Virus record (IMG/VR): IMGVR_UViG_3300035681_000021
Coordinates: 2,412-66,411 of that record
From: a virus
DNA: 64,000 bases
Reading direction: 5' to 3' (one strand)
Positions within the stretch are counted from its first letter, which is position 1, and every line of letters starts with the position of its first letter. Position numbers and translations under genes: made by a program. Under the pieces are notes generated by a model. It ran no database searches and had not been told where the DNA came from. It saw only the letters and a list, made by a program, of their open reading frames with translations. This document shows positions 1 through 64,000 of this stretch, one piece after another.

Positions 1-1001
1 AAAGTTTTGCTACATGGATTCCGGCTGTAACAAACCAAGCAGGTAGCTACCGGCTGAGTCATGGCTCACAAATTGTGACTGCCATGCAGACCCGCCAAGA
101 AATTTTGGTGTTGACGGATTCAGCCATTTATTCCATGCAGTACCTTGGCCCACCGTATGTCTGGAGTTTCCAGATCATGGGCGACAACATATCTATTGCT
201 GGGCCAAATGCGATAGCAACCGCTAACAACATCACCTACTGGATGGGTACAGACAAGTTTTACATGTACTCTGGTCGGGTGCAGACCTTGCCGTCTACCC
301 TGCGTGAATACGTGTTTAACGACATCAACCTTGAGCAAGCGTTTCAGTTTTGCGCGGGAACAAACGAGGGTTACAGTGAAGTATGGTGGCAGTATTGCTC
401 TGCCAACTCATCCGTGGTTAACCGCTATGTGATCTACAACCACTTGGAAAACACTTGGTATTACGGCGACTGGGACAACTACCAGAATCTAAACCAAGGC
501 CGCACAGCATGGTTGGACAGTTCCCTTCGTTCATTCCCAATGGCAACCACATACGGCGTGGCAGGTGGCAACTCAAACGCACAGCTTCTGTACCATGAGA
601 GCGGAGTGGATGACGGCACAGTGAACCCGTCCGTGCCTATTGTGGCGCAGGTGACTTCTTCTGATTTTGACATTGGGGATGGACACAACTTTGGGTTTGT
701 CTGGAGATTGATCCCTGACTTGACGTTTGACGGATCGAATGTGAACCAGCCGACCGCCATGTTCACGGTACTGCCTCGCGCCAACTCAGGTGCGCCGTAT
801 GGCAACTCAAACAACCCTGATGTGGTCAGTACGCAGAACTACCAGAACACCAGAACCTATGCCATCCAAGAGTTCACCCAACAGGTGTATGTACGGATTC
901 GTGGTCGTCAGATGGCGTTCAAGGTAAGTTCAGACGAGCTTGGTGTTCAGTGGCAGTTGGGTGTGCCTCGGATTGACATCAGACCAGACGGCAGACGCTG
1001 A
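1..1001 (+). CDS. Tail tube/stabilisation protein (P22 gp10 / T7 gp12-like), 5'-truncated
   Basis: Frame is open from the window start; beta-rich protein ending RIDIRPDGRR, located just before the ejection-protein genes. Confidence 0.65.
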   Translation, partial: SFATWIPAVTNQAGSYRLSHGSQIVTAMQTRQEILVLTDSAIYSMQYLGPPYVWSFQIMGDNISIAGPNAIATANNITYWMGTDKFYMYSGRVQTLPSTLREYVFNDINLEQAFQFCAGTNEGYSEVWWQYCSANSSVVNRYVIYNHLENTWYYGDWDNYQNLNQGRTAWLDSSLRSFPMATTYGVAGGNSNAQLLYHESGVDDGTVNPSVPIVAQVTSSDFDIGDGHNFGFVWRLIPDLTFDGSNVNQPTAMFTVLPRANSGAPYGNSNNPDVVSTQNYQNTRTYAIQEFTQQVYVRIRGRQMAFKVSSDELGVQWQLGVPRIDIRPDGRR

Positions 1002-1645
1002 TGGCAACCATCATCAACCGATATCGCCCAGTCGTCCAGCCACGACTGCCAGCGGCTCCGAACGAGTACAACGCCGAGTTTATTGAGCAGTACTCAAACA
1101 TCCTGCGTCTGTACTTCAACCAGCTTGACAACCTGACCGGGGCGCTTTTGGGTGAGTCCGGCGGGCGGTTTATCCGCTTCCCGTACGGGGCGTTTTCCAG
1201 CGACCAAGATCAGGTAACCACGGCAAACACAGCCACGTTGATGACACTCAACACCACGGATTTTGCCAATGAGGTGTCGATTGCTACATCCAAGATTACA
1301 GTAGCCAATTCAGGTATATACAACCTTCAGTTTAGTGCGCAGTTTCAAAACACAGACGTGCAACTGCACGATGTTTATATTTGGCTGAAACAGAATAACG
1401 TAGACATCACAGGCTCAACCGGATTTGTCTCAATCCCCAACAGCCACGGCGGTACGCCCGGCCATTTAATCATTGGTTGGAATTATTTTTTGGAAATGGA
1501 TGCAAATGATTATGTAGAAATTTACTGGTCGCCAACCGATGCCGCTGTAACCATCCAGCATTTAAACGCTTCTGGTACGCCAACCAAGCCGTCTACCCAG
1601 TCTGTGGTAGCCACACTTTCGTTTGTCTCGGCACTCTCAACATGA
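1001..1645 (+). CDS. Virion protein with C1q/TNF-like C-terminal beta domain
   Basis: 214 aa; ITVANSGIYNLQFSAQF...DYVEIYW pattern; translationally coupled (TGATG). Confidence 0.5.
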   Translation: MATIINRYRPVVQPRLPAAPNEYNAEFIEQYSNILRLYFNQLDNLTGALLGESGGRFIRFPYGAFSSDQDQVTTANTATLMTLNTTDFANEVSIATSKITVANSGIYNLQFSAQFQNTDVQLHDVYIWLKQNNVDITGSTGFVSIPNSHGGTPGHLIIGWNYFLEMDANDYVEIYWSPTDAAVTIQHLNASGTPTKPSTQSVVATLSFVSALST

Positions 1646-1965
1646 CCCACACAACCAGCACCCCCACCGAGTACGTTCAGTTTGATGAAGTTGATGACAT
1701 CTGGATTCGGTCGTACACCATTGAGAAGGCGGGTTGTGGTTTATCCCAACACGTCCACGAACACCCCCATGCCACTCTTGTTTCTCGGGGCACTATTCAG
1801 GCTTGGCAGGACGGGGAAAATATCGGACAATTCACTGCCCCCGCTGTGCTCACAATTCCGGCTGGCAAGAAACACATTTTCAAAGCATTGACAGACGACG
1901 TGGTGCTTTGTTGCTTACACAATCTGCGTGGGACTGGCTTCGAGTCGCCCCAATTCAAGGAGTAA
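1642..1965 (+). CDS. Cupin-fold protein
   Basis: QHVHEHPHATLVSRG and IPAGKKH cupin motifs. Confidence 0.65.
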   Translation: MTHTTSTPTEYVQFDEVDDIWIRSYTIEKAGCGLSQHVHEHPHATLVSRGTIQAWQDGENIGQFTAPAVLTIPAGKKHIFKALTDDVVLCCLHNLRGTGFESPQFKE

Positions 1966-1968
1966 TTT

Positions 1969-3267
1969 ATGCCAGCGTTTGCTCTAACCGCCGCCGAGAT
2001 TGCAGCAGCCGAAGCGGCTGCTATTGCCGCCGCAGAAGCCGCCGCGATTCAAGCCGCACAAGTAGCCGCCGCAGAAGCCGCCGCTGCTGCCGCAGCCGAA
2101 GCCGCCGCTGCACAAGCTGCCACACAAGCTGCCGCCCAAGCAGGTACACAAGCTGCCGCCCAAGCAGGTACACAAGCTGCCACACAGGCATCGACAAGCG
2201 GTATTCAGGCTTTGGCGCAAGAGGTAGGCGCTACTGTGCAGCCCACAGGGATTGAAACGTTAAATGTGGCCCAAGCGCCTGTCGATGTCCCGCCGGGCTT
2301 CACTCCTGTTGGACAAGCTTCGGTTGACACTGCGATGAGTGCGATTACGCCCGCACCCAACATGTCTGCTCAAGCAGTTACGCCTAATTTTGATCCTACA
2401 AAGCCTTTTGCTAATCCCACATTAACCACACCCCCTGCTGACTTTGGCGCGGGCACTGGAGAAGCTCTTGGAAGAGGTTCTTATGCTTCATCATCCGCGT
2501 CTGCTGCACCCACTCCTGCGTCTACCATACCGCCAAGACCAGACAACGCCTTATATCAATTCCAAGGCCCCACCACTCCTGAAGGCTTGCAGACTGGGGC
2601 ACGTTTAGATAGTGCACTCCGACCGTCAGGAGACCCTTTCTACAACATCAATTCTGGGCACATCGACCAAACATTTGGTAGACCGGGTTTTGGTGTTAAC
2701 GATGTAGCGGTTGAACCCAGTGCAGTGAGTTCTGCCTTGCCAGCACAACCAGCGACTGGACTTCAAGGGTTGATTGATAAAAGCATAGCCTACGCAAAAG
2801 ATAACCCCTTGCAAACAGGTTTTGGTGCAATGTCGCTTTACAACATGCTTAATCAGCCCAAGCCTTATAAAAAAGAAAAGTACAAATCTACGTTTGACTC
2901 CAGCACATACAGGCCATACGAACCCACACCTCCTAACCCTCCTTACCGCCCTCAGTATCCACAGTATGCGCAAGGCGGTTTAGCTGATTTGGGCGGGTAC
3001 GCTGACTATGCTCATGGTGGGCGCATGCTTAAAGGGCCGGGGGATGGGATGTCAGACGACATACCTGCGACAATTGCTGGTAAACAACCCGCCCGCTTGG
3101 CCAACGAAGAGTTTGTAATTCCTGCCGACGTGGTTTCCCACCTCGGTAATGGCTCGTCTGAAGCCGGTGCCAAAGCGTTGTACAAGATGATGGACAGAGT
3201 TCGTCAAGCACGCACAGGCAACAAGAAGCAAGGCAAGCAAATCAACCCTGAGAAATTTCTCGCTTAA
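1969..3267 (+). CDS. Ala-rich internal virion/ejection protein
   Basis: RBS AAGGAG; low-complexity N-terminus; conserved-looking C-terminus GPGDGMSDDIPA...EFVIPADVVSHLGNGSS. Confidence 0.6.
   Translation: MPAFALTAAEIAAAEAAAIAAAEAAAIQAAQVAAAEAAAAAAAEAAAAQAATQAAAQAGTQAAAQAGTQAATQASTSGIQALAQEVGATVQPTGIETLNVAQAPVDVPPGFTPVGQASVDTAMSAITPAPNMSAQAVTPNFDPTKPFANPTLTTPPADFGAGTGEALGRGSYASSSASAAPTPASTIPPRPDNALYQFQGPTTPEGLQTGARLDSALRPSGDPFYNINSGHIDQTFGRPGFGVNDVAVEPSAVSSALPAQPATGLQGLIDKSIAYAKDNPLQTGFGAMSLYNMLNQPKPYKKEKYKSTFDSSTYRPYEPTPPNPPYRPQYPQYAQGGLADLGGYADYAHGGRMLKGPGDGMSDDIPATIAGKQPARLANEEFVIPADVVSHLGNGSSEAGAKALYKMMDRVRQARTGNKKQGKQINPEKFLA
2122..2181 (+). repeat. In-frame 24-bp tandem repeat (2.5 copies)
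   Basis: ACACAAGCTGCCGCCCAAGCAGGT x2 plus a partial copy; encodes TQAAAQAG. Confidence 0.9.
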
Positions 3268-3269
3268 AC

Positions 3270-3677
3270 ATGGCTTTGTATCAAATTCGCCCCAATGAGT
3301 TGCCGCAAGTGTGGCCAATTGCTGCCGCGTTGTTGCAAAAAGCTATTGACATCGACCCAAATGAAGTCACCATAGAGCAAGTTGAATATTCAGTACGCAC
3401 AGGCAAAACGTTTTTGCTGGTGTGGGATGAGCCTGATGAAGGAATTACTGGTGCGGTGACAGTGGATTTTATTGACTACCCCAGAAAGCGCGTGGCGCAT
3501 GTCAACTTAATGGGCGGCAAAGGGATAGTCAAAGAACATGTGTTTGAGGCTGCAAAAGAATGGATGCGCAGTTTTGGAGCTACAACAGCCCAGTGCTGGT
3601 GTAGAGAAAATTTAGTGCCAATGTATGAAAAGATGGGAATGCAATCCACCTATCAAGTCATGCGCATAAAACTGTAA
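3270..3677 (+). CDS. GNAT-like acetyltransferase-fold protein
   Basis: 135 aa; VAHVNLMGG...LVPMYEKMG pattern; typical position among ejection genes. Confidence 0.45.
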   Translation: MALYQIRPNELPQVWPIAAALLQKAIDIDPNEVTIEQVEYSVRTGKTFLLVWDEPDEGITGAVTVDFIDYPRKRVAHVNLMGGKGIVKEHVFEAAKEWMRSFGATTAQCWCRENLVPMYEKMGMQSTYQVMRIKL

Positions 3678-3691
3678 ACAAGGAGTTCATC

Positions 3692-4798
3692 ATGTCATTT
3701 GGCAGTCCAAGTTCCGGGCCAAACGAAACATACACACAGACATCCAACATACCTGAGTACGCTCAACCCTATGTTGAGCAGATGCTTGGCGCTGCGCGGG
3801 GAGAGATTTTTAATGCAGACGGCACAAGCATCAGACCGTACAAGCCGTTCAGCACCGACCCCAACGCGTACTTTGCTGGGTTCTCCCCCATGCAGCAGCA
3901 AGCACAACGGCAAGCTGCAAATATGCGGGTTGCTCCTGAAACAGGTATGGCTTCTGGGCTGGCCGGTGCCGCCGGTATGGGCGCTATGGGCATGCAGTAT
4001 GACCCGATGATGGCGCGGTCACAGCAGTTTGGCCAACGCCAAGCCGACCAGTACATGTCGCCGTACATGCAGAACGTGGTAAACGTACAGCAGGCAGCAG
4101 CCCAACGCCAAGCAGATATTGCTCGCACAGGCCGTAATGCACAGGCGGTGCAAGCAGGTGCTTTTGGTGGTTCTCGCCAAGCCATTATGGATGCCGAAGC
4201 TAACCGTGCACTGGCTGACCAGCAAGGAGCCATACAAGCCCAAGGGCTGCAAAGCGCATTTAGTCAAGCCCAGCAACAGTTCAACGCCGATCAAGCCGCA
4301 CGCATGCAAGCGCAGCAAGCCAATATTGGGCAACAGCAGTTTGGTTCTACCCTTGGTATGCAAGGACTTCAGACCGGGCTACAGGCCGCAGGCCAGTTGG
4401 GGCAACTTGGCCAGAATGTTTACGGCCAGCAAATGGGTATCAACCAGTTGCAGAACCAGTATGGCGCACAGCAACAGGCGCTGGAGCAGGCAAAGATCAA
4501 CCAGCAGATTCAAGACTACGCTACCGCACAACAATACCCCATGTTGCAGTTGGCCAATATGAACGCATTGACCCGTGGGTTGCCTATGCAAGCATCTACA
4601 ACACAACTATACCAAGCGCAACCAAGCATGGCTTCTCAATTGGCGGGTCTGGGCACTGCTGCTTACGGACTGTCTCAGTTAGGCGCTACTAACTCAGGCG
4701 GCACAGGCTCGGTTGCAGGCAAAGCCACGGGCGGCTCCATTAAAGAAAAGAAACGCCCAGCCGGTTTGGCTGAGTTGGCCCTGATGAAAATGCAGTAA
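3692..4798 (+). CDS. Gln/Ala-rich DNA ejection (pilot) protein
   Basis: YMSPYMQNV and GAFGGSRQA motifs; Q/A/G-rich helical composition. Confidence 0.6.
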   Translation: MSFGSPSSGPNETYTQTSNIPEYAQPYVEQMLGAARGEIFNADGTSIRPYKPFSTDPNAYFAGFSPMQQQAQRQAANMRVAPETGMASGLAGAAGMGAMGMQYDPMMARSQQFGQRQADQYMSPYMQNVVNVQQAAAQRQADIARTGRNAQAVQAGAFGGSRQAIMDAEANRALADQQGAIQAQGLQSAFSQAQQQFNADQAARMQAQQANIGQQQFGSTLGMQGLQTGLQAAGQLGQLGQNVYGQQMGINQLQNQYGAQQQALEQAKINQQIQDYATAQQYPMLQLANMNALTRGLPMQASTTQLYQAQPSMASQLAGLGTAAYGLSQLGATNSGGTGSVAGKATGGSIKEKKRPAGLAELALMKMQ

Positions 4799-4807
4799 GG
4801 AACACTC

Positions 4808-6433
4808 ATGCTTAACGTAAAAACTCTCACAGATACATTGTCCCGCATGGAGTTGCCGGACTTGCAGAAGTATGCTGCGATGCACAAAAACGACCCTTAT
4901 GTTGTTTCACTGGCACTGTCTATTGCAAACCAGAAAAAACAAATGATGGTCGGTAAAGCAGGCCAAGCAGGAATGCAGCCGCAGCCTAAAGTGGTTGACC
5001 AACAAATTACTCAGATGGCTGCTGCACCGCAGCAACAGATGCTTCCCGAAGATGTAGGCATTGGCCAACTCCCCGCCCAGAACATGCAAAACATGGCTGA
5101 AGGCGGCATTGTTGCGTTTGAAGATGGTGGCAGCGTGCCGGGGTATGCAGGCGGTGTGTTTACTGGGGAAGAAGATATGCCTGCGTGGCTTAAAGTTTTT
5201 CCTCCCGAGTCTGGCCTTCGCCGAGTGTATAGAGCGGCAAAACAATACGACAAAAATAACCCACAGCCGGTTATTCCTAAAACGGTAACTAGCCCATCTG
5301 GGCCGTTTGACTACCCCGCTGGTGCCAAGGTTGTTCCTCCTGCGCCCCCTGTTGCCACATCTAAGGCTCCACCACCTGCGGCTGCGGCTAAACCTGCGGC
5401 CAAACCTGCTGCTCCTGCGGCTGCTGCTTCCGCTGCGCCTGTTCCTGCTGCGGCTTTAATTGATCCGTTGGCGGGTCTTACAGCGTTGGATACAAAAGCA
5501 CCGACTGTGGAAGATTCAATAGCAGCTGCTAAAAAACTTGGTGACGACACAGAAGTGCGTAAAAAGTTAGAAGAGTATGTTGCAAGCCAAAAAGAAACTG
5601 GTGAAAAATCTATCAAAGCTTTTGAAACAGGTATTGCCGCACTGCCAAAATCGTATGAGAAATACGAAGCCCGCTTGCAAAAAGAAGAAGCTGAGGCCGC
5701 AACAGATAAACAAAAAGCAATGGGCATGTCTATCTTTAAGGCAGGGCTGGCCATGATGTCTGGCACATCCCAAAACGCTTTTGAGAATATTGGCAAGGGC
5801 GCAATGGTTGGGTTGGAAGACCAACAAGCAGCACTCAAAGACTTTAAGAAAGCCCAGCGTGAGCGCGATAAAGCTTTTGCCGATATTGAGGCTTCACGTC
5901 TGGCAGATCAACGTGGCGATTTAAAAACTAAGCTAGAGCTTGAGAACCGCGCCGCAGACAGAAACGCCAGTGCTCAAGGCAAGATGATAGATGGCATCGC
6001 CAAGTTGTTTGACACAAACACAACAAACGCTCGCGGTATTTACACCATCGGCCTTGAAAACGTTAACAGAAACAAGAGCACGATGTACACAACCGGGGCA
6101 GACATTGGCAAACAAAGAATGGCGGATGCAACAGCACTGCAACGACAAAGAGACGCAGATGCTGCCGCACTTGAACGTACAAGAATGCAAGCAAACGCAC
6201 TTTCACCGGAAGAGCGCGTCTTGTCAAACGACAAACTGTTTGGCAGAAAGATGCAATTGACCGCCGCCTCAGCAGGCGTGCGTGGCGATACAGCACTCAA
6301 AGAAGCGTGGGCCAAATCGCCGTATCTGCAAACACAGTACCCAAATGTGGATGACTACGTTAGAATGATGTCAGGCTCCTCTGGCACTGCTGGAGGCGAG
6401 TTCAAAGTCTTGGGGTCACGACCAGCCCCGTAA
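4808..6433 (+). CDS. Internal virion/ejection protein
   Basis: 541 aa, coiled-coil rich, Pro/Ala linker, RBS AAGGA. Confidence 0.55.
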   Translation: MLNVKTLTDTLSRMELPDLQKYAAMHKNDPYVVSLALSIANQKKQMMVGKAGQAGMQPQPKVVDQQITQMAAAPQQQMLPEDVGIGQLPAQNMQNMAEGGIVAFEDGGSVPGYAGGVFTGEEDMPAWLKVFPPESGLRRVYRAAKQYDKNNPQPVIPKTVTSPSGPFDYPAGAKVVPPAPPVATSKAPPPAAAAKPAAKPAAPAAAASAAPVPAAALIDPLAGLTALDTKAPTVEDSIAAAKKLGDDTEVRKKLEEYVASQKETGEKSIKAFETGIAALPKSYEKYEARLQKEEAEAATDKQKAMGMSIFKAGLAMMSGTSQNAFENIGKGAMVGLEDQQAALKDFKKAQRERDKAFADIEASRLADQRGDLKTKLELENRAADRNASAQGKMIDGIAKLFDTNTTNARGIYTIGLENVNRNKSTMYTTGADIGKQRMADATALQRQRDADAAALERTRMQANALSPEERVLSNDKLFGRKMQLTAASAGVRGDTALKEAWAKSPYLQTQYPNVDDYVRMMSGSSGTAGGEFKVLGSRPAP

Positions 6434-6451
6434 AAATTAGGATGTGCAGCA

Positions 6452-9400
6452 ATGCCAATTTACAGCGTACAAGGCCCGGACGGACGGATTTACGATGTGG
6501 AGGGGCCTGCTGGCGCTTCTGAACAAGACATTATTGCTGCTGTAAGACGGCAGTTAACTCCGCAACAGCCTAAAAAACCACAAGAAACTACGTTCGGTGG
6601 GCAAACCAAGGAATTCTTTAAAGGTCTTGTCCCCGGCGCTATTGGGCTTGTTGAACAAGCCGGTACTGGTATATCAGCACTGCTGCCAGAAGAACAAGAA
6701 AAAGCCACACAACAATACATTAAAGAAGTTGCGGCTACAGCCAAGGCTCCGTTTGCCGCTGCGCCGGGGTATGAAGACACGGTGGGGCGCAAGTTTGGTG
6801 AAGCCACAGGTTCTATCGCGCCGTTCCTTGCCACTGGGCCGTTTGGTCTGGCAGGGCGTGTAGCCGGATACGGCCTTGGTATTGGCGCTGGTGCTGGCAC
6901 ACAGGTAGAGAAGTCTGCCGCTGAAGGGGCTACAGAAGGACAACAAACTGCCTCCACTGCACTTGGTGCTGTGGTAGGCGCATCAGAGATGTTTGCCCCC
7001 ACACGTATTCTGAAACGTCTTGGGGAGCCTGTGCTTGAGGGTGCCACGTCGTATGTAAAACGTGCGTTGATGGCTGGCGGTGAGGAAGCCGCACAAGAAG
7101 CCGCAGCACAAGCCGCACAGAACATTATCAGCAAAGGTATATACAAACCTGAGCAACAAATCATTGAGCAGGTTGGTGAGTCTGCCGCCTACGGCGGTGC
7201 AGTCGGCGCGTTAGCGCAAGGGTTGTTGGACTTAGCTATTGGTCGTCGTGCGCCTACAACCCCGCTTACAGACGAGGTAAAACAAGCCCGTGAAGAAGCG
7301 GCTGCGCAGGCAGAACAAGAAAAGATACGGCTGAACAGCCCTGAGTACGCCCAAGAAGTATTCCAGAAGACGCAGGAATTGGAAGCGCAGCGCACGGCGC
7401 TCAAACAGCAATTAATTCCAATAAGGAAAGGCGAATCCCCAGAAACGGATTACGCACACAACCGTGAAATCAACCGCCAGATCGAGGCCATAAACAAAGA
7501 ACTCAAGCCATTGGCTGAGGAGTATGTGCGTGTCAAGCCTATTCTGAAACGTGCTGAGGAAGAAGCACGAGTTGCCAAGCTAACTCCGTATGAGTATGCG
7601 TTGGGCATGGAGCCTGAGGAGATTGGGCAGGCACCTGCTGAGCCTGAGCTGTATGAACAGCAGATTGCCGCGCCGCCTGCGGCACCGAAGGCGGGAGATG
7701 CTGCGGCGCGATATGCCGCTGAGAGCATCCAATTGGCCAACGAACAACAGCTTTCTAGTGAAAAATCCCCCAAAGATGCGGAGGCCGACTACGTTAAATA
7801 TTTGATGCGTAACCCCAACTTGGCTGAAGAAATTGAAAAAGGTAGATTGCAATTACCCGGCCTACCTACTGGTGTGCGTAACTCTGCCGTGTTGGACGCG
7901 TTGAAGTTGCAGCTTGCGCCCATGCGCAAGGAGAAGGCAACCGCAGAAAGAACTGCCTTTGAACAAGAGATGGGCACACGCAAAACAGCGTTTGGTGTTA
8001 CCAAACCAGAGAAAGAAACTCCAGAGATACAGGCGTTCACTTCGTACATGGACGACCTCAAGAGCCAGCGTGATGACGTTGGTGATGACATGTTCTTCAA
8101 GTACATGGTCGAGCCAAAGCTGGAGAAAATTAGTGAGGGTAAACCCCCAGTCATAGCGGTCAATCCACAGTTGATGCCGTTTGCCAACATCAAACTGGCA
8201 GAACGCTCACGGGAAAAAATAAACAGTCTGTTTGATGAAATAGATCAGGCTAATAAGGATAGAGATGTCGCACTGCGCTCAAATAACCAAGACGCTGCAA
8301 CAGCGGCGTTTGAAAGAGGCAACCAAGCGTTAGAACAGCTCAACGCTTTTACAGAACCCACGCCTGCTGGAGAACTGACAAAAGGAAGGTTCCCAAGCGC
8401 CAAGGTAAGCCCACAAGCCAGCGTCTACGCCAAAGAAGTGCTACGGGTGCGCAATGAACAGAACACGGCTTTAAACACAATTGAAGACAAGATTGACCGT
8501 TTGCGTCGCGGTGAAACGTTGGGTAAAAATGAGATGGCGGCTACTTCGCCAGCCATACTGGCTAAACAAGCTGAGGAAGCTCGGGGCAAGTACATCTCTG
8601 CGGTGTTGGAAGAAGCCGCCATCCACCGTCGTGTTGCTGGTAAACCCGCACTGACTTACGACGAAGCCATCAAGGCCTCGTCGCGCATTCATGATGTGGT
8701 GGGTGAATGGTTGAATCGCGCACAGGCAACGCCTGTAGCGCCTGAGTTTGAAGAAGTTGTGGTGCAACCAGCGCAGATGCGGGCAAACAAACTTGTCCGT
8801 GGCGCTGTTACCAAACGTGTTTTGAAGACCCGTGATCTGGCCACAACGCCATTGAATGAAATTGCACGCTTGAGTGATAAAGAAATCAAGCACTTCAAAG
8901 CGCAGATTGCCAAAGTTGTTGACAGCTTATCCCAACTGCCATCGCAGGTTTCACGTGAAACACCAGTACTGAAACAGCAGTTTGCCAGCACTGAAGCACA
9001 GAAAGTTGCTGAAGCCAAAGGTGAAACCGCCAAGACACTTGGTGGAGAACTACGCCGTCGCACAGAATTTGTGCGGAACTTGATGGCTAAGCCGCCTCTC
9101 AAGCCGTTGACAGAAGAAACTCGCAAAACGTTAAACCTGAAGTTGCTTGACCGCGCCGTTGACATCATGGACAGCGGCAAAGCCTCACGCGGTTTGTTGG
9201 ATGCTGTTGAACCTATTGTCACAAACTTGGCTGAAGGCCGTGAGGTTCTTTCGCAAGATATCCAAGCCCTTGATGATGCCATAAAGCTGTATGAACGTAC
9301 AGCCCAAGAAGGTGAGATTGCTGGTGAAGGCGCAGCAGGTCAAGGCCAGTTGTTCCCTGAGACCCGCAAAGACATTGGTTATATCCGTGCCACTCCCGCC

Positions 9401-12400
9401 AACTTTGCCAAATCCCCACAGATCAAGCCTGTGTGGGAAGCGCTGGATCAAGCACGCAAGCTCAAGGCAAAAACAGAAGCCAACCAGAAAGCGCGTTCTG
9501 TCAGAGACAAACAAGGCTTTGCGCAAGTTGAAGCAATAGAAGAACAACTTGAAGCCATTAAAAACCAAATGCAGTTTTTCCTGCTCAAGCCGGGAGACTT
9601 CAATATTGGCAAGTACTCGAATGCAGACATTGCAAAAATGTTTGCGTCATACCCAGAAGCAGGCGTTACAAAAGAAGACAAGCTGCTGATGGATCGGTAT
9701 TTGCAAGTGTCTAGACAAAGTATTGGTAAGACTGCTGAGCAAAAAGAACAAGCCATGTCCGTGTTTACTGAGGAAGAAAAACAAAAAGTAAACAGGTTAA
9801 TCCAAGACTTCAACGCAAGCAAAATTCCTGAGTACGAAAAGAACGTTAAGCAGGCGCTGCAAGCACTTTCATTGGGGCAACGCCTTGAAAGCACAAACAA
9901 TCGCTTAGTTGAGTTAATGCAAGACAACAATGCGGCTGTGCGTAAACAATCAGAAGCAGCCCGCAAAATTGTTGAGCCACTACTGGACAAGTTAAAGCTT
10001 ATCAAAGACAGTTTGCGTAACTCTGTTCTGTTGACTGATGGCCAACGCGCAATGCTTGATTCCGAAATTGCATTGCAAGCACAACGTGGCGCATACAAAG
10101 ACGCTATGGCCAAGGCGATGGGCAAAGCCCGTCAACGCCTGTCTGATACGTTGGGTGAATTGCTTGATCCTGAGATCGAACGCGCACGTCGTGCTTTGAA
10201 AGCTGCTAAGACACGTCTGGCCACAGTTGAGTCGCAGATTGAAGCGGCCAAGAAAGAAATGACTGAGGGTACTGGCCAAGCGCCAAACCTGATTAACAAC
10301 TTGCAGAAAGTGCAAGGGCTTGTTGAGAACATTGAAAAAGCGGAAACAGAACTGGCCGACTTGCAAGAAGCCCGTTTTGGTGAGATTGAGAACGATGTTG
10401 TTGTCACCGAAGCCATGTTGGACAAAGACCTCAAATCAGAACGCGAGTATTTAGAACTGCTTGAGCGTCAGTTGGCAGACATGCGCAAGGAATCTTTGAC
10501 CGCTGTTGAACTTGGTGGTCGTGGCGAACTGGGTAAGTTGAAGTACCCGTTCTCTGCACAACGTTTAGAAACGCAAGTAAAAACACAGCAAGCTGCGGTT
10601 GATGAAGCACAGAAACGTGCGAACGAATTCCAAAAAGATGTGGAAGTCTGGTGGCCTAAGGTTACTGCTGCGTTCAAGAAGGACGGCATTAGCATCAAAG
10701 ACTTGCCCGGTGCAGTGTTTAAGAAAGGCCGCAAAGTTGCGGACATCAGCACGCCGGAACAAAAGCGCCTTGATGATTTGCGTGACAAAGGTGTGCAAGC
10801 CGCAAAAGAAGTTGACGAAGCCGCAGTACTTCAGCGGGTCAAAGACAAACAAATTGAAATGTTTGATGATGAAATCTTTGACGCACGCGGTGAAGTGCAA
10901 TCGTTCATGGGGCCAGAAAACATGGAGCAGTTGGCCGACATCATGGCCGACCCCAAAACCACCAACGTCAAACGCGTACAGGCAACCCTCAAGCTGGGCG
11001 CTATGCAGAAGCTGGCTTCGTTGGAAGCACAGAAAGAAGTTTTTCTTACAGGCAAACCTGCACCAACACCCAAGGCAGCTACTGTGCCGAGCACTTCTGC
11101 GTTGGCGGCAGCTAAACCATTCCGTACTGGGTCAGGCGTAGCGAAAGCGTTTACTCCAGCAGAAATGGATGAGATGGCTCGTGCTGATATACGCGATGCC
11201 AACGAGCTGGCCAAAAAGATTCTGGGCACCAAAGCACCCCAGCTGAAAGAGCCAAGCAAACGCAAGCAAGGCAAGCTGCTTGACCCCAACATGGGGTTGT
11301 TTGACGACTTTGAATTTTCTCGTGGCACACCAGTTAAAGGTTTGACCAAGGCTGAGCTTGAAGCCGAACTTACCGCCGGTATGGGAGAGCCAGTTACTGG
11401 GCGCAATGTAGAAAAACAAATCGCTGACAAGTTGGCGGTGTATGAAGACCTTGATGATTACCTGAGCAAATTTAAACCTGCTTCTCGTGATTGGTATAAA
11501 GGGCAGATACCTAAAGACGCTAAAGGCTTTGTGCAAGATGGTAAAGCGGTACTGTTTGCCAACAACATTGGTAAAGGCCACGGACTGGGCGTACTGCTCC
11601 ACGAAGTCGGCGTGCATTTGGGATTTCGCAACTTCTTTAACGAAGGCCAGTACAACGCGTTGGTTAAGACAGTCAAAAACTGGGCGACCAAAACTGACGA
11701 TTCAATGGAAGCGCGTGTTGGTAAAGCCGCCATGCGCAGGGTTGAAGCTGCGCAAACACCTGAAAATCAGATTGACGACGAGTTGTTGGCGTACGCTGTT
11801 GAAGAAGCCATGCAGATGGGTGTAGAACCTGTTGGCGTTAAAGGCGGCAACGCAGTTAAGAATTGGTTGAAGATGGTGGTGGACGGGTTCAAGAAAGCGC
11901 TTGAGAAGTTTGGCATCAGCGCCAAGAACTTGACTGCGGGCGACTTGGTTAACTTTGCCTACGGCGCAGCGCACCTTGAACTTAAAGGAACTTGGCACGG
12001 CACAGGTGTTAAGTTTGATATGTTTGACCACACCTATATGAGTTCTGGTGAAGGCGCTCAAGCATTTGGCTATGGTACATATCGTGCACAAAGATACGGC
12101 ACCGCTGACTACTATCGCGATGTTGCACAAGGTTCGCAGCTTAAAAAATGGTTGGAGCGGCCTGATGTGCAAGCGTGGAGAGCTAGTCAAAGGCCAGAAC
12201 TAATACGTAAAGCGCCCGACGTTGTTCCTGACTGGATGCTTGAAAACGCAATAGAAGAAGCGGCAAACCCGTATGCAGGCATTTCTCCACACATGATGTT
12301 TACGGATTCTATTGAACGCCAAATAAAAGAGTTGAAAGATTTGCGCAGCGACCCCAACATGCAGGATGTTGGTTTTGGTATTCAAACAGACAAAGAGTTT

Positions 12401-15400
12401 AAAGAAACGATTGATAAACTCAAAGAATTTGCAAAAAATGCAGACGGGTACATAGATGCGCCCTTTGAAAAACCTCTGTATAAAGGTAAACAATTCTATA
12501 ACTTGTACGACACAAACCCCGCAGCGCACGCTGTTTTGAGAGACTTTGAAGTGGCGTTGGGTAAGGGCGAAAAACCTTCTTTTAAAGAAATAATTGCAGA
12601 AATAAAAGTGGATGCCGCAAACACAATGAAAGTGTTTGAAATGGCTACAACCAGTCCAGATGAAAATTTTGTTTATAAGCGTAACAAACAAATATATGAA
12701 GATGCAGACAAGCTTAACCTTGATGACTTTAAGTATCGCTTAGTATCTGGCCCACCTGTGCCACAGCCTTCTGGCTACATGTTGCGCACGCTTCATACGC
12801 GTCCAGAGAATGAGTACATCCACTGGGATGACGCTGCGGATAGTCAACCACCAGTTGTGAAAGATGTGTTCAAGCGCATCTATGATTCTTTAGATAAAAC
12901 TCAGCAACAAAACTTTGATCGTTCGATTGGCACATCGCCAACTGATCGCCAAAACGGACAGCAGTTGTATGAAGCACTGAGCGCCGTTCTTGAAAAAGGC
13001 GGTATGCCCAGCGAGTTGTCTGACCGGTTTGCGTCCGAGATGCTTCACGCTGAAGGTATTGCGGGCATTAAGTTTTTTGACAACCGTTCCAGAACCAAAA
13101 AAGAAGGCACGTTTAACTACGTTGACTTTGGCGACAAAGATGAAGGTGCGCAGATCATTGCCACTGACATCAACCCAATCAATCGTACAAACCCTCCGGC
13201 GGGAGATATGCTGTTCTCGCGTTCAGAAGAGTTCACAAATCCTGAACTTGCCAAACAGGGTGAATTTATTAAGAAAATTGTGGCTACAGACAAAACGTTG
13301 TGGCAAAAAATAAAAGCCAACTTAACAGGTTTGGCTTTTGAGACACAGCTTGTGGATAGGTTTGCAGGCTTTGAGCGTTTGGCCAAATACATGGATGAGG
13401 TCAAGGGAACGCAGATGCTGTATTACTTGCGCATGTACGACCAGCGCATGAACTTTGTGTCCCAAGCAGTATCCAACGGCGCACCGGCAATCGTGGAAAA
13501 GACAAGAGCTGACGGCAAGATTGAGCGCTTGCTTGAGAGCAAAGAGAGCGCCAACATACACAACGTTGTGCAAATTCTGAAAGATGCGCAGCCTATGGTT
13601 GGCAATGCGGAAGCGGTAAACCGTGTGTTTACTTTGTACATGGCGGCTATCCGTGCAGACAACAAAGGTTTGGCTTCGTTGAACTTTGGTGAAGACGTTA
13701 CACAAGCGTTGCTTGATAAAACTATGGCCGCCGTCAAAAACACCCCCGGCTTAGAAAAAGTTTTGAAGCAAGCAAAAGACGAGTACAACGAGTACAACCG
13801 CAACTTAATTGAGTTTGTTGTCAGCACTGGCGCACTGTCAAAAGAAGTTGGTAAACGTTTGGTTAGAGAAAACGACTACATACCCTTCTATCGTGAACGC
13901 AACGGCGTAGCCGAACTTTTAATTGGTGGCGAGTCTCCTATCCGCATTGGTAGTATTGCCGAACAGCCATATCTGCATGAGCTTGTTGGCGGCGACAGGC
14001 CGATTCTTGACTTCATGACAAGCTCGGTGCAAAACACCAACTTGTTGATGGACATGGGTATGCGCAATCTGGCTACCAAGAACGCTGTGTTTGAGTTGGT
14101 TGATCTCAAAGCTGCTAAGTTTGTGAAGATGTCTGCTGGCCCTGACGTTGTTAAATTCCGCGATGATGGTGAAGATCGTTACGCTGTTATTGCTACCGAA
14201 AAGGTCAAGATTGGCAACAAGGAGTTTGATACCGGCGTACCCGCCGACATACTGGTCAAAGGCATGGAGGGCATCCCCACACAGATGCCAGCAATGTTGC
14301 GCGTCATGGCTTTCCCAGCACAGATATTGCGCAAAGCTATTACCCTCAGCCCTTTGTACACAGCCAAACAATTGTTCCGTGACTCCTTGGCCGCGCCTAT
14401 TCTTTCTGGCGCAGACTTTATGCCTGTCATTGGTGCGTTGAAAGAAATTAACTCCGCTACCAAAAAGACACTTGAGCGCCGCGGTGTTACCGGAGGCCAG
14501 CAGTTTGTTGGTGGCGCTGAAGACTTGACCAAGATTCTGCGTGATGTGTCTGAAGGTAAGCCGGGCTGGATGACAGCACTTGGCAAGCTTGAAGCCATGA
14601 GCATGGAGGCAGATGCCACAACCCGCCGTGCGCAGTACAACAGCTACCTTGAGCAAGGTCTGTCTGAGATGGAGGCAACGTTGTTGGCGCTGGAGTCCAT
14701 GAACTTTAACAAGCGCGGCGCGTCACCCTCAATCCATGTGGCCAACTCCCTGATACCTTTCTTCAACGCACAGATTCAAGGTCTGAACGTGTTGTACAAA
14801 GCGTCTATGGGTAAGATGCCATTCAACGATCAGTTGCGTATTCGTGAAAAAATGATGCAGCGTGGTGCCATGATGGCTGTTGCCAGCCTCGCCTACGTCG
14901 CCATAATGGAGGACGACGAAGCGTACAAGAACGCAACGCCCGATCAGAAATACGGCAACTGGTTTATCCGTGTGCCGGGTTTAGACGAACCCATCAAACT
15001 GCCTGTGCCTTTTGAAATTGGCTACATCTTCAAAGCGTTGCCCGAGGCGTTGTACAACAGCATGGTCAGTGAGCACGGTGGTGAGGAAGCAGTCAAAGCT
15101 TTCAAACAAATCCTTCTCCAGACAATTCCCGGTGGCTCGTCTTACGGCATCCCACAGATCATGAAACCCGCCATCGAGGCAGGGCTTGGCAAGTCGTTCT
15201 ACACAGGTCGGGACATCTTGTCTGCGCGGGAGAAAGAGCTGTTGCCCGAAGAACAGTTCCGCGCCAACACATCCGAGCTGGCCAAAGGTATCGGTAAAGC
15301 ATTTGGCATATCCCCAATTGTGTTTGAACAACTTGTCAGCGGCTACACCGGCACTATGGGGCTTGCGTTCATGCACGCACTGAGTGTGGCCGCGCCTACG

Positions 15401-15808
15401 GATGAGAGTCCTGAGAAAGCCGTTAAACGTTTGTCGGAGTACCCAATTCTTGGCGGTGCGTTCCAACCAAACGACGCTGGTGGCATCATCAACAGCGTGT
15501 ATGAGCGCATGAATGAAAACATCAAAGTCAAGCAGTCGTTCGACAAGATGGTTGAAGAAGGACGCATGTCGGAAGCCAAGGCGTTGTTGCAAAGACGAGG
15601 TAACGAGTACTTGCAGGCGGAAATGGCGTACAGCTTTAAGAGCGACATGAACAAACTCACTCAGGCTGAACGGGCGATTGCGGCATCAAACATGTCACCT
15701 GAAGCCAAGCGTGAGCAGCTTGATAAAATCAGGAAGATAAAGATCGCCGTTGCTCAAACGGTGAGAGAGGTTTCCGATAAAACCATACGCCTAGCAACCC
15801 CTTTCTGA
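6452..15808 (+). CDS. Large polyvalent virion protein (zincin-like metallopeptidase, ADP-ribosyltransferase-like domain, LPD38-like C-terminus)
   Basis: 3118-aa ORF; LLHEVGVH...DELLAYAVE; WHGT...GEGAQAFGYGTY...GIKFFD...NYVDF; C-terminal IPFFNAQIQG...LPVPFEIG...IEAGLGKSFYTGRDI. Confidence 0.75.
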   Translation: MPIYSVQGPDGRIYDVEGPAGASEQDIIAAVRRQLTPQQPKKPQETTFGGQTKEFFKGLVPGAIGLVEQAGTGISALLPEEQEKATQQYIKEVAATAKAPFAAAPGYEDTVGRKFGEATGSIAPFLATGPFGLAGRVAGYGLGIGAGAGTQVEKSAAEGATEGQQTASTALGAVVGASEMFAPTRILKRLGEPVLEGATSYVKRALMAGGEEAAQEAAAQAAQNIISKGIYKPEQQIIEQVGESAAYGGAVGALAQGLLDLAIGRRAPTTPLTDEVKQAREEAAAQAEQEKIRLNSPEYAQEVFQKTQELEAQRTALKQQLIPIRKGESPETDYAHNREINRQIEAINKELKPLAEEYVRVKPILKRAEEEARVAKLTPYEYALGMEPEEIGQAPAEPELYEQQIAAPPAAPKAGDAAARYAAESIQLANEQQLSSEKSPKDAEADYVKYLMRNPNLAEEIEKGRLQLPGLPTGVRNSAVLDALKLQLAPMRKEKATAERTAFEQEMGTRKTAFGVTKPEKETPEIQAFTSYMDDLKSQRDDVGDDMFFKYMVEPKLEKISEGKPPVIAVNPQLMPFANIKLAERSREKINSLFDEIDQANKDRDVALRSNNQDAATAAFERGNQALEQLNAFTEPTPAGELTKGRFPSAKVSPQASVYAKEVLRVRNEQNTALNTIEDKIDRLRRGETLGKNEMAATSPAILAKQAEEARGKYISAVLEEAAIHRRVAGKPALTYDEAIKASSRIHDVVGEWLNRAQATPVAPEFEEVVVQPAQMRANKLVRGAVTKRVLKTRDLATTPLNEIARLSDKEIKHFKAQIAKVVDSLSQLPSQVSRETPVLKQQFASTEAQKVAEAKGETAKTLGGELRRRTEFVRNLMAKPPLKPLTEETRKTLNLKLLDRAVDIMDSGKASRGLLDAVEPIVTNLAEGREVLSQDIQALDDAIKLYERTAQEGEIAGEGAAGQGQLFPETRKDIGYIRATPANFAKSPQIKPVWEALDQARKLKAKTEANQKARSVRDKQGFAQVEAIEEQLEAIKNQMQFFLLKPGDFNIGKYSNADIAKMFASYPEAGVTKEDKLLMDRYLQVSRQSIGKTAEQKEQAMSVFTEEEKQKVNRLIQDFNASKIPEYEKNVKQALQALSLGQRLESTNNRLVELMQDNNAAVRKQSEAARKIVEPLLDKLKLIKDSLRNSVLLTDGQRAMLDSEIALQAQRGAYKDAMAKAMGKARQRLSDTLGELLDPEIERARRALKAAKTRLATVESQIEAAKKEMTEGTGQAPNLINNLQKVQGLVENIEKAETELADLQEARFGEIENDVVVTEAMLDKDLKSEREYLELLERQLADMRKESLTAVELGGRGELGKLKYPFSAQRLETQVKTQQAAVDEAQKRANEFQKDVEVWWPKVTAAFKKDGISIKDLPGAVFKKGRKVADISTPEQKRLDDLRDKGVQAAKEVDEAAVLQRVKDKQIEMFDDEIFDARGEVQSFMGPENMEQLADIMADPKTTNVKRVQATLKLGAMQKLASLEAQKEVFLTGKPAPTPKAATVPSTSALAAAKPFRTGSGVAKAFTPAEMDEMARADIRDANELAKKILGTKAPQLKEPSKRKQGKLLDPNMGLFDDFEFSRGTPVKGLTKAELEAELTAGMGEPVTGRNVEKQIADKLAVYEDLDDYLSKFKPASRDWYKGQIPKDAKGFVQDGKAVLFANNIGKGHGLGVLLHEVGVHLGFRNFFNEGQYNALVKTVKNWATKTDDSMEARVGKAAMRRVEAAQTPENQIDDELLAYAVEEAMQMGVEPVGVKGGNAVKNWLKMVVDGFKKALEKFGISAKNLTAGDLVNFAYGAAHLELKGTWHGTGVKFDMFDHTYMSSGEGAQAFGYGTYRAQRYGTADYYRDVAQGSQLKKWLERPDVQAWRASQRPELIRKAPDVVPDWMLENAIEEAANPYAGISPHMMFTDSIERQIKELKDLRSDPNMQDVGFGIQTDKEFKETIDKLKEFAKNADGYIDAPFEKPLYKGKQFYNLYDTNPAAHAVLRDFEVALGKGEKPSFKEIIAEIKVDAANTMKVFEMATTSPDENFVYKRNKQIYEDADKLNLDDFKYRLVSGPPVPQPSGYMLRTLHTRPENEYIHWDDAADSQPPVVKDVFKRIYDSLDKTQQQNFDRSIGTSPTDRQNGQQLYEALSAVLEKGGMPSELSDRFASEMLHAEGIAGIKFFDNRSRTKKEGTFNYVDFGDKDEGAQIIATDINPINRTNPPAGDMLFSRSEEFTNPELAKQGEFIKKIVATDKTLWQKIKANLTGLAFETQLVDRFAGFERLAKYMDEVKGTQMLYYLRMYDQRMNFVSQAVSNGAPAIVEKTRADGKIERLLESKESANIHNVVQILKDAQPMVGNAEAVNRVFTLYMAAIRADNKGLASLNFGEDVTQALLDKTMAAVKNTPGLEKVLKQAKDEYNEYNRNLIEFVVSTGALSKEVGKRLVRENDYIPFYRERNGVAELLIGGESPIRIGSIAEQPYLHELVGGDRPILDFMTSSVQNTNLLMDMGMRNLATKNAVFELVDLKAAKFVKMSAGPDVVKFRDDGEDRYAVIATEKVKIGNKEFDTGVPADILVKGMEGIPTQMPAMLRVMAFPAQILRKAITLSPLYTAKQLFRDSLAAPILSGADFMPVIGALKEINSATKKTLERRGVTGGQQFVGGAEDLTKILRDVSEGKPGWMTALGKLEAMSMEADATTRRAQYNSYLEQGLSEMEATLLALESMNFNKRGASPSIHVANSLIPFFNAQIQGLNVLYKASMGKMPFNDQLRIREKMMQRGAMMAVASLAYVAIMEDDEAYKNATPDQKYGNWFIRVPGLDEPIKLPVPFEIGYIFKALPEALYNSMVSEHGGEEAVKAFKQILLQTIPGGSSYGIPQIMKPAIEAGLGKSFYTGRDILSAREKELLPEEQFRANTSELAKGIGKAFGISPIVFEQLVSGYTGTMGLAFMHALSVAAPTDESPEKAVKRLSEYPILGGAFQPNDAGGIINSVYERMNENIKVKQSFDKMVEEGRMSEAKALLQRRGNEYLQAEMAYSFKSDMNKLTQAERAIAASNMSPEAKREQLDKIRKIKIAVAQTVREVSDKTIRLATPF

Positions 15809-15947
15809 TGCCAACAAAAGCTTGGGTGCGGTACTTGTAGGGAATTGAGGCGCGTAGCCCCAATTCCTTTACTTTCTCAACATCTAAACCGGGAACAAAA
15901 AACCCCTCCCCCGGTTTAAGTGTCGCCCACGGATAGATTGTTTCCAT
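15729..15947 (-). CDS. Small hypothetical protein (YPW-x3-KPGEGFFVP)
   Basis: 72 aa following the primase in the leftward arm; overlaps the 3' end of the giant gene on the opposite strand. Confidence 0.55.
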   Translation of the reverse strand: METIYPWATLKPGEGFFVPGLDVEKVKELGLRASIPYKYRTQAFVGIRKGLLGVWFYRKPLSPFEQRRSLSS

Positions 15948-18825
15948 TGAACTGTTCTTCCTCAAAAGTTATGTGCATAGCGTTGACACGCATGGACGGG
16001 CCGTTGGTCTTGCCCAGCATATCTTTCTTGGAATACTTAACGCGGAACATCTTCTCCATCTGCTTCTTGAAGTCGTCGTAGCTGAAACTCATGCTGACGC
16101 AGTGCTTCCTGAGAAGCTGTTCCTCAATGTAGTACTCCCTGAACCCCTCCGCAAGCGTCCCGTGCTCAACACGCCCAAGTACTTTTGATCGGGTGAGTGA
16201 CTTGTCAACAGCCTCACCATCCCCCCATGCAGCCATAAGGCGGCCTTCAGCTTTCTTGATAATGATGAAGCTTCCGTAGTTGTCTCCGGTGTAGGCATTC
16301 AACACATCCTCAGCGGTGCGCACACTGCCACGGATAATTCCACGGGCTTTCTCAACAATGACTCTGAGAGCGTCAATGACTTTCTGAACCTCTACATCAA
16401 TGATATTGGCGTAGTCTCTGCGAAGAAGCACAGCAGCCGCAACAATAACGGTGCAGCCAGCATGCCAGTAGCGTTCGTCGTCGTCAAAGTTCAATACCTT
16501 TTTCAAGTGTTTGTGTGTTTTCTTCACAACCTGTTCTGCTATGTGCTGGTTCTTTGTAAGCCATCTAATCCACGCTTCACCAGCTACGCCGTAGTTGTGT
16601 TTCATCTGCAACAAAATTTCACGTTCTTGCGGAGTCCATTCCAACTTAATGTTTGGATTCCATTCCAACATACGCAAAAGCTCACCGTTTGAACTGAACT
16701 TCCTTGCCCCTGCCATGTAGTCTGTCAGGCTTTCGTTGGAAGTCATGGTGCAGGTTGTCTTCCATGTCGTGTTGTTGATGCGTTCCTTGTTCGCACCGGA
16801 CTCCATACGCTCCTTGCCCTGCGCTTCAGCAAAGTCAAAGATAAACGTTGGTGCCCATTCCATGTTGGCGCGTTGAGTATTTGTTATCTCATCAATCAGG
16901 AGCGGCATGCTGTTGAGCAGACCCGCACGTTGCTGCATCGCAACCGGAGATGTGCCCTTGCCTGTCCTGTACCGCAGTGGGTGTCCCCAAACGCCAGCCT
17001 TCGCACTCAGAACCAGTGACTTACCAGTACCAGAATGGCGTGAGCCGATGTGCCACACGAAGCCCTCATACTCAGTGAACCGCATCAAGGGCGAACCGAA
17101 CGAGTCCAGACACACAGCTAACGCCGTTTCCATGTTTGGTTTGTTGACGAATATGGTCTGCCACAACTCACGCCACTTATCGATACTGCCAGCCCCAGAT
17201 GTATTGCGGTTGATGTTCTCAAGGCCGGGCATCGGGACGCGGGTCTCTCCACCATCTTTACTGAACACGCGGTGGTTGTAAACAAAGCTGTCGTTCTCTT
17301 GCCAGCCACATTGGTACGGGACAACAATCGGTTTCTTGGACTGCGATGCCTCGCCTACACAGGCGCGGACATACTCATAGAGCTGTTTATCGAAGCCCGC
17401 AAATGTGCACACGATGTTTTGACTAGCTAACCATTTGAGCGTCTCGTCTTTGCTCACGATTGATTTCTGCGGGAAGTTAAGTGTAAACACACCTTCTGGA
17501 CGCACAGCGGCCATGTGAACCAGATGGTCGTCCTCCATCTTGAGCAGGTCAACCACAAACAAGTCGTACGGAACAAGCTGAACAGTCTTCTTGGATTTCT
17601 TGCCGTCCTCATCTTCTTCTGTCTTGACAAAGTACACGCCGCCGTTCTCGCCGTAGCTGTAACCGCGTGGTGGCAATGGGCGTTTAACTGCATCAATGTG
17701 TTCTGGGGCGTCGCCGTCTTCTGCATCCTCAAGCGCAAAGAACTCTTCTTCAACAAAGTCTTCGCTTACAGTGGTCATCGGGATGACCTTCTCTGTGTTG
17801 TCAGCTCTGATCTCACGCCCAAGAATCAACGGGTTTGTGATCTTCCCCCAGTGCGGACACGCGGTACAGATGCCGGGGTTCAGAGAGTCCATTGCCGCGC
17901 AGGAGTACGGCCCTTTTATCTCAGCCAGCTTCTGATTCATCCTGTCCGACGTGTATGGGTGCAACTCAGACAGCCACACAGCTTTCTCAACGCCATCATC
18001 ACAGACCTTCGCCCACGACAGCAACGCTCTCCAGATAGGTTCTTTGCCGTCCTCTTGGGCGGTGGCGACATAGTCAGCAATCTGGGCGCAGTGCGGTTGG
18101 AACTCATCAAAGATTGTGCGGCTGTTCTGCATCATCTTTACTTGAGCGGCAGTCTTGGCATTCTTCGGCCTCGCCCCCGGCAACATGATAGGGTCAGGTT
18201 GCAGCACTGCTTTTTCTTTTAGGTTGGTGTTGATGACTTCAGCAAACGCATCGAAGTCAAACAGGTCGCCTTCCATCAACAGCTTTACATGAAGCGGTAC
18301 GGCATACTTCTTCTTGTGGTTCATAGTGCCCGGCACACGCATCAACCGCGCCGCATCTGCGGTGACATTCATGTCGATGACCATGCCTTCTTGCTTGCAC
18401 AGGAGTTTTATGTTCTGCGCAACAGGTCGCCATTCAGCAATCGTCATGTCGCGTGTGATCGGCCAGTAGCAGTGAAGCCCACCACCAGAACCAACAATCC
18501 ACGGCTTGCCGAGCTTGTCCAGCCCGACCTTGACCATGAATGCGTCCAGCGCCAGCACAGCTTCTTTTTTTGATGCGTAACCATCCAAGTCAACAAAGAA
18601 AGACTTTATGTGCGTGGCTTTGTCAGCCTCACGCTTGTTGCCGTTGAAACAAGAGACCGCATAGAAGATGTCGCAATGGTCAGCGTTCCAACTGTCTATG
18701 TGGGGTTGCAGTTCCTCAATTGTGTCCTTGAACACATGTTGTTTTTTTCTTGTGAGTTCTACCGCACAGTACGAGCCTAAACCCGAAGACGGCAAAACCA
18801 CCGCTAGGAACTCGAGCGGAGTCAT
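15916..18825 (-). CDS. Primase-helicase (N-terminal primase, DUF927-type SF3 helicase)
   Basis: FFVDLD, SGGGLHCYW and RLMRVPGT primase motifs; Walker A SGTGKS; Walker B LLIDE. Confidence 0.85.
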   Translation of the reverse strand: MTPLEFLAVVLPSSGLGSYCAVELTRKKQHVFKDTIEELQPHIDSWNADHCDIFYAVSCFNGNKREADKATHIKSFFVDLDGYASKKEAVLALDAFMVKVGLDKLGKPWIVGSGGGLHCYWPITRDMTIAEWRPVAQNIKLLCKQEGMVIDMNVTADAARLMRVPGTMNHKKKYAVPLHVKLLMEGDLFDFDAFAEVINTNLKEKAVLQPDPIMLPGARPKNAKTAAQVKMMQNSRTIFDEFQPHCAQIADYVATAQEDGKEPIWRALLSWAKVCDDGVEKAVWLSELHPYTSDRMNQKLAEIKGPYSCAAMDSLNPGICTACPHWGKITNPLILGREIRADNTEKVIPMTTVSEDFVEEEFFALEDAEDGDAPEHIDAVKRPLPPRGYSYGENGGVYFVKTEEDEDGKKSKKTVQLVPYDLFVVDLLKMEDDHLVHMAAVRPEGVFTLNFPQKSIVSKDETLKWLASQNIVCTFAGFDKQLYEYVRACVGEASQSKKPIVVPYQCGWQENDSFVYNHRVFSKDGGETRVPMPGLENINRNTSGAGSIDKWRELWQTIFVNKPNMETALAVCLDSFGSPLMRFTEYEGFVWHIGSRHSGTGKSLVLSAKAGVWGHPLRYRTGKGTSPVAMQQRAGLLNSMPLLIDEITNTQRANMEWAPTFIFDFAEAQGKERMESGANKERINNTTWKTTCTMTSNESLTDYMAGARKFSSNGELLRMLEWNPNIKLEWTPQEREILLQMKHNYGVAGEAWIRWLTKNQHIAEQVVKKTHKHLKKVLNFDDDERYWHAGCTVIVAAAVLLRRDYANIIDVEVQKVIDALRVIVEKARGIIRGSVRTAEDVLNAYTGDNYGSFIIIKKAEGRLMAAWGDGEAVDKSLTRSKVLGRVEHGTLAEGFREYYIEEQLLRKHCVSMSFSYDDFKKQMEKMFRVKYSKKDMLGKTNGPSMRVNAMHITFEEEQFNGNNLSVGDT

Positions 18826-18839
18826 GTCTATCCTTTGGT

Positions 18840-19049
18840 TTATTTGAAGTCGTCGTTTGCGTGTTCTACGCCTTGCTCAAAACCTTCTTCAAACCCATCT
18901 TGGAAGATTTTCTCGCGGGCATCAATCAAGTCAGCCAAGCGTTCAACAAGTGTCTCAACCCATTCAGGCGTGACTTTGTCGAAACCAATAATGTATGTGT
19001 AACGTAGAAGTTCGTTGTTGCTCAGTTGTTTAGGTTGAACGCCTTGCAT
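18840..19049 (-). CDS. Hypothetical protein
   Basis: RBS GGAG before the ATG at 19049; packed in operon. Confidence 0.6.
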   Translation of the reverse strand: MQGVQPKQLSNNELLRYTYIIGFDKVTPEWVETLVERLADLIDAREKIFQDGFEEGFEQGVEHANDDFK

Positions 19050-19300
19050 GTTTTTCTCCAAGCCTCATCGGCTGTGCTTGATGTTTGTAGAATTTTGAGA
19101 AGTGAGCTTGCCGCTGGCCGGTAAGCTACAAACACTTCACCACCACCGAACCAGTTGTAAACAGATTGGCGTGAAACGCCAAGTGCTTGAGAGATTCGTA
19201 CGACAGAGAAGTTGTGGTGAACAGCCCAGCGCCCCAGTTGGTTACCCAACGTCTTAGGCGCTTTCATGACCATGTTTATTGTTTGTTGTGAGTAAGCCAT
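19022..19300 (-). CDS. Cro/XRE-like helix-turn-helix regulator
   Basis: SVVRISQALGVSRQSVYNWF HTH; start reassigned to MAYSQQ. Confidence 0.75.
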   Translation of the reverse strand: MAYSQQTINMVMKAPKTLGNQLGRWAVHHNFSVVRISQALGVSRQSVYNWFGGGEVFVAYRPAASSLLKILQTSSTADEAWRKTCKAFNLNN

Positions 19301-19328
19301 ATTGTGAGGGGCCGAAGCCCCGTCCTCC

Positions 19329-20288
19329 TCAGTTTTCTTCCCAGTCGTCAACCATCGCCGCCAAGTTTGATTTCTTGACAGGCACGGAACTCGGTTTCTT
19401 CTCTTCCTTACGCACAGTAGGCTCTTCGCTTTCTTCCTCTGCGACAGGCGCGGCTTTGGCTTTCTTTGCCTTGGGTGGGGGTGCTGGGGGTTCTTCTTCC
19501 TCAGTTTCTTCAACCGCGACAGGACGCTTACCAGCAATAGCCAGAGGCGCTGGGGCAGACACGGTAGTCTGCTTGGGCATTGTCATTGCAACAGCGCGTT
19601 TGGCTTCTGCGGACTCAGCCTTGACAGAGATTGTTTCGTACTCGTCTTCGTTCAACCAACGCATCTCTTTGAAGAACAGCTTGGGGCTTTCCGACTTTGT
19701 ATCGAACTTCAAGCGTGTCACGACCAAGCTGGGGTCAATTGGTTCTTGTTGCGCCATCAACCACTTGATGTACGCCTGTAATGGGCGATTCTCGCCTTCG
19801 CCATCACCAAAGATTGATTTGGCTGGCAGAGTCAACTGAAGAATGTCGCCTTCCATGTCGTTGGCCAACACTACAGCAACGCGTTGCTGGTAGCGGCATG
19901 CGCGGCTGTTACCCAGACCAGACCCTGCAATATTCTGTGGGCAGTCTTTGCAACTGGAGTGCTGCTTGTTGCCAGCATCAATAGATGGGGTCTTACCATC
20001 AGCAGACCAGCAGTCAGGCGCAGATACTTCACCATCGTATGCCTTGGCATAAAACACGCGTCCGATTTCAGGCGCGGCGGCAACGAACACAACGTCCAGA
20101 TAGCGCTCTTCGATTGAGGCAATTTCTTTGCCGCCGCTGTACAAGCGGAACACGCCGCCCTTGATTGAGATACGCTTGGTGGTATCTACGTTGTTGCCAG
20201 CCAAAGCTTTGGCTACTGAGGACAAGCCCTCACGATTCTTTGCAAACGCTGGTACGTTTGCTTTGTTAAAAAGCGTCACATTGGTCAT
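19329..20288 (-). CDS. Single-stranded DNA-binding/annealing protein
   Basis: RISIKGGVF, PDCWS, CxxCP...C motifs; acidic tail ending DDWEEN; replication context. Confidence 0.6.
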   Translation of the reverse strand: MTNVTLFNKANVPAFAKNREGLSSVAKALAGNNVDTTKRISIKGGVFRLYSGGKEIASIEERYLDVVFVAAAPEIGRVFYAKAYDGEVSAPDCWSADGKTPSIDAGNKQHSSCKDCPQNIAGSGLGNSRACRYQQRVAVVLANDMEGDILQLTLPAKSIFGDGEGENRPLQAYIKWLMAQQEPIDPSLVVTRLKFDTKSESPKLFFKEMRWLNEDEYETISVKAESAEAKRAVAMTMPKQTTVSAPAPLAIAGKRPVAVEETEEEEPPAPPPKAKKAKAAPVAEEESEEPTVRKEEKKPSSVPVKKSNLAAMVDDWEEN

Positions 20289-20304
20289 GTGATATTTCTC
20301 CTGA

Positions 20305-20754
20305 TTACTTGGTTGGTTTGCGAACAGAGATTGCGTACTCAGTCAATGAGTTCAATCCGGGTGGTACGAGGCCGGGGTTATCTTCAAGGAATGTTGCCAT
20401 ATTGGTCTGCGCAATACGCTTCTCCAACAAATCAACGGCTTCGTGTTGAAGCACGAATGTCTTGAATGAATCCCAGTCTTGTGTGTTGTAGCGTGTCTTT
20501 GTGGACAACACTACAGTGCCTTGGTCAGTGCGCACAGAGGACACGCCCAGTGCAAGCATCTGATCTTTGAGGGCAATCTTCACGGTGTCTTGCTGCCGTT
20601 TGATTTCCTCAACTTCGTTTTCGTACGCTTGAGTCAGCTCTTGAATTCGAGCCGCCATCTTACGGTACACCTTTGCCAACTTGTCCATTGGGACAGTGGC
20701 CAATTCATTGCTCTCCTCTTGCGGGGGAGCGTCATCATCGACTGTTGCAGTCAT
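20305..20754 (-). CDS. Conserved phage replication-module protein
   Basis: Coiled coil then SVRTDQGTV...DWDSF...PPGL; strong RBS. Confidence 0.6.
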   Translation of the reverse strand: MTATVDDDAPPQEESNELATVPMDKLAKVYRKMAARIQELTQAYENEVEEIKRQQDTVKIALKDQMLALGVSSVRTDQGTVVLSTKTRYNTQDWDSFKTFVLQHEAVDLLEKRIAQTNMATFLEDNPGLVPPGLNSLTEYAISVRKPTK

Positions 20755-20772
20755 TTGCTTCTCCTGTTTTTT

Positions 20773-20788
20773 TGTCTAACGTTTAACA
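20773..20788. promoter_or_regulatory. 16-bp operator-like palindrome next to a leftward -10 (TATGAT)
   Basis: TGTCTAACGTTTAACA; related copies at 33504 and 39136. Confidence 0.5.
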
Positions 20789-20824
20789 TCATACACGGAA
20801 CAAAACCAAACACAACTCCTTTCT

Positions 20825-22387
20825 TTAAATATTTTTAACTTCGCTGTCGAACATATCAACCAACAACTTGTGGTCGTTTACTTTACCGGCCATTGCCGTG
20901 AATAGTTTTTTCTCAATAGGGCTTGACTCAATGTGTACCACAGTAACTTTGTCAGAGTCTTGACCTTTCCGATCTGCGCGGGCAATACACTGTGTGTACA
21001 TCTCCACGCTCATCAGCGGGCCAAAAAACACCACGGTGTCAGCGGCAGTTAGGGTAATCCCGTGGGCGGTTGCTTGTGGTTGCAAGACAAGCACGCGTAT
21101 CTTGTCAGTGGTCTGGAAGTCGCCAATGATTTGTCCGCGCTTGCTGGCGCTCACGTCGCCGTGAATTTGTCCCACGGCATAGCCCTGCTTGGTCAGATGC
21201 GTAACGATGGTAGCTATGCTGGAGCGGAACAACGCGAAGATTATGACCTTACGTTCTGTCTCCTCAAGCACTTCGTCGAGCACATGCAAACGCGGAGATG
21301 CGTCGAACTCAACAACCTCCCTGTCGTCTGTGTAGGCGGCACCACATGATATTTGTAGCAACTTGTTTACCGCAACACCGGCGTTAACTGCGCTGATTAT
21401 TTCTCCCGCCGCACGCACCATCATCTGTTCTTTCAACAGCCTGTAGTACTTGTTCTGTTGCGGTGTCATCGGTACTTCACGCGTTACTGTGATGACTGGT
21501 GGTAAGTCAAGGCACTGCCCTTTTGTGAAACGGATTGCTGGTTGCAACGCTTCGTACACAAGCGACCTTGCGTTGTCTTTGGGTGTCCACTTGAACATGG
21601 TTATCTTGTTCATCACCTTGTCGCGCCACGCTGTTTGGAACTTGGGCACACCGCTTGGGTTAACCAATCGTGCAAGGCCGTACGCATCAACAGGCGACTG
21701 TGATGCTGGAGTGCCTGTCATCATCCACAGATATGTCTCAGGTTTGATGATGGATGCCAGCGCCTTCCAACGCCGTGTTGATGGGTTCTTGTATGCGTTG
21801 GCCTCATCGACGATCACCAAGTCAAAGCGCCCATCATTACGTATCTCATCAGCAATCAGGTTCAACCCATCGTAGTTGACAATGACGATTTCGTAGTCAC
21901 GTTGAATCATCTCTATGCGACGCGATGCTTGTTGATGGTGGGCAACGATGGCGCTTCTGTGCATTGTGCTTTTCATGATGTCGCCCATCCACGCACTGTG
22001 CATGATTGACAACGGGCACAGCACCAACACTCTGCGCACTTCACTGCGTTCCATCAAGTAGTCAGCCGCCCACAAGGCAGCAAGCGTCTTACCAGTGCCG
22101 GGGTCGTTGAAACAGAATGCTCTGCGATGTAGCGTCAAGAACGCCGCTGTTTCAATTTGGTGATCCATAGGCTTGTGCTTGCCCGGCCATCCATAGCGTC
22201 CCTTGATTGGAGACGGAACATCTTTCACACCAAGGTTTTTTAATACACGACTTTCGTCAAGCCCCCAGTAAACAGCAACTTGATAGATGCCATCTTCTTC
22301 ACCGATTACTTTGTGCTTTGGAATGATGCTGTACTTGCTCGGGTCGCGTGTGCGTAGCACCAACGCTTTGTTGTCAATAATTTCCAT
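20825..22387 (-). CDS. SNF2-family helicase
   Basis: DPGTGKT, IVDEA, MTGTP, GITLTAAD, QCIARADRKGQ motifs. Confidence 0.92.
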   Translation of the reverse strand: MEIIDNKALVLRTRDPSKYSIIPKHKVIGEEDGIYQVAVYWGLDESRVLKNLGVKDVPSPIKGRYGWPGKHKPMDHQIETAAFLTLHRRAFCFNDPGTGKTLAALWAADYLMERSEVRRVLVLCPLSIMHSAWMGDIMKSTMHRSAIVAHHQQASRRIEMIQRDYEIVIVNYDGLNLIADEIRNDGRFDLVIVDEANAYKNPSTRRWKALASIIKPETYLWMMTGTPASQSPVDAYGLARLVNPSGVPKFQTAWRDKVMNKITMFKWTPKDNARSLVYEALQPAIRFTKGQCLDLPPVITVTREVPMTPQQNKYYRLLKEQMMVRAAGEIISAVNAGVAVNKLLQISCGAAYTDDREVVEFDASPRLHVLDEVLEETERKVIIFALFRSSIATIVTHLTKQGYAVGQIHGDVSASKRGQIIGDFQTTDKIRVLVLQPQATAHGITLTAADTVVFFGPLMSVEMYTQCIARADRKGQDSDKVTVVHIESSPIEKKLFTAMAGKVNDHKLLVDMFDSEVKNI

Positions 22388-22706
22388 TTCTTCTTCCCAG
22401 TACGTAGTACGTTATTTTTTCATCAGTATCAATTTTTAAGTCAGTGTAGTGCGACACTAGATTTCTGTTCATCAACTCTTGCGCTACTTTAACAATCTGT
22501 TCTTCTCTTATTTCATCCATGTGTTTCAGTGTTACTGCACGACTGCCAAACCGCGCCATCCATAAATTTTTTAAAGTTTCAGTTGGCACATCTGTGTACT
22601 CTGTTGTTATATGTCCGGGCGGATGAAGTGTGTTTATATGGACATCATCGTCTTTAAAAACTACGCGTGGGTCTGTCCAACCAAAAATGTTTTGAAGCCT
22701 ACTCAT
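22374..22706 (-). CDS. Hypothetical protein (paralog 3 of a triplet)
   Basis: VPTETLKNLWMARFG motif; coupled to neighbours. Confidence 0.65.
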   Translation of the reverse strand: MSRLQNIFGWTDPRVVFKDDDVHINTLHPPGHITTEYTDVPTETLKNLWMARFGSRAVTLKHMDEIREEQIVKVAQELMNRNLVSHYTDLKIDTDEKITYYVLGRRNGNY

Positions 22707-23140
22707 GCGTCCTCCTTCAGTCGCGCCCACGGCGTGTTGCTGGCGTGGAACTCAACTTCTTCCATGAGTTTATTTCTGTGAAGTCTTCCTGATGCGTCCG
22801 ACCAGAACTCGTCATCTATCTCAGACACGTCTACCCACAAGTCGCCAAACTTTACACGCCACATATCTACCAGTCTTGATAGCGGGATGGCATACGCCTC
22901 GCGTTGGTTGGGGTCGTCTACGCCGCGCATGTTGCTTACTATTCTTGATTTTATTGTTTGTGCTCGCGCTGCCCCATACATATTCATCTGCTGTGCTGCT
23001 TGTATGTTGTGCGTTACTTGTGCTTGTTGCATAGCTTGCTGCACTCCCATGCCCATACCTGCATTTCGTGTGCCTTGTGCATTAGCGTACGCTTCTAGTT
23101 TTTCTTTCAGGTCTTCACCCAATGTTTTCATTTTTCCCAC
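22703..23140 (-). CDS. Hypothetical protein (paralog 2 of a triplet)
   Basis: IPLSRLVDMWRVKFG motif; RBS AGGAGAAGCAA before GTG. Confidence 0.7.
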   Translation of the reverse strand: MGKMKTLGEDLKEKLEAYANAQGTRNAGMGMGVQQAMQQAQVTHNIQAAQQMNMYGAARAQTIKSRIVSNMRGVDDPNQREAYAIPLSRLVDMWRVKFGDLWVDVSEIDDEFWSDASGRLHRNKLMEEVEFHASNTPWARLKEDA

Positions 23141-23152
23141 TTGCTTCTCCTT

Positions 23153-23362
23153 TTATTGCTCTGGCATGCGGCATACATACCGCGCTCTATCTGTTAAAAA
23201 ATGGACTTCAACTTCTCCGAGTTGTTTAAGTCTCTTGAACGCTGTGTTAAAGAACTCATCGTCCTCTAGCTCAGTTAGGTCTATCCACTTGTTTCCATAA
23301 CGTGCTACCCACAAATCAATTAGTCTGTTGACGGGGATGTTGAACGCTTCGGAGTCAAGCAT
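23153..23362 (-). CDS. Hypothetical protein (paralog 1 of a triplet; start uncertain)
   Basis: IPVNRLIDLWVARYG motif. Confidence 0.6.
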   Translation of the reverse strand: MLDSEAFNIPVNRLIDLWVARYGNKWIDLTELEDDEFFNTAFKRLKQLGEVEVHFLTDRARYVCRMPEQ

Positions 23363-23429
23363 TGCTGTTGTGACTTCACTTTCAACAACAAGTTTGGCGT
23401 GTAGTGCACAGTCTGCAATTTTTACGCGG

Positions 23430-23693
23430 CTACCGCTTGATACTGTGGTCAGATTTACGCTCGAAGCTCCTGTTGTCTGATGCAGATTTGACGCGTAGAT
23501 TGCCTCGAACTGTTGCGCCGCCTTTTGAAAGAGGCTTTTTGTGGTCGACATCTTTTCCATCTCCTTTGTGTACAAGCCCTTCTTTCATAAGCATTGCGCG
23601 TGCTTTGTTTCGAGCGGCTCTTTTTTTAATGATTTCTGGTTTCTGTTCGTACTTTGCGTACGACGGACGGTCTTCTGGATTTTTGTAAGGCAT
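23430..23693 (-). CDS. HNH-type endonuclease
   Basis: DVDHKKPLSKGG...NLRV...NRS. Confidence 0.75.
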   Translation of the reverse strand: MPYKNPEDRPSYAKYEQKPEIIKKRAARNKARAMLMKEGLVHKGDGKDVDHKKPLSKGGATVRGNLRVKSASDNRSFERKSDHSIKR

Positions 23694-23702
23694 GAGTGTT
23701 CC

Positions 23703-24368
23703 TTAGTGTTTTGGATTGAACTCGCATGTTTTCACCGGACACCAACCGCACAGAGGCGTTTGGTTTGGGTTCCACACATCGTTTGCGAATGATGCTTCTA
23801 GCCGCGCATAGCGTTCACGGTAACCCCACCAATGTTTTTTTGCTTCGTCCGATGTCATTGTCATCTTTACAAAGTCGTTCTTCACAAGAAATAACAACGC
23901 TGAGTTAACTCTGCGTATGTGGGGGAAGTGCGCAAACACCATGATTGACATGAGCACAAGTTGATCGCGGTCTGGGTACTTGTTGTTGCCGGTCTTGTAG
24001 TCTGCCACCCATGCGGTCAGGTTCTCGTCATCAACAATTAACAGGTCTGCGATGCCACGCACCCATACGTTATCTGCTTTCCAACTTGTTGGCAAGAGGT
24101 CTGAAGTCAACGCCATCTCATACTCAGCCAGCTTACGGCCAGACTTATTCAGCAACGCATCCACCACAGGTTGGAACTGCGCGTACTCAGGCGGGATTGG
24201 TTTGCCCTCCTTGACATACATCTCCAACGCTTCGTGGACTTGATTGCCGTACCGCGTTGCCTCAGTCTCTGTGAACGGGTAGTTCTTCAGTACCTTGACT
24301 TCTTGGTAACGGCGCTGACAACCCTCAAAGTCTTTGAGGGAAGAGTGTGACCATGCTGGTTTTTTCAT
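23703..24368 (-). CDS. PD-(D/E)XK exonuclease (Cas4/RecB-like)
   Basis: WSHSSL, GNQVH, GIADL, DYKTG, Q-x3, CGWCPVKTC. Confidence 0.85.
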   Translation of the reverse strand: MKKPAWSHSSLKDFEGCQRRYQEVKVLKNYPFTETEATRYGNQVHEALEMYVKEGKPIPPEYAQFQPVVDALLNKSGRKLAEYEMALTSDLLPTSWKADNVWVRGIADLLIVDDENLTAWVADYKTGNNKYPDRDQLVLMSIMVFAHFPHIRRVNSALLFLVKNDFVKMTMTSDEAKKHWWGYRERYARLEASFANDVWNPNQTPLCGWCPVKTCEFNPKH

Positions 24369-24661
24369 AGTTGGGCTGAGTCCACGGCAAGGGATAAGCG
24401 GTTGGCAAATGCTGTCACAAACTTCTCGTCGTAACACAGGGTGCTGTTCATGTCGTGTAGTACGGCATGCGTCAACTCGTGCCAGAACGTGTCAGCCATT
24501 TCTGCTTTGTTGAGTTTGTTGCCCTGCTCATCATGTGTCGCCATCCAAATGATGCCGTGCTGATAGTCAATCGCGGCAAGGGTGTTCTTTGTCCTTGCTT
24601 GTTTGACCTTGATGATTGCGTAGGTCTTGGTGCCTACTGTTATTTTCTTGGGTATTTGCAT
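24365..24661 (-). CDS. Small HExxH metallopeptidase-like protein
   Basis: TFWHELTHAVL...DEKFV. Confidence 0.6.
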   Translation of the reverse strand: MQIPKKITVGTKTYAIIKVKQARTKNTLAAIDYQHGIIWMATHDEQGNKLNKAEMADTFWHELTHAVLHDMNSTLCYDEKFVTAFANRLSLAVDSAQL

Positions 24662-24671
24662 GATGCTCTCC

Positions 24672-26639
24672 TCATGATTTTGCTAACCCGTACCTACGGT
24701 GCGCACCACCGTCAGCGGCCAAGGGTATCCCCGGCATGTAACTCGGTTCCATAGTCATCTGCGCCAAGACCCAAGTCTTAGCGTCAGCAACTTCTTCATC
24801 CGGCACAACAGCGATCAACTCGTCGTGCACCGTTCCAGCGATGGGGTACTTCTTCGATACCCTCAACATGCCATCCGTCATCACGATTCTGGCAAGCGCT
24901 TGCGTCACATTGTTCGTTATCTTACCTGCATACAGCTTCGTTGCACGCTCTCCGTACACCCACTGCGGTTTGCCGTTATCACCCTGTTCAAGGCGAAGAT
25001 TGGGGTACAGAAGTTTCATTCCGTTTGGTAATTCTATCTCGCCTTTGCGGAATGTCAAACACTTGTGCTTGTGCTCTTTACCCAGATACAAACATCTGGT
25101 TATAAGCTCGCTGAACAACCCCCACATGGACACAATCGGCCAAGCAGTACGGCGATAGGTGTCGATGATTGCCTTGGCGGCGAGGGCGTGGGTCAAGAGT
25201 TCTTTGTCAGAACAAGTGTGGGGGATGTCGAACAGCTTGGTATCGTTGCCGTCCCAGCTGGCAAACTCCTGTGCGTACTCAGAGTTAACCCCTAACGCCT
25301 TGGCGAAGTCTTTGGAGTACCTGACAGGCGGCGCACCAAGGAACCCCACAAGAAGCTGGGACGCGAACGATGCCCAACCGAGACCATACCCGCAACCCAA
25401 GAGCGCACTCTTCGCAGACTGCCGGAGGTCGGGATGCGAGTCCTTAGTAAGTCCGGGTATGTTAAACATCTGCGCTCCGAACGCCGCGTAAGGGTCACCA
25501 CCTGACCTGAAGATGTCAAGCATCTCATAGTAATCCGAAAGCCACGCGAGTACTCGCGGTTCAATTTGTGAGAGGTCACCGACGACCAGACTGTACCCTT
25601 CGGGAGCCATAATCGCTTTGCGTAAGAAACTTCCACGCTTGAGGTTTTGCATGTTGATTGCTGAACCTTTTGCTGCCGTCCACCTGCCCGAGAGAGCACC
25701 GTAATACGAGAGCGGAACCGGTAGTTTGCCGCGCTGGCTAATGTCAAGGAAGCGTTGTGCACGTGTGCGCTCGGTTGTGGATTTAACTTTAAGGCGTGCC
25801 TCACAAAGGAGGGCAACGTCTTCACGTTCACCGTTGAGCAACGCTTGGAAGAGGGCATCATTCTTTGCAAAAGCGTACGTCGTTTTGCCGGTAGTTTTAC
25901 TGACCTTAGTCGGGGGAGTAACCCCGAGGCTTTCAAGTACGTTTGCAAACTTCGGGTTCGACGCAAGCTCAACTTCTTGTATGCCGAGTTTTTGTAGTAG
26001 TCCTTCACGCAGTTCTCCTTCTTCTGTCAGTGCTTTGATAAGCATCTTGCTGTCAAGCTCAAGCTGTGGTCGTGTGTACATCTTGAGCGTCATGTCGATC
26101 AGACGCAATTCGGATTTGGGATAACCGGCTGAGAGTCGTTTGAAGATTTCCTCGCACAGGTACACATCATGGGCACAGTACTCGGCGAGTTCTCGTTCAA
26201 TGGTAACGTCCAGTTCAAGTAGTCCGTTGGTGCTGTGTACAGCTGTTCCTTTAGCAGGGAGTCCAAAAGCTTCTGCAAGTTTGGCGAGGGAATTACCAAC
26301 CTCCACGCCGCGTAAAGCTCGCGCCATTGATAGTGTGTCGAAGATGAATGCTGGTCTGGCGTTATATATCCACTCCATAATGGATACATCGAACTGTGCG
26401 TTGTGCGCAAGCACTGCGGTTCGTCCCCAGTTGATTCCAGAAAAGTATTCACGTAGTCCATCTCCTCCAACCCATTCAATTGGACTATCGGCTCCGAACT
26501 CATGTACGCATACTCCAAATGCTTGAAACCTTTTGTCACGGATGTACTCCTCTGTTGTCATTTTTGATAATGTGTACTCTTTGCTGTCCCACCGAGTTTC
26601 AAAGTCGATGGTCAGGATGCGGTCAAATGGTTTTGTCAA
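24672..26639 (-). CDS. Family A DNA polymerase with 3'-5' exonuclease
   Basis: DFET, HNAQFD, YCAHD exonuclease motifs; DLSQIE (A), RQSAKSALLGCGYG (B), VHDE (C); TTG start. Confidence 0.93.
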   Translation of the reverse strand: MTKPFDRILTIDFETRWDSKEYTLSKMTTEEYIRDKRFQAFGVCVHEFGADSPIEWVGGDGLREYFSGINWGRTAVLAHNAQFDVSIMEWIYNARPAFIFDTLSMARALRGVEVGNSLAKLAEAFGLPAKGTAVHSTNGLLELDVTIERELAEYCAHDVYLCEEIFKRLSAGYPKSELRLIDMTLKMYTRPQLELDSKMLIKALTEEGELREGLLQKLGIQEVELASNPKFANVLESLGVTPPTKVSKTTGKTTYAFAKNDALFQALLNGEREDVALLCEARLKVKSTTERTRAQRFLDISQRGKLPVPLSYYGALSGRWTAAKGSAINMQNLKRGSFLRKAIMAPEGYSLVVGDLSQIEPRVLAWLSDYYEMLDIFRSGGDPYAAFGAQMFNIPGLTKDSHPDLRQSAKSALLGCGYGLGWASFASQLLVGFLGAPPVRYSKDFAKALGVNSEYAQEFASWDGNDTKLFDIPHTCSDKELLTHALAAKAIIDTYRRTAWPIVSMWGLFSELITRCLYLGKEHKHKCLTFRKGEIELPNGMKLLYPNLRLEQGDNGKPQWVYGERATKLYAGKITNNVTQALARIVMTDGMLRVSKKYPIAGTVHDELIAVVPDEEVADAKTWVLAQMTMEPSYMPGIPLAADGGAHRRYGLAKS

Positions 26640-26905
26640 TTAAATGCCTCCTTTGGGGGAGCGTCCATAATGTTTAAGAATCCGAAAAAACTGTTGACCT
26701 CCAGCAGCATCTCTGCGGCTTCCATTTCGTCACAGTTCATCGTGGTGAGGGATGTTATCTCGCCCTCTTTTTTAACCATCAGCACAGCTTGGTTTGGGTT
26801 GGGGCCGTAGCATGTGACCAGCGCCAGCACAGACATCTTGAAGTGCAGCTTCTCGTCATCATCCATCAGCGTCAAACGTTTTTCTAATGCGTCTTCGTCT
26901 TTCAT
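26636..26905 (-). CDS. Hypothetical protein
   Basis: 89 aa, coupled on both sides. Confidence 0.65.
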   Translation of the reverse strand: MKDEDALEKRLTLMDDDEKLHFKMSVLALVTCYGPNPNQAVLMVKKEGEITSLTTMNCDEMEAAEMLLEVNSFFGFLNIMDAPPKEAFN

Positions 26906-27186
26906 GTCAGTACCTTTCTAAGTTCGTTTATGTTGTCTTCGTTCACCACCATTGCTACTCCCCCTGCGCTTCTTATGCGGCGCATATGTTCTTCTTGTAG
27001 TGCGGTTGGTTTATTCTTCCCCGCCTTTGCCTCTACCCCAATGAACACACCATTGGCGCATACAAGAAAGTCTGGCACCCCTGAGTTGCCGTAGCCTGTG
27101 CCGATTGGCATGGCGTAGTACACGCCCAGCTCGTCCAACAGTTTCCTGATTTGTTTTTTAACTTTTACTTCCGGTGTCGATGCCAT
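26902..27186 (-). CDS. VRR-NUC nuclease (Holliday-junction resolvase-like)
   Basis: PEVKVK, GVPDF, GVEAK, PTALQ, AGGVAMVV. Confidence 0.88.
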   Translation of the reverse strand: MASTPEVKVKKQIRKLLDELGVYYAMPIGTGYGNSGVPDFLVCANGVFIGVEAKAGKNKPTALQEEHMRRIRSAGGVAMVVNEDNINELRKVLT

Positions 27187-27201
27187 ACAGTTTCCTTTGA
27201 A

Positions 27202-27356
27202 TTGGTGAGGGGGTCAAGTAGATTCCGCGCCCCCTCGGTTCGCGGTTGGAAAGCTGAACAACAGCGTAGTCCAATGCTAAGCGGCGCTGTTGTTCGTGGT
27301 GCAGTGGTTACATCTACTAGGTTTGCACAGACCACATTAAATACCCCCGCTTAGCT
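27202..27356 (-). ncRNA. Candidate multi-pseudoknot structured RNA
   Basis: Seven complementary segment pairs (5-11 bp) fill the intergenic space; see findings. Confidence 0.6.
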
Positions 27357-27358
27357 GG

Positions 27359-27523
27359 TTACGATTTTTTCTCTGACAATAAACGTTTTTTTCTGCTCTC
27401 TGTGAGCACTTGCTTGAGCCATTTAGTTGCTCCTAGCAACTTCCATTCCTCGTATTGCCACACCGTCAACCGTGTGCCAATGCGTTTTTGTGTTGTTGTC
27501 AATTCAGTCTTGGGTCTTGGCAT
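27359..27523 (-). CDS. Small basic putative DNA-binding protein (54 aa, not in ORF track)
   Basis: MPRPKTELTTTQKRIGTRLTVWQYEEWKLLGATKWLKQVL... Confidence 0.6.
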   Translation of the reverse strand: MPRPKTELTTTQKRIGTRLTVWQYEEWKLLGATKWLKQVLTESRKKRLLSEKKS

Positions 27524-27666
27524 TTGTGGTCATCTCCAGCGGACTTGGTTAAAAATATAAGGTAACAGTTACTGCACCGCCATACAAGACCTTCTTGCAC
27601 GACCGTTCTGCGCTCCCCGTGTTCCCCACGCGATTTACCAAAAAATGTTCTGATTGCTTCAAGCAT
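27499..27666 (-). CDS. Small zinc-finger-like protein
   Basis: WRCSNC...F...H-x-C. Confidence 0.55.
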   Translation of the reverse strand: MLEAIRTFFGKSRGEHGERRTVVQEGLVWRCSNCYLIFLTKSAGDDHKCQDPRLN

Positions 27667-27844
27667 GTCTACTCCAGTCTGTGTATCCAAGAATTTTCAT
27701 CATAGCTGTCTCATGGATTGCGTCCCCCCAATAGCGAACGCCGCCTTCTGTTACAACGAACCGCCATAGCGTCCCATAGTCATCGGTCGTGTACCAAACA
27801 TCTCGCGTCGTGAGTCTGCCGTTGATGTCGTGTACCTCAAGCAC
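27659..27844 (-). CDS. Hypothetical protein
   Basis: 61 aa, GTG start after AAGGAG, packed in operon. Confidence 0.5.
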   Translation of the reverse strand: MLEVHDINGRLTTRDVWYTTDDYGTLWRFVVTEGGVRYWGDAIHETAMMKILGYTDWSRHA

Positions 27845-28046
27845 CTTGTTGCTCCTTCCATCGTTTACACATACGTTTCACAGTATCAGTTTGGTGTCTT
27901 TTGTCTTTTCTCAAACAGATTTCACTTAGCTGTCGTTCTTTTGCTTTTTGCTTCAGCGTTTTTTCCACTGGCGGCGTGGGTTCGGGGAACAAGCCATTCC
28001 ACCCTGTTGCCATAAGCGCCACGCTGAGTATGAGTCGGTCAATCAT
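27837..28046 (-). CDS. Hypothetical protein with hydrophobic N-terminus
   Basis: 69 aa, coupled. Confidence 0.55.
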   Translation of the reverse strand: MIDRLILSVALMATGWNGLFPEPTPPVEKTLKQKAKERQLSEICLRKDKRHQTDTVKRMCKRWKEQQGA

Positions 28047-28300
28047 GTGTTGAGTTCCTTGAGTTTGGCTTCAATGCTCTTTGCAAATGATGTGACCATA
28101 GTCATGGTGCTTCTGTCGGGTTTTGTGGCTTCTTCCCACAAATTCCTAATTTCTTCTCCCTCTAGCCCTACCCATGTGCGCCGTGTGTACAAGGGGACGC
28201 GATCTAAATTTGCGACAGTCGGCGTATGCCATTTGATCGGCTCTGCAAATTCCAGTCTGCGCTTTTCAACATTTATGTATGCAATTGGTTCTTGTGTCAT
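28043..28300 (-). CDS. Hypothetical phage protein
   Basis: EPIAY...PLYT...WVGL...FAKSIEAKLKELN pattern common in small phage proteins. Confidence 0.65.
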   Translation of the reverse strand: MTQEPIAYINVEKRRLEFAEPIKWHTPTVANLDRVPLYTRRTWVGLEGEEIRNLWEEATKPDRSTMTMVTSFAKSIEAKLKELNT

Positions 28301-28518
28301 GTGTAATCTCCCTCTTCCGTATGTTCAGTCAGTCTTGCCATCAGCCGTGCAATGCGTTGTTCGTTGTATTGAATAGCCGCATTGGCATACTCAGCCGCAG
28401 TCTCAGCTTCCAGCTTGCGCAGGTGTGCTTCCCGCAGTTCATTGGCAATGACTTCGTGAATCGTCCTAGCCCTCAACACTTCTTTGATGTATTTGACGGT
28501 GGTGGTTCTGAAACTCAT
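28297..28518 (-). CDS. Hypothetical coiled-coil protein
   Basis: 73 aa, ATGA-coupled. Confidence 0.65.
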   Translation of the reverse strand: MSFRTTTVKYIKEVLRARTIHEVIANELREAHLRKLEAETAAEYANAAIQYNEQRIARLMARLTEHTEEGDYT

Positions 28519-28715
28519 TGCTCTCTTGCCTTCATCATTGCGTCTGCCACCTTATGTGCGGCAAGTGCAGTGTCCTCAATGTCCATGTCGTGTCGCCAAT
28601 CAGAGCACGATAGCAACGCTTGCATAGCCTTTGCCGCAAAGTAGTCCCGCAGTGTCATGCCGGGGTTGTAAGGCGTAACCCCTGTGCCTGTTGGAAATGC
28701 TGGTGGGTTGTTCAT
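28515..28715 (-). CDS. Conserved small phage protein
   Basis: PAFP...GMTLRDYFAAKAMQA...ADAMMKAR motif. Confidence 0.75.
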   Translation of the reverse strand: MNNPPAFPTGTGVTPYNPGMTLRDYFAAKAMQALLSCSDWRHDMDIEDTALAAHKVADAMMKAREQ

Positions 28716-28876
28716 TTCTTCATTCCTCTTATGTAGATTGCAAACGAACTGATGGTGTCCTGACCAAAGCCATTCAACTTCTCAATGGCTAATGCCACTT
28801 CTTCGATAACACCATTGCGTAGCTCGTCATAGAACTCTTGCTGTGTCTTGGCTTGCTCTATTGGTTTATCGTTCAT
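28712..28876 (-). CDS. Hypothetical protein
   Basis: RNGVIEEVA...MKK; ATGA-coupled. Confidence 0.6.
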   Translation of the reverse strand: MNDKPIEQAKTQQEFYDELRNGVIEEVALAIEKLNGFGQDTISSFAIYIRGMKK

Positions 28877-29109
28877 TTCTTCATACTCCTTACAAGCTCT
28901 GCGGCACTGTCCATCCATCGTCTGCCCATGATGTCATCAGGTGAACATCCATCACGCGCCTTTTCAAAACGCTGTGCCACTTCTTCGATGACGTTGTTGC
29001 GTGCCTGTGACAATTCTGTCTGTCGTCTAACCAAGTCTTGTGCTATTTTGCTTAGTCGTTCAATGTTATCGAACGCCTCGTCCTCTTCAGGTGTTGTCGG
29101 TTCAATCAT
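28873..29109 (-). CDS. Hypothetical protein
   Basis: RNNVIEEVA...MKK; start reassigned to MIEPTT. Confidence 0.6.
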   Translation of the reverse strand: MIEPTTPEEDEAFDNIERLSKIAQDLVRRQTELSQARNNVIEEVAQRFEKARDGCSPDDIMGRRWMDSAAELVRSMKK

Positions 29110-29221
29110 CCTTGCCCCCATTCTGTAAAAAGTAAATTGCCGCAATAAACACTGCGCCAACAACCACCACCATGAACGCTCCAAACGCCATCAAGGTCAC
29201 AGTAACAAGTACATCCCACAT
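29102..29221 (-). CDS. 39-aa single-pass membrane peptide (not in ORF track)
   Basis: MWDVLVTVTLMAFGAFMVVVVGAVFIAAIYFLQNGGKDD; GGAGG RBS. Confidence 0.55.
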   Translation of the reverse strand: MWDVLVTVTLMAFGAFMVVVVGAVFIAAIYFLQNGGKDD

Positions 29222-29222
29222 G

Positions 29223-29747
29223 TCAACCTCCAAACAGCTTCTTCAGCTCATCATACAAAGCTCGCGCTTGTTTTAAGCCAATGTTGTTGATAATTGTGTC
29301 CGCATCCCACTGAGTTGTTATGGTACTTTTAGGTGTCAGCGCGGCAATGCCAGCACTCTTTGGCACCGCCTTCGGTTTACTCACAATCTTGTTGATGCGC
29401 TTACCCGCTGCTCTGAACTGTCTCGTTGACTTCAGCGGTGTGTAACTGGGTATACATACGGTATACCTCCCGTTGTGGTCTTTCACCATCTGGTTTTGTT
29501 TTGTGAACTGCGTAAGCAACGAGCCTATCGACCCTGAGTTGAACCCCCTTGCAACAAGTACTGAGCGTATCTCACCGCTGGTCTTGTTTGGGTTGTTCTT
29601 GACATAGTTGAATGTCTCTTGCGTCACGTTGTTGGTTGGCGTGAATTGTTGTGGTAATGCTTTCACTTTTTTCTCCTGTTGAATTTGTTTGTCGTCTTGT
29701 TCCCACGTTGAAAGCGCAGTGGACAGCGCGGTCTTTAAATCAGGCAT
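29223..29747 (-). CDS. Hypothetical protein, possible winged helix
   Basis: 174 aa; RBS AGGAGAAGCA. Confidence 0.65.
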   Translation of the reverse strand: MPDLKTALSTALSTWEQDDKQIQQEKKVKALPQQFTPTNNVTQETFNYVKNNPNKTSGEIRSVLVARGFNSGSIGSLLTQFTKQNQMVKDHNGRYTVCIPSYTPLKSTRQFRAAGKRINKIVSKPKAVPKSAGIAALTPKSTITTQWDADTIINNIGLKQARALYDELKKLFGG

Positions 29748-30193
29748 GCTGCTTCTCCTTGTGTTAACTCTGTTGGTATCTCGACTTCATCACCCATCTT
29801 GGACGCAACATAGCAACGCATGGCTGCAATGAGGGGGGTGGGGCCACATACAAAGGCATCCCGATAGAGTTTTATTGATTCCTCCCCTATGCCGACTGCT
29901 TTATTTGCCCCTAATGTTGCCGCCCACAATCGCCGCCCCATATGCCCCGCTTTTTCGCGCACAATAAAAATGCTTTCCCTCTCAATAATCATCCCACCTT
30001 GTGCCCAGTTGGTTGATGGGCTAATAGGGTCACTGTGTAAACCCATGTCCCCACGAAAAACTCGCACTGTGCCGTTGAGCACGACTGGTATGGACTTGAA
30101 TGGTGCGGGCATGTCGCACTCGCACTTCACCACCGCCCAATCAAGGGCGGCTCCTGTCAGTTGGTTTGTTTTCATTTGTGTTTTTCTTTGCAT
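29735..30193 (-). CDS. DUF2591/NinX-like phage protein
   Basis: LTGAALDWAV, PSTNWAQGG-x-IIE, GPTPLIAAMRCYVAS. Confidence 0.75.
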   Translation of the reverse strand: MQRKTQMKTNQLTGAALDWAVVKCECDMPAPFKSIPVVLNGTVRVFRGDMGLHSDPISPSTNWAQGGMIIERESIFIVREKAGHMGRRLWAATLGANKAVGIGEESIKLYRDAFVCGPTPLIAAMRCYVASKMGDEVEIPTELTQGEAACLI

Positions 30194-30208
30194 GAGTGTT
30201 CCCTCCTC

Positions 30209-31096
30209 TTAGAAACTGAACTTACTTAAGATTGCGTCAACATTCTTCTTGACATCTTGACGCACAGCCTCGTTCTTGCGTAGCTCAGTTGGTGTGACAC
30301 CAACCAGTACTTGTTCGAGGTCACGACGCGCTGTCTCCAACGCGGTGTCGTTCACAATGTTGAGTGCCTTGGTCAGGTCACACAACTCCAACGCACCTTC
30401 TACCAAGGTGTCGTGGAAGCGACGGGGCTTCGCCTCACCTTGTACATAGTCAGTTGTCAGTCGGTCAGACATACGCTTGAGATGACTGCCAAGGCGTTCA
30501 CGCACATCTGCCATCGCATGGTCGATGCGTTCTTGTGTCAGTTTGTCGAGCTTGGCTTTCAACTCAGCCTGTGCGGCATTGCCCACATCTACGCGGAAGT
30601 CACCCGATGTAGGCACAGGCATGTAGTTAACACGAAACGAAAACTTGGTCATGATTTCGTTGGCGCTTGGGTAGTCATCTCTCTTGAACATGTCGCCCAG
30701 AGCCATAGCCTGCGCAGTAATCAGCGAGGGGTAGATTGCCACGAATGACTTGACTATCGCAGTGAACTCATGCTCGAAGTCATCCAGCTTTTCTGTGAAA
30801 GACATGAACGATGTGTTGGGCAATAAGCGCAGACCAGAGTCAGACCAAGGCGATGTCTTGTCATACACATACTGACGCGCACGACCGACAGCTTGCTGGA
30901 TAACCTCCAACTCTGTGCGACCTGCAAGCAGGTGTTTGTTGACACGCGCCGCATCCTTGGCGGCGGCGTGCTTGGTTGCTACAACCTCATCGGTTGTTGT
31001 CCTGTCCAGCTTGCGTGCTGTCCAGACAGAGGCGTTGAATTCAACGAGCATCGCGCATGTGTCGATGTTGTAACGGGGTGTAGTTGATGTGTTCAT
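30209..31096 (-). CDS. DUF3150-like helical protein
   Basis: WTARKLD...PW...G-x-RLLP...DYPS pattern; adjacent to AAA and vWA genes. Confidence 0.55.
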   Translation of the reverse strand: MNTSTTPRYNIDTCAMLVEFNASVWTARKLDRTTTDEVVATKHAAAKDAARVNKHLLAGRTELEVIQQAVGRARQYVYDKTSPWSDSGLRLLPNTSFMSFTEKLDDFEHEFTAIVKSFVAIYPSLITAQAMALGDMFKRDDYPSANEIMTKFSFRVNYMPVPTSGDFRVDVGNAAQAELKAKLDKLTQERIDHAMADVRERLGSHLKRMSDRLTTDYVQGEAKPRRFHDTLVEGALELCDLTKALNIVNDTALETARRDLEQVLVGVTPTELRKNEAVRQDVKKNVDAILSKFSF

Positions 31097-31120
31097 GTTG
31101 TGCTCTCCTTGGTTGATTGA

Positions 31121-32245
31121 TTACTTGTTACCGAAATAAATTTTGTGCTCGGACAACATCTTGCCGAAGTTGGCAATGGTTGCGAACACACCTACACGCT
31201 GAGATGTAGCGACGGTGTTGCAGAAGATTGACTGCATCTCTGCACGCATACGCCACACATACTCAGTGACTGCCTCAGCTTCTTCGCGTGTCTGTGCACG
31301 AGATACAAACTGGAAGACTTGAATCAACTGCGCGGTTGGGTTGTCAGACATCGGTGCCTTGGCAGGGTCAGCGATAACACGCGCATAGTCACAGATGTCA
31401 CGACCGAAGCGAACGAACGATGCCATTGCCTCGGCAGTAACGACACCGACAGTACCGATAAGTGCATGCTCGAGTGTGTCGTCGTCGAGTGTGTGCATGC
31501 CCTCGTCCAAGATGTCACCAGCGGCAACGAGGGAACGAGGCGTTGCATACGCAAGTTGTGTGGACTTGGGATTGAAGATGTGTGCGTTGTCTTTGGACAG
31601 CGTCTTACCCTCAAACTTGCCACCCTTCTCGTAGTCGAGGAACGAGTCCATGACCATTGGGTTGTTGTCAACGAATGCGATGACCATAGGATTGATACCC
31701 GCATCGGTAGCCCAACGCACCCACTCGACCGCAGTCGGCTTGCGCATCTTGACGAACACAAGACGATTGCGTAGGTGAGCTTGGATGGAATCGCCAAGAC
31801 CTTCGACCGAAAGATTGGTAGCGGCAAAGACAACGCTACCCTCGACGAAGTGATAGTTGCCAACGCGTTGCTCGTAGACGATAGGCGCAAGAACATTCTT
31901 GATGAACTGCGGTGCCTTGGCTATCTCATCTAAGAACGCCATGATAGGTTTGCCACCGTTAACGCCGCGCTGATTAGTCTTGGATACACCGAAGCGTTCA
32001 TTGGGAAGCTCACGCGACACGCCGTTCTCACGGTCAAGGTCAGGCATCCACACTGAACCATCGGACAACTGAGTGCAGTCGATGGGGTCAACGGCAATGT
32101 GATTGGCAAACTTAGGCAGACGCTTGAGTTGATGGAACAACGCAGTCTTGCCGATACCGTTCTCGCCCTCGACGATGACGGTACGCTTGTGACCCACAGC
32201 AGAGATGAGGTCAATGACTTGAGAAGAAGAGAGGTATTTATCCAT
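31121..32245 (-). CDS. MoxR-like AAA+ ATPase
   Basis: Walker A GENGIGKT, Walker B FLDE, sensor ATN, LRNR, TPRS. Confidence 0.88.
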   Translation of the reverse strand: MDKYLSSSQVIDLISAVGHKRTVIVEGENGIGKTALFHQLKRLPKFANHIAVDPIDCTQLSDGSVWMPDLDRENGVSRELPNERFGVSKTNQRGVNGGKPIMAFLDEIAKAPQFIKNVLAPIVYEQRVGNYHFVEGSVVFAATNLSVEGLGDSIQAHLRNRLVFVKMRKPTAVEWVRWATDAGINPMVIAFVDNNPMVMDSFLDYEKGGKFEGKTLSKDNAHIFNPKSTQLAYATPRSLVAAGDILDEGMHTLDDDTLEHALIGTVGVVTAEAMASFVRFGRDICDYARVIADPAKAPMSDNPTAQLIQVFQFVSRAQTREEAEAVTEYVWRMRAEMQSIFCNTVATSQRVGVFATIANFGKMLSEHKIYFGNK

Positions 32246-32266
32246 GATTACTTTCCTTTGTGTTTA

Positions 32267-33463
32267 TTAAAGATTGATATGCAAGACCTTGCCGTGAGTG
32301 GGAACGAACGAGTCGTTGTCCACCACACCCCACAGAGACGGCATCGGGGTGCTAGGCGTATCGCAACCGAGGTATCCATCGGTTAGCCACACGATTGCTT
32401 TGGCATCTATCTTGTGCTCACGAATGTAGTCGACAACAACTTGTGGAGTTGTGCCACCACCGCCTTGAGGTTTCAAGAGAGATGCAATCTGCTCATAGTC
32501 AGCAGGCTTGAACACTTGGTCACCGCACACTTCGTTGTCCCACCACAAGATACGAACAGCCTCGGGTTTTACTTGCGAGAGCATACGAGCAATCTCACCA
32601 AAGAGCAGACGATAGTGCGGATACATAGAGCCTGATGTATCAGGTGCAAGGATAAGCTCACCGACTGTCTCGTTGAAGTGTGAGGGCATGATGAAGCCAG
32701 ACGCAAGCAGTCGTTTGTTGGGAGGACAGAAGCGTGAGTTCTCGTCACCACTACACACAGACACAAGCCAGTCTTGCATGGATGGTATCCAGTTAGTCAT
32801 GCGTTCCTTGGCATGACCGAAGATGTCACGCCCGCCACCACCTTTGCCCGCCAACTTACGAGCAAGCATCTCGCCTTGACGATTGGCATCGTCAATCTGT
32901 TTGCCCAGCTTTTCTTTCTCATCATCGGCAAACTCGCCATCCTCATGTGCATCGATGGGTTCATCGTATCCGTGGTCATCGCTGTTGCCGCCCTCGCCAT
33001 CCTCGGGTTCCTTGCGTCCTTGTTTGATGAGGTCGTTGAGTACCTGAGGGAAAGACCAGCCGAAGTACTTGCGGTCAATCAGTAGCGTTTGTGTGGGGCG
33101 TTCAACGAATGTGAAGTTGGGGTCAAGCTCTTCGATGAGTGCGTTGACCACATAGTCCTGCGCGATGTTGCTGAGCTTAGGCATGCGCTTAATCTCTGCA
33201 CGATACAACACACAATGCTTGAGTGCAACATGGAAGTTCTCATGCAGTACTAGGTAGCGCAGTTGCTTGCGGTTGAGTGGCGCGATGAAAGTAGAACCGT
33301 ACTTCTTGTCACGCCCGTTAGTGGATGCGGTAGGCACCTTGTCTGATACCTCAGACTTGCCCATACATATCACACCGCTGAGCAATGCAAACCGATGGTC
33401 ACGCATGCAGTCGATGTTGCACGCCTGAACCCGTTGGTTGAGGGTCATCTTCTCGAAAGTCAT
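32267..33463 (-). CDS. DUF2201-type metallopeptidase plus vWA protein
   Basis: TASTNG, LHENFHVALKH, MIDAS DTSGS, GGGGT, LTDGY. Confidence 0.85.
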   Translation of the reverse strand: MTFEKMTLNQRVQACNIDCMRDHRFALLSGVICMGKSEVSDKVPTASTNGRDKKYGSTFIAPLNRKQLRYLVLHENFHVALKHCVLYRAEIKRMPKLSNIAQDYVVNALIEELDPNFTFVERPTQTLLIDRKYFGWSFPQVLNDLIKQGRKEPEDGEGGNSDDHGYDEPIDAHEDGEFADDEKEKLGKQIDDANRQGEMLARKLAGKGGGGRDIFGHAKERMTNWIPSMQDWLVSVCSGDENSRFCPPNKRLLASGFIMPSHFNETVGELILAPDTSGSMYPHYRLLFGEIARMLSQVKPEAVRILWWDNEVCGDQVFKPADYEQIASLLKPQGGGGTTPQVVVDYIREHKIDAKAIVWLTDGYLGCDTPSTPMPSLWGVVDNDSFVPTHGKVLHINL

Positions 33464-33491
33464 TTGCTTCTCCTGTTTAGTGTTTGTACAA

Positions 33492-33519
33492 TTCTAGCAT
33501 GCCTGTCAAAGGTTTGACA
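33492..33519 (-). promoter_or_regulatory. Leftward extended -10 promoter (TGcTAGAAT) overlapped by a 16-bp palindrome
   Basis: TGTCAAAGGTTTGACA at 33504-33519 inside the longer inverted repeat GCCTGTCAAA/TTTGACAGGC. Confidence 0.55.
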
Positions 33520-33540
33520 GGCTTAGATTGCTAGGGGTTT

Positions 33541-34500
33541 TTACCAGTGCACATTACTGCGCGGGTAATCTTTCTCCACAACAAATTGTGGAATAGTCTG
33601 CTTGACCGACTTCTTGTCCAAGTCCAGCGCCTTGAGGATGCGGGTCGACACCGTTTTGCGTAGGTCTTCTGCGGTGATGGGCTTGTCCAGTTTGTCGATG
33701 CTGTCGTTCTGGTTATTTCTCCATGCGTAGTCAAGCGTGAAGCCCTTTTGGTCGTATGCACGCTTGGATGCCAACACATTCACCGCGTCTTGACACATCT
33801 CAAAGAAATCATCAACCATTGATTGCGGTGGTGGGTCGTAGTGCGCTATTGCCTCGACTGCTTCACGATAGTGGTATGTCTGCATACCGCTGCCCCACGG
33901 ACGACCTTTGCCGTTGCTCAGCTCTGCGCTTGCAACAAACTCAGGCAGTCGCATCTGTGCAAGCATGATGAAGTTATCGAACCGCTTGAGTATCTCTGCG
34001 CGTGCCGCCTTGTCATCGTTGCCCGACACCATTCTGTAATGTGGTGTGTGGACTGAATGCGCGGGGTCGAGGAACCCATCAACGAATATGAAGTCAGCGC
34101 TGAAGCTAACGCCGTCGTTGTGTAAGGATGACCTGTTGTAGATGGGTGCCACCACTTTCGTGCCATCAGCAAGCTCTGTTGTGTGACTTCTTGATACGCC
34201 AAGGACATGGTACATAAAGTCTCTGCTGGTAATTAAGTTGTCACCCATGTACAAGCGGCGTTCATGTTTCTTGCCGTCGACCATCGTGGGTTCGTAGTAC
34301 CTTGCCATCACTGTGTTGTACAGAACGACATCGTAATACTCGGGGTGCTTGACCACGCGGTAGTGGTGGTAGGTCTTGTACAATGGGCGTTCGTTCTCTG
34401 CCCACTTCTTACTGCGTACTGCGCCGCGCTTGTTGAACACTGATGTTGCTTCAGTGTAGTTGCGTACCCAAGATATGTGTCTTGTTGTGTTTCCAAACAT
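33541..34500 (-). CDS. Hypothetical early protein
   Basis: 319-aa ORF with RBS AGGAG. Confidence 0.75.
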   Translation of the reverse strand: MFGNTTRHISWVRNYTEATSVFNKRGAVRSKKWAENERPLYKTYHHYRVVKHPEYYDVVLYNTVMARYYEPTMVDGKKHERRLYMGDNLITSRDFMYHVLGVSRSHTTELADGTKVVAPIYNRSSLHNDGVSFSADFIFVDGFLDPAHSVHTPHYRMVSGNDDKAARAEILKRFDNFIMLAQMRLPEFVASAELSNGKGRPWGSGMQTYHYREAVEAIAHYDPPPQSMVDDFFEMCQDAVNVLASKRAYDQKGFTLDYAWRNNQNDSIDKLDKPITAEDLRKTVSTRILKALDLDKKSVKQTIPQFVVEKDYPRSNVHW

Positions 34501-34505
34501 GTTGC

Positions 34506-34904
34506 TTACTCCTGTGTTGTTGATTTGATTGCGGGGAATTCGGTGTTGACTGAGTGCGATGCGTAGATGTAGTCCCAGAGCATGTAGTTGTTGTCGTCGG
34601 GACTCTCATGTATTTCTTCTGCACCATCCTCACCCACTTGTACTCTTCGCCAGCTTGCTTCTTTGTAAAGCTCGACTGCCCAATCTAGCATTGCATGGTG
34701 TGCTTTCACATCATCGTAGCTGTCGTACCACTTCACATCCTCTGCTTCAAATGTGATGATTGGTTCTTCGTACCGCACTTCGCACTCATTAATTGCATTT
34801 GTCCAATGCTCATCGTTGCGATGCTTGACTAACTCAACGAATGTGTCTCGCTGGTCTGTTGTATCAAAGCGTATGACATACGCTACTTGTGACCTGTATC
34901 CCAT
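34506..34904 (-). CDS. Hypothetical early protein
   Basis: MGYRSQVAY...VKWY...RVQVGED pattern. Confidence 0.7.
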   Translation of the reverse strand: MGYRSQVAYVIRFDTTDQRDTFVELVKHRNDEHWTNAINECEVRYEEPIITFEAEDVKWYDSYDDVKAHHAMLDWAVELYKEASWRRVQVGEDGAEEIHESPDDNNYMLWDYIYASHSVNTEFPAIKSTTQE

Positions 34905-35565
34905 CTTCTATCTCCCCTTTGTTGTTGAATCTCCAGCCATTGATGTATATGAGGTCTTTGAATGCTTCCTCACTCGTGTAGCCCTCATACTCCTGCCTCA
35001 AAGCGTCATAGATTTCATCGGCGTATTCTTTTGCCCGACTAATCGCAAACTCTTCAAGCTCGCATACCAAGCGTTCGGTGTCGATTGCTTGGTCTAACTC
35101 ATGCACCAACGCACCTTGCAAGATGCCGTGCTCAAGTAAATCGCCGTTGTCCTCACCCAGAGATGCAAAGCACTTGATGCCGTCGTAGCTCATCGACCCT
35201 GAGTGGTTGTAGTAGAACGACCTGCGTTGCACGCCCATCGTTGGTTCTACCCATTGATTGCGTATAAGCTCGACCAGTACTGTGTACCTTGAGAACTCAG
35301 GATGTTCGTGTGTGACGAAGTGCTCAATGAACGGCATGAGTTGTACACACCCTGTCCACGAAGCACCATCGCCTTGAGAAGAAAACCCGCTGAATTGAAT
35401 TTCATCAATGCTGAAACCTTTAGCGAAGCCCTCTTCTTTGAAGCGTTCGTACACACACTCGTACCAATCATCAGGCGGTTCGCCATACAGGCGTATGGCG
35501 TTGTCCTTTGCTTGTTGTGATAGGTCTTCAAATTCCACGGTTTCTGTCCCACACAACGCGCACAT
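34864..35565 (-). CDS. Conserved acidic protein of mobile elements (start uncertain)
   Basis: DWYECVYE...FSGFSSQGDGASW...EYEGYTSEE motif. Confidence 0.65.
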   Translation of the reverse strand: MCALCGTETVEFEDLSQQAKDNAIRLYGEPPDDWYECVYERFKEEGFAKGFSIDEIQFSGFSSQGDGASWTGCVQLMPFIEHFVTHEHPEFSRYTVLVELIRNQWVEPTMGVQRRSFYYNHSGSMSYDGIKCFASLGEDNGDLLEHGILQGALVHELDQAIDTERLVCELEEFAISRAKEYADEIYDALRQEYEGYTSEEAFKDLIYINGWRFNNKGEIEDGIQVTSSVCHTL

Positions 35566-36157
35566 TCCATTCCTCCATTTCTTTGTGTATTGCTTTCTCA
35601 ACATACTCGTCTATCACTTTGTTCAATGCCTCCTTCAGTTTCTTGTCAAGTATCTCTTCCATAGTTTCAATAATCATCTCCTCCACACGGCTTGCGTCAG
35701 GATAGTCGTTGCTGTCCAAGTACATCTCTATCTTGTCGTCAACATCGTACGCATCAAACTTGTCATCGAAGTCATAGTCTGTGATTGCGTCGTGTATCTG
35801 GTCGCTGATGTCTGTGTCACGAATTTCTCTGCGTACTTGCTCTGTGATGATGTCGTCGACGATTTCTCTAACGCTGTCTTGCGTCAGGTGTTCCTCTGTG
35901 TCGTTGTGTTCATCTATTGATTCTTCTGTGATGTCTTTGATTGCCTCCCTGAACGACTCGTCGATGTACTTCACAGCACTATGAGCTTCGAGCACGGCGC
36001 TGACCTTCTCGTTGACTTGGGTATCAATGTGCTCATTGATAGCGTGCAGTAGTGTGTGTATGAGAGTTGGCTTGGGCTGAGGCGTTGGGGCTACCTCGGG
36101 GGTGAGCTGTGTTGCTTGTTCCAACGCTTGTGTTTCTGGTTGAGTGATTTGATTCAT
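35528..36157 (-). CDS. Highly acidic helical protein
   Basis: 209 aa, very D/E-rich; RBS AAGGA. Confidence 0.7.
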   Translation of the reverse strand: MNQITQPETQALEQATQLTPEVAPTPQPKPTLIHTLLHAINEHIDTQVNEKVSAVLEAHSAVKYIDESFREAIKDITEESIDEHNDTEEHLTQDSVREIVDDIITEQVRREIRDTDISDQIHDAITDYDFDDKFDAYDVDDKIEMYLDSNDYPDASRVEEMIIETMEEILDKKLKEALNKVIDEYVEKAIHKEMEEWNVRVVWDRNRGI

Positions 36158-36202
36158 GATTGCTTTCCTTTTTAAAATGTTGGTGAAGCGCACCAACGAC
36201 GC

Positions 36203-36229
36203 AACTGGCAGACACCATGTCTGCGAGTT
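36203..36229. repeat. 27-bp palindrome, copy 1
   Basis: AACTGGCAGACA-CCA-TGTCTGCGAGTT. Confidence 0.9.
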
Positions 36230-36258
36230 TTTCTACGAAAAAGAGGTATGAGTGTTCC

Positions 36259-36342
36259 CTACGCTATGCGCCATGCGAATAGGTCGAGGAGGAGGACTAC
36301 GAGTGCGGCTGTGTACACAAGTACAAAGGTGAGGTTGGTCAT
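36259..36342 (-). CDS. 27-aa membrane peptide (not in ORF track)
   Basis: MTNLTFVLVYTAALVVLLLDLFAWRIA; AAGGA RBS. Confidence 0.45.
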   Translation of the reverse strand: MTNLTFVLVYTAALVVLLLDLFAWRIA

Positions 36343-36370
36343 GTTGTTAGTCTTTCCTTGGGTGTGTATT

Positions 36371-36604
36371 TCATTCTTCTAACTCCCTGAATTTAAATGG
36401 CACATTTACTTTACTCAACATGTTGCCCTCACAATCAAAGACAACCATATTGAAGAACCCCAGTTCTTGGCGTATGTGTACATAGCCGATGTCTTTTGTG
36501 ACTTCGTGGTGCGCGTCGCTGTACACATCAAACTTGATAACGACTGAATCGTCATTGAGTCTGTCTGTACGCAAGGCAATGCGTTCATAGCTTTTCAATT
36601 TCAT
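36371..36604 (-). CDS. Hypothetical protein
   Basis: MKLKSYE start after AGGAGAAGCAGA. Confidence 0.6.
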   Translation of the reverse strand: MKLKSYERIALRTDRLNDDSVVIKFDVYSDAHHEVTKDIGYVHIRQELGFFNMVVFDCEGNMLSKVNVPFKFRELEE

Positions 36605-36753
36605 TCTGCTTCTCCTTGATAACACCAAACATCCTGTTGCAAAGCATCAGGTTCGTATTCGCCATTGGCAATTTCCAACAGCATGGACACCAGCGTGTCC
36701 ATAGTCACATCACTTCCCAGCCATGCGACCAGTTGTTCTCTTGTTACTTTCAT
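36601..36753 (-). CDS. 50-aa hypothetical protein (not in ORF track)
   Basis: MKVTREQLVAWLGSD...QGEAE; ATGA-coupled on both sides. Confidence 0.6.
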   Translation of the reverse strand: MKVTREQLVAWLGSDVTMDTLVSMLLEIANGEYEPDALQQDVWCYQGEAE

Positions 36754-36896
36754 TCTGCTTCTCCCTCAATAGTTCTGATTGCTTCTTCAATGGCGGCTAT
36801 GCCATCGTCCTTGTTGCCCTTTGTCAGGTCGTACAGGGCGGCGTTGAGAATCTCCCACACCAGTTGTGCGGTGCGTGCGTCTATGTCTTTAATCAT
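36750..36896 (-). CDS. 48-aa hypothetical protein
   Basis: MIKDIDART...EGEAE; RBS GGAG. Confidence 0.6.
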   Translation of the reverse strand: MIKDIDARTAQLVWEILNAALYDLTKGNKDDGIAAIEEAIRTIEGEAE

Positions 36897-36922
36897 TCTT
36901 CTCTCCCAAAGTTGTTTGTACA

Positions 36923-36949
36923 AACTAGCAGACACCATGTCTGCCAGTT
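36923..36949. repeat. 27-bp palindrome, copy 2
   Basis: AACTAGCAGACA-CCA-TGTCTGCCAGTT. Confidence 0.9.
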
Positions 36950-37586
36950 ACTTACGCCGAGCCAGTAGCTCGGGCACTTTCATGCGTTCCTTCTCCTCCT
37001 TTCCTATGCTCATCCACCTGTCACGCAAGGACTCGACTCCGAAGTCGGACACCAAGTCCCACCAATCTTTCTTAATCCTTTTGTACTTGTGCGGGTCTGC
37101 CTCAAAGTCGAGCATGATGCGCCCCATCTCTTTCTTCAGCACCCGCACATACTTATCCAACAACCCTGCATACACATCGTTGCCCGCTTCATGGGCGTAG
37201 CGTAGCTGTGCATTTATCTTTCTGATTTCATATGTCATTGGTGCAAGGGTTTCTTTGAGTTGTCTGCGCCATTGGTCAACCCACGCTTCGTATCTCGCCT
37301 TGCTCATGATGAGCCGCGCCATGCGTTTGCGTTCGTCCAGTATCAGCTTTGCTTTCACTTCGCTTATGTCACCACTCACCATCATGTTGTGCAGTTGCTT
37401 GGGTGTCTGCTTGCGTGGGGGTGTGCGCTTGGGTTGGCAGTCCTTGCAGTTCTTTGAGCTGATGGTCATGAGTACCTCACCTTTCATACCCCGTGCTTGC
37501 ATTTGGGCACGAGATAGTCGGCGTTTGAATTGTGCAAGGGGCTTGTCTGCCCCACATTTGGCACATTTTTTGTAGTCCTTTTGCAT
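36948..37586 (-). CDS. Basic protein with CxxC...CxxC zinc finger
   Basis: KKCAKC...NCKDC; start reassigned to MQKDY. Confidence 0.7.
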   Translation of the reverse strand: MQKDYKKCAKCGADKPLAQFKRRLSRAQMQARGMKGEVLMTISSKNCKDCQPKRTPPRKQTPKQLHNMMVSGDISEVKAKLILDERKRMARLIMSKARYEAWVDQWRRQLKETLAPMTYEIRKINAQLRYAHEAGNDVYAGLLDKYVRVLKKEMGRIMLDFEADPHKYKRIKKDWWDLVSDFGVESLRDRWMSIGKEEKERMKVPELLARRK

Positions 37587-37634
37587 GAGAAAGACCTTTC
37601 CTTTTAGTGGGAGATACCCACTTGTTGCTCGACG

Positions 37635-37924
37635 ATACCCACCATTTTGCGTACTTGGACACTCTAGTGGGTGCGGTGTTTTACCAGTAAACATCGAGGA
37701 TTGTAGAGCACCATCCCCACATACCTACCCAGTTTCCAGAGAACACAAACCTTTTTTCTTTTTTTCAAAGCAAACCACACCCACTTGCCCGTATATATAT
37801 ATATCTATCTTTTAATCTCTTATATATATATAGGTATTGTGGGCTGGACATTGCTTGAAGCCCCGCCAACGCTGGAAGAATTGCGCACCCAGTAGTGTGT
37901 CCAGTTGCGCAGAATGGTGGGTAT
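37635..37924. repeat. Long imperfect inverted repeat around an AT-rich core (origin candidate)
   Basis: Arms 37635-37675 and 37884-37924 match at 35/41; (TA)n tracts at about 37792-37832. Confidence 0.7.
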
Positions 37925-37999
37925 GATACCCACTACTGTATATAAACACAGTAGAAGGATTAGTTACTGTATGTTCATGCAGCTTTTTGTTATTTTTTG

Positions 38000-38026
38000 A
38001 ACTGGCAGACATCGTGTCTGCCAGTT
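38000..38026. repeat. 27-bp palindrome, copy 3 (perfect arms)
   Basis: AACTGGCAGACA-TCG-TGTCTGCCAGTT. Confidence 0.9.
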
Positions 38027-38035
38027 TGCCTGTTG

Positions 38036-38218
38036 TCAGAGGAGTTTGAGTTGTGTGCATTGAGCCTTTACTTTTTGCCAGTCTTCTTCCCAGACATACC
38101 AGTCCCACCTTGCCTGTCGCAAGGCTTCGGCACGCCTTGGGTCTTTGCGCCTGAGTTCCTCATCGGCTTTGAGTTGCGCCTTGAGGGCGCTGAGTTTGGC
38201 TTTGATTGCGGGTTTCAT
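38036..38218 (-). CDS. Small early protein
   Basis: 60 aa; RBS AAGGA. Confidence 0.6.
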   Translation of the reverse strand: MKPAIKAKLSALKAQLKADEELRRKDPRRAEALRQARWDWYVWEEDWQKVKAQCTQLKLL

Positions 38219-38229
38219 TGGGCTTCCTT

Positions 38230-38337
38230 TCAGACAAACAGATACCAGACGGGAGAGAATGTGCGCTTGCAGGCAATAGCCATGCGGTATTCGTGCGCAA
38301 GGATTTGACGGATTTCTTTGAGTTGAGCTTTAGTCAT
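38230..38337 (-). CDS. 35-aa early peptide (not in ORF track)
   Basis: MTKAQLKEIRQILAHEYRMAIACKRTFSPVWYLFV; GGAAAGCA RBS. Confidence 0.45.
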   Translation of the reverse strand: MTKAQLKEIRQILAHEYRMAIACKRTFSPVWYLFV

Positions 38338-38363
38338 GATGCTTTCCAGTTAAGTTGATTGAC

Positions 38364-38403
38364 AAAGAAAAGAACAGCGGTGGGACGAGACATCCACACC
38401 GCT
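38364..38403 (-). terminator. Putative intrinsic terminator
   Basis: Minus strand AGCGGTG...CACCGCT followed by GTTCTTTTCTTT. Confidence 0.45.
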
Positions 38404-38410
38404 TTGAAAA

Positions 38411-38437
38411 AACTCGCAGACAAGATGTCTGCCAGTT
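38411..38437. repeat. 27-bp palindrome, copy 4
   Basis: AACTCGCAGACA-AGA-TGTCTGCCAGTT, abutting a stop codon. Confidence 0.9.
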
Positions 38438-38830
38438 TCAGATTGAAGCCAAGAAGCGACGCTTCTCAGCCGCAGTCATTGCCTGATACGCTGTCACAAG
38501 CTTGGTTACCTTGTCCTTCTTCTTGCTTGTCTTTGGTTTCTTTGCGTCTGCCTCGACATCCACAAAGATGTTGTCGAGAATCCTATCGGTGCGTCTTTGC
38601 TCGGCAGTACCTCGCCCGAATGTCCAACCACGCTGACCCTCGTAAGGCTTGCGTGTGACCTTGGGCAGTTGCGTCACATAGAACACGACATAAGGCACAG
38701 CGTCCTTGCGTGTGCCTACACCGTTGGCAAGCAAGGTGTCGAGCAAACTGGCAGACGAGATGTCTGCGAGTTTCAGGGTAGGAACGATTGCACGATAGGT
38801 GTTTGCATTGATTGCTGTTGCGAGTTTCAT
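38438..38830 (-). CDS. First gene of the leftward arm, basic protein
   Basis: MKLATAIN start after GGAGAGC; 130 aa. Confidence 0.7.
   Translation of the reverse strand: MKLATAINANTYRAIVPTLKLADISSASLLDTLLANGVGTRKDAVPYVVFYVTQLPKVTRKPYEGQRGWTFGRGTAEQRRTDRILDNIFVDVEADAKKPKTSKKKDKVTKLVTAYQAMTAAEKRRFLASI
38746..38772. repeat. 27-bp palindrome, copy 5 (intragenic)
   Basis: AACTGGCAGACG-AGA-TGTCTGCGAGTT. Confidence 0.85.
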
Positions 38831-38842
38831 AGATAGCTCTCC

Positions 38843-38869
38843 AAAAGAAAAACCCCGCAACTGGCGGGG
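38843..38869 (-). terminator. Intrinsic terminator in the early leader
   Basis: Minus strand CCCCGC-CAGTT-GCGGGG-TTTTTCTTTT. Confidence 0.65.
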
Positions 38870-38905
38870 CGACAGAACGACTGAGTTCCCCCAATCGATA
38901 AATCT

Positions 38906-38914
38906 ATTATAGCA
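38906..38914 (-). promoter_or_regulatory. Extended -10 promoter for the leftward arm
   Basis: TGcTATAAT consensus on the minus strand. Confidence 0.65.
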
Positions 38915-39135
38915 CAAACAGGTTTGGCAATACCCTTGACACGATAAATGTGAATACCTTAGACCCCACCGTACCCCCATGACCCCATATGTCAGCGAGG
39001 CATGCGTCGTTGTGTGAACACTATTCCCCTCCGATTCTCAGCACTTCTGTAATACTTAAGTTGTTTAAGTATCCAATCCCGTTTTTTAAGTATCTAGTAC
39101 CCCCCATAAATTTTATAAAAATTCCAAACAACCTT

Positions 39136-39151
39136 TGTCAAACGTTGGACA
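39136..39151. promoter_or_regulatory. 16-bp operator-like palindrome
   Basis: TGTCAAACGTTGGACA. Confidence 0.5.
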
Positions 39152-39162
39152 GCAACACCTAT

Positions 39163-39246
39163 AAAAAAACCCCCCGACATTGCTGACGAGGGGTGTTAAC
39201 AGTTGGGTCACAACTGAGGAGAGAGCAAGTGCTTGCGCAACTGCTG
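39163..39246 (-). ncRNA. Candidate three-hairpin sRNA with exposed anti-SD
   Basis: -10 TACACT upstream; GCAA-tetraloop hairpin, CUCUCCU linker, CAGUUG/CAACUG hairpin, GC-rich terminator plus U7. Confidence 0.6.
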
Positions 39247-39281
39247 GAAATAAGTGTACACTGCACTCCAACGCGCAACAA
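39233..39281. promoter_or_regulatory. Overlapping divergent promoters
   Basis: Palindrome AGTGTACACT (39253-39262) gives -10 TACACT on both strands; TTGCGC at 39233 (+) and TTGTTG at 39281-39276 (-) are possible -35 boxes. Confidence 0.45.
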
Positions 39282-39307
39282 CCCTGTGAAAAAACACAGC
39301 TATAAAA

Positions 39308-39916
39308 ATGTTGGAGCATTTGGTGCAGTTTTCCCCAGACGACGCCGGTCTGGACGATTTTGTAAGTATTGCAGCTGTATCGTCAGCGGATTTACTGTCG
39401 GCGCAAATAGCCACGGCAGAGTTACTGGATGAGCTGGGTGTCACGCCGGATGACCAGATAAGTTACGAAGCCCAGACCCACGCGGCCCGCGACGCTTTCA
39501 AAGTGGTGATCGCCGACCAAGACTCTGAAGAACAGAAAACCAAACTGCTCCAATTAAAGACCCCCGCCGCTGTGCGCCACATTACAGGCATGTTGACAGC
39601 ATATGACTGGGAATTTGTACAGATGGCCAAAGAACTCCGTGGGTACACGGTGGCCAAGTTGTTTGAGGAAACCCAATCCCCCAACGCCAACATCCGACTG
39701 AAAGCCTTGGGCCTCTTGGGCAAGGTCACGGAAGTCGGGCTGTTCACCGACAAGATCGAAGTCAAGAAGACAGACCTGACCGACGAAGAGATCGACAAGA
39801 AACTCAAGGACAAGCTTGCCGCCTTCATGGGCGTGCAGGATATGGACGTTGTGGAAGACATTGAAATAAACGAACCACCTAATGAAACTCAGCAACCTGA
39901 CGCTCAGCCCGACTGA
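39308..39916 (+). CDS. Putative terminase small subunit
   Basis: Directly upstream of TerL; RLKALGLLGK...GLFTDKIEV pattern. Confidence 0.65.
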   Translation: MLEHLVQFSPDDAGLDDFVSIAAVSSADLLSAQIATAELLDELGVTPDDQISYEAQTHAARDAFKVVIADQDSEEQKTKLLQLKTPAAVRHITGMLTAYDWEFVQMAKELRGYTVAKLFEETQSPNANIRLKALGLLGKVTEVGLFTDKIEVKKTDLTDEEIDKKLKDKLAAFMGVQDMDVVEDIEINEPPNETQQPDAQPD

Positions 39917-41420
39917 AATTCAGGCAATCCAAAAAGCCCTCCCTACCATGTCCCTAAGAGAGAAGGTGGAGTTGATGGACGTGTTGGAGGAACGTGAAAA
40001 ACGTTACAAACTGGTGGCCGGTCGCACGGACATGATTAAGTTTGCCCAGCACGTTTACCCCGGGTTCAAGGTTGGGCCACACCACAGGAAGCTGGCCAAG
40101 ATATTTCAGGATGTAGTTGACGGTAAAAAGAAGCGCGTCATCATCAACATTGCCCCACGGATGGGTAAGTCGGAGTTTTCCTCCTACCTGTTCCCCGCGT
40201 TCTTTCTAGGTAATTTCCCTAATAAGAAGATCATCATGGGAACGCACACCGCCTCGCTGTCTGAGGACTTCGGGCGCAGAGTCAGAAACTTAATTAACGA
40301 TGAGAACTATCATGAACTCTTCCCTCAAACACTTGTGGCAGACGACCAAAAAGCAGCAGGTAAGTGGAGCACAGCAGCGGGTGGGCAGTACTACGCAGCC
40401 GGTGTCGGTGGTGCACTTGCTGGACGCGGCGCTGACCTTTTCGTTATTGATGATCCGCATTCGGAACAGGATGTAAAGGCAAACAGTCGTCTAGCGTTTG
40501 ACACCGCATGGTCTTGGTTTCAGACTGGCCCGTTGCAGCGATTGATGCCGGGAGGAGGAATCATTGTTGTTATGACACGTTGGGGGCCGCTGGACTTGAC
40601 TGGCAGGCTTATCCAGTATCAAGTCAATAACCCGGACTCACCTCAGTGGGAGATTGTGGAGCTGCCCGCCATACTGAATGAGAACACGGATAACGAGAAG
40701 TCACTCTGGCCAGAACAGTGGCCGCTGGAGGCGTTGCTCAGTGCCAAGTCCTCAATGGATCCCCGGTACTGGAACGCGCAGTACATGCAGCAGCCTACCT
40801 CGGACACCGCTGCCATTATCAGCAGAAAGCACTGGCGCATCTGGCCAAGCGACACACCGCCTGACTGTGAGTACATCATCCAGAGCTGGGATACGGCGCA
40901 CGAGACAAAGAGCACATCTGACTACAGTGCATGCACAACGTGGGGCGTGTTCTACAACGAGGAAGAGAATAGCAAAGCGCAGGTCATACTGCTGGACGCG
41001 TTCAAAGACAGGATGCCGTTCCCTGAACTCAAACAATCGGCATTCAAACACTGGACGGAATGGGAGCCTGATGCGTTCATCGTGGAGAAGAAAGCCGCTG
41101 GTGGCCCGTTGATCCAAGAGCTTCGGGCGATGGGCATCCCTGTACAAGAATTTACACCCAGCCGTGGAAACGATAAGATGGTGCGTGTCAACGCCGTGGC
41201 CGACATGTTTGCGTCTGGCTTGGTATGGGCACCGGACACACGCTGGGCACGCGAAGTGATTGAGGAAGTCGCGGCTTTCCCTGTGGGGGAGAACGATGAC
41301 TATGTGGACACGACCACCCAAGCACTGCTGCGCGTCAGACAAGGCGGCTTCATTCGGATTGACACGGATGAGCCAGATGAACCCCGATTTTTCAAACGCC
41401 GAACTGCGGCGTACTACTGA
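39882..41420 (+). CDS. terL: Terminase large subunit
   Basis: APRMGKS Walker A, GRGAD, VIDDP, SWDTA, DYSA, DDYVD nuclease motifs. Confidence 0.95.
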   Translation: MKLSNLTLSPTEIQAIQKALPTMSLREKVELMDVLEEREKRYKLVAGRTDMIKFAQHVYPGFKVGPHHRKLAKIFQDVVDGKKKRVIINIAPRMGKSEFSSYLFPAFFLGNFPNKKIIMGTHTASLSEDFGRRVRNLINDENYHELFPQTLVADDQKAAGKWSTAAGGQYYAAGVGGALAGRGADLFVIDDPHSEQDVKANSRLAFDTAWSWFQTGPLQRLMPGGGIIVVMTRWGPLDLTGRLIQYQVNNPDSPQWEIVELPAILNENTDNEKSLWPEQWPLEALLSAKSSMDPRYWNAQYMQQPTSDTAAIISRKHWRIWPSDTPPDCEYIIQSWDTAHETKSTSDYSACTTWGVFYNEEENSKAQVILLDAFKDRMPFPELKQSAFKHWTEWEPDAFIVEKKAAGGPLIQELRAMGIPVQEFTPSRGNDKMVRVNAVADMFASGLVWAPDTRWAREVIEEVAAFPVGENDDYVDTTTQALLRVRQGGFIRIDTDEPDEPRFFKRRTAAYY

Positions 41421-41426
41421 GGATAA

Positions 41427-43862
41427 ATGATGGCCACCAATATAGATAAAGCCCTGTTTCAACAACCCCAAGGTATCGGGGAGCTGGCGCAAGACGAAGA
41501 ACCAATTGAGATCGAGATCGAGATCGTTGATCCAGAAGCGGTCAACATTGAAATTGGCGATTTGGAACTGAGCATTGTTCCCGGAGAAGATGACAAGTTC
41601 AACGAGAACTTGGCCGACACGCTGGACGAAGATGACATCATGTCGATGGCCGGTGACTTGGCCGGTGACATTGAGCAGGATAGGAATTCGCGCAAGGACT
41701 GGGAGAAAGCCTACACCGAAGGTTTGAAACTGTTGGGCCTTCAGTACGAAGAGCGCACGGAGCCGTGGAACGGAGCGTCTGGCGTGTTCCACCCCATGAT
41801 TACCGAAGCCGTGGTGCGCTTCCAGTCAGAGACCATCACCGAGACATTCCCAGCCCAAGGCCCGGTGCGTACAAAAATTCTGGGCAAGGAAACGCCTGAG
41901 AAGCAAGAAGCCGCTGTACGTGTCCAAGAAGACATGAACTACGAGTTGACAGAGGTGATGCGTGAGTTCCGCCCCGAGCATGAGCGCATGCTGTGGAGCT
42001 TGCCAGCCACTGGCTCGGCGTTCAAGAAGGTGTACTACGACCCCAACATTGGCCGTCAGGTATCTATATTCATACCGGCAGAAGATATCATCTTGCCGTA
42101 CGGCACGACAGACTTGGACACTTGCTACCGCTTGACGCACGTCATGCGCAAAACCAAGAACGAGATCATCAAGCTGCAACAGGCAGGTTTTTACCGCGAC
42201 ATTGAGTTGCCTGACCCCAGCAAAGACCAAGACAACATCAAGAAAGCCAAAGACAAAGAGACTGGGTTCTCTGACCTGAACGACGACCGTTACACGCTGT
42301 ATGAGTGCCATGTTGACTTGGTGCTCAAAGGCGACGAACTTAAAGACGACGATGGCGAGCCGACAGGTATTACAAGACCATACGTAGTTACCCTAATAAA
42401 AGGCTCGAACGATGTTCTGGCCATCCGTAGAAACTGGGAACAGAAAGATCCACTTGAACTTAAACGACAGCACTTTGTTCACTATCAATACATCCCGGGT
42501 TTTGGAGCGTACGGCTTCGGCTTATTCCATCTCATTGGAGGGTATGCCAAATCTGCCACGAGTCTCATGCGCCAGCTTATTGACGCGGGTACTCTCTCAA
42601 ACCTCCCCGGGGGACTCAAATCCCGTGGCATGCGCATCAAAGGTGACGACACACCAATCGCACCCGGAGAATGGCGCGACGTAGATATTGGCTCGGGTGC
42701 ACTGAGAGACAGCATCCTGCCCCTGCCATACAAAGAACCAAGCATGGTGCTGGCGGGGTTGATGGACAAGATTGTGGAGGAAGGCCGCAGGTTTGCCGCC
42801 ACTGCCGACATGAAGGTGTCGGACATGTCTGCCCAAGCGCCCGTGGGCACCACACTGGCTCTTTTAGAGCGCCAGCTCAAAGTCATGAGTGCCGTGCAAG
42901 CCCGTCTGCACTACACGTTCAAACAAGAACTGCGTCTGCTGGCCGCAATCATCCGCGACTACACAGACCCTTCGTACGACTACGACCCCATCGACGCACC
43001 GCGTAAAGCCAAGGCTGCTGACTACGACCATGTAGACATCATCCCTGTGAGCGACCCCAACGCAGCAACCATGAGTCAGCGGGTTGTGCAGTACCAAGCT
43101 GTGATCCAGATGGCACAGATGGCTCCAGACATTTACGACTTGCCCCAGCTTCACAGACAGATGCTGGCGGTGTTGGGCATCAAGGATGCCGACAAGCTCG
43201 TGCCCCTGCCAGACGACCAGAAACCGAAAGACCCTGTGTCTGAGAACATGGCCGCTCTGCGCTTGGAGCCACTCAAAGCGTTCTTCTACCAAGATCACCA
43301 GTCACACATTCAAGTGCACATGATGGCGATGCAAGACCCAATCGTCATGGAGTTGGTCGGACAGAACCCCAAAGCTCCGCAGATTCAAGCGGCGATGATG
43401 GCCCACGTTGCCGAGCACGTTGGCTTTGCCTACCGTCAGAAGATTGAGCAGCAGTTGGGTATGCCCCTGCCACCGGAAGATGAGAAGCTGCCGCCAGAGA
43501 TGGAAACACAACTCTCAGGAATGATGGCTCAAGCCGCACAGCAAGTGCTCCAGCAAAGTCAAGCGATGACTGCGCAGAAGCAAGCGCAGCAACAGCAACA
43601 AGACCCGCTGATCCAGATGCAGCAGCAAGAGTTGCAGATCAAGATGCAGGAATTGCAGCTCAAGAGACAAGAAGTCGAGGGCAAGCTCAGCCTTGAGAAC
43701 AAGCGGTTGGAAGTGGATGCCATGAACAAGGCTGGCCAACTCAAACTACAAAAACAAAATGCCGAGATAACTGCATTTGCAAAAGCTGGGGACATAAAGA
43801 CAAAGCGCGAGCAAATGCAGATGCAGCAACGCAACCAACCAAAGGAGAAGCCGACTAAATGA
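41427..43862 (+). CDS. Portal protein
   Basis: 811 aa after TerL; GSAFKKVYYD, FGAYGFGL, APVGTTLAL; Q-rich C-terminal barrel as in P22-like portals. Confidence 0.9.
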   Translation: MMATNIDKALFQQPQGIGELAQDEEPIEIEIEIVDPEAVNIEIGDLELSIVPGEDDKFNENLADTLDEDDIMSMAGDLAGDIEQDRNSRKDWEKAYTEGLKLLGLQYEERTEPWNGASGVFHPMITEAVVRFQSETITETFPAQGPVRTKILGKETPEKQEAAVRVQEDMNYELTEVMREFRPEHERMLWSLPATGSAFKKVYYDPNIGRQVSIFIPAEDIILPYGTTDLDTCYRLTHVMRKTKNEIIKLQQAGFYRDIELPDPSKDQDNIKKAKDKETGFSDLNDDRYTLYECHVDLVLKGDELKDDDGEPTGITRPYVVTLIKGSNDVLAIRRNWEQKDPLELKRQHFVHYQYIPGFGAYGFGLFHLIGGYAKSATSLMRQLIDAGTLSNLPGGLKSRGMRIKGDDTPIAPGEWRDVDIGSGALRDSILPLPYKEPSMVLAGLMDKIVEEGRRFAATADMKVSDMSAQAPVGTTLALLERQLKVMSAVQARLHYTFKQELRLLAAIIRDYTDPSYDYDPIDAPRKAKAADYDHVDIIPVSDPNAATMSQRVVQYQAVIQMAQMAPDIYDLPQLHRQMLAVLGIKDADKLVPLPDDQKPKDPVSENMAALRLEPLKAFFYQDHQSHIQVHMMAMQDPIVMELVGQNPKAPQIQAAMMAHVAEHVGFAYRQKIEQQLGMPLPPEDEKLPPEMETQLSGMMAQAAQQVLQQSQAMTAQKQAQQQQQDPLIQMQQQELQIKMQELQLKRQEVEGKLSLENKRLEVDAMNKAGQLKLQKQNAEITAFAKAGDIKTKREQMQMQQRNQPKEKPTK

Positions 43863-44053
43863 TTTCAGAATTCGCACGCGTATTGCGCGAAAAATTACGC
43901 ACCGACATGAACAACTACGCAGACGACTGCGCTGGTGGGGCATGTCGCAACTTTGAAGAGTATCAAAAACTTTGCGGGATTATTCAGGGTCTAGCCCTTG
44001 CAGAGCGTTATCTACTTGACCTTGCACAGAAAGTTGAAGAATCCGATGAATGA
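43859..44053 (+). CDS. Small head-module protein
   Basis: EEYQKLCGIIQGL motif between portal and GroES. Confidence 0.7.
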   Translation: MISEFARVLREKLRTDMNNYADDCAGGACRNFEEYQKLCGIIQGLALAERYLLDLAQKVEESDE

Positions 44054-44483
44054 CACCGTTCTAGAACCGGGGCAGTATGCCCTGCCTGAAGCAATTCAGC
44101 CCGTCGATGCACCCGCAGATGACGCAACAAACGAAGAAAAAGCCACCATGCTGCCAGAGCCAACAGGCTGGAAACTGCTGTGTGCAGTGCCCGACATCTC
44201 TGAAAAGATTGACGGTACAGAGCTTGATCTTGTGAAAGCCACATCCACCCTGCGCCAAGAAGAACATGCCACAACTGTTCTGTTTGTGCTCAAGGTTGGC
44301 CCAGACGCGTACAAAGACCAGACCAAGTTCCCCGCAGGCGCGTGGTGCGGGGTAGGTGACTTCGTACTCGTGCGTACCTATTCTGGTACACGGTTCAAGA
44401 TTTTTGGAAAAGAGTTCCGGCTCATCAACGATGACCAAGTGGACGCTGTTGTGCAAGACCCTCGTGGGCTAACCCGCGCTTAA
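44046..44483 (+). CDS. GroES/Cpn10-like co-chaperonin
   Basis: PEPTGWKLL, VLKVGPDAY, GDFVL, YSGTRF, LINDDQVDAVV. Confidence 0.85.
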   Translation: MNDTVLEPGQYALPEAIQPVDAPADDATNEEKATMLPEPTGWKLLCAVPDISEKIDGTELDLVKATSTLRQEEHATTVLFVLKVGPDAYKDQTKFPAGAWCGVGDFVLVRTYSGTRFKIFGKEFRLINDDQVDAVVQDPRGLTRA

Positions 44484-44493
44484 AGGAGCAAAT

Positions 44494-45447
44494 ATGGCAG
44501 AGCAATACAAGTTCCCCGATGAACTTGAGGACGACAAGAACCAGAAGGTTGAGATTGAAACCAATGATGATGTCGAAATTGAGATTGTCGATGACACCCC
44601 TGAAAAGGATCGTGGTCGTCGCCCCCTTGATCGGGAAGTAGAAGACCCGACAGACGACGAAATTGAGTCATACACCCAAGGTGCCCAAAAACGCATCAAA
44701 GAGCTGACCCATGCCCGCCACGACGAACGCCGTGCCAAAGAGTCTCTTTTGAGAGAGAAGCAAGAACTTGAGCGTCTTGCACAGCACTATGTTGAGGAAA
44801 ACAAAAAACTCAAACAGTACGTCAGCACTGGTACAGAGCAGTACACCACAATGGCCAAGACCGCTGCCGAGGCGGAGTTGGACAAAGCTCGGCAAGAGTA
44901 CAAGGCCGCACAAGAGGCGTTTGACACGGACGCAATCATTGCGGCGCAGGAAAAGCTGTTTGAAGCAAAAATAAAGTTGCAAAATGCACAAAATTTTCGT
45001 CCACCTGCTTTACAAGAAGAAAATTTTGATGTACAACCGCGACAACAAGCACCCGAACCGGTGCGTGCTGACGAAAAAACCTTGCGCTGGCAAGCAAAAA
45101 ACCAGTGGTTTGGCACAGACGGGTTCGAGGAAGTTACCAGCTTTGCACTAGGGCTGCATCAAAAACTAGTCAACAACGGAGTTGATCCTCGCTCCGATGA
45201 TTATTTCGAGCAAATTGATGCTCGCGTGAAGTCAAAGTTCCCTGAAGTTTTTGGTGGAAACGAAGACAAGCCAAGGTCGGTTGAGACTCCAAGGCGACCT
45301 TCATCCGTGGTTGCACCTGCATCACGTTCGACTGGAACAAGGAAGATACAGTTAACGCCGTCGCAAGCTGCGTTAATTAAAAAGTACAACCTTGACCCGA
45401 AAAAATATGTCGCTGAAGTTTTAAAACTGGAGAATCAAAATGGCTGA
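44494..45447 (+). CDS. Capsid scaffolding protein
   Basis: Acidic coiled coil; W-x3-N-x-WFG; C-terminal LTPSQ...Y motif. Confidence 0.75.
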   Translation: MAEQYKFPDELEDDKNQKVEIETNDDVEIEIVDDTPEKDRGRRPLDREVEDPTDDEIESYTQGAQKRIKELTHARHDERRAKESLLREKQELERLAQHYVEENKKLKQYVSTGTEQYTTMAKTAAEAELDKARQEYKAAQEAFDTDAIIAAQEKLFEAKIKLQNAQNFRPPALQEENFDVQPRQQAPEPVRADEKTLRWQAKNQWFGTDGFEEVTSFALGLHQKLVNNGVDPRSDDYFEQIDARVKSKFPEVFGGNEDKPRSVETPRRPSSVVAPASRSTGTRKIQLTPSQAALIKKYNLDPKKYVAEVLKLENQNG

Positions 45448-45892
45448 AAACCGTACCCCTCGTGACAATGTGTCACGCGAAAAGCAGGCCCGTGCTGTAT
45501 ACGTACCGCCGACTGCGCTGCCCGATCCGACACCTGAACCCGGATATGTCTACCGTTGGGTAGCCACACATGTCTTGGGTCAGCACGAACCAACCAACGT
45601 GTCACGTAAGTTTCGCGATGGCTGGGAGCCGGTGAAAGCAGTAGACCATCCTGAGTTAATGATTACTGGTAGTGAAAAGACAGGAAACGTAGAAATTGGT
45701 GGCCTCATGCTTTGCAAGATGTCCGCCGAAAGAGCACGTTCTCGGGACGACTACTATGACGCACAAGCTCAGAACCAGATGGAATCAGTGGACAACCACT
45801 TCATGCGAAACAACAATCCGATGATGCCGCTGTTTGCCGAGAAAAAATCGTCAGTCAGTCGCGGAACTGGGTTTGGTTCAGGTTCTAAATAA
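45440..45892 (+). CDS. Conserved head-module protein
   Basis: PGYVYRW...GWEPV...IGGLMLCK. Confidence 0.7.
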   Translation: MAENRTPRDNVSREKQARAVYVPPTALPDPTPEPGYVYRWVATHVLGQHEPTNVSRKFRDGWEPVKAVDHPELMITGSEKTGNVEIGGLMLCKMSAERARSRDDYYDAQAQNQMESVDNHFMRNNNPMMPLFAEKKSSVSRGTGFGSGSK

Positions 45893-45907
45893 ACAAGGAG
45901 TCCTTAA

Positions 45908-46534
45908 ATGGCATCAGTAGCATCCCCTTACGGTCTAAAACCCGTAAATGAGTTGGGCGGCACACCATACGCAGGTGCGACCCGTTCTTATCTCATCGAC
46001 CCCGCAGGAACTGCCTCAAACATTTACAACGGCTCACCCGTGTATGTGAATGCGTCTGGCTATTTGGCTGTGGCAACTGCAACCGGCGCTGACGCGACCA
46101 CCAATGGCTTTCCTACTGGCACCGCTAATACCGGTATCGTAGGTGTGTTTGTTGGCTGTTCTTACATCAACGCACAAGGCCAAGTAATTTATGCACAGTA
46201 CTACCCCACAGGTACAACTGGTGTGATTAACGCCTATGTTGTGGATGATCCCGGTGTTGTGTTCCAAGTTCAGTCCGCTGGCTCTGTTACACAAGCTGCA
46301 CTGGGCGCAAACGTGTTTTTCACAACCAGCGCTGTGGCAACAGGCAGCACATCAACAGGTAACTCTACGGCTTCTGTCGTAGCCGGTTCCTCTGCTGTGA
46401 CTACTACCGCAGCTTTCCGTGTTGTTGGGTTTGTTAATATGCAAGGCTTCTCAGTTGTAGGCGACGCTTACACCGACATCCTTGTCAAAATTAACCCCGG
46501 CTATCACACATTCACCAACGCTGTTGGCCTGTAA
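45908..46534 (+). CDS. Capsid decoration/cement-like protein
   Basis: PYGLKP...GVFVGCSY...VVDDP; directly before the major capsid gene. Confidence 0.6.
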   Translation: MASVASPYGLKPVNELGGTPYAGATRSYLIDPAGTASNIYNGSPVYVNASGYLAVATATGADATTNGFPTGTANTGIVGVFVGCSYINAQGQVIYAQYYPTGTTGVINAYVVDDPGVVFQVQSAGSVTQAALGANVFFTTSAVATGSTSTGNSTASVVAGSSAVTTTAAFRVVGFVNMQGFSVVGDAYTDILVKINPGYHTFTNAVGL

Positions 46535-46547
46535 GGAGTAACTCAAA

Positions 46548-47477
46548 ATGGCAATTTCACGCGCACAACTACTTAAAGAGTTGCTCCCCGGCCTGAACGC
46601 TTTGTTCGGTATGGAATACGCACGCTATGGTGAAGAGCACAAAGAAATCTACGAAACAGAGAAATCTGAGCGTAGCTTTGAAGAAGAAACCAAACTTGCT
46701 GGTTTCGGTGCTGCTCCCGTCAAAAACGAAGGTTCTGCCATCGCTTATGACAATGCACAAGAAGCGTTCACAGCACGTTACAACCACGAAACCATTGCCT
46801 TGGGTTTCTCAATCACTGAAGAGGCGATTGAAGACAATTTGTACGACAGCTTGTCTGCTCGCTACACCAAAGCCTTGGCCCGTGCCATGTCCTATACCAA
46901 GCAAGTCAAAGCCGCTTCCGTTATCAATAACGGTTTCAACGGTTCATACTTGGGCGGTGATGGCGTTACTTTGTTCGGTAACAACAGCTCCAGCACTCGT
47001 GTTGGCCATCCCTTGGTAAACGGCTCTGTTAACTACAACAGCCCAACCACTGGCGTGGACTTAAACGAAACCTCTTTGGAAAATGCCGTAATTCAAATTG
47101 CAGCGTGGACTGATGAGCGTGGTCTGTTGATTGCTGCCAAGCCTCGCAAAATGATTGTGCCTCCGTCACTTATGTTTGTTGCCAAGCGTTTGCTTGACAC
47201 TGAACTGCGTGTCTCTACTGCTGACAACGACATCAACGCGTTGAAGCAGATGGGTGCAATTCCTGAAGGCTACACCGTCAACCACTTTTTGACCGACACA
47301 AACGGCTGGTATTTGATTACCGACGTTCCAAACGGCATGAAGCATTTTGAACGTATGCCTTTGTCCAACTCAATGGACGGCGACTTTGATACCGGCAACG
47401 TCCGTTACAAAGCTCGTGAGCGTTACAGCTTTGGCTGGTCTGATCCTCTCGGTATGTGGGGTTCAGCAGGCGCGTAA
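46548..47477 (+). CDS. Major capsid protein (Mu gpT-like HK97 fold)
   Basis: MAISRAQLLKELLPGLNALFG...RYKARERYSFGWSD; strong RBS and downstream terminator. Confidence 0.92.
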   Translation: MAISRAQLLKELLPGLNALFGMEYARYGEEHKEIYETEKSERSFEEETKLAGFGAAPVKNEGSAIAYDNAQEAFTARYNHETIALGFSITEEAIEDNLYDSLSARYTKALARAMSYTKQVKAASVINNGFNGSYLGGDGVTLFGNNSSSTRVGHPLVNGSVNYNSPTTGVDLNETSLENAVIQIAAWTDERGLLIAAKPRKMIVPPSLMFVAKRLLDTELRVSTADNDINALKQMGAIPEGYTVNHFLTDTNGWYLITDVPNGMKHFERMPLSNSMDGDFDTGNVRYKARERYSFGWSDPLGMWGSAGA

Positions 47478-47485
47478 GCGACTTG

Positions 47486-47516
47486 AGAAAAGGGGACTAG
47501 CGTCCCCTTTTCTTTT
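47486..47516 (+). terminator. Intrinsic terminator (bidirectional form)
   Basis: AGAAAAGGGGAC-TAGC-GTCCCCTTTTCT-TTT. Confidence 0.85.
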
Positions 47517-47535
47517 GAGGTATATTCAAACCATT

Positions 47536-47603
47536 CCGGGGTTTTCCGGTGCATCTGACAGTCCCGGCTGACGACATGTAGACAGATGCGCTCACTTGCA
47601 TGT
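47536..47603 (+). ncRNA. Pseudoknotted RNA element downstream of the capsid gene (Mu-gpT-DE-like)
   Basis: CCGGGG/UCCCGG, GUGCAUCUG/CAGAUGCGC and ACAUGUA/UGCAUGU pairings; position matches that described for the Mu-gpT-DE motif. Confidence 0.55.
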
Positions 47604-47615
47604 AAGGAAAAAATC

Positions 47616-48149
47616 ATGGCACGCACTACGTTTCAAGGCCCAGTCCGTTCAATGGCTGGCTTCTATTCCCAAGGCCCAAATACAGTTGTTAATCTTGCCA
47701 ACGGTACAAACACCGTTACGCTTGATGTTGCTACATACGCAGGTAAGGTAATTCGCACCAACGATGCGACTTTGATTGTTACCCTGCCAACCATCAACGC
47801 TTCGGCGAATCCAACAACCAGCGGCCCCGGTGAAGATCCCAGCACCGCAAACAATGTTGGTACGACTTACACATTTTTTGTAGAAACCGCCGCAACTGCC
47901 GTGGCTATCAAAACTGATGGCACAGACAAATTTGTTGGCTCGCTGTTATTGGTAGCAACCGATGCTTCTGGTGCAGCCACTGGTTATGCTCCCGCAGCAG
48001 CAAACGATGTCATTAACTTGGACGGCACTACCACTGGTGGAGCAGCAGGTTCTTGGATTACCGTGACTGTTTTGGCTTCTTTGAAGTACTATGTCACAGG
48101 TGTTTTGCTTGGTTCTGGTACTGTTGCCACACCGTTTGCAAATTCCTGA
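47616..48149 (+). CDS. Virion structural protein
   Basis: MARTTFQGPVRS...ATPFA; T/G/A-rich beta protein. Confidence 0.7.
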   Translation: MARTTFQGPVRSMAGFYSQGPNTVVNLANGTNTVTLDVATYAGKVIRTNDATLIVTLPTINASANPTTSGPGEDPSTANNVGTTYTFFVETAATAVAIKTDGTDKFVGSLLLVATDASGAATGYAPAAANDVINLDGTTTGGAAGSWITVTVLASLKYYVTGVLLGSGTVATPFANS

Positions 48150-48162
48150 TTAGGAGCAATCC

Positions 48163-48450
48163 ATGACGATGCAAGCTGATGTCCAGTCAACGCGACTGAC
48201 GGCAGACGGACAGGCGGTTAATTACCGCGCCCGTGTAAAAGCTGTATATGGTCTTGCGGGGGCAAGCGCAGGGTCGGTCAAGTTCTATAACGGAACTGAC
48301 GCAACAGGAACGCTGCTGCTTGAGGTAGACACTCCCGCAGGTACAGCAAACACATTTCTTTTGCCAATCCCCGGCGAAGGAATTTTGTTTACTACAGGCG
48401 TTTACGTTGATGTAACCAACATCACTGGCGTGACGATTGTCTATGGCTAA
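48163..48450 (+). CDS. Virion structural protein
   Basis: IPGEGILF motif; RBS AGGAG. Confidence 0.7.
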   Translation: MTMQADVQSTRLTADGQAVNYRARVKAVYGLAGASAGSVKFYNGTDATGTLLLEVDTPAGTANTFLLPIPGEGILFTTGVYVDVTNITGVTIVYG

Positions 48451-48697
48451 GTCCCCAGCATGGCAACGAGCAGAGGGGAAGAATCCCAAAGGTGGTTTGA
48501 ACGCCAAAGGACGCGCCTCTTACAACAAAGCAAACCCGGGGAAGCCGGGTTTGAAAGCTCCTCAGCCAGAGGGCGGCAAACGCCGCGACTCCTTCTGCGC
48601 CCGTATGGAAGGCATGAAGAAAAAGTTGACAAGCGAAAAAACCGCCAAGGATCCAAATTCGAGGATTAACAAAAGCTTGCGGGCTTGGAAGTGTTGA
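48443..48697 (+). CDS. Small basic protein
   Basis: KSPAWQR...GGLNAKGRASYN...SFCARM...LRAWKC. Confidence 0.7.
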   Translation: MAKSPAWQRAEGKNPKGGLNAKGRASYNKANPGKPGLKAPQPEGGKRRDSFCARMEGMKKKLTSEKTAKDPNSRINKSLRAWKC

Positions 48698-48704
48698 GGT
48701 AATC

Positions 48705-49034
48705 ATGAAAAAAATTGGCAAAAAACCTACTGATGACCAAATGCTTGAAGGCAGTGGGGCTGGTGCTGGCAAAGTAAGCACCAAAACTCCTTGGCTTGGT
48801 GATGGGCGTGTGACAGGTAGCCGTTCCGCAAAAGACTACAAAGAAAAAGAGGACACAGCCTCAGAGTTTTCCGGCGAAATGGGTTTCAAATCTCCTAGAA
48901 GTAGAAACTATGACTCAGGGGACAGAACCCCGCGCATGAGCGATGACTACGCCAAAGGCGGCAAAGTTTCTTCAGCTTCTGCGCGTGCAGATGGCTGTGC
49001 TGTCAAAGGCAAAACCAAAGGACGGATGGTATGA
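48705..49034 (+). CDS. Small basic protein
   Basis: YAKGGKV...RADGCAVKGKTKGRMV. Confidence 0.65.
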   Translation: MKKIGKKPTDDQMLEGSGAGAGKVSTKTPWLGDGRVTGSRSAKDYKEKEDTASEFSGEMGFKSPRSRNYDSGDRTPRMSDDYAKGGKVSSASARADGCAVKGKTKGRMV

Positions 49035-49219
49035 ACAACGACGTAAAAACAATGACTGATGGCGCTGCTGTGGTTGTTGGACTTGGCGGGTTCATGGGCT
49101 GGATGACTCCTGTTGTAGCGCTCATTGGTGGAGTATTGACCATTGTGTGGATGATTATCCGCATCTGGGAAACTGAAACGGTTAAAAACTTGATGGCTAA
49201 GTATGCCAAGCACGAGTAA
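49031..49219 (+). CDS. Small membrane protein (holin-like)
   Basis: 62 aa with two hydrophobic stretches. Confidence 0.5.
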   Translation: MNNDVKTMTDGAAVVVGLGGFMGWMTPVVALIGGVLTIVWMIIRIWETETVKNLMAKYAKHE

Positions 49220-49568
49220 GAAACAGCACAATTTCATGGAAGCGGTGGCCAACAACCCATCGTTTGCCAAGAAGGTGGGAGTTCCACAGTCTGTGGGCAA
49301 GGATTTTTCAAACGCCGACAAAGGCAAAACTTTTAAAAGAGGTGGTGATATGGCTAAAGCAAACCCTTTCATGGAAATGATTGCCAAGAAAAAAGAGATG
49401 GCAAAAGGCAAAAAAGAAATGCCAATGAAAAAGATGGCTTCTGGTGGCATCACCAGCGCCAAAATGGGTTCAGTGAAAACTGCTGCTCCCAGCCGTGACG
49501 GTATTGCTTCCAAAGGCAAAACCAAAGGCAAGATGGTCAAAATGAAGTCCGGCGGAAAGATGTGCTGA
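49203..49568 (+). CDS. Lys/Met-rich basic protein
   Basis: MPSTSKKQHNFM...; three xxxGG motifs. Confidence 0.7.
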   Translation: MPSTSKKQHNFMEAVANNPSFAKKVGVPQSVGKDFSNADKGKTFKRGGDMAKANPFMEMIAKKKEMAKGKKEMPMKKMASGGITSAKMGSVKTAAPSRDGIASKGKTKGKMVKMKSGGKMC

Positions 49569-49569
49569 G

Positions 49570-49845
49570 ATGATGTCCAGCCGTGGAATGGGGGACATCA
49601 ACCCTTCAAAAATGCCCGGCGGGAAGAAAAAAGCCCGTCGGGACGACACTGACTTCACCCAGTACAAAGAGGGTGGGAAAGTCAACGCGGCTGGAAATTA
49701 CACAAAACCCAGTTTGCGCAAGCGGATTGTGTCTCAAGTCAAGGCGGCGGCTACCCACGGTACTGGCGCAGGTCAATGGTCAGCAAGAAAAGCCCAGTTG
49801 GTAGCCAAGAAGTACAAGGCTGCTGGCGGGGGGTACAAAGATTGA
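49570..49845 (+). CDS. Small basic protein
   Basis: AGNYTKP...GQWSARKAQ...GGGYKD. Confidence 0.7.
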   Translation: MMSSRGMGDINPSKMPGGKKKARRDDTDFTQYKEGGKVNAAGNYTKPSLRKRIVSQVKAAATHGTGAGQWSARKAQLVAKKYKAAGGGYKD

Positions 49846-50075
49846 AAGCGCCGCAGCAATCCCTTAAGAACTGGGGCGATCAAAAGTGGAGAACCAAAAG
49901 TGGCAAACGCTCTTCTGACACAGGCGAAAGATACCTTCCTGAAGCTGCAATTAAAGCTCTTAGCCCTTCTGAATACGCTGCAACAACGCGTGCAAAACGT
50001 GCTGGCAAAGCTAAAGGGAAGCAGTTCGTGAAGCAACCACCCAAGGTGGCAAAGAAAACGGCGGGATTTAGATAA
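49842..50075 (+). CDS. Small basic protein (TTG start)
   Basis: QQSLKNW...QKWRTKSGK...GERYLP. Confidence 0.7.
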   Translation: MKAPQQSLKNWGDQKWRTKSGKRSSDTGERYLPEAAIKALSPSEYAATTRAKRAGKAKGKQFVKQPPKVAKKTAGFR

Positions 50076-51010
50076 TGGCAACAACTTCTGGGTCAGCAGG
50101 CTTTAATTTAGACCTCACCGAACTGGTAGAGGAGGCGTTTGAGCGTGCTGGTTCAGAGTTGCGCACTGGTTATGACCTTAAAACGGCTCGCCGGTCGTTA
50201 AATTTGCTGTTTGCCGACTGGGCAAACCGTGGTGTCAACATGTGGACGTTCGAGCAGGGCACCATTACCTTTGAGCAAGGGTTAAACACCTACGCAGTGC
50301 CTACAGACACGGTTGATTTGCTGGATCATGTGATCCGAACCAACGCAAATGTGGCTTCTACCCAGTCTGATTTGACAATCACACGCATCAGTGTATCCAC
50401 ATATGCCACTATCCCCAACAAATTAACCCAAGCCAGACCAATTCAGGTCTGGTATCAGCGTTTGGACGGCCAAATCAGCCCAACTTCTGCGGTGTTGGCC
50501 ACCAGCATTAACGCTACAACAGACACAATCGTTCTTTCCAACGTAGTTGGGCTTCCCGCCATTGGTTACATCAACCTTGACAGCGAAACCATTTTCTACA
50601 ACTACATTGATGGCAACACCCTGAGTAATTGTTTCCGTGGACAAAACGGCACAACAGCAGCCTCGCACACTGCCAGCGCAACAGCCAAGATTTACGTCAA
50701 CAACACCCCCAGAGTGACTGTTTGGCCAACGCCAGACGGCTCCCAGACCTATCAGTTTGTGTACTGGCGCATGCGTCGCGTGCAAGATGCCGGTAACGGT
50801 GTCAATGTAATGGACGTGCCGTTTCGTTTTGTGCCGTGTATGGTGTCTGGATTGGCCTACTACGTCGCTTTAAAAGTGCCCGGTGGTATGGACAGGCTGG
50901 GCATCTTGAAACAGCAGTATGACGAGGCTTGGATGACGGCGGCTGACGAAGATCAGGAACGCGCCGCGTTGCGTCTCGTGCCTAGACAGATGTTCATTGG
51001 GGGTAGCTGA
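50075..51010 (+). CDS. Head-tail adaptor/tail tube A-like protein
   Basis: EEAFERAG...ARRSLNL...WANRG...VWPTPD...GLAYY. Confidence 0.7.
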   Translation: MATTSGSAGFNLDLTELVEEAFERAGSELRTGYDLKTARRSLNLLFADWANRGVNMWTFEQGTITFEQGLNTYAVPTDTVDLLDHVIRTNANVASTQSDLTITRISVSTYATIPNKLTQARPIQVWYQRLDGQISPTSAVLATSINATTDTIVLSNVVGLPAIGYINLDSETIFYNYIDGNTLSNCFRGQNGTTAASHTASATAKIYVNNTPRVTVWPTPDGSQTYQFVYWRMRRVQDAGNGVNVMDVPFRFVPCMVSGLAYYVALKVPGGMDRLGILKQQYDEAWMTAADEDQERAALRLVPRQMFIGGS

Positions 51011-51438
51011 TGGGGAATCGGTTTTCCTCTGGCAAGAACTCGATTGCCGAGTGCGACCGATGTGGTTTCCGGTTCAAGCTCACGGCACTCAAAAAACTCG
51101 TTGTCAAAACCAAAACATACGACTTGAAGGTGTGCCCGCAGTGTTGGGAACCCGATCAGCCGCAGCTACAGTTGGGTATGTACCCAGTGGACGACCCGCA
51201 GGGGGTGCGTGATCCAAGGCCGGACTTGAGCTACCAGTTGTCTGGTCGCACGGGTTTGCAAATTGTGTTGACCAACAGCCCAAGCATTGATGCGCAAGGT
51301 ATTGTTGGTGGCGGTAGTCGGATCTTTCAGTGGGGCTGGAACCCAGTGGGTGGGGCAGCGTTTTTTGATGCTGCTTTGACTCCAAATAATTTGGTTTTAG
51401 CGGTAGAAATTGGTACAGTTACAGTTGCAACGACATAA
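51010..51438 (+). CDS. Zn-ribbon protein of the head-tail module
   Basis: CDRCGF...VCPQCWEPDQPQ...PRPD. Confidence 0.7.
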   Translation: MGNRFSSGKNSIAECDRCGFRFKLTALKKLVVKTKTYDLKVCPQCWEPDQPQLQLGMYPVDDPQGVRDPRPDLSYQLSGRTGLQIVLTNSPSIDAQGIVGGGSRIFQWGWNPVGGAAFFDAALTPNNLVLAVEIGTVTVATT

Positions 51439-51445
51439 GGAGTCG

Positions 51446-51640
51446 ATGATGGACAAGAAAGATTTAAAACAAGACAAAAAGATGGTTGCTGGCGCAGTGC
51501 ACAAGCACGAGAAAGCCCTGCACCCCGGCAAGCCCATGACCAAGCTCAAGGCTGGCGGTAAGACCAATAGCGACATGCTCAAGTATGGTCGTAACATGGC
51601 GAAGGTCATGAATCAACGCTCTTCTGGTCGCGGAGGTTAA
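51446..51640 (+). CDS. Small basic protein
   Basis: VHKHEK...H...LKAGG; RBS AAGGAG. Confidence 0.65.
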   Translation: MMDKKDLKQDKKMVAGAVHKHEKALHPGKPMTKLKAGGKTNSDMLKYGRNMAKVMNQRSSGRGG

Positions 51641-51641
51641 G

Positions 51642-51842
51642 ATGGCTGAGTACAAACAACCTAAAAAAGCTCCAAGCGTGGTTGTTGGCGAAGAGCCAGC
51701 AAAAGAAACTATGCGAAAGGCAAACGTGTCTGTGGCAAACGTGCGCAGCCAAGACTATCCTCCCATGAAAACTTCTGGGATTGTTGTGCGCGGCGGTAAA
51801 GCGCAGACCAAAGGCAAATTGGCAAGAGGCCCGATGGCATGA
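51642..51842 (+). CDS. Small basic protein
   Basis: KTSGIVVRGG...TKG...RGPMA. Confidence 0.65.
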   Translation: MAEYKQPKKAPSVVVGEEPAKETMRKANVSVANVRSQDYPPMKTSGIVVRGGKAQTKGKLARGPMA

Positions 51843-52576
51843 ACTACAGCCAGCTTGTAACTGCAATTCAGTCATACACGGAGAATCAGTTTCCCCCTGT
51901 ATACCTTGCTGATGGATCGACTGAGAACTCAACCGCTCAGATCAATCGGTTCATTCAGCAGGCTGAGCAGCGCATTTACAACTCGGTTCAGTTCCCGTCT
52001 TTGCGTAAGAATCAGTACACACCAATCACGTCAAGCAATAAGTACGTGTCTTTGCCAAATGACTTTTTGTCTGTGTATTCTTTGGCATTGGTGACAGGTG
52101 TTGTTGGTGGAAACTTGGATACTGGCACGTTTGAGTATCTGCTGAACAAGGATGTGAACTTCATCCGTCAGGCGTATCCAAGCCCCAACGACACAGGCGA
52201 GCCAAAATATTACGCGCTGTTTGGCCCCACAATTGTCAGTTCTGCGATCACCAACGAATTGTCAATTATCCTTGGCCCAACGCCTGATGCGGCGTATTAC
52301 GTTGAGCTTCACTACTATTACTACCCAGAATCCATCACCACCGCGACCACAACATGGTTGGGTGACAACTTTGATTCTGTGCTTTTGTACGGCTCTTTGG
52401 TAGAGGCATACACCTTTATGAAAGGTGAAGTTGACATCATCACTGGGTACGATGCCAAGTACAAGGAAGCACTTGCCTTGGCCAAACGCCTTGGAGACGG
52501 TATGGAACGCAGCGACGCATACCGTAGCGGTCAGTACAGAGAAGCCCCGTTGCCTCAGAATAATGGGGTGCGTTGA
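51839..52576 (+). CDS. Head-tail adaptor-like protein
   Basis: MNYSQL...FIQQAEQRI...PKYYA...GPTPD...LLYGSLVEA. Confidence 0.7.
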   Translation: MNYSQLVTAIQSYTENQFPPVYLADGSTENSTAQINRFIQQAEQRIYNSVQFPSLRKNQYTPITSSNKYVSLPNDFLSVYSLALVTGVVGGNLDTGTFEYLLNKDVNFIRQAYPSPNDTGEPKYYALFGPTIVSSAITNELSIILGPTPDAAYYVELHYYYYPESITTATTTWLGDNFDSVLLYGSLVEAYTFMKGEVDIITGYDAKYKEALALAKRLGDGMERSDAYRSGQYREAPLPQNNGVR

Positions 52577-53001
52577 TGGCTTTTACAGGCAACTACTCTT
52601 GCAACACGTTTCGTACCGGCCTGCTAAACGGTACGTTTAACTTTACGTCTGGGACTTTTTACATTGCACTCTATACCAATGAAGCCACGCTTGATGCGTC
52701 TACCACGGCTTATACAACTACGGGCGAGGTTGTGGCTTCTGGATATACGGCTGGTGGCGAGATTCTTGTAATAAACCAGACACCCACCACAGGCAATGCA
52801 CCAAACACAACCGCATACATCTCATTTGCAAATGCCTCATGGTCAGGAGCTATCACGGCCCGTGGGGCTTTGATCTACAAGGCAGGCGACAATGGCGCTG
52901 TTTGCGTTTTGGACTTTGGCTCAAACAAGACTTCAACCACAACATTTGTAGTGCAGTTCCCCGCTGTATCAAACACATCAGCAATCATAAGGATCGTGTA
53001 A
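52573..53001 (+). CDS. Virion protein (paralog of 53202)
   Basis: TFYIALYT...TTAYTTTGEV...GYTAGG...GALIY. Confidence 0.7.
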   Translation: MMAFTGNYSCNTFRTGLLNGTFNFTSGTFYIALYTNEATLDASTTAYTTTGEVVASGYTAGGEILVINQTPTTGNAPNTTAYISFANASWSGAITARGALIYKAGDNGAVCVLDFGSNKTSTTTFVVQFPAVSNTSAIIRIV

Positions 53002-53192
53002 TGCTAGTAACCACAACCAAAGGCGAAATGGATGATTCTCTGCTTGTAAAGCGAGAGGGTACAGTCGATAATGACAACGAACTCACCACATGGGTTGAGT
53101 ACTGGTTGGACGGAGAGCTTGTCCACCGTTCCGCGCATGTAACTTTGAAAAAGCCACCCGTGTTTGCTGGTGGCGAGGCAGCTTCTTTTTAA
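53001..53192 (+). CDS. Small hypothetical protein
   Basis: MLVTTTKG...WVEYWLDGELVHRS; TAATG-coupled. Confidence 0.65.
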   Translation: MLVTTTKGEMDDSLLVKREGTVDNDNELTTWVEYWLDGELVHRSAHVTLKKPPVFAGGEAASF

Positions 53193-53201
53193 GGAAATAT
53201 C

Positions 53202-53678
53202 ATGGCAAATACCCAATCAATGTGTACCTCGTTCATGGGCGAGTTACTGACAGCAACCCACAACTTTGGCACTGCGCCAACCCGTGGCACATCCGCAGCC
53301 GACACCTTCAAAGGTGCGTTGTACTTGGCATCCGCTACCATTGATGCTGCTACGACCGTGTACTCCTCAACTGGAGAAGTGACAGGTACGGGCTATTCTG
53401 CTGGTGGCGTGACGGTGACTAATGCAAACCCACCCACTGCAACAAACGCATCTTCCACCGCTGGCGTGGCTTACTGGACACCTTCTGCCAGTTTGACATA
53501 CACATCAGTGACGTTGACTACGGCGTTTGATGCGGTGTTGATCTACAACTCTTCACAGAGCAACAAAGCGGTGAGTGTCCACACGTTTGGTTCACAGACC
53601 ATCACGGCTGGCACTTTCACTTTGACAATGCCTGCAAGCACCACAACCACAGCATTGTTGCGTTTGGCTACAACCTAA
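53202..53678 (+). CDS. Virion protein (paralog of 52573)
   Basis: TFKGALYL...TTVYSSTGEV...GYSAGG...AVLIY. Confidence 0.7.
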   Translation: MANTQSMCTSFMGELLTATHNFGTAPTRGTSAADTFKGALYLASATIDAATTVYSSTGEVTGTGYSAGGVTVTNANPPTATNASSTAGVAYWTPSASLTYTSVTLTTAFDAVLIYNSSQSNKAVSVHTFGSQTITAGTFTLTMPASTTTTALLRLATT

Positions 53679-53703
53679 GCGGAGGCGGCGTAGGCCGTAA
53701 ACC

Positions 53704-54849
53704 ATGTTTGGTATATCCGCATACGCCCAGTCGCCGTACGCCGCTCTTGGCGAGAATAATGTCGTCGTTGCCCTGACGGGCGTAGCCGCGACTGGGGATG
53801 TTGGAACAGTTGTAGCGGGTAAAGAATTTGCTCTGTCAGGTGTATTGGCGACAGGTAATGTTGGAACTGTAAGTGTTGACGCTCGACAAATTGCACTGAC
53901 AGGTGTTTCAGCCGCAGGCAGTGTTGGTACGGTAGTCCAGTCTATTTCGGTTGCCTTGACAGGCGTTCTGTGCCATCCAGATGTTGGTGATGTAAACGAG
54001 ACCAACTTTCCGTTAATAGCTGGAGTCCACGCCAACGGTGAAGTTGGCACACCTACAGCAGCGCTAACAATTGCTTTGTCGGGCGTGGCAGCTTCCGGTG
54101 CGGTTGGGTCTGTAACACAAACTCTAGAAGTTGCACTTTCAGGCGTTCAAGCTTCCGGTGCTGTCGGGACAATCGGTTACAACGAATCGGATGCAACATC
54201 CGGCGATGTGGCGACAGGTTTAGTCGGAACGCTAGGCGCGGTTACTTCTGTTGCCTTGTCTGGCGTGGCGGCTTCCGGCGCGGTGGGTTCTGTTACACAA
54301 AGCCAGTCAGTTGCATTGACTGGAGTTGCCGCATCCGGGGCTGTTGGAACAGTTGCTTTTAGTCAGACCGATGAACTGACAGGCGTTGCGGCAGTGGGCA
54401 ATGTCGGGACTGTACAACCCGCTGTTTCTGTTGCTCTGACAGGGGTTCAGGCTTCTGGTGCGGTTGGGTCTGTTTCGTTCGCCAGTACACGGTCAATAAC
54501 AGGCAATCAAGCAGTAGGGGGCGTAGGATCAGTTGCGTACGCCTTAACCAAGGCGCTAACAGGTGTTTCAGCATCAGGCGCAGTTGGAAGTGTGGAGTTT
54601 GTTCAGGTCGCCGATCTAACAGGAGACAGTGCTACTGGAGCGGTTGGCTCACTTGGGCGCAACACCACGGTGGCCTTGTCTGGGGTTCAAGCCGCAGGCG
54701 CGGTTGGGAATGTGATTGCTATCTACTGGAGATTGGTAGATGACAGCCAGACCGCAAACTGGCAAAATGTCAACAATTCTCAAACTGCTGGCTGGACGTT
54801 GGTGAACAATGCAGAAACCCCCGACTGGACGTTGGTTGAAACGGAATAA
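53704..54849 (+). CDS. Repeat-rich virion fibre protein
   Basis: About 16 repeats of ~20 aa, consensus VALTGVAASGAVGSV. Confidence 0.75.
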   Translation: MFGISAYAQSPYAALGENNVVVALTGVAATGDVGTVVAGKEFALSGVLATGNVGTVSVDARQIALTGVSAAGSVGTVVQSISVALTGVLCHPDVGDVNETNFPLIAGVHANGEVGTPTAALTIALSGVAASGAVGSVTQTLEVALSGVQASGAVGTIGYNESDATSGDVATGLVGTLGAVTSVALSGVAASGAVGSVTQSQSVALTGVAASGAVGTVAFSQTDELTGVAAVGNVGTVQPAVSVALTGVQASGAVGSVSFASTRSITGNQAVGGVGSVAYALTKALTGVSASGAVGSVEFVQVADLTGDSATGAVGSLGRNTTVALSGVQAAGAVGNVIAIYWRLVDDSQTANWQNVNNSQTAGWTLVNNAETPDWTLVETE

Positions 54850-54857
54850 GGATTCAC

Positions 54858-55235
54858 ATGGCTTTTGTACTTGCAGACCGAGTTAAAGAGACCACCACCA
54901 CGGCGGGTACGGGGACAGTGACTCTGCTCGGGGCATCAACTGGGTATCAGTCCTTTGCCGTCATTGGCGACGCAAACACCACGTATTACACCATTGCAGG
55001 ACAAACCGGAAACGAGTGGGAAGTTGGGATCGGTACATACACATCGTCTGGTACAACGCTTGCCAGAACAACTGTTTTATCTAATAGCTCTGGTACACAG
55101 CCATCGGCACTTAATTTTAGTGCTGGCACAAAAGATGTCTTTGTGTCTTACCCCGCTGAGTATTCGGTAACCAACGACACACCTACGCAAAACATTCTTG
55201 ACCAAGCGTACTTTCTTTCTTTTATGATGGGCTGA
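54858..55235 (+). CDS. Tail-associated protein
   Basis: ADRVKETTTT...WEVGIG...NFSAGTKDVF. Confidence 0.7.
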   Translation: MAFVLADRVKETTTTAGTGTVTLLGASTGYQSFAVIGDANTTYYTIAGQTGNEWEVGIGTYTSSGTTLARTTVLSNSSGTQPSALNFSAGTKDVFVSYPAEYSVTNDTPTQNILDQAYFLSFMMG

Positions 55236-55236
55236 C

Positions 55237-55563
55237 ATGGCAACATACACAAATACCTCCTACGTCGCCAAGAATGTTGGCACATCCCCATCCACGCTGA
55301 CCACAGTGGCGGGAGCCACGACTGCGGCAATTGCCAGCTTGGTGGTAGCGAACACAACAACCTCCCCGATCACCTGTGATGTTTACGTCACCCGTTCAGC
55401 CACAGACATCTACTTGGTCAAGACAGCCACTGTACCTGTGGGTGGTTCGCTGGAAGTGATTCAAGGCAACCGTGTGGTGTTGATTGCATCCGATGCACTC
55501 AAGGTTGTGTCCAGTGCAGCGACATCGGCTGACGTGTTTGTTTCAGTATTGCTGGCGGCATAA
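55237..55563 (+). CDS. Tail-associated protein
   Basis: 108-aa beta protein in the fibre cluster. Confidence 0.65.
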   Translation: MATYTNTSYVAKNVGTSPSTLTTVAGATTAAIASLVVANTTTSPITCDVYVTRSATDIYLVKTATVPVGGSLEVIQGNRVVLIASDALKVVSSAATSADVFVSVLLAA

Positions 55564-55564
55564 C

Positions 55565-56827
55565 ATGGCATTCATAGGCAACACCAACACCACGCAGGCG
55601 TTTACACCCGCTGTAGATTTCTTCAGTGGTAACGCATCGACGACAGCGTTCACGTTGTCCAGACCTGTTGCGTCTGTTGCTCAGGTACAGGCGGTTGTCA
55701 ACAACGTAGCGCAGAACCCATCGGATGCCTTCACGGTCAGTGGCAACACCATCACGTTCACCTCTGCCCCGTCCAGTGGAACGAACAACATCTATGTGTA
55801 CTACACAAGCCCGATCACGCAAGTAATTGCGCCGGGTCAAGGTACGGTGGGTACGACTTCACTGTCTTCCTCGTTGCTTGTTCCACCGGCTATGGTTAGC
55901 GATCAGAACAACTCATCTACGGGTTATTTTGATTTGCCTGTTGGAACAACTGCACAAAGACCGGGTAGTCCTGTTGTTGGAATGATGCGGTACAACACAA
56001 CCGAATCAAAGTACGAAGTGTACACATCCGCTGGATGGGCATTTTTGCGATCTACTGCATATTCCTACAACATTACATATCTTATAGTTGCTGGCGGCGG
56101 TTCAGGTGGAAACGGTTTAGGTTCATCAACTTATGCTTCTGCTGGTGGTGGTGCTGGTGGATTATTAAGTGGAACAACAACATTAGCTGGTGGAACAATT
56201 TACTCTTTTGTTGTTGGTGCAGGTGGAGTAACCCCATCGGTAGGTAGTAATTCAACAGGATTTTCATTAACTTCTATTGGCGGTGGGTGTGGTGTGCCAG
56301 TTGGTGCTACATCAAAAAATGGTGGTTCAGGTGGTGGTGGCGGTGACGGCGTTGCTACTGGCGGTGATACGACTGGCGGAACAGGCACTTCAGGTCAAGG
56401 CAACAATGGTGGAAACAGTTCAGGAAGTGCAGGTCAATCGGCTGGTGGTGGCGGTGCTGGTGCGGCTGGATCAGGAACTCAAGGCGGTGCTGGCGCGGCA
56501 AGTAGTATTACTGGTTCGTCTGTAACATACGCTGGTGGAGGTTCAGGCACAACAGGATCAACTGTAACTGGTGGTGCTGGCGGCGGTGGGAATGGTGGAA
56601 CACTTGGAAATTCAACTGCTGGAACTGCTAATACTGGTGGTGGCGGTGGCGGAACTCAAGCTGGAAATAGCACAGACCAAAAAGGAAAAAATGGCGGTTC
56701 TGGTGTTGTCATTCTTTCAGTGCCAACCGCAAACTATTCTGGAACAACCACAGGCTCACCCACAGTCACTACATCCGGTTCAAACACAATTTTGACATTC
56801 ACTGGCAGTGGCTCATACACTGCTTAA
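55565..56827 (+). CDS. Tail fibre with glycine-rich domain
   Basis: FIGNT...FSGN N-terminal module; GTTAQRP...RYNTT; YLIVAGGG...GGSGVVIL. Confidence 0.75.
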   Translation: MAFIGNTNTTQAFTPAVDFFSGNASTTAFTLSRPVASVAQVQAVVNNVAQNPSDAFTVSGNTITFTSAPSSGTNNIYVYYTSPITQVIAPGQGTVGTTSLSSSLLVPPAMVSDQNNSSTGYFDLPVGTTAQRPGSPVVGMMRYNTTESKYEVYTSAGWAFLRSTAYSYNITYLIVAGGGSGGNGLGSSTYASAGGGAGGLLSGTTTLAGGTIYSFVVGAGGVTPSVGSNSTGFSLTSIGGGCGVPVGATSKNGGSGGGGGDGVATGGDTTGGTGTSGQGNNGGNSSGSAGQSAGGGGAGAAGSGTQGGAGAASSITGSSVTYAGGGSGTTGSTVTGGAGGGGNGGTLGNSTAGTANTGGGGGGTQAGNSTDQKGKNGGSGVVILSVPTANYSGTTTGSPTVTTSGSNTILTFTGSGSYTA

Positions 56828-56835
56828 GGATAAAC

Positions 56836-57198
56836 ATGGCGCACTTTGCAAAAATTGGATTAAACAACATAGTCACAGAAGTTTTGGTTGTTGCCAATCG
56901 GGAAACAATGGATGCCCAAGGCGTTGAACATGAATCTATTGGCGTTGAGTTTTTAAAAAACCTGACAGGCCATGAAACGTGGATTCAAACAAGTTACAAC
57001 GGCAACATTCGTAAGAACTACGCTGGTGTAGGGTACACCTACGACAGTCAGCGTGATGCGTTTATCCCGCCACAACCATACCCAAGCTGGACGCTGGTAG
57101 AAGAAACTTGCAATTGGACTGCCCCTGTTTTTTACCCCGCAGATGGGAAAATGTACAAATGGGATGAAGCCACAACAAACTGGATTGAGGTAACGTAA
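56836..57198 (+). CDS. Fibre-associated (chaperone-like) protein
   Basis: MAHFAKI...WIQTSYN...RKNYAG...DAFIPPQPYPSW. Confidence 0.7.
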   Translation: MAHFAKIGLNNIVTEVLVVANRETMDAQGVEHESIGVEFLKNLTGHETWIQTSYNGNIRKNYAGVGYTYDSQRDAFIPPQPYPSWTLVEETCNWTAPVFYPADGKMYKWDEATTNWIEVT

Positions 57199-57626
57199 TG
57201 GCAGTCAGCACAATCAGTCAGGCAGGTTTAAACGCTCCGTTAACTTTAACCAGTCCAACGCTGACAACACCAAACATTGATTCTGCTCAGATTCCTACTG
57301 TGTCAGGCACTGCACCTTTGTATATGTGTAGGGCTTGGGTGAACTTCAATGGCACAGGTACTCCAGCAATTCGGGCAAGTGGAAATGTAACAAGCATTAC
57401 TGATAATGGTGTTGGTGACTACACGGTAAATTTCACGACTGCAATGACTGATGCAAATTACTCAATGCCATCTAGTTCTGCAAATACAGGCCCAACAATG
57501 AGTATTGCCTCACCACAATTAGCGGCTACACCATTTACAACTACGACCGCAAGAATAGAAACAAGAAACACAACCTCTGGCGGTTTATTGGATTGTCAAT
57601 TTGTTTGCCTCGGATTTTTCAGATAA
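57198..57626 (+). CDS. Short fibre/adhesin domain protein (family A, copy 1)
   Basis: CRAWVNFNGTG...NVTSITDNG. Confidence 0.7.
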   Translation: MAVSTISQAGLNAPLTLTSPTLTTPNIDSAQIPTVSGTAPLYMCRAWVNFNGTGTPAIRASGNVTSITDNGVGDYTVNFTTAMTDANYSMPSSSANTGPTMSIASPQLAATPFTTTTARIETRNTTSGGLLDCQFVCLGFFR

Positions 57627-57635
57627 GGAGAAACC

Positions 57636-57824
57636 ATGAACCAAAGAATCATTTACCCAACTGGCGATGGTGTAGCCATCATTGTTCCAGCCGCTGAATG
57701 CGGTTTAACCATTGAGGAAATTGCCGCCAAGGATGTTCCTGCTGGCAAGCCTTACAAGATTGTGGATGTCGCTGACATTCCATCAGACCGCACATTCAGA
57801 TCAGCATGGGAGTACACAGCATGA
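57636..57824 (+). CDS. Fibre assembly-like small protein
   Basis: IAAKDVP...PSDRTFRSAWE. Confidence 0.65.
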   Translation: MNQRIIYPTGDGVAIIVPAAECGLTIEEIAAKDVPAGKPYKIVDVADIPSDRTFRSAWEYTA

Positions 57825-58048
57825 TTACCATCAACATTAACAAAGCCAAAGCCATTGCTCACGACATTCGACGTGCGGCTCGGTCAGTAGAGTTCCAACC
57901 CTACGACGAGGCTATTGCCAAGCAGATTCCCGGACAGGCGGAAGGCGCAGAAGCGGCAAGAGCAACAATCAGAGCCAAGTACGCCACCATGCAGACAGCA
58001 ATTGATGCAGCCTCAACAGTAGACGAAATCAAAGCAGCCATGCCATGA
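57821..58048 (+). CDS. Fibre assembly-like small protein
   Basis: KAKAIAHDIRRAAR; ATGA-coupled. Confidence 0.65.
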   Translation: MITININKAKAIAHDIRRAARSVEFQPYDEAIAKQIPGQAEGAEAARATIRAKYATMQTAIDAASTVDEIKAAMP

Positions 58049-59097
58049 GCTACATCGGTAACACCCCAATCTCGGTAGCCTTCCTGACTGACACGTTCAG
58101 CGGGAATGGCTCGACCACAGCTTTCACAATGACGGTCGCTCCGGCAAACACGTCGTCTATTCTTGTGGCTGTGACTGGGGTGGTGCAAGACCCATCGACA
58201 TACTCTGTGTCTGGGACAACGCTGACATTCTCAGGCGCTCCGCCGAGCGGGACAAGCAACATCTCTGTTCGTTACCTTGGCATCCCAGCCTCTGGTGTGA
58301 CCACAACCGCATACAGGACAGTCACAGATACCACAGCCACAGCAAGTCAGACCAGCTTCACCATACCAAGCTACACCGTTGGCTACGTGGATGTTTTCAG
58401 GAACGGTGTTCGTCTCGCGGCGGCTGACTTCACAGCAACAACAGGAACGACAGTTGTCTTGGCTACGGCTTGTACGGCAGGTGACACAGTCACCACAGTG
58501 AGCTTCTATGTCTCCAGTGTGCTGAATGCAATTCCTGCAACAGCGGGGAGTGTGTCCGATAGCTATATTGTGGATGTTTCGGCTTCAAAGCTGACCGGGT
58601 CAAGAACAATCCCCAAGGGTACGATGCCAGCAGGGACTGTGTTGCAAGTTGTAAGCACAACTCTAACATCAACACAATCAACAACATCAGGAACACCCAC
58701 TGATATAACTAATTTTTCAGCAACAATAACGCCATCTTCTGCATCAAATAAAGTTTTGGTATTTGTAACAACTCAATTTGGTGGCCCTGCAAATGGGTAT
58801 GGATATTTTTTATTGCTTAGAGGCTCTACAAGCATTGGGCTTGGGACAAGTGCAACTGGTTCGCAAGTAAATGTATTTCTGTCTTCTGGTTATATTGATG
58901 GGGTTGCGGCATTTAGAGCCGCCTCTAATTCTTATTTAGACTCTCCAGCAACTACTTCTGCAACCACTTATAAAATACAATTTGCTTCTGCAAATCCTTC
59001 AAATGCTTTTTATATCAATAGACAAGCATCTACTGATAATGGGGCGTATATTAACTTTCCAACTAGCTCTATAACTTTGATGGAGATTGCGGCATGA
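58045..59097 (+). CDS. Tail fibre protein
   Basis: YIGNT...FSGNG module; GTVLQVV...DSPATTSATTYK...ITLMEIAA. Confidence 0.75.
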   Translation: MSYIGNTPISVAFLTDTFSGNGSTTAFTMTVAPANTSSILVAVTGVVQDPSTYSVSGTTLTFSGAPPSGTSNISVRYLGIPASGVTTTAYRTVTDTTATASQTSFTIPSYTVGYVDVFRNGVRLAAADFTATTGTTVVLATACTAGDTVTTVSFYVSSVLNAIPATAGSVSDSYIVDVSASKLTGSRTIPKGTMPAGTVLQVVSTTLTSTQSTTSGTPTDITNFSATITPSSASNKVLVFVTTQFGGPANGYGYFLLLRGSTSIGLGTSATGSQVNVFLSSGYIDGVAAFRAASNSYLDSPATTSATTYKIQFASANPSNAFYINRQASTDNGAYINFPTSSITLMEIAA

Positions 59098-59369
59098 ACC
59101 ACGAAGCAATTTATGCACTTTATCCTAAAGTTGTTACTGTTAGTGATGTTGCTGGTTCGTTTGATGCCCAAGGCAATAAAGTTGAAATTGACATTGATGC
59201 AGTCAATGCTTGGGTTGACCCAAACGCATATAAATCCAAAAGAGCATCAGAATACCCACCAATCACAGACTACCTTGATGGTGTAGTCAAAGGCGATCAG
59301 ACGCAGATTGACAAGTACATTGCTGATTGCTTGGCAGTCAAAGCTAAATATCCCAAGGTGACAACATGA
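59094..59369 (+). CDS. Fibre chaperone-like protein
   Basis: KRASEYP...AVKAKYPK. Confidence 0.65.
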   Translation: MNHEAIYALYPKVVTVSDVAGSFDAQGNKVEIDIDAVNAWVDPNAYKSKRASEYPPITDYLDGVVKGDQTQIDKYIADCLAVKAKYPKVTT

Positions 59370-59743
59370 CACAAGCCGCAGTATTAGCATCCAATGCCAG
59401 CTTGATGACAACACCGTTAGGTACAGCGCCAAACTACATGTGTCGTGCGTGGGTTAACTTCAACGGCACAGGTACTGTGGCAATCAAGGCAAGCGGCAAC
59501 GTAACCAGCATTACAGATAATGGTACGGGTAGCTATGCGGTTAATCTCACTACAGCAATGCCTGATGTTAATTATGCTTGCGTAATGGCGACTAAAGGTT
59601 CTGGCGGGGCTGGAACTCCATTTTTGCCTTTGGAACATGCAAGTTTATCGGCAAGAACAACAAGCAGTATTGCGTTTTATGTAATTGCATTAAATGGTGC
59701 AACACCAGATGCAGACACTGTTGAAGTTGCATTTTTCAGATAA
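59366..59743 (+). CDS. Short fibre/adhesin domain protein (family A, copy 2)
   Basis: CRAWVNFNGTG...NVTSITDNG. Confidence 0.7.
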   Translation: MTQAAVLASNASLMTTPLGTAPNYMCRAWVNFNGTGTVAIKASGNVTSITDNGTGSYAVNLTTAMPDVNYACVMATKGSGGAGTPFLPLEHASLSARTTSSIAFYVIALNGATPDADTVEVAFFR

Positions 59744-59752
59744 GGACAGACA

Positions 59753-59962
59753 ATGGCATTAACTAAAGTAGCTTCTTCGATGGTGGGTGACGGCAGTGGA
59801 CAAGCGTTCAACCCGTCCGTGCCGATCTACGAAAACACCAAGGTGGTGACTGTCAGCTACACCATCACAACCGGCGCATGTGCCATGTCTGTCGGGCCGA
59901 TCACATTGAATGCCGGTGTCACAGTAACCATTCCAGCGGGATCACGCTGGGTTGTTCTTTAA
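59753..59962 (+). CDS. Small fibre-module protein
   Basis: AMSVGPIT...VTIPAGSRWVVL. Confidence 0.65.
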   Translation: MALTKVASSMVGDGSGQAFNPSVPIYENTKVVTVSYTITTGACAMSVGPITLNAGVTVTIPAGSRWVVL

Positions 59963-59971
59963 GGATCGAAC

Positions 59972-60394
59972 ATGTCATCACTTGCCATCGCAGGAGATTC
60001 TTCAGGACAAATCACACTTGCCGCCCCTGCTGTTGCTGGTACTACTACGCTGACTTTGCCAGCTACTACAGGTACTGTGCTGAATGATGCAACTGTTGGG
60101 GTTTGTCGTGCTTGGGTCAATTTCAATGGTACTGGCACTGTTGCCATTCGTGCATCATTTAATGTGACCTCAATTACCGATAACGGTGTTGGTCTCTATA
60201 CAGTTAATTTTACAACTGCAATGTCTGATGTGAATTATGCGGCTATTGGAACTTGTAACTTTGAGGTGGATGTTGGTATTCCGTTTAATACAAGAACACT
60301 TGCAGTGGGTTCTGCTGGCGTAGAAACATACAGACCGTCTCCATACAACACGCCTGTTGATGTAAGCACCGTCAGCTTTGCTGTTTTCAGATAA
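59972..60394 (+). CDS. Short fibre/adhesin domain protein (family A, copy 3)
   Basis: GDSSGQITL...CRAWVNFNGTG. Confidence 0.7.
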   Translation: MSSLAIAGDSSGQITLAAPAVAGTTTLTLPATTGTVLNDATVGVCRAWVNFNGTGTVAIRASFNVTSITDNGVGLYTVNFTTAMSDVNYAAIGTCNFEVDVGIPFNTRTLAVGSAGVETYRPSPYNTPVDVSTVSFAVFR

Positions 60395-60402
60395 GGATAA
60401 TC

Positions 60403-60996
60403 ATGTCAGCAATTGTTTTAACCTCTGAGACGCTAATCGGTACACCAGCCACAGGGAATATTGAATACAACGGTCAATTCTTTGGGACTGACAGCAATGC
60501 GTCTAGGGCGCAGTTGCAGAGGATTACATCAGGAACTGCTGTTGCGTCAACCAGTGGGACAAGCATTGATTTCACTGGTTTGCCAGCGTGGGTGAAGCGG
60601 ATTACTGTGATGTTTAGTGCGGTATCTACAAATGGTACGAGTGGTATATTAATTCAATTAGGTGTTAGTGGCACACCAGAAACAACTGGCTACAACGGTT
60701 TTTCTGGAATGATATTTAATACAGCTAATACCACTAGAGGTATATCCTCAACCACAGGATTTCCTTTGTATATGCAAGCTGCTACATCAATTCATGGTGG
60801 GGCAATTGCTATAACTGCAATGGGGTCAAACATTTGGACTGCTCAAGGCGCAACATCTAATACTGATTCAAGTGCAGGTGCTTTTAGTGCTGGTGCAAAA
60901 ACACTTGCTGGGACTTTAAATATGCTACGCATCACCACCGTCAACGGCACAGACACTTTCGATGCTGGTTCAATCAACATCATGTACGAGGGTTAA
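60403..60996 (+). CDS. Fibre/adhesin domain protein (family B, copy 1)
   Basis: STSGTSIDFT...WVKRI...TFDAGSINIMYEG. Confidence 0.7.
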   Translation: MSAIVLTSETLIGTPATGNIEYNGQFFGTDSNASRAQLQRITSGTAVASTSGTSIDFTGLPAWVKRITVMFSAVSTNGTSGILIQLGVSGTPETTGYNGFSGMIFNTANTTRGISSTTGFPLYMQAATSIHGGAIAITAMGSNIWTAQGATSNTDSSAGAFSAGAKTLAGTLNMLRITTVNGTDTFDAGSINIMYEG

Positions 60997-60998
60997 TC

Positions 60999-61517
60999 AT
61001 GGCAACAGTAATCGATGGTTCAGCAAGCGTCACGATCAACTCAGGTGCGGTACTGGGGATTACCTCTGGCACTGCTGTTGCCAGCACATCAGGTACAAGC
61101 ATTGACTTCACTTCTATCCCATCATGGGTGAAGCGGATTGTAGTTTTAGGTTCTGATGTATCAACAAACGGGACAACTTCACTTCTTTTGCAAATTGGAG
61201 ACGGTTCTGTTAACACATCTGGATATGTAGGCGGTAACTTTGGTAACACAAACCAAGCAACAACAAGTACTGCTGGTGCAGTTTTAATGCAGACTACAAA
61301 CACAGCAACTAACAGTTATGCGTTCGCAGCTACATTTACATTACAGACAGCAAATAAATGGTTAATTTCAGGAACAAACGCTAGAAACGATGGAGCTGTT
61401 TGGTATGTTTCATCATATAAATCATTAACAGGAACTCTCGACAGAGTACGAATCACAACCGTTAACGGCACTGACACCTTTGACGCTGGTTCAATCAACA
61501 TCATGTATGAAGGATAA
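60999..61517 (+). CDS. Fibre/adhesin domain protein (family B, copy 2)
   Basis: STSGTSIDFT...WVKRI...TFDAGSINIMYEG. Confidence 0.7.
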   Translation: MATVIDGSASVTINSGAVLGITSGTAVASTSGTSIDFTSIPSWVKRIVVLGSDVSTNGTTSLLLQIGDGSVNTSGYVGGNFGNTNQATTSTAGAVLMQTTNTATNSYAFAATFTLQTANKWLISGTNARNDGAVWYVSSYKSLTGTLDRVRITTVNGTDTFDAGSINIMYEG

Positions 61518-61520
61518 AAA

Positions 61521-61697
61521 ATGACACACAGAATCGTAGTAAATGTAGAAACAGGCGTGACCACACAAGTTGAGTACACACCTGAAGAACAAGCAATCCA
61601 TGATGCGGCAGTAGCGGCACAAGCAGAGGCGCAGGCTTTGGCAGAGGCGCAAACCCAACAGATACCGGATAATCCCCCACAAGGAGAAACACCATGA
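61521..61697 (+). CDS. 58-aa fibre-associated protein (not in ORF track)
   Basis: MTHRIVVNVETG...TPEEQA; AAGGA RBS; ATGA-coupled to the next gene. Confidence 0.6.
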   Translation: MTHRIVVNVETGVTTQVEYTPEEQAIHDAAVAAQAEAQALAEAQTQQIPDNPPQGETP

Positions 61698-62884
61698 GCA
61701 GTTCATATTCCTCAAGCCTGCGTATCGAGTTGATTGGCTCTGGCGATCAAGCCGGTGCGTGGGGCGCTACAACCGACAGCAACCTTGCCTACGTTTTGGA
61801 CACAGCCATCGCGGGGTATCAGGCCGTCACGGTGTCCTCGACCGCCCAAGCCCTGACCTATGTAAACGGGCCATCGTCTACAGCCAACCTGAACCAGTCT
61901 GTATACGCTATGCTGAAGTTCAACAGCGCGGCAGCAGCCTCAGCCATCTACGCCCCGCCAGTGTCTAAACAGTACATCATCTGGAACAACTCTGGCTACA
62001 CCATCACCATCTACAACTCTACGGTCATCGGCAACACAACCGCCGCCGGTACGGGAGTGGCAATTCCCAACGGCAGTAAGATCATGGTCTGGTCTGACGC
62101 AACAAACTTCTACGACGTAGAAGCGGCAAACTTAACAGGAACTTTGCCGATTGCTAAAGGCGGCACAGGGCAGACCACAGCCAACGCAGCGTTCAACGCT
62201 TTGGCTCCAGCGCAGACAGCCAACCGACTGCTTAAATCAGACGGCACAAACACATCATTTGCTCAAGCTGTACTGACCACTGACGTAACTGGGACTCTAC
62301 CAATTGCAAATGGCGGCACAGGGCAAACAACACAACAAGCGGCTTTAAACGCACTTGCTGGAACACAGACAGCCAATAGAGTGCTTCGCTCCGATGGAAC
62401 CGATACTACTTTGTCACAAGTTGCGCTTGCAACAGATGTGTCAGGCACTTTGCCGGTGGCTAATGGTGGCACAGGAGCAGTTACTTTTACGTCGGGCGCG
62501 ATATTAAAAGGTAATGGAACATCTGCGGTATCTGCGGCTTCTGCTTCAGATATTGTGGCCGCAATCAGCACGACGGCTGTAGCTTTATCTACCAACTCAA
62601 CAAACGCAATTGGCTATAACCAAACTTGGCAGAATGTACTAAGCTCTCGAGGTAACGGAACTACATATACAAACAGCACTGGTAAACCAATAATGGTTGC
62701 TGTTGCGGCATCACCAACCAGTAATAACCAATCTATATCAGCTACTGTTGGCGGTGTTTCACTTGGGGCTATTACGCTTACTGCGGGTTATAGCAGTGGA
62801 GCGTTCCAATTTATTGTTCCAACGGGAACAACTTATGTTGTTTCAACCAACGGTTCTTTAAATACTTGGGCTGAACTGAGGTAA
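61694..62884 (+). CDS. Tail fibre protein with GTLP(I/V)AxGGTG repeats
   Basis: SSLRIELIG...WG N-terminal anchor; two 51-aa repeats plus a partial copy; YTNSTGKPIMV...WAELR tip. Confidence 0.75.
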   Translation: MSSSYSSSLRIELIGSGDQAGAWGATTDSNLAYVLDTAIAGYQAVTVSSTAQALTYVNGPSSTANLNQSVYAMLKFNSAAAASAIYAPPVSKQYIIWNNSGYTITIYNSTVIGNTTAAGTGVAIPNGSKIMVWSDATNFYDVEAANLTGTLPIAKGGTGQTTANAAFNALAPAQTANRLLKSDGTNTSFAQAVLTTDVTGTLPIANGGTGQTTQQAALNALAGTQTANRVLRSDGTDTTLSQVALATDVSGTLPVANGGTGAVTFTSGAILKGNGTSAVSAASASDIVAAISTTAVALSTNSTNAIGYNQTWQNVLSSRGNGTTYTNSTGKPIMVAVAASPTSNNQSISATVGGVSLGAITLTAGYSSGAFQFIVPTGTTYVVSTNGSLNTWAELR

Positions 62885-62887
62885 AAA

Positions 62888-63583
62888 ATTGATCCGATCA
62901 GCCTCCTCTTTGCCGCCAATGCTTGCGTCGCAGCCATCAAGGAAGGTTGTGAGCTATACAAGCAGGCGAAGACTTCTTTCATGGAGGTCAAAAGCACTGT
63001 TGACGAGGCTGTTGGCGTTTATAGGGAAGTTACTGGATTTTGGAGTAACTTTAGTAACTTCTTTAAACCCAAGGCAAAACAGTCAACGCCCAAGCCTGTG
63101 GCGAAAAAGAAAGACAAGTTCGTTGCCGTTGACGAAACCGAAGTCATGGTTGGGGTTGTCAAGCAGCTTACCGAGTTCTTCAAGATTCAAGAGCAGTTAG
63201 CTGCACACATTCGGGAAGAGGAGGAGAAGTCCAGAAACGTCTACGAACCTGACCAAAATCAAATGGAAGCCGCATTGAAGCGGGTCATGGCGCAGGATCA
63301 GATGGCGGAGTTGGAGAAGACAATAAGGGAAACGATGGTGTATCAAAGCCCTCCCGAAATGGGTGCGCTGTACAGCAAAGTGTTTGAGATGCGGGATGTC
63401 ATAGCCGCTGAACAAGAAGCTGCCAGACTTGCACAGGAACAACGGGAACGAAGATTGAGATGGCAACGACACCAAAGGGAAAGAAGCCAAAACCTGCGAG
63501 CGGGAGCAGCCGTCCTAGCCCTTATTCTTATCCTGTACCTGTGGACGTGGTTCCTGTGGTTGAAACAACTGAGGAGCTTGTGA
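62888..63583 (+). CDS. Coiled-coil protein with C-terminal membrane anchor (probable ATT start; first ATG at 62981)
   Basis: In-frame extension DPISLLFAANACVAAIKEGCELYK; GAGGT 5 nt upstream of ATT. Confidence 0.6.
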   Translation: MDPISLLFAANACVAAIKEGCELYKQAKTSFMEVKSTVDEAVGVYREVTGFWSNFSNFFKPKAKQSTPKPVAKKKDKFVAVDETEVMVGVVKQLTEFFKIQEQLAAHIREEEEKSRNVYEPDQNQMEAALKRVMAQDQMAELEKTIRETMVYQSPPEMGALYSKVFEMRDVIAAEQEAARLAQEQRERRLRWQRHQRERSQNLRAGAAVLALILILYLWTWFLWLKQLRSL

Positions 63584-63801
63584 TGGGAATGGTGGGCTGG
63601 GTGGTAGCGGTTTTGTTGGTAGCCCTCATGTTGCCGTTGTTGGCGTTCATGTATCTGGACATACTGGAGACAAGGAACGATGCCAAACAGCAGTTGGAGA
63701 AGGTGGAGAAGTTGAGACGAGAAATTGAGAAGAAGAATCGGGACAGTCCAAAAGAGTTTGAGGACAACCCCATTTTTGACCGGAGGAAAAAACATGAGTA
63801 A
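63583..63801 (+). CDS. Small membrane protein (lysis module candidate)
   Basis: N-terminal TM helix then coiled coil; TGATG-coupled. Confidence 0.6.
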   Translation: MGMVGWVVAVLLVALMLPLLAFMYLDILETRNDAKQQLEKVEKLRREIEKKNRDSPKEFEDNPIFDRRKKHE

Positions 63802-64000
63802 GCAACTTGAAAAAGACTCAACCTACAACGAATTTGACACTGACCACGACGGCGTGGTGACGGACACGGAGTTAGCTCGCTCTGAGCGCATGATGCAAAT
63901 CGAAAACATGGACAAGATGGCCGACCAGCAGAGGATCATGGCTTGGGCAGCTTTGGTTGCACCGCCTGTACTCATTGCTTACTTGGCGTCCGAGTTGGTT
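63794..64000 (+). CDS. EF-hand-like membrane protein, 3'-truncated (holin-like)
   Basis: GGAGG RBS; DTDHDGVVTDTE loop followed by a hydrophobic segment. Confidence 0.55.
   Translation, partial: MSKQLEKDSTYNEFDTDHDGVVTDTELARSERMMQIENMDKMADQQRIMAWAALVAPPVLIAYLASELV

Follow-up and report, generated by a model that had tools for sequence, protein, structure and literature searches.

A double-pseudoknot RNA, apparently of a new family, ahead of the replication genes of about a hundred uncultured phages

In the 64,000-nt stretch of viral DNA analysed here (the window, whose coordinates are used throughout), the 155-nt intergenic gap at 27202–27356 is filled by an interlocked RNA fold, made of two interlocked H-type pseudoknots (A/B and S1/S2), a hairpin (C) and a loop-loop helix (K). 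Its relatives, 85–88 distinct sequences on uncultured phage contigs (about a hundred phages in round terms), keep a constant sense orientation and always lie ahead of a gene start. Judged by sequence comparison, the element qualifies as a well-supported new RNA family that matches no catalogued one, and it probably controls or protects the downstream message. Our leading explanation, which we put forward tentatively, is that the element works in cis as a post-transcriptional operator for the replication module, in the manner of the leader pseudoknot of T4 gene 32.

The covariance models delimit the element at 27202–27358 on the minus strand (157 nt), including a 5-nt tail past the last helix. 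Read 5' to 3' on that strand, it begins with the 5' arm of helix A (27347–27355; 9 nt in the window, up to 11–13 bp in relatives), followed by hairpin C (27296–27335), which has an outer stem (27331–35/27296–300), an inner stem (27326–28/27304–06) and a 19-nt loop. Helix B follows, its 5' arm (27285–27295) directly adjoining the 3' arms of both C and A. The 3' arm of A (27276–27284) lies inside the loop of B, closed by the complementary and covarying B 3' arm (27256–27266), which makes A/B an H-type pseudoknot. The second pseudoknot starts with the 5' arm of helix S1 (27241–27245, 5 bp) and continues with the 5' arm of S2 (27230–36) and the 3' arm of S1 (27225–29) as one continuous strand (27225–27236). 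These two arms have zero nucleotides between them in the window and in most relatives, a geometry suited to coaxial stacking of 7 + 5 bp. The 3' arm of S2 (27207–27213; 7 bp, 6 bp in some relatives) closes the fold. Finally, helix K (7 bp) pairs the loop of hairpin C (27312–27318) with loop 3 of the S1/S2 pseudoknot (27217–27223). The resulting topology is knotted, with three crossing interactions.

Comparison of the relatives supports each of these helices. In helix A, 11/11 model pairs are changed on both sides and 89.1% of alignment cells are paired, and its pairs were recovered by mutual information even in an alignment whose model omitted A. Helix B shows the top mutual-information scores, with 11/11 pairs changed on both sides and 95.3% paired, and all ten pairs of hairpin C are likewise changed on both sides. 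Helix K, which is absent from model R2, is paired in 98.3% of cells and covaries in two pairs (AU 51, UA 24 and GC 6 in one; UA 79 and CG 7 in the other). For S1 the figures are 4/5 pairs and 99.5%, with 5 bp in the rows checked by eye and further variants in the set collected through the C loop. For S2 they are 5/7 and 97.9% in the set collected independently of the pseudoknot, and its first pair is G-C in 81/88 sequences. Mutual information across the alignment revealed zero extra tertiary pairs beyond these six helices. Helix K could equally form between two molecules, a difference to which covariation is blind.

A first-pass annotation of the DNA had described the gap as densely pseudoknotted RNA on the transcribed strand and listed seven pairs. 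All seven are complementary, six of them perfectly and one (27296–303/27324–35) with the bulge it described, and the covariation among homologues that it had proposed as a check was found, on the minus strand, in six of them. The seventh, 27246–50/27270–74, was rejected: of 33 distinct arm combinations, one alone (that of the window) allows it, and its 5' partner lengthens helix A instead in seven close relatives (seed alignment A2). The pairing of hairpin C also had to be redrawn, as the family register has an inner stem of 3–4 bp closing the 19-nt loop and an outer stem of 5–6 bp, not GUGCA/UGCAC.

Among 2000 dinucleotide-preserving shuffles of the window sequence, a perfect stem of at least 11 bp arose in 0.3%, a second stem of at least 9 bp in 0.15% and four stems of at least 7 bp in 0.25% (5/2000). 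The nested minimum-free-energy fold is ordinary on both strands (z = -1.4), a score that is uninformative here because the measure is blind to pseudoknots.

The alignments behind these figures were built with covariance models (R1 and R2, seeded with 8 close sequences), which replaced a MAFFT alignment (A1) that, for the more distant clades, had misplaced the A, B and C arms. The search threshold was tightened to E = 5e-4, leaving out three weak reverse-strand matches and one partial match, and eight chance pattern matches were also left out (L281, L327, L369 and L371; L402, L426, L429 and L434). How the relatives were collected biases what can vary: the first set is affected at S1, at S2 and in the 3' strand of K, the second in the K strands and in the loop of C. 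An apparent invariance of S2/S1 proved to be an artefact of collecting relatives by a pattern on those helices, and it disappeared in the second scan, which used the C loop as its search key.

The conservation is unevenly distributed. In hairpin C the loop carries a conserved G-C-C-U, then the K 5' strand, then G-Y-G-A-M, and three variants (L324, L372 and L361) are missing A/B and keep hairpin C, K, S1 and S2. From the alignments, C, K, S1 and S2 thus appear to be the conserved core and A/B a variable scaffold or periphery.

G-U cells far outnumber A-C cells (198 vs 14 and 124 vs 28), which places the fold on the mRNA (minus) strand. The same count bears on the proposal of a DNA-level element, that is, a replication origin, protein-binding palindromes or a primer-RNA origin, to which its single copy adjoining replication genes might point. 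Duplex DNA sites have no need of crossing pairings that covary, nor would they tolerate G-U while rejecting the opposite-strand A-C (198 vs 14). Moreover, with a GC content of 0.54 the element shows no AT-rich stretch, and no iterons are apparent in it. We regard this explanation as very improbable; for a primer RNA as such, which the first-pass annotation had mentioned, no support was found.

The element could not be assigned to any catalogued family, as the first-pass annotation, which did not recognise one, had anticipated. Rfam 15 gave 0 matches at gathering thresholds in the 64-kb window, and at E up to 10 on 27100–27450 it returned a single chance snoRNA match (13.8 bits against a threshold of 46), so that the novelty is not removed by a characterised family. 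ARAGORN found 0 tRNA or tmRNA genes in the window; Rfam itself includes a tRNA model. Conversely, our covariance models matched this element alone in the window (166.7 bits for R1, 174.9 bits for R2). A blastn comparison of 26600–27900 with 50,697 deposited phage records gave no match. In a pattern scan of genome contigs, S1, S2 and K never occurred together among the 120 matches listed, with about 280 chance matches expected; being swamped by such matches, the scan is silent on bacterial genomes and prophages. In the literature on phage pseudoknots and structured RNAs and on VRR-NUC riboswitches, as far as the accessible portions of the sources go, the element is undescribed. It may overlap with candidates in PMC10690425, whose accessible part reports 8,495 candidate RNAs, as yet without names, that were drawn from this virus collection too. 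The available part of a preprint (10.64898/2026.09.22.753630) concerns another RNA, linked to a reverse transcriptase.

The element may still represent a new riboswitch or ribozyme class. Phages commonly harbour small ribozymes, and a self-cleaving RNA punctuating the polycistronic message would be expected to look much like this one: small, with several pseudoknots, a few unpaired nucleotides that hardly vary and peripheral stems that do. The hammerhead, twister, twister-sister, pistol, hatchet, HDV-like and glmS families are all in Rfam, and none of them matched at E up to 10. No cleavage site could be inferred, and the strand order, by inspection, is unlike the nested double pseudoknot of HDV-like ribozymes. 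In addition, a contig from an RNA library (X9, 214 nt) covers 27152–27337 unbroken, which weighs weakly against cleavage, as such a contig shows neither transcription nor ends. It comes from 12 matched RNA runs, all available as contigs and each matching at most 0.12 of the sampled words, four of which were aligned (X8, X9, X1 and X2). A new ribozyme class is accordingly an improbable explanation.

Resemblance to the pseudoknot riboswitches (such as SAM-II, preQ1-II/III and ZTP) lies in the compact core, the conserved unpaired nucleotides, the variable periphery and the vicinity of a ribosome-binding site (RBS). In contrast to them, the element matches no Rfam riboswitch, appears to lack a conserved helix that hides the Shine-Dalgarno (SD) sequence or forms a terminator, is built of very GC-rich stems and lies about 6 kb into the transcript rather than at its start, and the gene set hints at no ligand.

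The genomic setting is tightly defined on both sides. Downstream on the minus strand lie an RBS (27191–97) and the start codon (27184–86) of a VRR-NUC-like nuclease gene (26902–27186; phrog_93 endonuclease, E = 2.8e-16), with the fold ending 8–10 nt upstream of the SD sequence and an unpaired, A/U-rich spacer between fold and RBS. Upstream, the element abuts a 54-aa ORF (27359–27523), whose stop codon occupies 27359–27361 on the same strand. Among the relatives, the upstream stop codon stands between -9 and +6 nt relative to helix A in 71/80 and inside the A 5' arm in 44/80. The distance from pseudoknot to start codon is 16–32 nt in 78/85 instances with a called ORF and 38–61 nt in 5/85; the other two starts are miscalled, and 3 of the 88 sequences end with their contig before a callable downstream ORF. 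What follows is a VRR-NUC nuclease gene in 59/85, and elsewhere a gene for DNA polymerase A or for an exonuclease, an HNH gene that has been inserted, or a small ORF, so the element tracks genomic position rather than one particular gene. A single-strand-binding protein (SSB) gene was never recognisable there, and PHROGs assigned that name to none of the 29 ORFs of the window that were scanned.

On the minus strand, neither a promoter-like nor a terminator-like site was found beside the element, which makes it internal to a transcript. Two roles in such a transcript were considered and rejected. For antitermination, terminator-like sites downstream on the minus strand occur only at chance level; for recoding of the upstream ORF by frameshifting or readthrough, judged by eye, the A-run before the window's stop codon is not conserved and the -1 frame ends after four codons.

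The element is also single-copy and dispensable. It is the sole covariance-model match in the whole 66.4-kb genome, with other operons lacking a copy, and in 5/5 complete genomes that carry it there is one copy, before the replication genes. About half of the closest relatives are without it (24 loci with and 25 without among the 49 compared), and in the loci that lack it the nuclease gene is coupled directly to the upstream gene.

These data invite the idea of a passive mechanical shield or insulator that needs no partner and would block 5'-to-3' decay (RNase J, or RNase E scanning), stop ribosomes arriving from the upstream gene and keep the following RBS unpaired. Viral exoribonuclease-resistant RNAs act as such mechanical blocks. 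A knotted topology with three crossing interactions, an internal location in a polycistronic message, beginning at the upstream stop codon, and absence from half of the relatives, as expected of an accessory stabiliser, would all suit this role. Its nearly invariant loop nucleotides and its single copy per genome, on the other hand, are not obviously needed for a shield. With the coremin motif (xrRNA-C) the element has in common an intercistronic site, a beginning right behind a stop codon and a distance of about 20 nt to the following start codon, which would make a roadblock role possible. According to the accessible part of PMC10520033, that motif consists of a hairpin of 4 bp whose loop is YGAD (or YGNNAD), a conserved spacer of 8–10 nt and a second hairpin. 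Such a hairpin is missing, by inspection against that partial description, from the consensus core of our element, which is moreover five times larger, single-copy and endowed with conserved loops of its own. We consider a mere shield unlikely.

The boundaries of the element, which meet the neighbours' stop codon and RBS as those of phage tRNA genes do, could also be those of a stand-alone structured RNA, excised from the transcript and acting in trans to bind or decoy a host or phage protein. The single copy per genome agrees with this, as do a conservation and complexity typical of RNAs that act as molecules themselves, and the pairing of helix K might be intermolecular. Given how compact phage genomes are, the close fit between the two neighbours could reflect packing and would suit a stand-alone RNA gene too. 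Yet neither a promoter nor a terminator dedicated to it was found, which leaves a discrete species as a candidate only, and the element is confined to the head of the replication genes and occurs nowhere else in the genome. A free RNA is therefore decidedly unlikely in our estimation.

The 3' end of the fold deserves separate attention. The first-pass annotation had pointed to an ACCA following the last helix and compared it to a tRNA-like acceptor end. In the window, ACCA does stand at 27203–27206 (minus strand) and the RBS follows about 5–6 nt later; in relatives, the tetramer dissolves into A-C-Y. Across 88 sequences, the first tail position is A in 75 and G in 9 (a purine in 84), the second C in 84 and the third C in 72 or U in 14, and the fourth is free (A 26, U 45, C 15). 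In 30 real sequences collected independently of the pseudoknot and read by eye, the counts are A 30/30, C 27/30 and C 18 or U 11, with A-A-Y tails in 3/30. The strand order of the last helix holds up as acceptor-like, and the tail, being A-C-Y and internal to an mRNA, is a weaker cue than had been supposed.

That strand order (S1 5' arm, loop 1, S2 5' arm, S1 3' arm without spacer, loop 3, S2 3' arm, tail) raises the possibility, which we find doubtful, of a mimic of the tRNA acceptor arm that the host's RNase P would cleave. Here the stack formed by S2 (7 bp) and S1 (5 bp) would imitate the 12-bp acceptor/T arm and the tail the discriminator base plus CC. RNase P would cut in loop 1, 5' of the first G of S2 (27236/27237), parting the early message from the replication message and leaving a new 5' end that is base-paired and protected. 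In a broader form, held with similar reservation, a pseudoknot-built acceptor mimic might recruit RNase P or some other factor able to recognise the 3' ends of tRNAs. The lengths of S1 (5 bp) and S2 (6–7 bp), the G-C that opens S2 and the base pattern of the tail, which fits pairing to a G-G-U partner, are all as a mimic would have them. In the accessible part of PMC12710915, bacterial RNase P RNA cuts an H-type pseudoknot in loop 1 only with an RCC(A) trailer, acceptor-arm-type model pseudoknots are RNase P substrates in vitro, and the pseudoknot plus ACCA of T2/T4 gene 32 is claimed as a substrate. The features named there (an H-type pseudoknot, a single-stranded loop 1 and an RCC trailer after stem 2) are present in our element.

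Other details fit such cleavage poorly. Loop 1 has 1–7 nt and only 1–2 nt in many relatives (e.g. L399, L405 and L427), leaving the scissile bond little room, and the base preceding S2 is C in 68/88, which the same source, in the part available, ties to miscleavage. RNase P has no need of the strongly conserved helix K or of the C loop, and the A-A-Y tails in the independently collected set, the negative ARAGORN and Rfam searches and, weakly because contigs cannot show ends, the RNA-library contig unbroken across the proposed site also speak against it. A TYMV-type acceptor pseudoknot shares the strand order and the discriminator-like purine plus CC after the last helix, and the 11–12 bp of S1 + S2 are like an acceptor/T arm. 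The TYMV structure differs in that our element is not at an RNA 3' end, an RBS and gene following within the short distance given above. With the fourth tail base free there is, unlike in TYMV, no CCA-OH to aminoacylate; no equivalent of an anticodon arm or D arm was found, and the element sits in the mRNA of a DNA phage.

Taken globally, a leader acting in cis gives the best fit to the position data among the roles first suggested (ribozyme, riboswitch-like leader, tRNA mimic or primer RNA). An operator is favoured because the fold is on the mRNA strand, with six helices showing compensatory changes; because it is always sense, before a gene start, bound to a position, single-copy and internal to the transcript; and because a conserved core is combined with a free periphery. 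Mechanistically, the element, at the head of the phage replication and recombination gene block, would be transcribed inside a long leftward mRNA and fold into a single compact body. Helix K would lock loop 3 of S1/S2 to the loop of hairpin C, while the A/B pseudoknot would serve as a variable scaffold joining the parts around the coaxial S1/S2 core (5 + 7 bp). This folded platform, we infer, would be bound by a factor acting in trans that would set the frequency of ribosome initiation on the first replication cistron, and thereby the lifetime of the message; a protein of the phage or of its host is the likeliest candidate, a small ligand a less likely one.

A possible expression platform is the linker before S1, whose anti-SD-like motif (27248–27252, minus strand) reads UUUCC in the window and YUCC in most relatives. 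In the window it is complementary to GGAAA at 27191–95. Real linkers pair with their RBS more strongly than shuffled ones (-5.6 vs -4.6 ± 0.24 kcal/mol), and the true linker/SD combinations score no better than permuted ones (-5.60 vs -5.49 ± 0.17, p = 0.27); the complementarity is generic.

The closest precedent is the T2/T4 gene 32 mRNA, in which, according to the accessible part of PMC12710915, an H-type pseudoknot is followed by ACCA. In the corresponding part of PMC10690425, gp32 binds its own mRNA leader, in an autoregulatory manner. Both RNAs, as far as these partial descriptions allow, share an H-type pseudoknot of two coaxial stems, ACC(A), an A/U-rich unpaired stretch and an RBS, and both belong to the DNA-replication gene set. 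In our element, however, S1/S2 make up no more than the 3' third of the fold, whose 155 nt also hold a second pseudoknot and a loop-loop helix, the RBS gap is shorter, and the downstream gene encodes a nuclease, a polymerase or a small ORF. The leader architecture of a gene 32-type operator is thus present, while an SSB-encoding regulated gene is not, and a binding protein is known for gene 32 alone; the two were compared by description.

Some observations run counter to an operator. The SD sequence lies outside every conserved helix and its complementarity to the linker does not covary; the S1/S2 stems are GC-rich and look constitutively folded, not switch-like. About half of the closest relatives manage without the element, no recognisable SSB gene follows it, and a search for the trans-acting factor among co-occurring proteins, comparing the 24 loci with and the 25 without it, yielded none: its top candidates were spurious ORFs or mirrored phylogeny.

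Two H-type pseudoknots and a loop-loop helix are seldom combined in a natural RNA of this size, and RNAs of comparable architecture usually have a specific job. On any reading, the element gives RNA databases a well-supported new family, and it lends itself well to structure determination. Should RNase P cut it, a DNA phage would have supplied the first natural example of a pseudoknot "punctuation mark" of this sort, and a long-standing in-vitro curiosity would become testable in vivo. The question posed in the available part of PMC12710915, whether mRNA pseudoknots are targets of RNase P in the cell, would then be answered. Being optional among close relatives, the element is a regulatory module open to gain or loss, whose effect is directly measurable. 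In a large group of freshwater phages that are uncultured, it marks the switch point from early to replication genes and, if bound by a factor as the operator explanation proposes, would constitute a new control point of phage replication.

The source record, 66.4 kb long, comes from an uncultured virus and has direct terminal repeats. The genes flanking the element (27202-27358) lie on the minus strand: a 54-aa ORF upstream (27359-27523, -) is separated by a 172-nt intergenic gap from a gene for a 94-aa VRR-NUC/Hjc-like nuclease (26902-27186, -; phrog_93, E = 2.8e-16), and an 89-aa ORF (-) is listed between the nuclease and the family A DNA polymerase (24672-26639, -). Elsewhere in the window, a 3118-aa ORF (6452-15808, +) matches phrog_18222 (function not known) over its last ~660 residues only, and a 149-aa ORF (20305-20754, -) matches phrog_13900, 'minor head protein' (E = 5.1e-23), an odd location in the replication arm.

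The seven complementary pairs that the first-pass annotation had read in the gap are all present. In the window sequence alone, a perfect 11-bp stem was reached by 0.3% of 2000 dinucleotide-preserving shuffles, a second stem of at least 9 bp by 0.15% and four stems of at least 7 bp by 0.25%. The z-score for ordinary (nested) folding is unremarkable (-1.4), because crossing helices earn no credit there. Six of the pairings recur in relatives; the seventh (27246-50/27270-74) is not kept, and its 5' half becomes an extension of helix A in seven close relatives (seed alignment A2).

Read along the minus strand, the fold opens with the 5' arm of helix A (27347-55/27276-84), hairpin C (27296-335), whose 19-nt loop holds the 5' strand of helix K (27312-18/27217-23), the 5' arm of helix B (27285-95/27256-66) and the 3' arm of A, with zero spacer from hairpin C onwards. 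A variable loop, the B 3' arm and a pyrimidine-rich linker lead to the 5' strand of S1 (27241-45/27225-29) and a loop 1 of 1-7 nt. The 5' strand of S2 (27230-36/27207-13) is joined directly to the S1 3' strand, without spacer in most sequences, followed by one invariant A, the K 3' strand, three nucleotides, the S2 3' strand and the tail. A/B and S1/S2 are thus two H-type pseudoknots, tied together by K. With three nucleotides between K and S2, geometric reasoning places K alongside S1 rather than as an extension of it. Three variants among the related viral loci (L324, L372, L361) lack A/B and retain C, K, S1 and S2, which defines these four helices as the core. Conservation of unpaired bases is seen at G-C-C-U before K, G-Y-G-A-M after K, an A after the S1 5' strand and the A before the K 3' strand; U-G-Y-R-A at the end of K may resemble the five-base T-loop motif.

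Relatives were collected by three routes. Searching with the polymerase and nuclease proteins gave 158 loci from uncultured viral contigs; the full 172-nt gap could be aligned by blastn in 23 of them and the 3' 60 nt in 92. A pattern built on the 3' pseudoknot added at least 118 further stretches, and S1, S2 and K occur together in 184 of 203 pattern matches (among the matches listed, viral loci). Because this pattern fixes the very bases it retrieves, a second one was run on the hairpin C loop; it yielded 91 stretches with 67 distinct sequences, 34 of them without the first pattern (4 of these being chance matches). Eight close sequences served to build two covariance models (R1 with helices A, C and S2; R2 with C, B and S1, and hence without K, S2 and A), which aligned 89, 90 and 53 matches. 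On the reverse strand, R1 also gave low-scoring matches that overlap the real element, at L086:640-752 (-), L291:3973-4111 (-) and L307:12492-12636 (+); at 22.8-24.7 bits (E = 0.003-0.008) they dropped out at a stricter threshold, and we took them as echoes of near-palindromic helices.

The covariation alignments were fitted to these models, and their shuffle control ignores relatedness. With this in mind, A4 (85 distinct rows; helices A, C and S2) has 91.7% of cells paired, against 48-57% with partners slid by 1-3 columns, and 24 of 28 pairs changed on both sides, a score reached by 0 of 500 shuffles. A5 (88 distinct rows; helices C, K, B, S1 and S2) has 95.4% paired in register, against 40-49% when slid, and changes on both sides in 30 of 40 pairs, again reached by 0 of 500 shuffles. 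By helix, both-side changes affect 11/11 pairs of A (A4) and, in A5, 11/11 of B, 10/10 of C, 4/5 of S1, 2/7 of K and 3/7 of S2; for S2 the figure is 5/7, with 97.9% pairing, in A6 (44 distinct rows), which was gathered with the C-loop pattern. Although K, S2 and A were outside model R2, a structure-blind mutual-information scan placed nothing but helix pairs in its top 21, with helix A pairs next. The only recurrent break in K is a U-C mismatch at mid-helix (5 of 86 cells at that pair), seen in one clade (L297, L305, L338, L344, L387) that has UGUAUAU for UGUAGAU in the 5' strand and an unchanged partner strand. G-U cells outnumber A-C cells by 198 to 14 in A5 and 124 to 28 in A4, which shows the fold to be an RNA structure of the transcribed strand; fitting to the models contributes in part to this asymmetry. 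A site acting at the DNA level is highly improbable, being contradicted by this asymmetry and by the crossing helices.

The comparison with Rfam that had been proposed at first pass, run against Rfam 15, returned no family at gathering thresholds for the whole window, and only a chance snoRNA match for the element region at E up to 10. ARAGORN found no tRNA or tmRNA, nothing similar was found in deposited phage genomes, and in a pattern search of bacterial genomes chance matches swamp the result. Pseudoknotted leaders of phage replication messages are already known as a kind of element; this architecture and sequence family are absent from Rfam, and we found no description in the searchable literature, which does not extend to the tables of a 2023 catalogue. 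That catalogue, drawn from the same virus collection, reports 8,495 unnamed candidate RNAs (PMC10690425), among which a fragment of the element may be present. A new ribozyme seems very unlikely.

As a cue to a tRNA mimic, the ACCA end carries less weight than the first-pass annotation gave it. In the order of their strands and in their dimensions, S1/S2 and the tail correspond to a tRNA acceptor/T arm made from a pseudoknot: S1 has 5 bp (in rows checked by eye), S2 has 6-7 bp, and the first S2 pair is G-C in 81/88. The tail (27203-27206) is conserved as A/G, C, C/U, but its fourth position is any base. Several features speak against a strict mimic: the tail lies within an mRNA, loop 1 can be as short as one base, S2 is mostly preceded by C, and no tRNA model matches. 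According to PMC12710915, cleavage of such a pseudoknot by RNase P RNA occurs in loop 1 and requires an RCC trailer; the same paper has ACCA following the leader pseudoknot of T2/T4 gene 32. An acceptor mimic cut by RNase P would explain the tail and the stem lengths of 5 + 7 bp; it leaves K and the short loop 1 unexplained, and we consider it rather unlikely.

Each of 5 complete genomes carries one copy. The element starts within -9 to +6 nt of the upstream gene's stop codon in 71/80 instances; this codon falls inside the helix A 5' arm in 44/80 relatives (L098 and L044 included), so that a ribosome terminating there has to open helix A, and just outside the arm in the window (27359-27361). 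A passive shield would explain this position after the stop codon, yet not the invariant loops, and is unlikely. From the last helix to the start codon there are 16-32 nt in 78/85 instances and 38-61 nt in 5/85, with 2/85 mis-called by the filter. In one phage, L352, an HNH endonuclease gene (L352:3937-4416; phrog_3377, E = 2.3e-38) lies between the element and the next gene and stretches the gap from pseudoknot to start codon to 46 nt. The next gene encodes the VRR-NUC nuclease in 59/85, and otherwise DNA polymerase A itself, an exonuclease, an inserted HNH endonuclease or a small ORF of unknown function.

Of the 49 polymerase loci whose upstream DNA reaches far enough, 24 carry the element and 25 lack it. 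In 52 of the 61 loci that lack the element the nuclease gene is retained and adjoins the upstream gene; in L010, L011, L012, L016, L017, L046, L049 and others it overlaps the end of a conserved gene upstream or lies right against it. The product of that gene ends roughly in ...HYMMKL.EV and, by its look, may be a DUF3310-type phage protein; this gene also stands ahead of the element in the L098 clade. Neither promoter-like nor terminator-like sites were found flanking the element on the minus strand, and the nearest upstream promoter-like site on its strand (33491-33520, -; CTGTCA, 18 nt, TAGAAT, with an upstream TG) lies ~6 kb before it. A free non-coding RNA is quite unlikely. The element can thus be described as a 155-nt optional insert, placed within a long message where the replication block begins.

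Taken globally, the element is a conserved RNA fold on an mRNA, one per genome, abutting the ribosome-binding site of whichever gene opens the replication block. As to what it does, we infer, tentatively, an operator: a trans-acting factor would bind it and set the translation and stability of the replication message, in the manner of T4 gene 32. This reading leads because it agrees with where the element lies, with its conserved core and with the unpaired A/U-rich spacer.

Follow-up and report, generated by a model that had tools for sequence, protein, structure and literature searches.

The DNA analysed here, a 64,000-nt stretch referred to below as the window, comes from an uncultured freshwater phage. 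Its control region is divergent and lies between a leftward early arm (replication) and a rightward late arm (packaging and structural genes). In this region, we located a candidate small RNA (sRNA) on the minus strand. Its 3′ end was taken as the U-tract, and its 5′ end was presumed to lie about 7 nt past the −10 hexamer. The parts of the sRNA, the neighbouring elements, and the RBS motifs of the leftward genes are listed in Table 1.

Table 1 Features of the candidate sRNA locus and leftward RBS motifs in the window.
Feature	Position	Strand	Description
Candidate sRNA	39163..39246	-	About 84-85 nt; fold, covariance model match, covariation
-35-like hexamer TTGTTG, putative sRNA promoter	39276..39281	-	Read from sequence
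-10 hexamer TACACT, putative sRNA promoter	39253..39258	-	Within 10-bp palindrome AGTGTACACT
10-bp palindrome AGTGTACACT	39253-39262		TACACT readable on plus strand too
Hairpin 1 (AGCAG.UGC-GCAA-GCA.UUGCU)	39224..39245	-	3′ arm is 5′ part of extended seed; RNAfold
Extended seed CACUUGCUCUCUCCU	39217..39231	-	One more C than family consensus UGCUUCUCCU
Free core CUCUCCU	39217-39223	-	Unpaired in RNAfold structure
Hairpin 2 (CAGUUG-UGACC-CAACUG)	39200..39216	-	RNAfold
Intrinsic terminator and U7 tail	39163..39194 (stem 39169-39194)	-	T-run on minus strand alone
Strong sigma70-type early promoter TTGACA-18-TATAAA (putative)	39112..39141	-	Directly downstream of sRNA terminator; kept in most relatives
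202-aa gene	39308..39916	+	First of rightward (late) arm; anchor for finding relatives
Target-type RBS AGGAGAAGCAA	20755..20765	-	Before ATG of 149-aa gene
Target-type RBS AGGAGAAGCAA	23141..23151	-	Before GTG of 145-aa gene
Target-type RBS AGGAGAAGCAA	33464..33474	-	Before 398-aa DUF2201 gene
Target-type RBS GGAGAAGCA	29750..29758	-	Before 174-aa gene
Target-type RBS GGAGAAGCA	36607..36615	-	Before 77-aa gene
Target-type RBS GGAGAAGCA	36756..36764	-	Before 50-aa gene
Variant RBS AGGAGAGCA	24664..24672	-	Before 98-aa gene
Variant RBS AGGAGAGCA	31101..31109	-	Before 295-aa DUF3150 gene
Variant RBS AGAGAGCAA	28518..28526	-	Before 73-aa gene

When the sRNA was folded with RNAfold, exactly three hairpins were obtained (MFE −30.5 kcal/mol, z = −2.94), and 2 of 200 shuffled sequences were equally stable. 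The preliminary description of this DNA had proposed a −10 hexamer followed by hairpin 1, a free CUCUCCU, hairpin 2, and a terminator, and both the sequence and the predicted fold agree with this architecture. The putative promoter is σ70-like and of host type, with TTGTTG located 17 bp upstream of TACACT. All 70 unique sRNA variants contained TAYACT, and 64 of them contained TTG at 17 bp. The same description had the sRNA promoter overlap the late promoter. The sequence gives indirect support to such an overlap, as both strands of AGTGTACACT read as a −10-like hexamer; GTGTAYACT, examined as a repeated (late) promoter motif, was not enriched (21 matches at ≤1 mismatch, 23.5 expected). In a lineage without the sRNA, the minus-strand hexamer lacks its final T (TACACC) and the plus-strand hexamer is intact (TACATT). 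Judging from these elements, the sRNA gene would be an independent transcription unit having its own promoter and its own intrinsic terminator.

The conservation of the sRNA was examined in relatives, the neighbouring protein being encoded in at least 567 IMG/VR stretches. All 35 variant loci gave a single match with covariance model R1, at the same place and on the same strand, and 44 of 56 further IMG/VR loci gave matches with covariance model R2. The window contained one match (112 bits, 39163-39251) and no second one. In an alignment of 34 distinct sequences, which was fitted to the covariance model and hence leans towards the structure, 95.3% of the cells were paired compared with 75.3% in shuffles (none of 500 shuffles reached 95.3%), both sides had changed in 20 of 24 pairs and 147 cells, and the covariation score was 0.568 against ≤0.13 with the partners slid. 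The both-side changes were distributed over helix 1 (7 of 8 pairs), hairpin 2 (6 of 6), and helix 3, the terminator (7 of 10). The signal was also strand-specific: the minus strand gave 83 G-U cells and 36 non-pairs, whereas the plus strand would give 3 and 116, respectively. Conservation in relatives, which had been put forward earlier as a check, was thus observed both as model matches at one locus and as helices with compensatory changes. The secondary structure of the sRNA is under selection, and the comparative evidence supports a discrete, conserved, and structured small-RNA gene, as predicted, on the minus strand.

Beyond these relatives, no match was found when positions 38900-39400 were compared by blastn with 50,697 phage records, and no Rfam family was detected at the gathering score in the whole window. 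The covariance model had no match in 11-kb pieces of the cultured distant relatives Phage DSL-LC04 and phage 023Pt_psg01, whose TerL is about 50% identical. Literature searches, with supplementary files left out, returned no description of the sRNA or of the RBS motif. A search for RNA sequencing runs containing the window turned up none. Five runs labelled RNA-Seq, sharing 7–8% of words, are probably DNA; runs X1, X2, X3, and X5 yielded contigs of relatives that span the whole intergenic region and are uninformative on expression.

The position of the element could point to a role in cis: it might insulate the early promoter as a terminator, or it might be a leader with a promoter-proximal terminator and read-through into the early operon, as in lambda 6S/Q and HK022 put. 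The early operon follows the element directly and runs in the same orientation, with about 22 nt between the sRNA terminator and the early −35, and terminators are predicted inside the early leader, one of them at 38870-38852. Lambdoid 6S RNA/StxS (pR′-tR′) is likewise a short RNA with a constitutive-looking promoter and a terminator directly upstream of an operon. In the lambdoid phages, this same short transcript must be antiterminated for the downstream operon to be expressed. Unlike lambda 6S/qut and HK022 put, the present locus appears to have a separate promoter, TTGACA-18-TATAAA, after the sRNA terminator; a consensus promoter scan overlooked it because its −10 ends in A. With this near-consensus σ70 promoter, the early genes would need no read-through. 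Furthermore, an insulator needs neither two extra conserved hairpins nor a conserved promoter of its own nor an invariant exposed 10-mer. A cis-acting transcription element is accordingly regarded as very unlikely.

The 10-mer in question is the seed, whose consensus UGCUUCUCCU was constant while hairpin 1, hairpin 2, and the terminator varied. Within hairpin 1, the 5′ arm is variable and uses wobbles, and the 3′ arm UGCU is fixed. Over the 70 variants, the unpaired probability was 0.84 for the seed core and 0.40 for the whole RNA. The seed is therefore both conserved and exposed. The seed of the window has a 1-nt insertion (an extra C) relative to its own targets; because of this C, all duplexes of the window's own seed are bulged, and contiguous Watson-Crick pairing of ≥9 was found in 0 of 40 early start regions. 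A leader peptide encoded on the plus strand opposite the seed was also considered and rejected: 25 of 67 variants had no start codon after the motif, 7 had no motif, and 35 had ORFs of 4 to 139 codons.

The nine leftward RBS sites of Table 1 had been listed in the preliminary description; all were placed correctly, and each lies directly before a start codon. In the window, AGGAGAAGCAA occurs three times and GGAGAAGCA six times on the minus strand, and neither occurs on the plus strand. A third copy of AGGAGAGCA is present at 20709 beyond those at 24664 and 31101. In total, the candidate targets number about 10 or more and are dispersed. The window's own seed paired best with the RBS at 23141 (−21.7 kcal/mol), where inspection confirmed the 14-bp pairing with one bulge that covers the GTG.

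Subsequently, the start regions of the two arms were compared. Late RBSs had been said to lack the AGCA extension, and indeed the expression G[GA]AG[AGT]{0,3}GCA matched 13 of 46 early but 0 of 59 late start regions (Fisher p = 7e-6), with gene calls that are crude throughout, being based on simple ORF and SD heuristics. The motif is carried by only about a quarter of the early start regions. Duplexes of the window's start regions with the consensus seed had mean energies of −10.47 (early) and −7.54 kcal/mol (late; MWU p = 1.2e-4), whereas a control with the generic 16S anti-SD gave an early/late p of 0.13. When the full-length sRNA was cofolded and the cost of opening structure was included, the corresponding values in the window were −6.58 and −3.80 (p = 1.3e-4), and energies of −10 kcal/mol or lower were obtained for 11 of 46 early and 1 of 59 late start regions. 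Duplexes of −14 or lower were formed by 8 of 38 early and 1 of 42 late start regions in the relative G001, and by 7 of 18 and 0 of 55, respectively, in G002. Hence the suggested comparison of leftward with rightward genes came out in favour of the leftward genes, by duplex and cofold in the window and again in G001 and G002.

The early/late difference was weaker with a two-strand gene caller, which is unbiased but noisier and was used with an SD filter and 18-nt seeds; p was <0.05 in 3 of 11 genomes (window, 0.02; G001, 0.061; G002, 0.15; G013, 0.06; G014, 0.00077; G008, 0.027; G009, 0.26; G010, 0.22; G012, 0.10; G006, 0.41; G007, 0.22). In eight whole records with assigned strands, the early strand had 25 exact copies of GGAGAAGCA, all but one of them within the expected early arm, and the late strand had one, the sRNA gene itself being left out and G012 being counted in a separate search. 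G011 had no GGAGAAGCA match. Complementarity to the seed is specific to the early arm. Covariation, the early/late enrichment, and its replication in relatives show that the pattern exceeds what chance would give.

A real sRNA might nevertheless have host mRNAs, or SDs in general, as its main targets, for host shut-off or reprogramming, with the match to phage RBSs being secondary. The free CUCUCCU can pair with any AGGAG-type SD, and the RBS motif persists where the sRNA has diverged or been deleted (see below), which means that the phage RBSs do not need the sRNA. In addition, the 3′ two-thirds of the sRNA weakly resemble Rfam RF02278 (Betaproteobacteria toxic sRNA), an anti-SD-type sRNA: cmscan aligns the seed, hairpin 2, and the terminator end to end, at 20.4 bits. 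Toxic sRNAs of Burkholderia carry an anti-SD motif. Both RF02278 and RF02837 (Burkholderia anti-hemB) have a single-stranded pyrimidine anti-SD stretch and a small hairpin followed by a terminator, as the phage sRNA does. A passage in PMC4603805 reports the function of the toxic sRNAs of Burkholderia as unknown. The score is below the RF02278 gathering score of 50, and the phage sRNA differs from both families in that it has an extra 5′ hairpin, is phage-encoded, and finds its best-matching targets in the phage's own early genes. Moreover, its conserved part exceeds the SD core: among 256 four-base extensions tried on the phage early starts, UGCU came 4th when these were ranked by mean energy and 2nd when they were ranked by the difference between early and late. 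The U-insertion clade described next also matches its own RBS type exclusively. Primary action on host mRNAs is thus considered unlikely.

Two types of seed and RBS were distinguished among the relatives. Genomes with the seed UGCUUCUCC had 27 GGAGAAGCA and 11 GGAGAAAGCA on the early strand, whereas the clade with the U-insertion seed UGCUUUCUCC had 0 GGAGAAGCA and 16 GGAGAAAGCA at early RBSs. The association of seed type with RBS type gave a Fisher p of 1.2e-6 (16:9 vs 0:16 with the sister clade alone, p = 3.3e-5); judged by the neighbouring protein, the U-insertion clade is monophyletic, so that the seed changed once and the sites of one clade do not count as independent. Perfect complementarity over 16 nt exists in G009 between the sRNA stretch CAUUUGCUUUCUCCUU and AAGGAGAAAGCAAAUG, the latter occurring at 5 unique start sites (contexts read by eye).

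Co-variation of seed and RBS, which had been proposed at the outset, thus held between the consensus and U-insertion clades, but it failed in the clade of the window with its extra C, in G010 and G012, and in G006 and G007. G010 and G012, having the seed UGCUAUCUCC, contained no GGAGAUAGCA, and in G006 and G007, having diverged seeds, GGAGAAGCA or GGAGAGCA was still found on the early strand. A cross-matrix of duplexes with 18-nt seeds showed the right trend for the consensus and U-insertion clades; G006, G007, and G002 paired best with foreign seeds. Ortholog-by-ortholog comparison of RBSs gave one clear gene pair with a change from C-type to U-type and otherwise mostly spurious antisense ORFs. 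The motif-bearing genes are mostly non-orthologous between clades, and the first ~2 kb of the early arm are without the motif in most lineages. The seed-variant lineages L047, L123, L142, L139, L144, L145, L149, and others are represented by flanks of 3–4 kb, which contain too few early genes near the sRNA for co-variation.

In the examined parts of G016, G017, G018, and G020, no covariance model match was obtained even with the filters off (best E = 0.59). A sub-clade of relatives has, on this sequence evidence, deleted the sRNA. Motif-bearing RBSs are kept despite the deletion, 3 in G016 and 5 in G020, and the motif is thus maintained without the sRNA. Natural deletions of this kind suggest that the sRNA may be dispensable. 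The motif, kept by the sub-clade, appears independent of the sRNA. The early-to-late switch of the preliminary description is thus not supported, and neither the share of early start regions with the motif, about a quarter, nor the sRNA promoter, which resembles an ordinary host-type promoter, speaks for it. The sRNA seems to modulate as an accessory and not to be a switch that the phage cannot do without.

These observations also bear on whether motif and sRNA are coupled at all. The extended RBS might enhance translation, serve as a recombination linker of gene modules, or bind a RegA- or RegB-like protein, with the seed being complementary by descent only, for example from an inverted RBS cassette. 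The motif indeed outlives loss or divergence of the sRNA, its genes are mostly non-orthologous between clades, as expected for spreading cassettes, and on the plus strand the sRNA locus resembles an RBS followed by a start codon. Against this, the plus-strand ORF is not conserved, the seed remained unchanged and in the one exposed stretch while the rest of the sRNA diverged, and the seed gained its U precisely in the clade with RBSs of the longer type only. We therefore consider it improbable that the motif and the sRNA are uncoupled.

Taken together, these findings suggest that the locus encodes a stand-alone regulatory RNA of ~84 nt that pairs in trans with an RBS tag of the early arm and lowers early and middle translation; we put the probability of this at roughly 0.6. 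The transcription of the sRNA, the sign and the timing of the regulation, and any chaperone are what we infer. Transcription of the sRNA would start at a host-type promoter of its own, TTGnnn-17-TAYACT, proceed leftward, and stop at its own terminator. The pyrimidine stretch UGCUUCUCCU, presumably displayed between two hairpins, would pair in trans with the extended SD/spacer motif AGGAGAAGCA(A) at about a quarter of the early-arm start sites. Pairing is expected to nucleate at the free CUCCU and to extend into the 3′ arm of hairpin 1, and may reach the start codon in some lineages. A duplex covering the SD and the start codon would block 30S binding and thereby lower the translation, and probably the stability, of early and middle mRNAs, and late mRNAs, with RBSs that have no extension, would escape. 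Among 26 early-arm proteins, Pfam detected no RNA chaperone, sigma factor, or RNA polymerase.

The pairing evidence would be identical if the sRNA activated or protected the early starts, for example by keeping a nuclease away from GGAG or by unfolding an inhibitory structure, and the sequence does not set the sign of regulation. However, the SD lies within the predicted duplex, as does the AUG in some lineages. Pairing of an sRNA over the SD/AUG blocks initiation. The target start regions are, moreover, A-rich and without obvious inhibitory structure. Activation is thus judged highly improbable.

Repression of early genes by the sRNA may be compared with known phage systems. RegB endoribonuclease and the RegA repressor of T4 down-regulate many early mRNAs post-transcriptionally via translation-initiation regions, and a passage in PMC3014915 describes RegA as competing with ribosomes at about 30 mRNAs. 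The predicted logic is the same, in that early genes share an RBS tag that late genes lack. RegA and RegB are proteins, whereas the recogniser here would be an RNA reading a 9–16-nt tag by base pairing; among the same 26 early-arm proteins, Pfam detected no RegA- or RegB-like RNA-binding or nuclease family.

The c4 RNA acts on one operon (ant) in a temperate phage, where it serves immunity and is processed from the same transcript, whereas the present sRNA would form a transcription unit by itself, with promoter and terminator, and its candidate targets, about 10 or more, are dispersed. No integrase or repressor was identified among the phage proteins scanned, and Rfam C4 was absent among matches at E up to 10 in 39100-39330. 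According to passages in PMC12197685, the c4 RNA encoded by phages P1/P7 pairs around an RBS and so blocks translation, and sequence differences in both RNA and target account for specificity among related phages (heteroimmunity). The two seed/RBS types of the present family are reminiscent of this. Because relatives carry different pairs (GGAGAAGCA/UGCUUCUCC vs GGAGAAAGCA/UGCUUUCUCC), one phage RNA reading the 9–16-nt tag of its own early regulon, as a lineage-specific address code and an RNA counterpart of T4 RegA/RegB, could, once its phage is in the cell, silence the early genes of co-infecting relatives of the same type and not those of the other type. Such sRNA-based exclusion or heteroimmunity among lytic freshwater phages is a doubtful extension, offered tentatively.

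We read the phage sRNA as a new variant of the trans-acting anti-SD sRNA. Few phage-encoded sRNAs are understood; examples described in PMC12197685, namely DicF, Esr41, AsxR, and c4, have host genes or one phage operon as their targets. In the present family, one small RNA appears to be matched to a tag common to many of the phage's own early genes. If this is true, RNA pairing at the RBS could control a class of phage genes in time or in dosage, a task so far known from T4 proteins, and the family would offer natural experiments: its seed/tag pairs are of two types, and it includes bulged variants as well as deletion lineages. It would also provide a compact orthogonal tag-and-sRNA pair, directly testable in reporter systems, and the genomes of uncultured phages could be annotated with a new RNA family.

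No host is named here because binning of MAG contigs of 1.7–2.8 kb is weak evidence. The MAG contig search gave two short contigs, one assigned to Limnohabitans (81% identity), with a truncated sRNA of the U-insertion type, and the other to Lysinibacter (47%).

The window corresponds to positions 2412-66411 of an IMG/VR virus record, 66,411 bp long, which has direct terminal repeats. Its genes form two arms that run in opposite directions from a single intergenic region, and the rightward, late arm continues across the record ends up to a 3118-aa protein ending at 15808. The ORF for this protein (6452-15808, plus strand), which closes the late arm, had as its sole match a C-terminal PHROG of unknown function, phrog_18222. 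The cultured phages nearest by TerL, namely Phage DSL-LC04, Pelagibacter phages HTVC027P and HTVC023P, and Planktothrix/Synechococcus phages, showed only about 50% identity.

The preliminary description had placed a -10 hexamer, two hairpins, a free CUCUCCU and a terminator on the minus strand of the intergenic region, and both the sequence and the predicted fold agreed with this arrangement. The minimum free energy of the RNA (hereafter sRNA) was -30.5 kcal/mol (z = -2.94), and equally stable folds were obtained in 2 of 200 shuffles. The U-rich stretch before the terminator and the poly-U tail together resemble an Hfq-binding module.

Features of the intergenic region, the sRNA gene and the flanking arms (window coordinates)
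Feature	Position	Strand	Remarks
Intergenic region	38981-39307		Origin of two diverging gene arms
Leftward (early) arm	15916-38980		DUF927 primase-helicase, family A DNA polymerase, helicase, PD-(D/E)XK nuclease, NinX-like protein, many small ORFs
Rightward (late) arm	from 39308		Order: 202-aa protein, large terminase, portal
-35-like TTGTTG	39281-39276	minus	17 bp before -10
-10 TACACT	39258-39253	minus	RNA begins ~7 nt further on
Hairpin 1, GCAA loop	39245-39224	minus	Predicted fold
Free CUCUCCU	39223-39217	minus	Predicted fold
Hairpin 2	39216-39200	minus	Predicted fold
G+C-rich terminator + seven U	stem 39194-39169	minus	Predicted fold
Early promoter, near-consensus TTGACA-18-TATAAA	39141-39112	minus	~22 nt beyond sRNA U-run

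Related loci were collected through the adjacent 202-aa protein, the product of the first late gene. Fifty-eight were found in IMG/VR, and a protein-alignment query raised the number of confirmed stretches to at least 567; the 80 best of these were retained. By eye, the layout upstream of the protein was alike in the relatives: TAYACT and UGCUUCUCCU were invariant and enclosed hairpin 1, which varied; beyond UGCUUCUCCU came hairpin 2 and a terminator with a U-run, both variable. Eight or more distinct stems were seen at hairpin 2, among them CAGUUG/CAACUG, AGACU/AGUCU, CGGUUG/CGACCG and GAUGG/CCAUC. A covariance model based on the window plus four close relatives gave a single match at the expected place and strand in all 35 variant sources, and only one match in the window. 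Having been fitted to the model, the alignment of those matches is biased towards the structure, yet with stems as different as these the bias does not explain the pairing in 95.3% of cells vs 75.3% in shuffles (0 of 500 reached 95.3%). Two-sided changes were present in 20 of the 24 pairs (147 cells), and with the partners slid, 34-54% of cells paired and the covariation score, 0.568 in register, was at most 0.13. Furthermore, the minus strand has 83 G-U cells, which read as plus strand would turn into A-C mismatches and leave pairing at 84.9%; the wobble pairs accordingly assign the RNA to the minus strand. A broader covariance model matched 44 of 56 further loci. Among 70 unique variants, TAYACT was found in all and TTG 17 bp upstream in 64, and the unpaired probability was 0.84 for the core of the seed, the pyrimidine anti-SD stretch, vs 0.40 for the whole RNA. 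The covariance matches and the covariation indicate a discrete gene for a structured RNA, conserved in relatives; by comparative criteria, this gene is real.

Two further regularities were seen in hairpin 1. In eight variants inspected by eye, the distance from the -10 to the first GCAA after it (39227-39230 in the window) was 15-17 nt irrespective of hairpin architecture; the plus strand there reads TTGC, which could be the -35 of a divergent late promoter or reflect an RNA-level constraint. In addition, GCAAGCAGUUG was common to many relatives.

The RBS motif GGAGAAGCA had six copies in the window, all of them on the minus strand and directly ahead of a start codon, and the variants AGGAGAGCA and AGAGAGCAA were likewise present; a motif search of the window located them where they had been reported. 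Using start regions from simple home-made gene calls (46 leftward, 59 rightward), the mean duplex energy of the consensus seed was -10.47 kcal/mol for early vs -7.54 for late genes (p = 1.2e-4). The window's own seed also separated them (p = 6.4e-5), whereas a generic 16S anti-SD control did not (p = 0.13). In the UGCU part of the seed all 256 four-base words were tried, and UGCU itself ranked fourth by early mean energy and second by early-late difference. When the whole sRNA was cofolded with -35 to +20 of each gene, with the cost of opening structure included, the energies were -6.58 (early) vs -3.80 (late) kcal/mol (p = 1.3e-4), and -10 kcal/mol or lower was reached by 11/46 early vs 1/59 late genes. 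This comparison of leftward with rightward starts is the one that the preliminary description called for. The early-late contrast recurred in the records of two relatives, with -14 kcal/mol or lower reached by 8/38 early vs 1/42 late start regions in G001 and by 7/18 vs 0/55 in G002. Over eight strand-assigned whole records, with the sRNA gene itself excluded and G012 counted in a separate search, exact GGAGAAGCA had 25 early-strand copies, of which one fell beyond the expected early arm, and a single late-strand copy; G011 had no match. With a noisier both-strand gene caller and longer seeds the contrast was weaker, p ranging from 0.00077 to 0.41 and falling below 0.05 in 3 of 11 genomes.

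Seed variants are present in more distant relatives. The UGCUUUCUCC clade, monophyletic on the neighbouring protein, has a seed with one extra U. Two near-complete genomes of this clade contained no GGAGAAGCA at all; on the early strand they carried 6 and 10 unique copies of GGAGAAAGCA, every one of which reads AGGAGAAAGCA and immediately precedes a start codon. One more copy lay on the late strand. In G009, an sRNA stretch complements AAGGAGAAAGCAAAUG perfectly over 16 nt, including the start codon. The ends of G009 (the record of locus L160) repeat about 1.8 kb at a 66,491-base offset with a few differences, and five motif sites were therefore doubled in its raw counts. Consensus-seed genomes had 27 GGAGAAGCA and 11 GGAGAAAGCA. 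The U-insertion clade had a ratio of 0:16, compared with 16:9 in the sister clade alone (Fisher p = 3.3e-5). Owing to the common descent of sites in a clade, such tests are nominal. The motif-bearing genes were mostly non-orthologous between clades; the tag is therefore gained and lost gene by gene. Within each clade it adopts that clade's form.

Such seed/RBS covariation held between the consensus and U-insertion clades but not in three other groups. In the window clade the seed has one extra C, and in a sister UC, the matching RBS change being absent in both; none of 40 early start regions paired with the window's own seed over nine or more contiguous bases, although bulged duplexes with it were still favourable (-14 to -22 kcal/mol). 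G010 and G012 (seed UGCUAUCUCC) had no exact complement, and in G006 and G007 the seeds have diverged while the motif is kept. G006 also has a CUCGCUUCUCCCUCUGAG stretch containing GCUUCUCC on the early strand, in the early leader about 200 nt downstream of the sRNA terminator. This stretch may represent a cis anti-SD element, G006 belonging to a lineage with a diverged sRNA seed, or may be due to chance, three such 8-mers occurring on that strand in 65 kb.

The sRNA upstream of the 202-aa homologue was lost in seven loci of one sub-clade (L122, L124, L128, L129, L131, L136 and L138), where the -10 reads TACACC and is followed almost at once by the early promoter. L122 and L124 keep only a remnant of about 35 nt with a small hairpin. 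No sRNA was found in the record parts of this sub-clade searched with filters off, and motif-bearing RBSs were retained (three in G016, five in G020). In a tree of the 202-aa protein, the diverged-seed and deletion lineages formed one clade, which looks like decay followed by loss. The palindrome AGTGTACACT gives a -10-like hexamer on either strand; in the deletion clade the minus-strand hexamer lacks its last T and the plus-strand hexamer is intact (TACATT), a pattern that, at the level of sequence, fits the overlapping divergent promoters proposed earlier.

On the most economical reading, the extended RBS is an early-gene feature in its own right, and the sRNA, tuned to it, acts in trans as an accessory regulator. 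The duplex would form first at the exposed CUCCU, then continue into hairpin 1 along its 3' arm, and cover the SD and sometimes also the AUG. Coverage of this kind by an sRNA prevents initiation and often leads to decay. Being without the extension, late RBSs would escape. We put the probability that the sRNA is a repressor of a set of early genes at roughly 0.6. In the preliminary description it was an early-to-late switch; the RNA gene of that interpretation stood, but the switch role is not supported. Since the promoter looks host-type and constitutive from its sequence, gradual accumulation of the sRNA dampening early genes is as likely as a switch.

No Rfam family reached its threshold in the window. 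The best sub-threshold match was the Betaproteobacteria toxic sRNA model RF02278, in which the seed, hairpin 2 and terminator align; at 20.4 vs 50 bits the phage sRNA is not a member, and RF02278 is the nearest of the trans-encoded anti-SD sRNAs, which the phage sRNA resembles by layout. P1/P7 c4 RNA is likewise encoded by a phage and blocks an RBS through pairing that is lineage-specific, the blocking by the present sRNA being predicted; the present sRNA differs from c4 in having a predicted promoter and terminator of its own and numerous candidate targets at dispersed sites. T4 RegB and RegA (PMC3014915 for RegA) target many early mRNAs at their initiation regions, and the logic in this phage would be parallel, with RNA replacing protein. 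A literature search found no paper describing this RNA.

Several other observations were made around the sRNA gene. A 1,696-bp contig (L199) binned in an uncultured Limnohabitans MAG encodes a homologue of the 202-aa protein (81% identity) together with a truncated sRNA of the U-insertion type (E = 0.012), a weak lead to Limnohabitans as host. At the head of the early arm, a 180-aa ORF (38438-38980, minus strand) without an SD encodes a protein conserved in 30 loci; within the ORF lie a promoter-like site at 38930-38901 and a terminator-like hairpin at 38870-38852. The first late gene of the window also has no recognisable SD. An inverted repeat, CTGTG-N6-CACAG (39284-39299), adjoins its start codon just upstream of the sRNA -35 and is kept only in the window's group of relatives.
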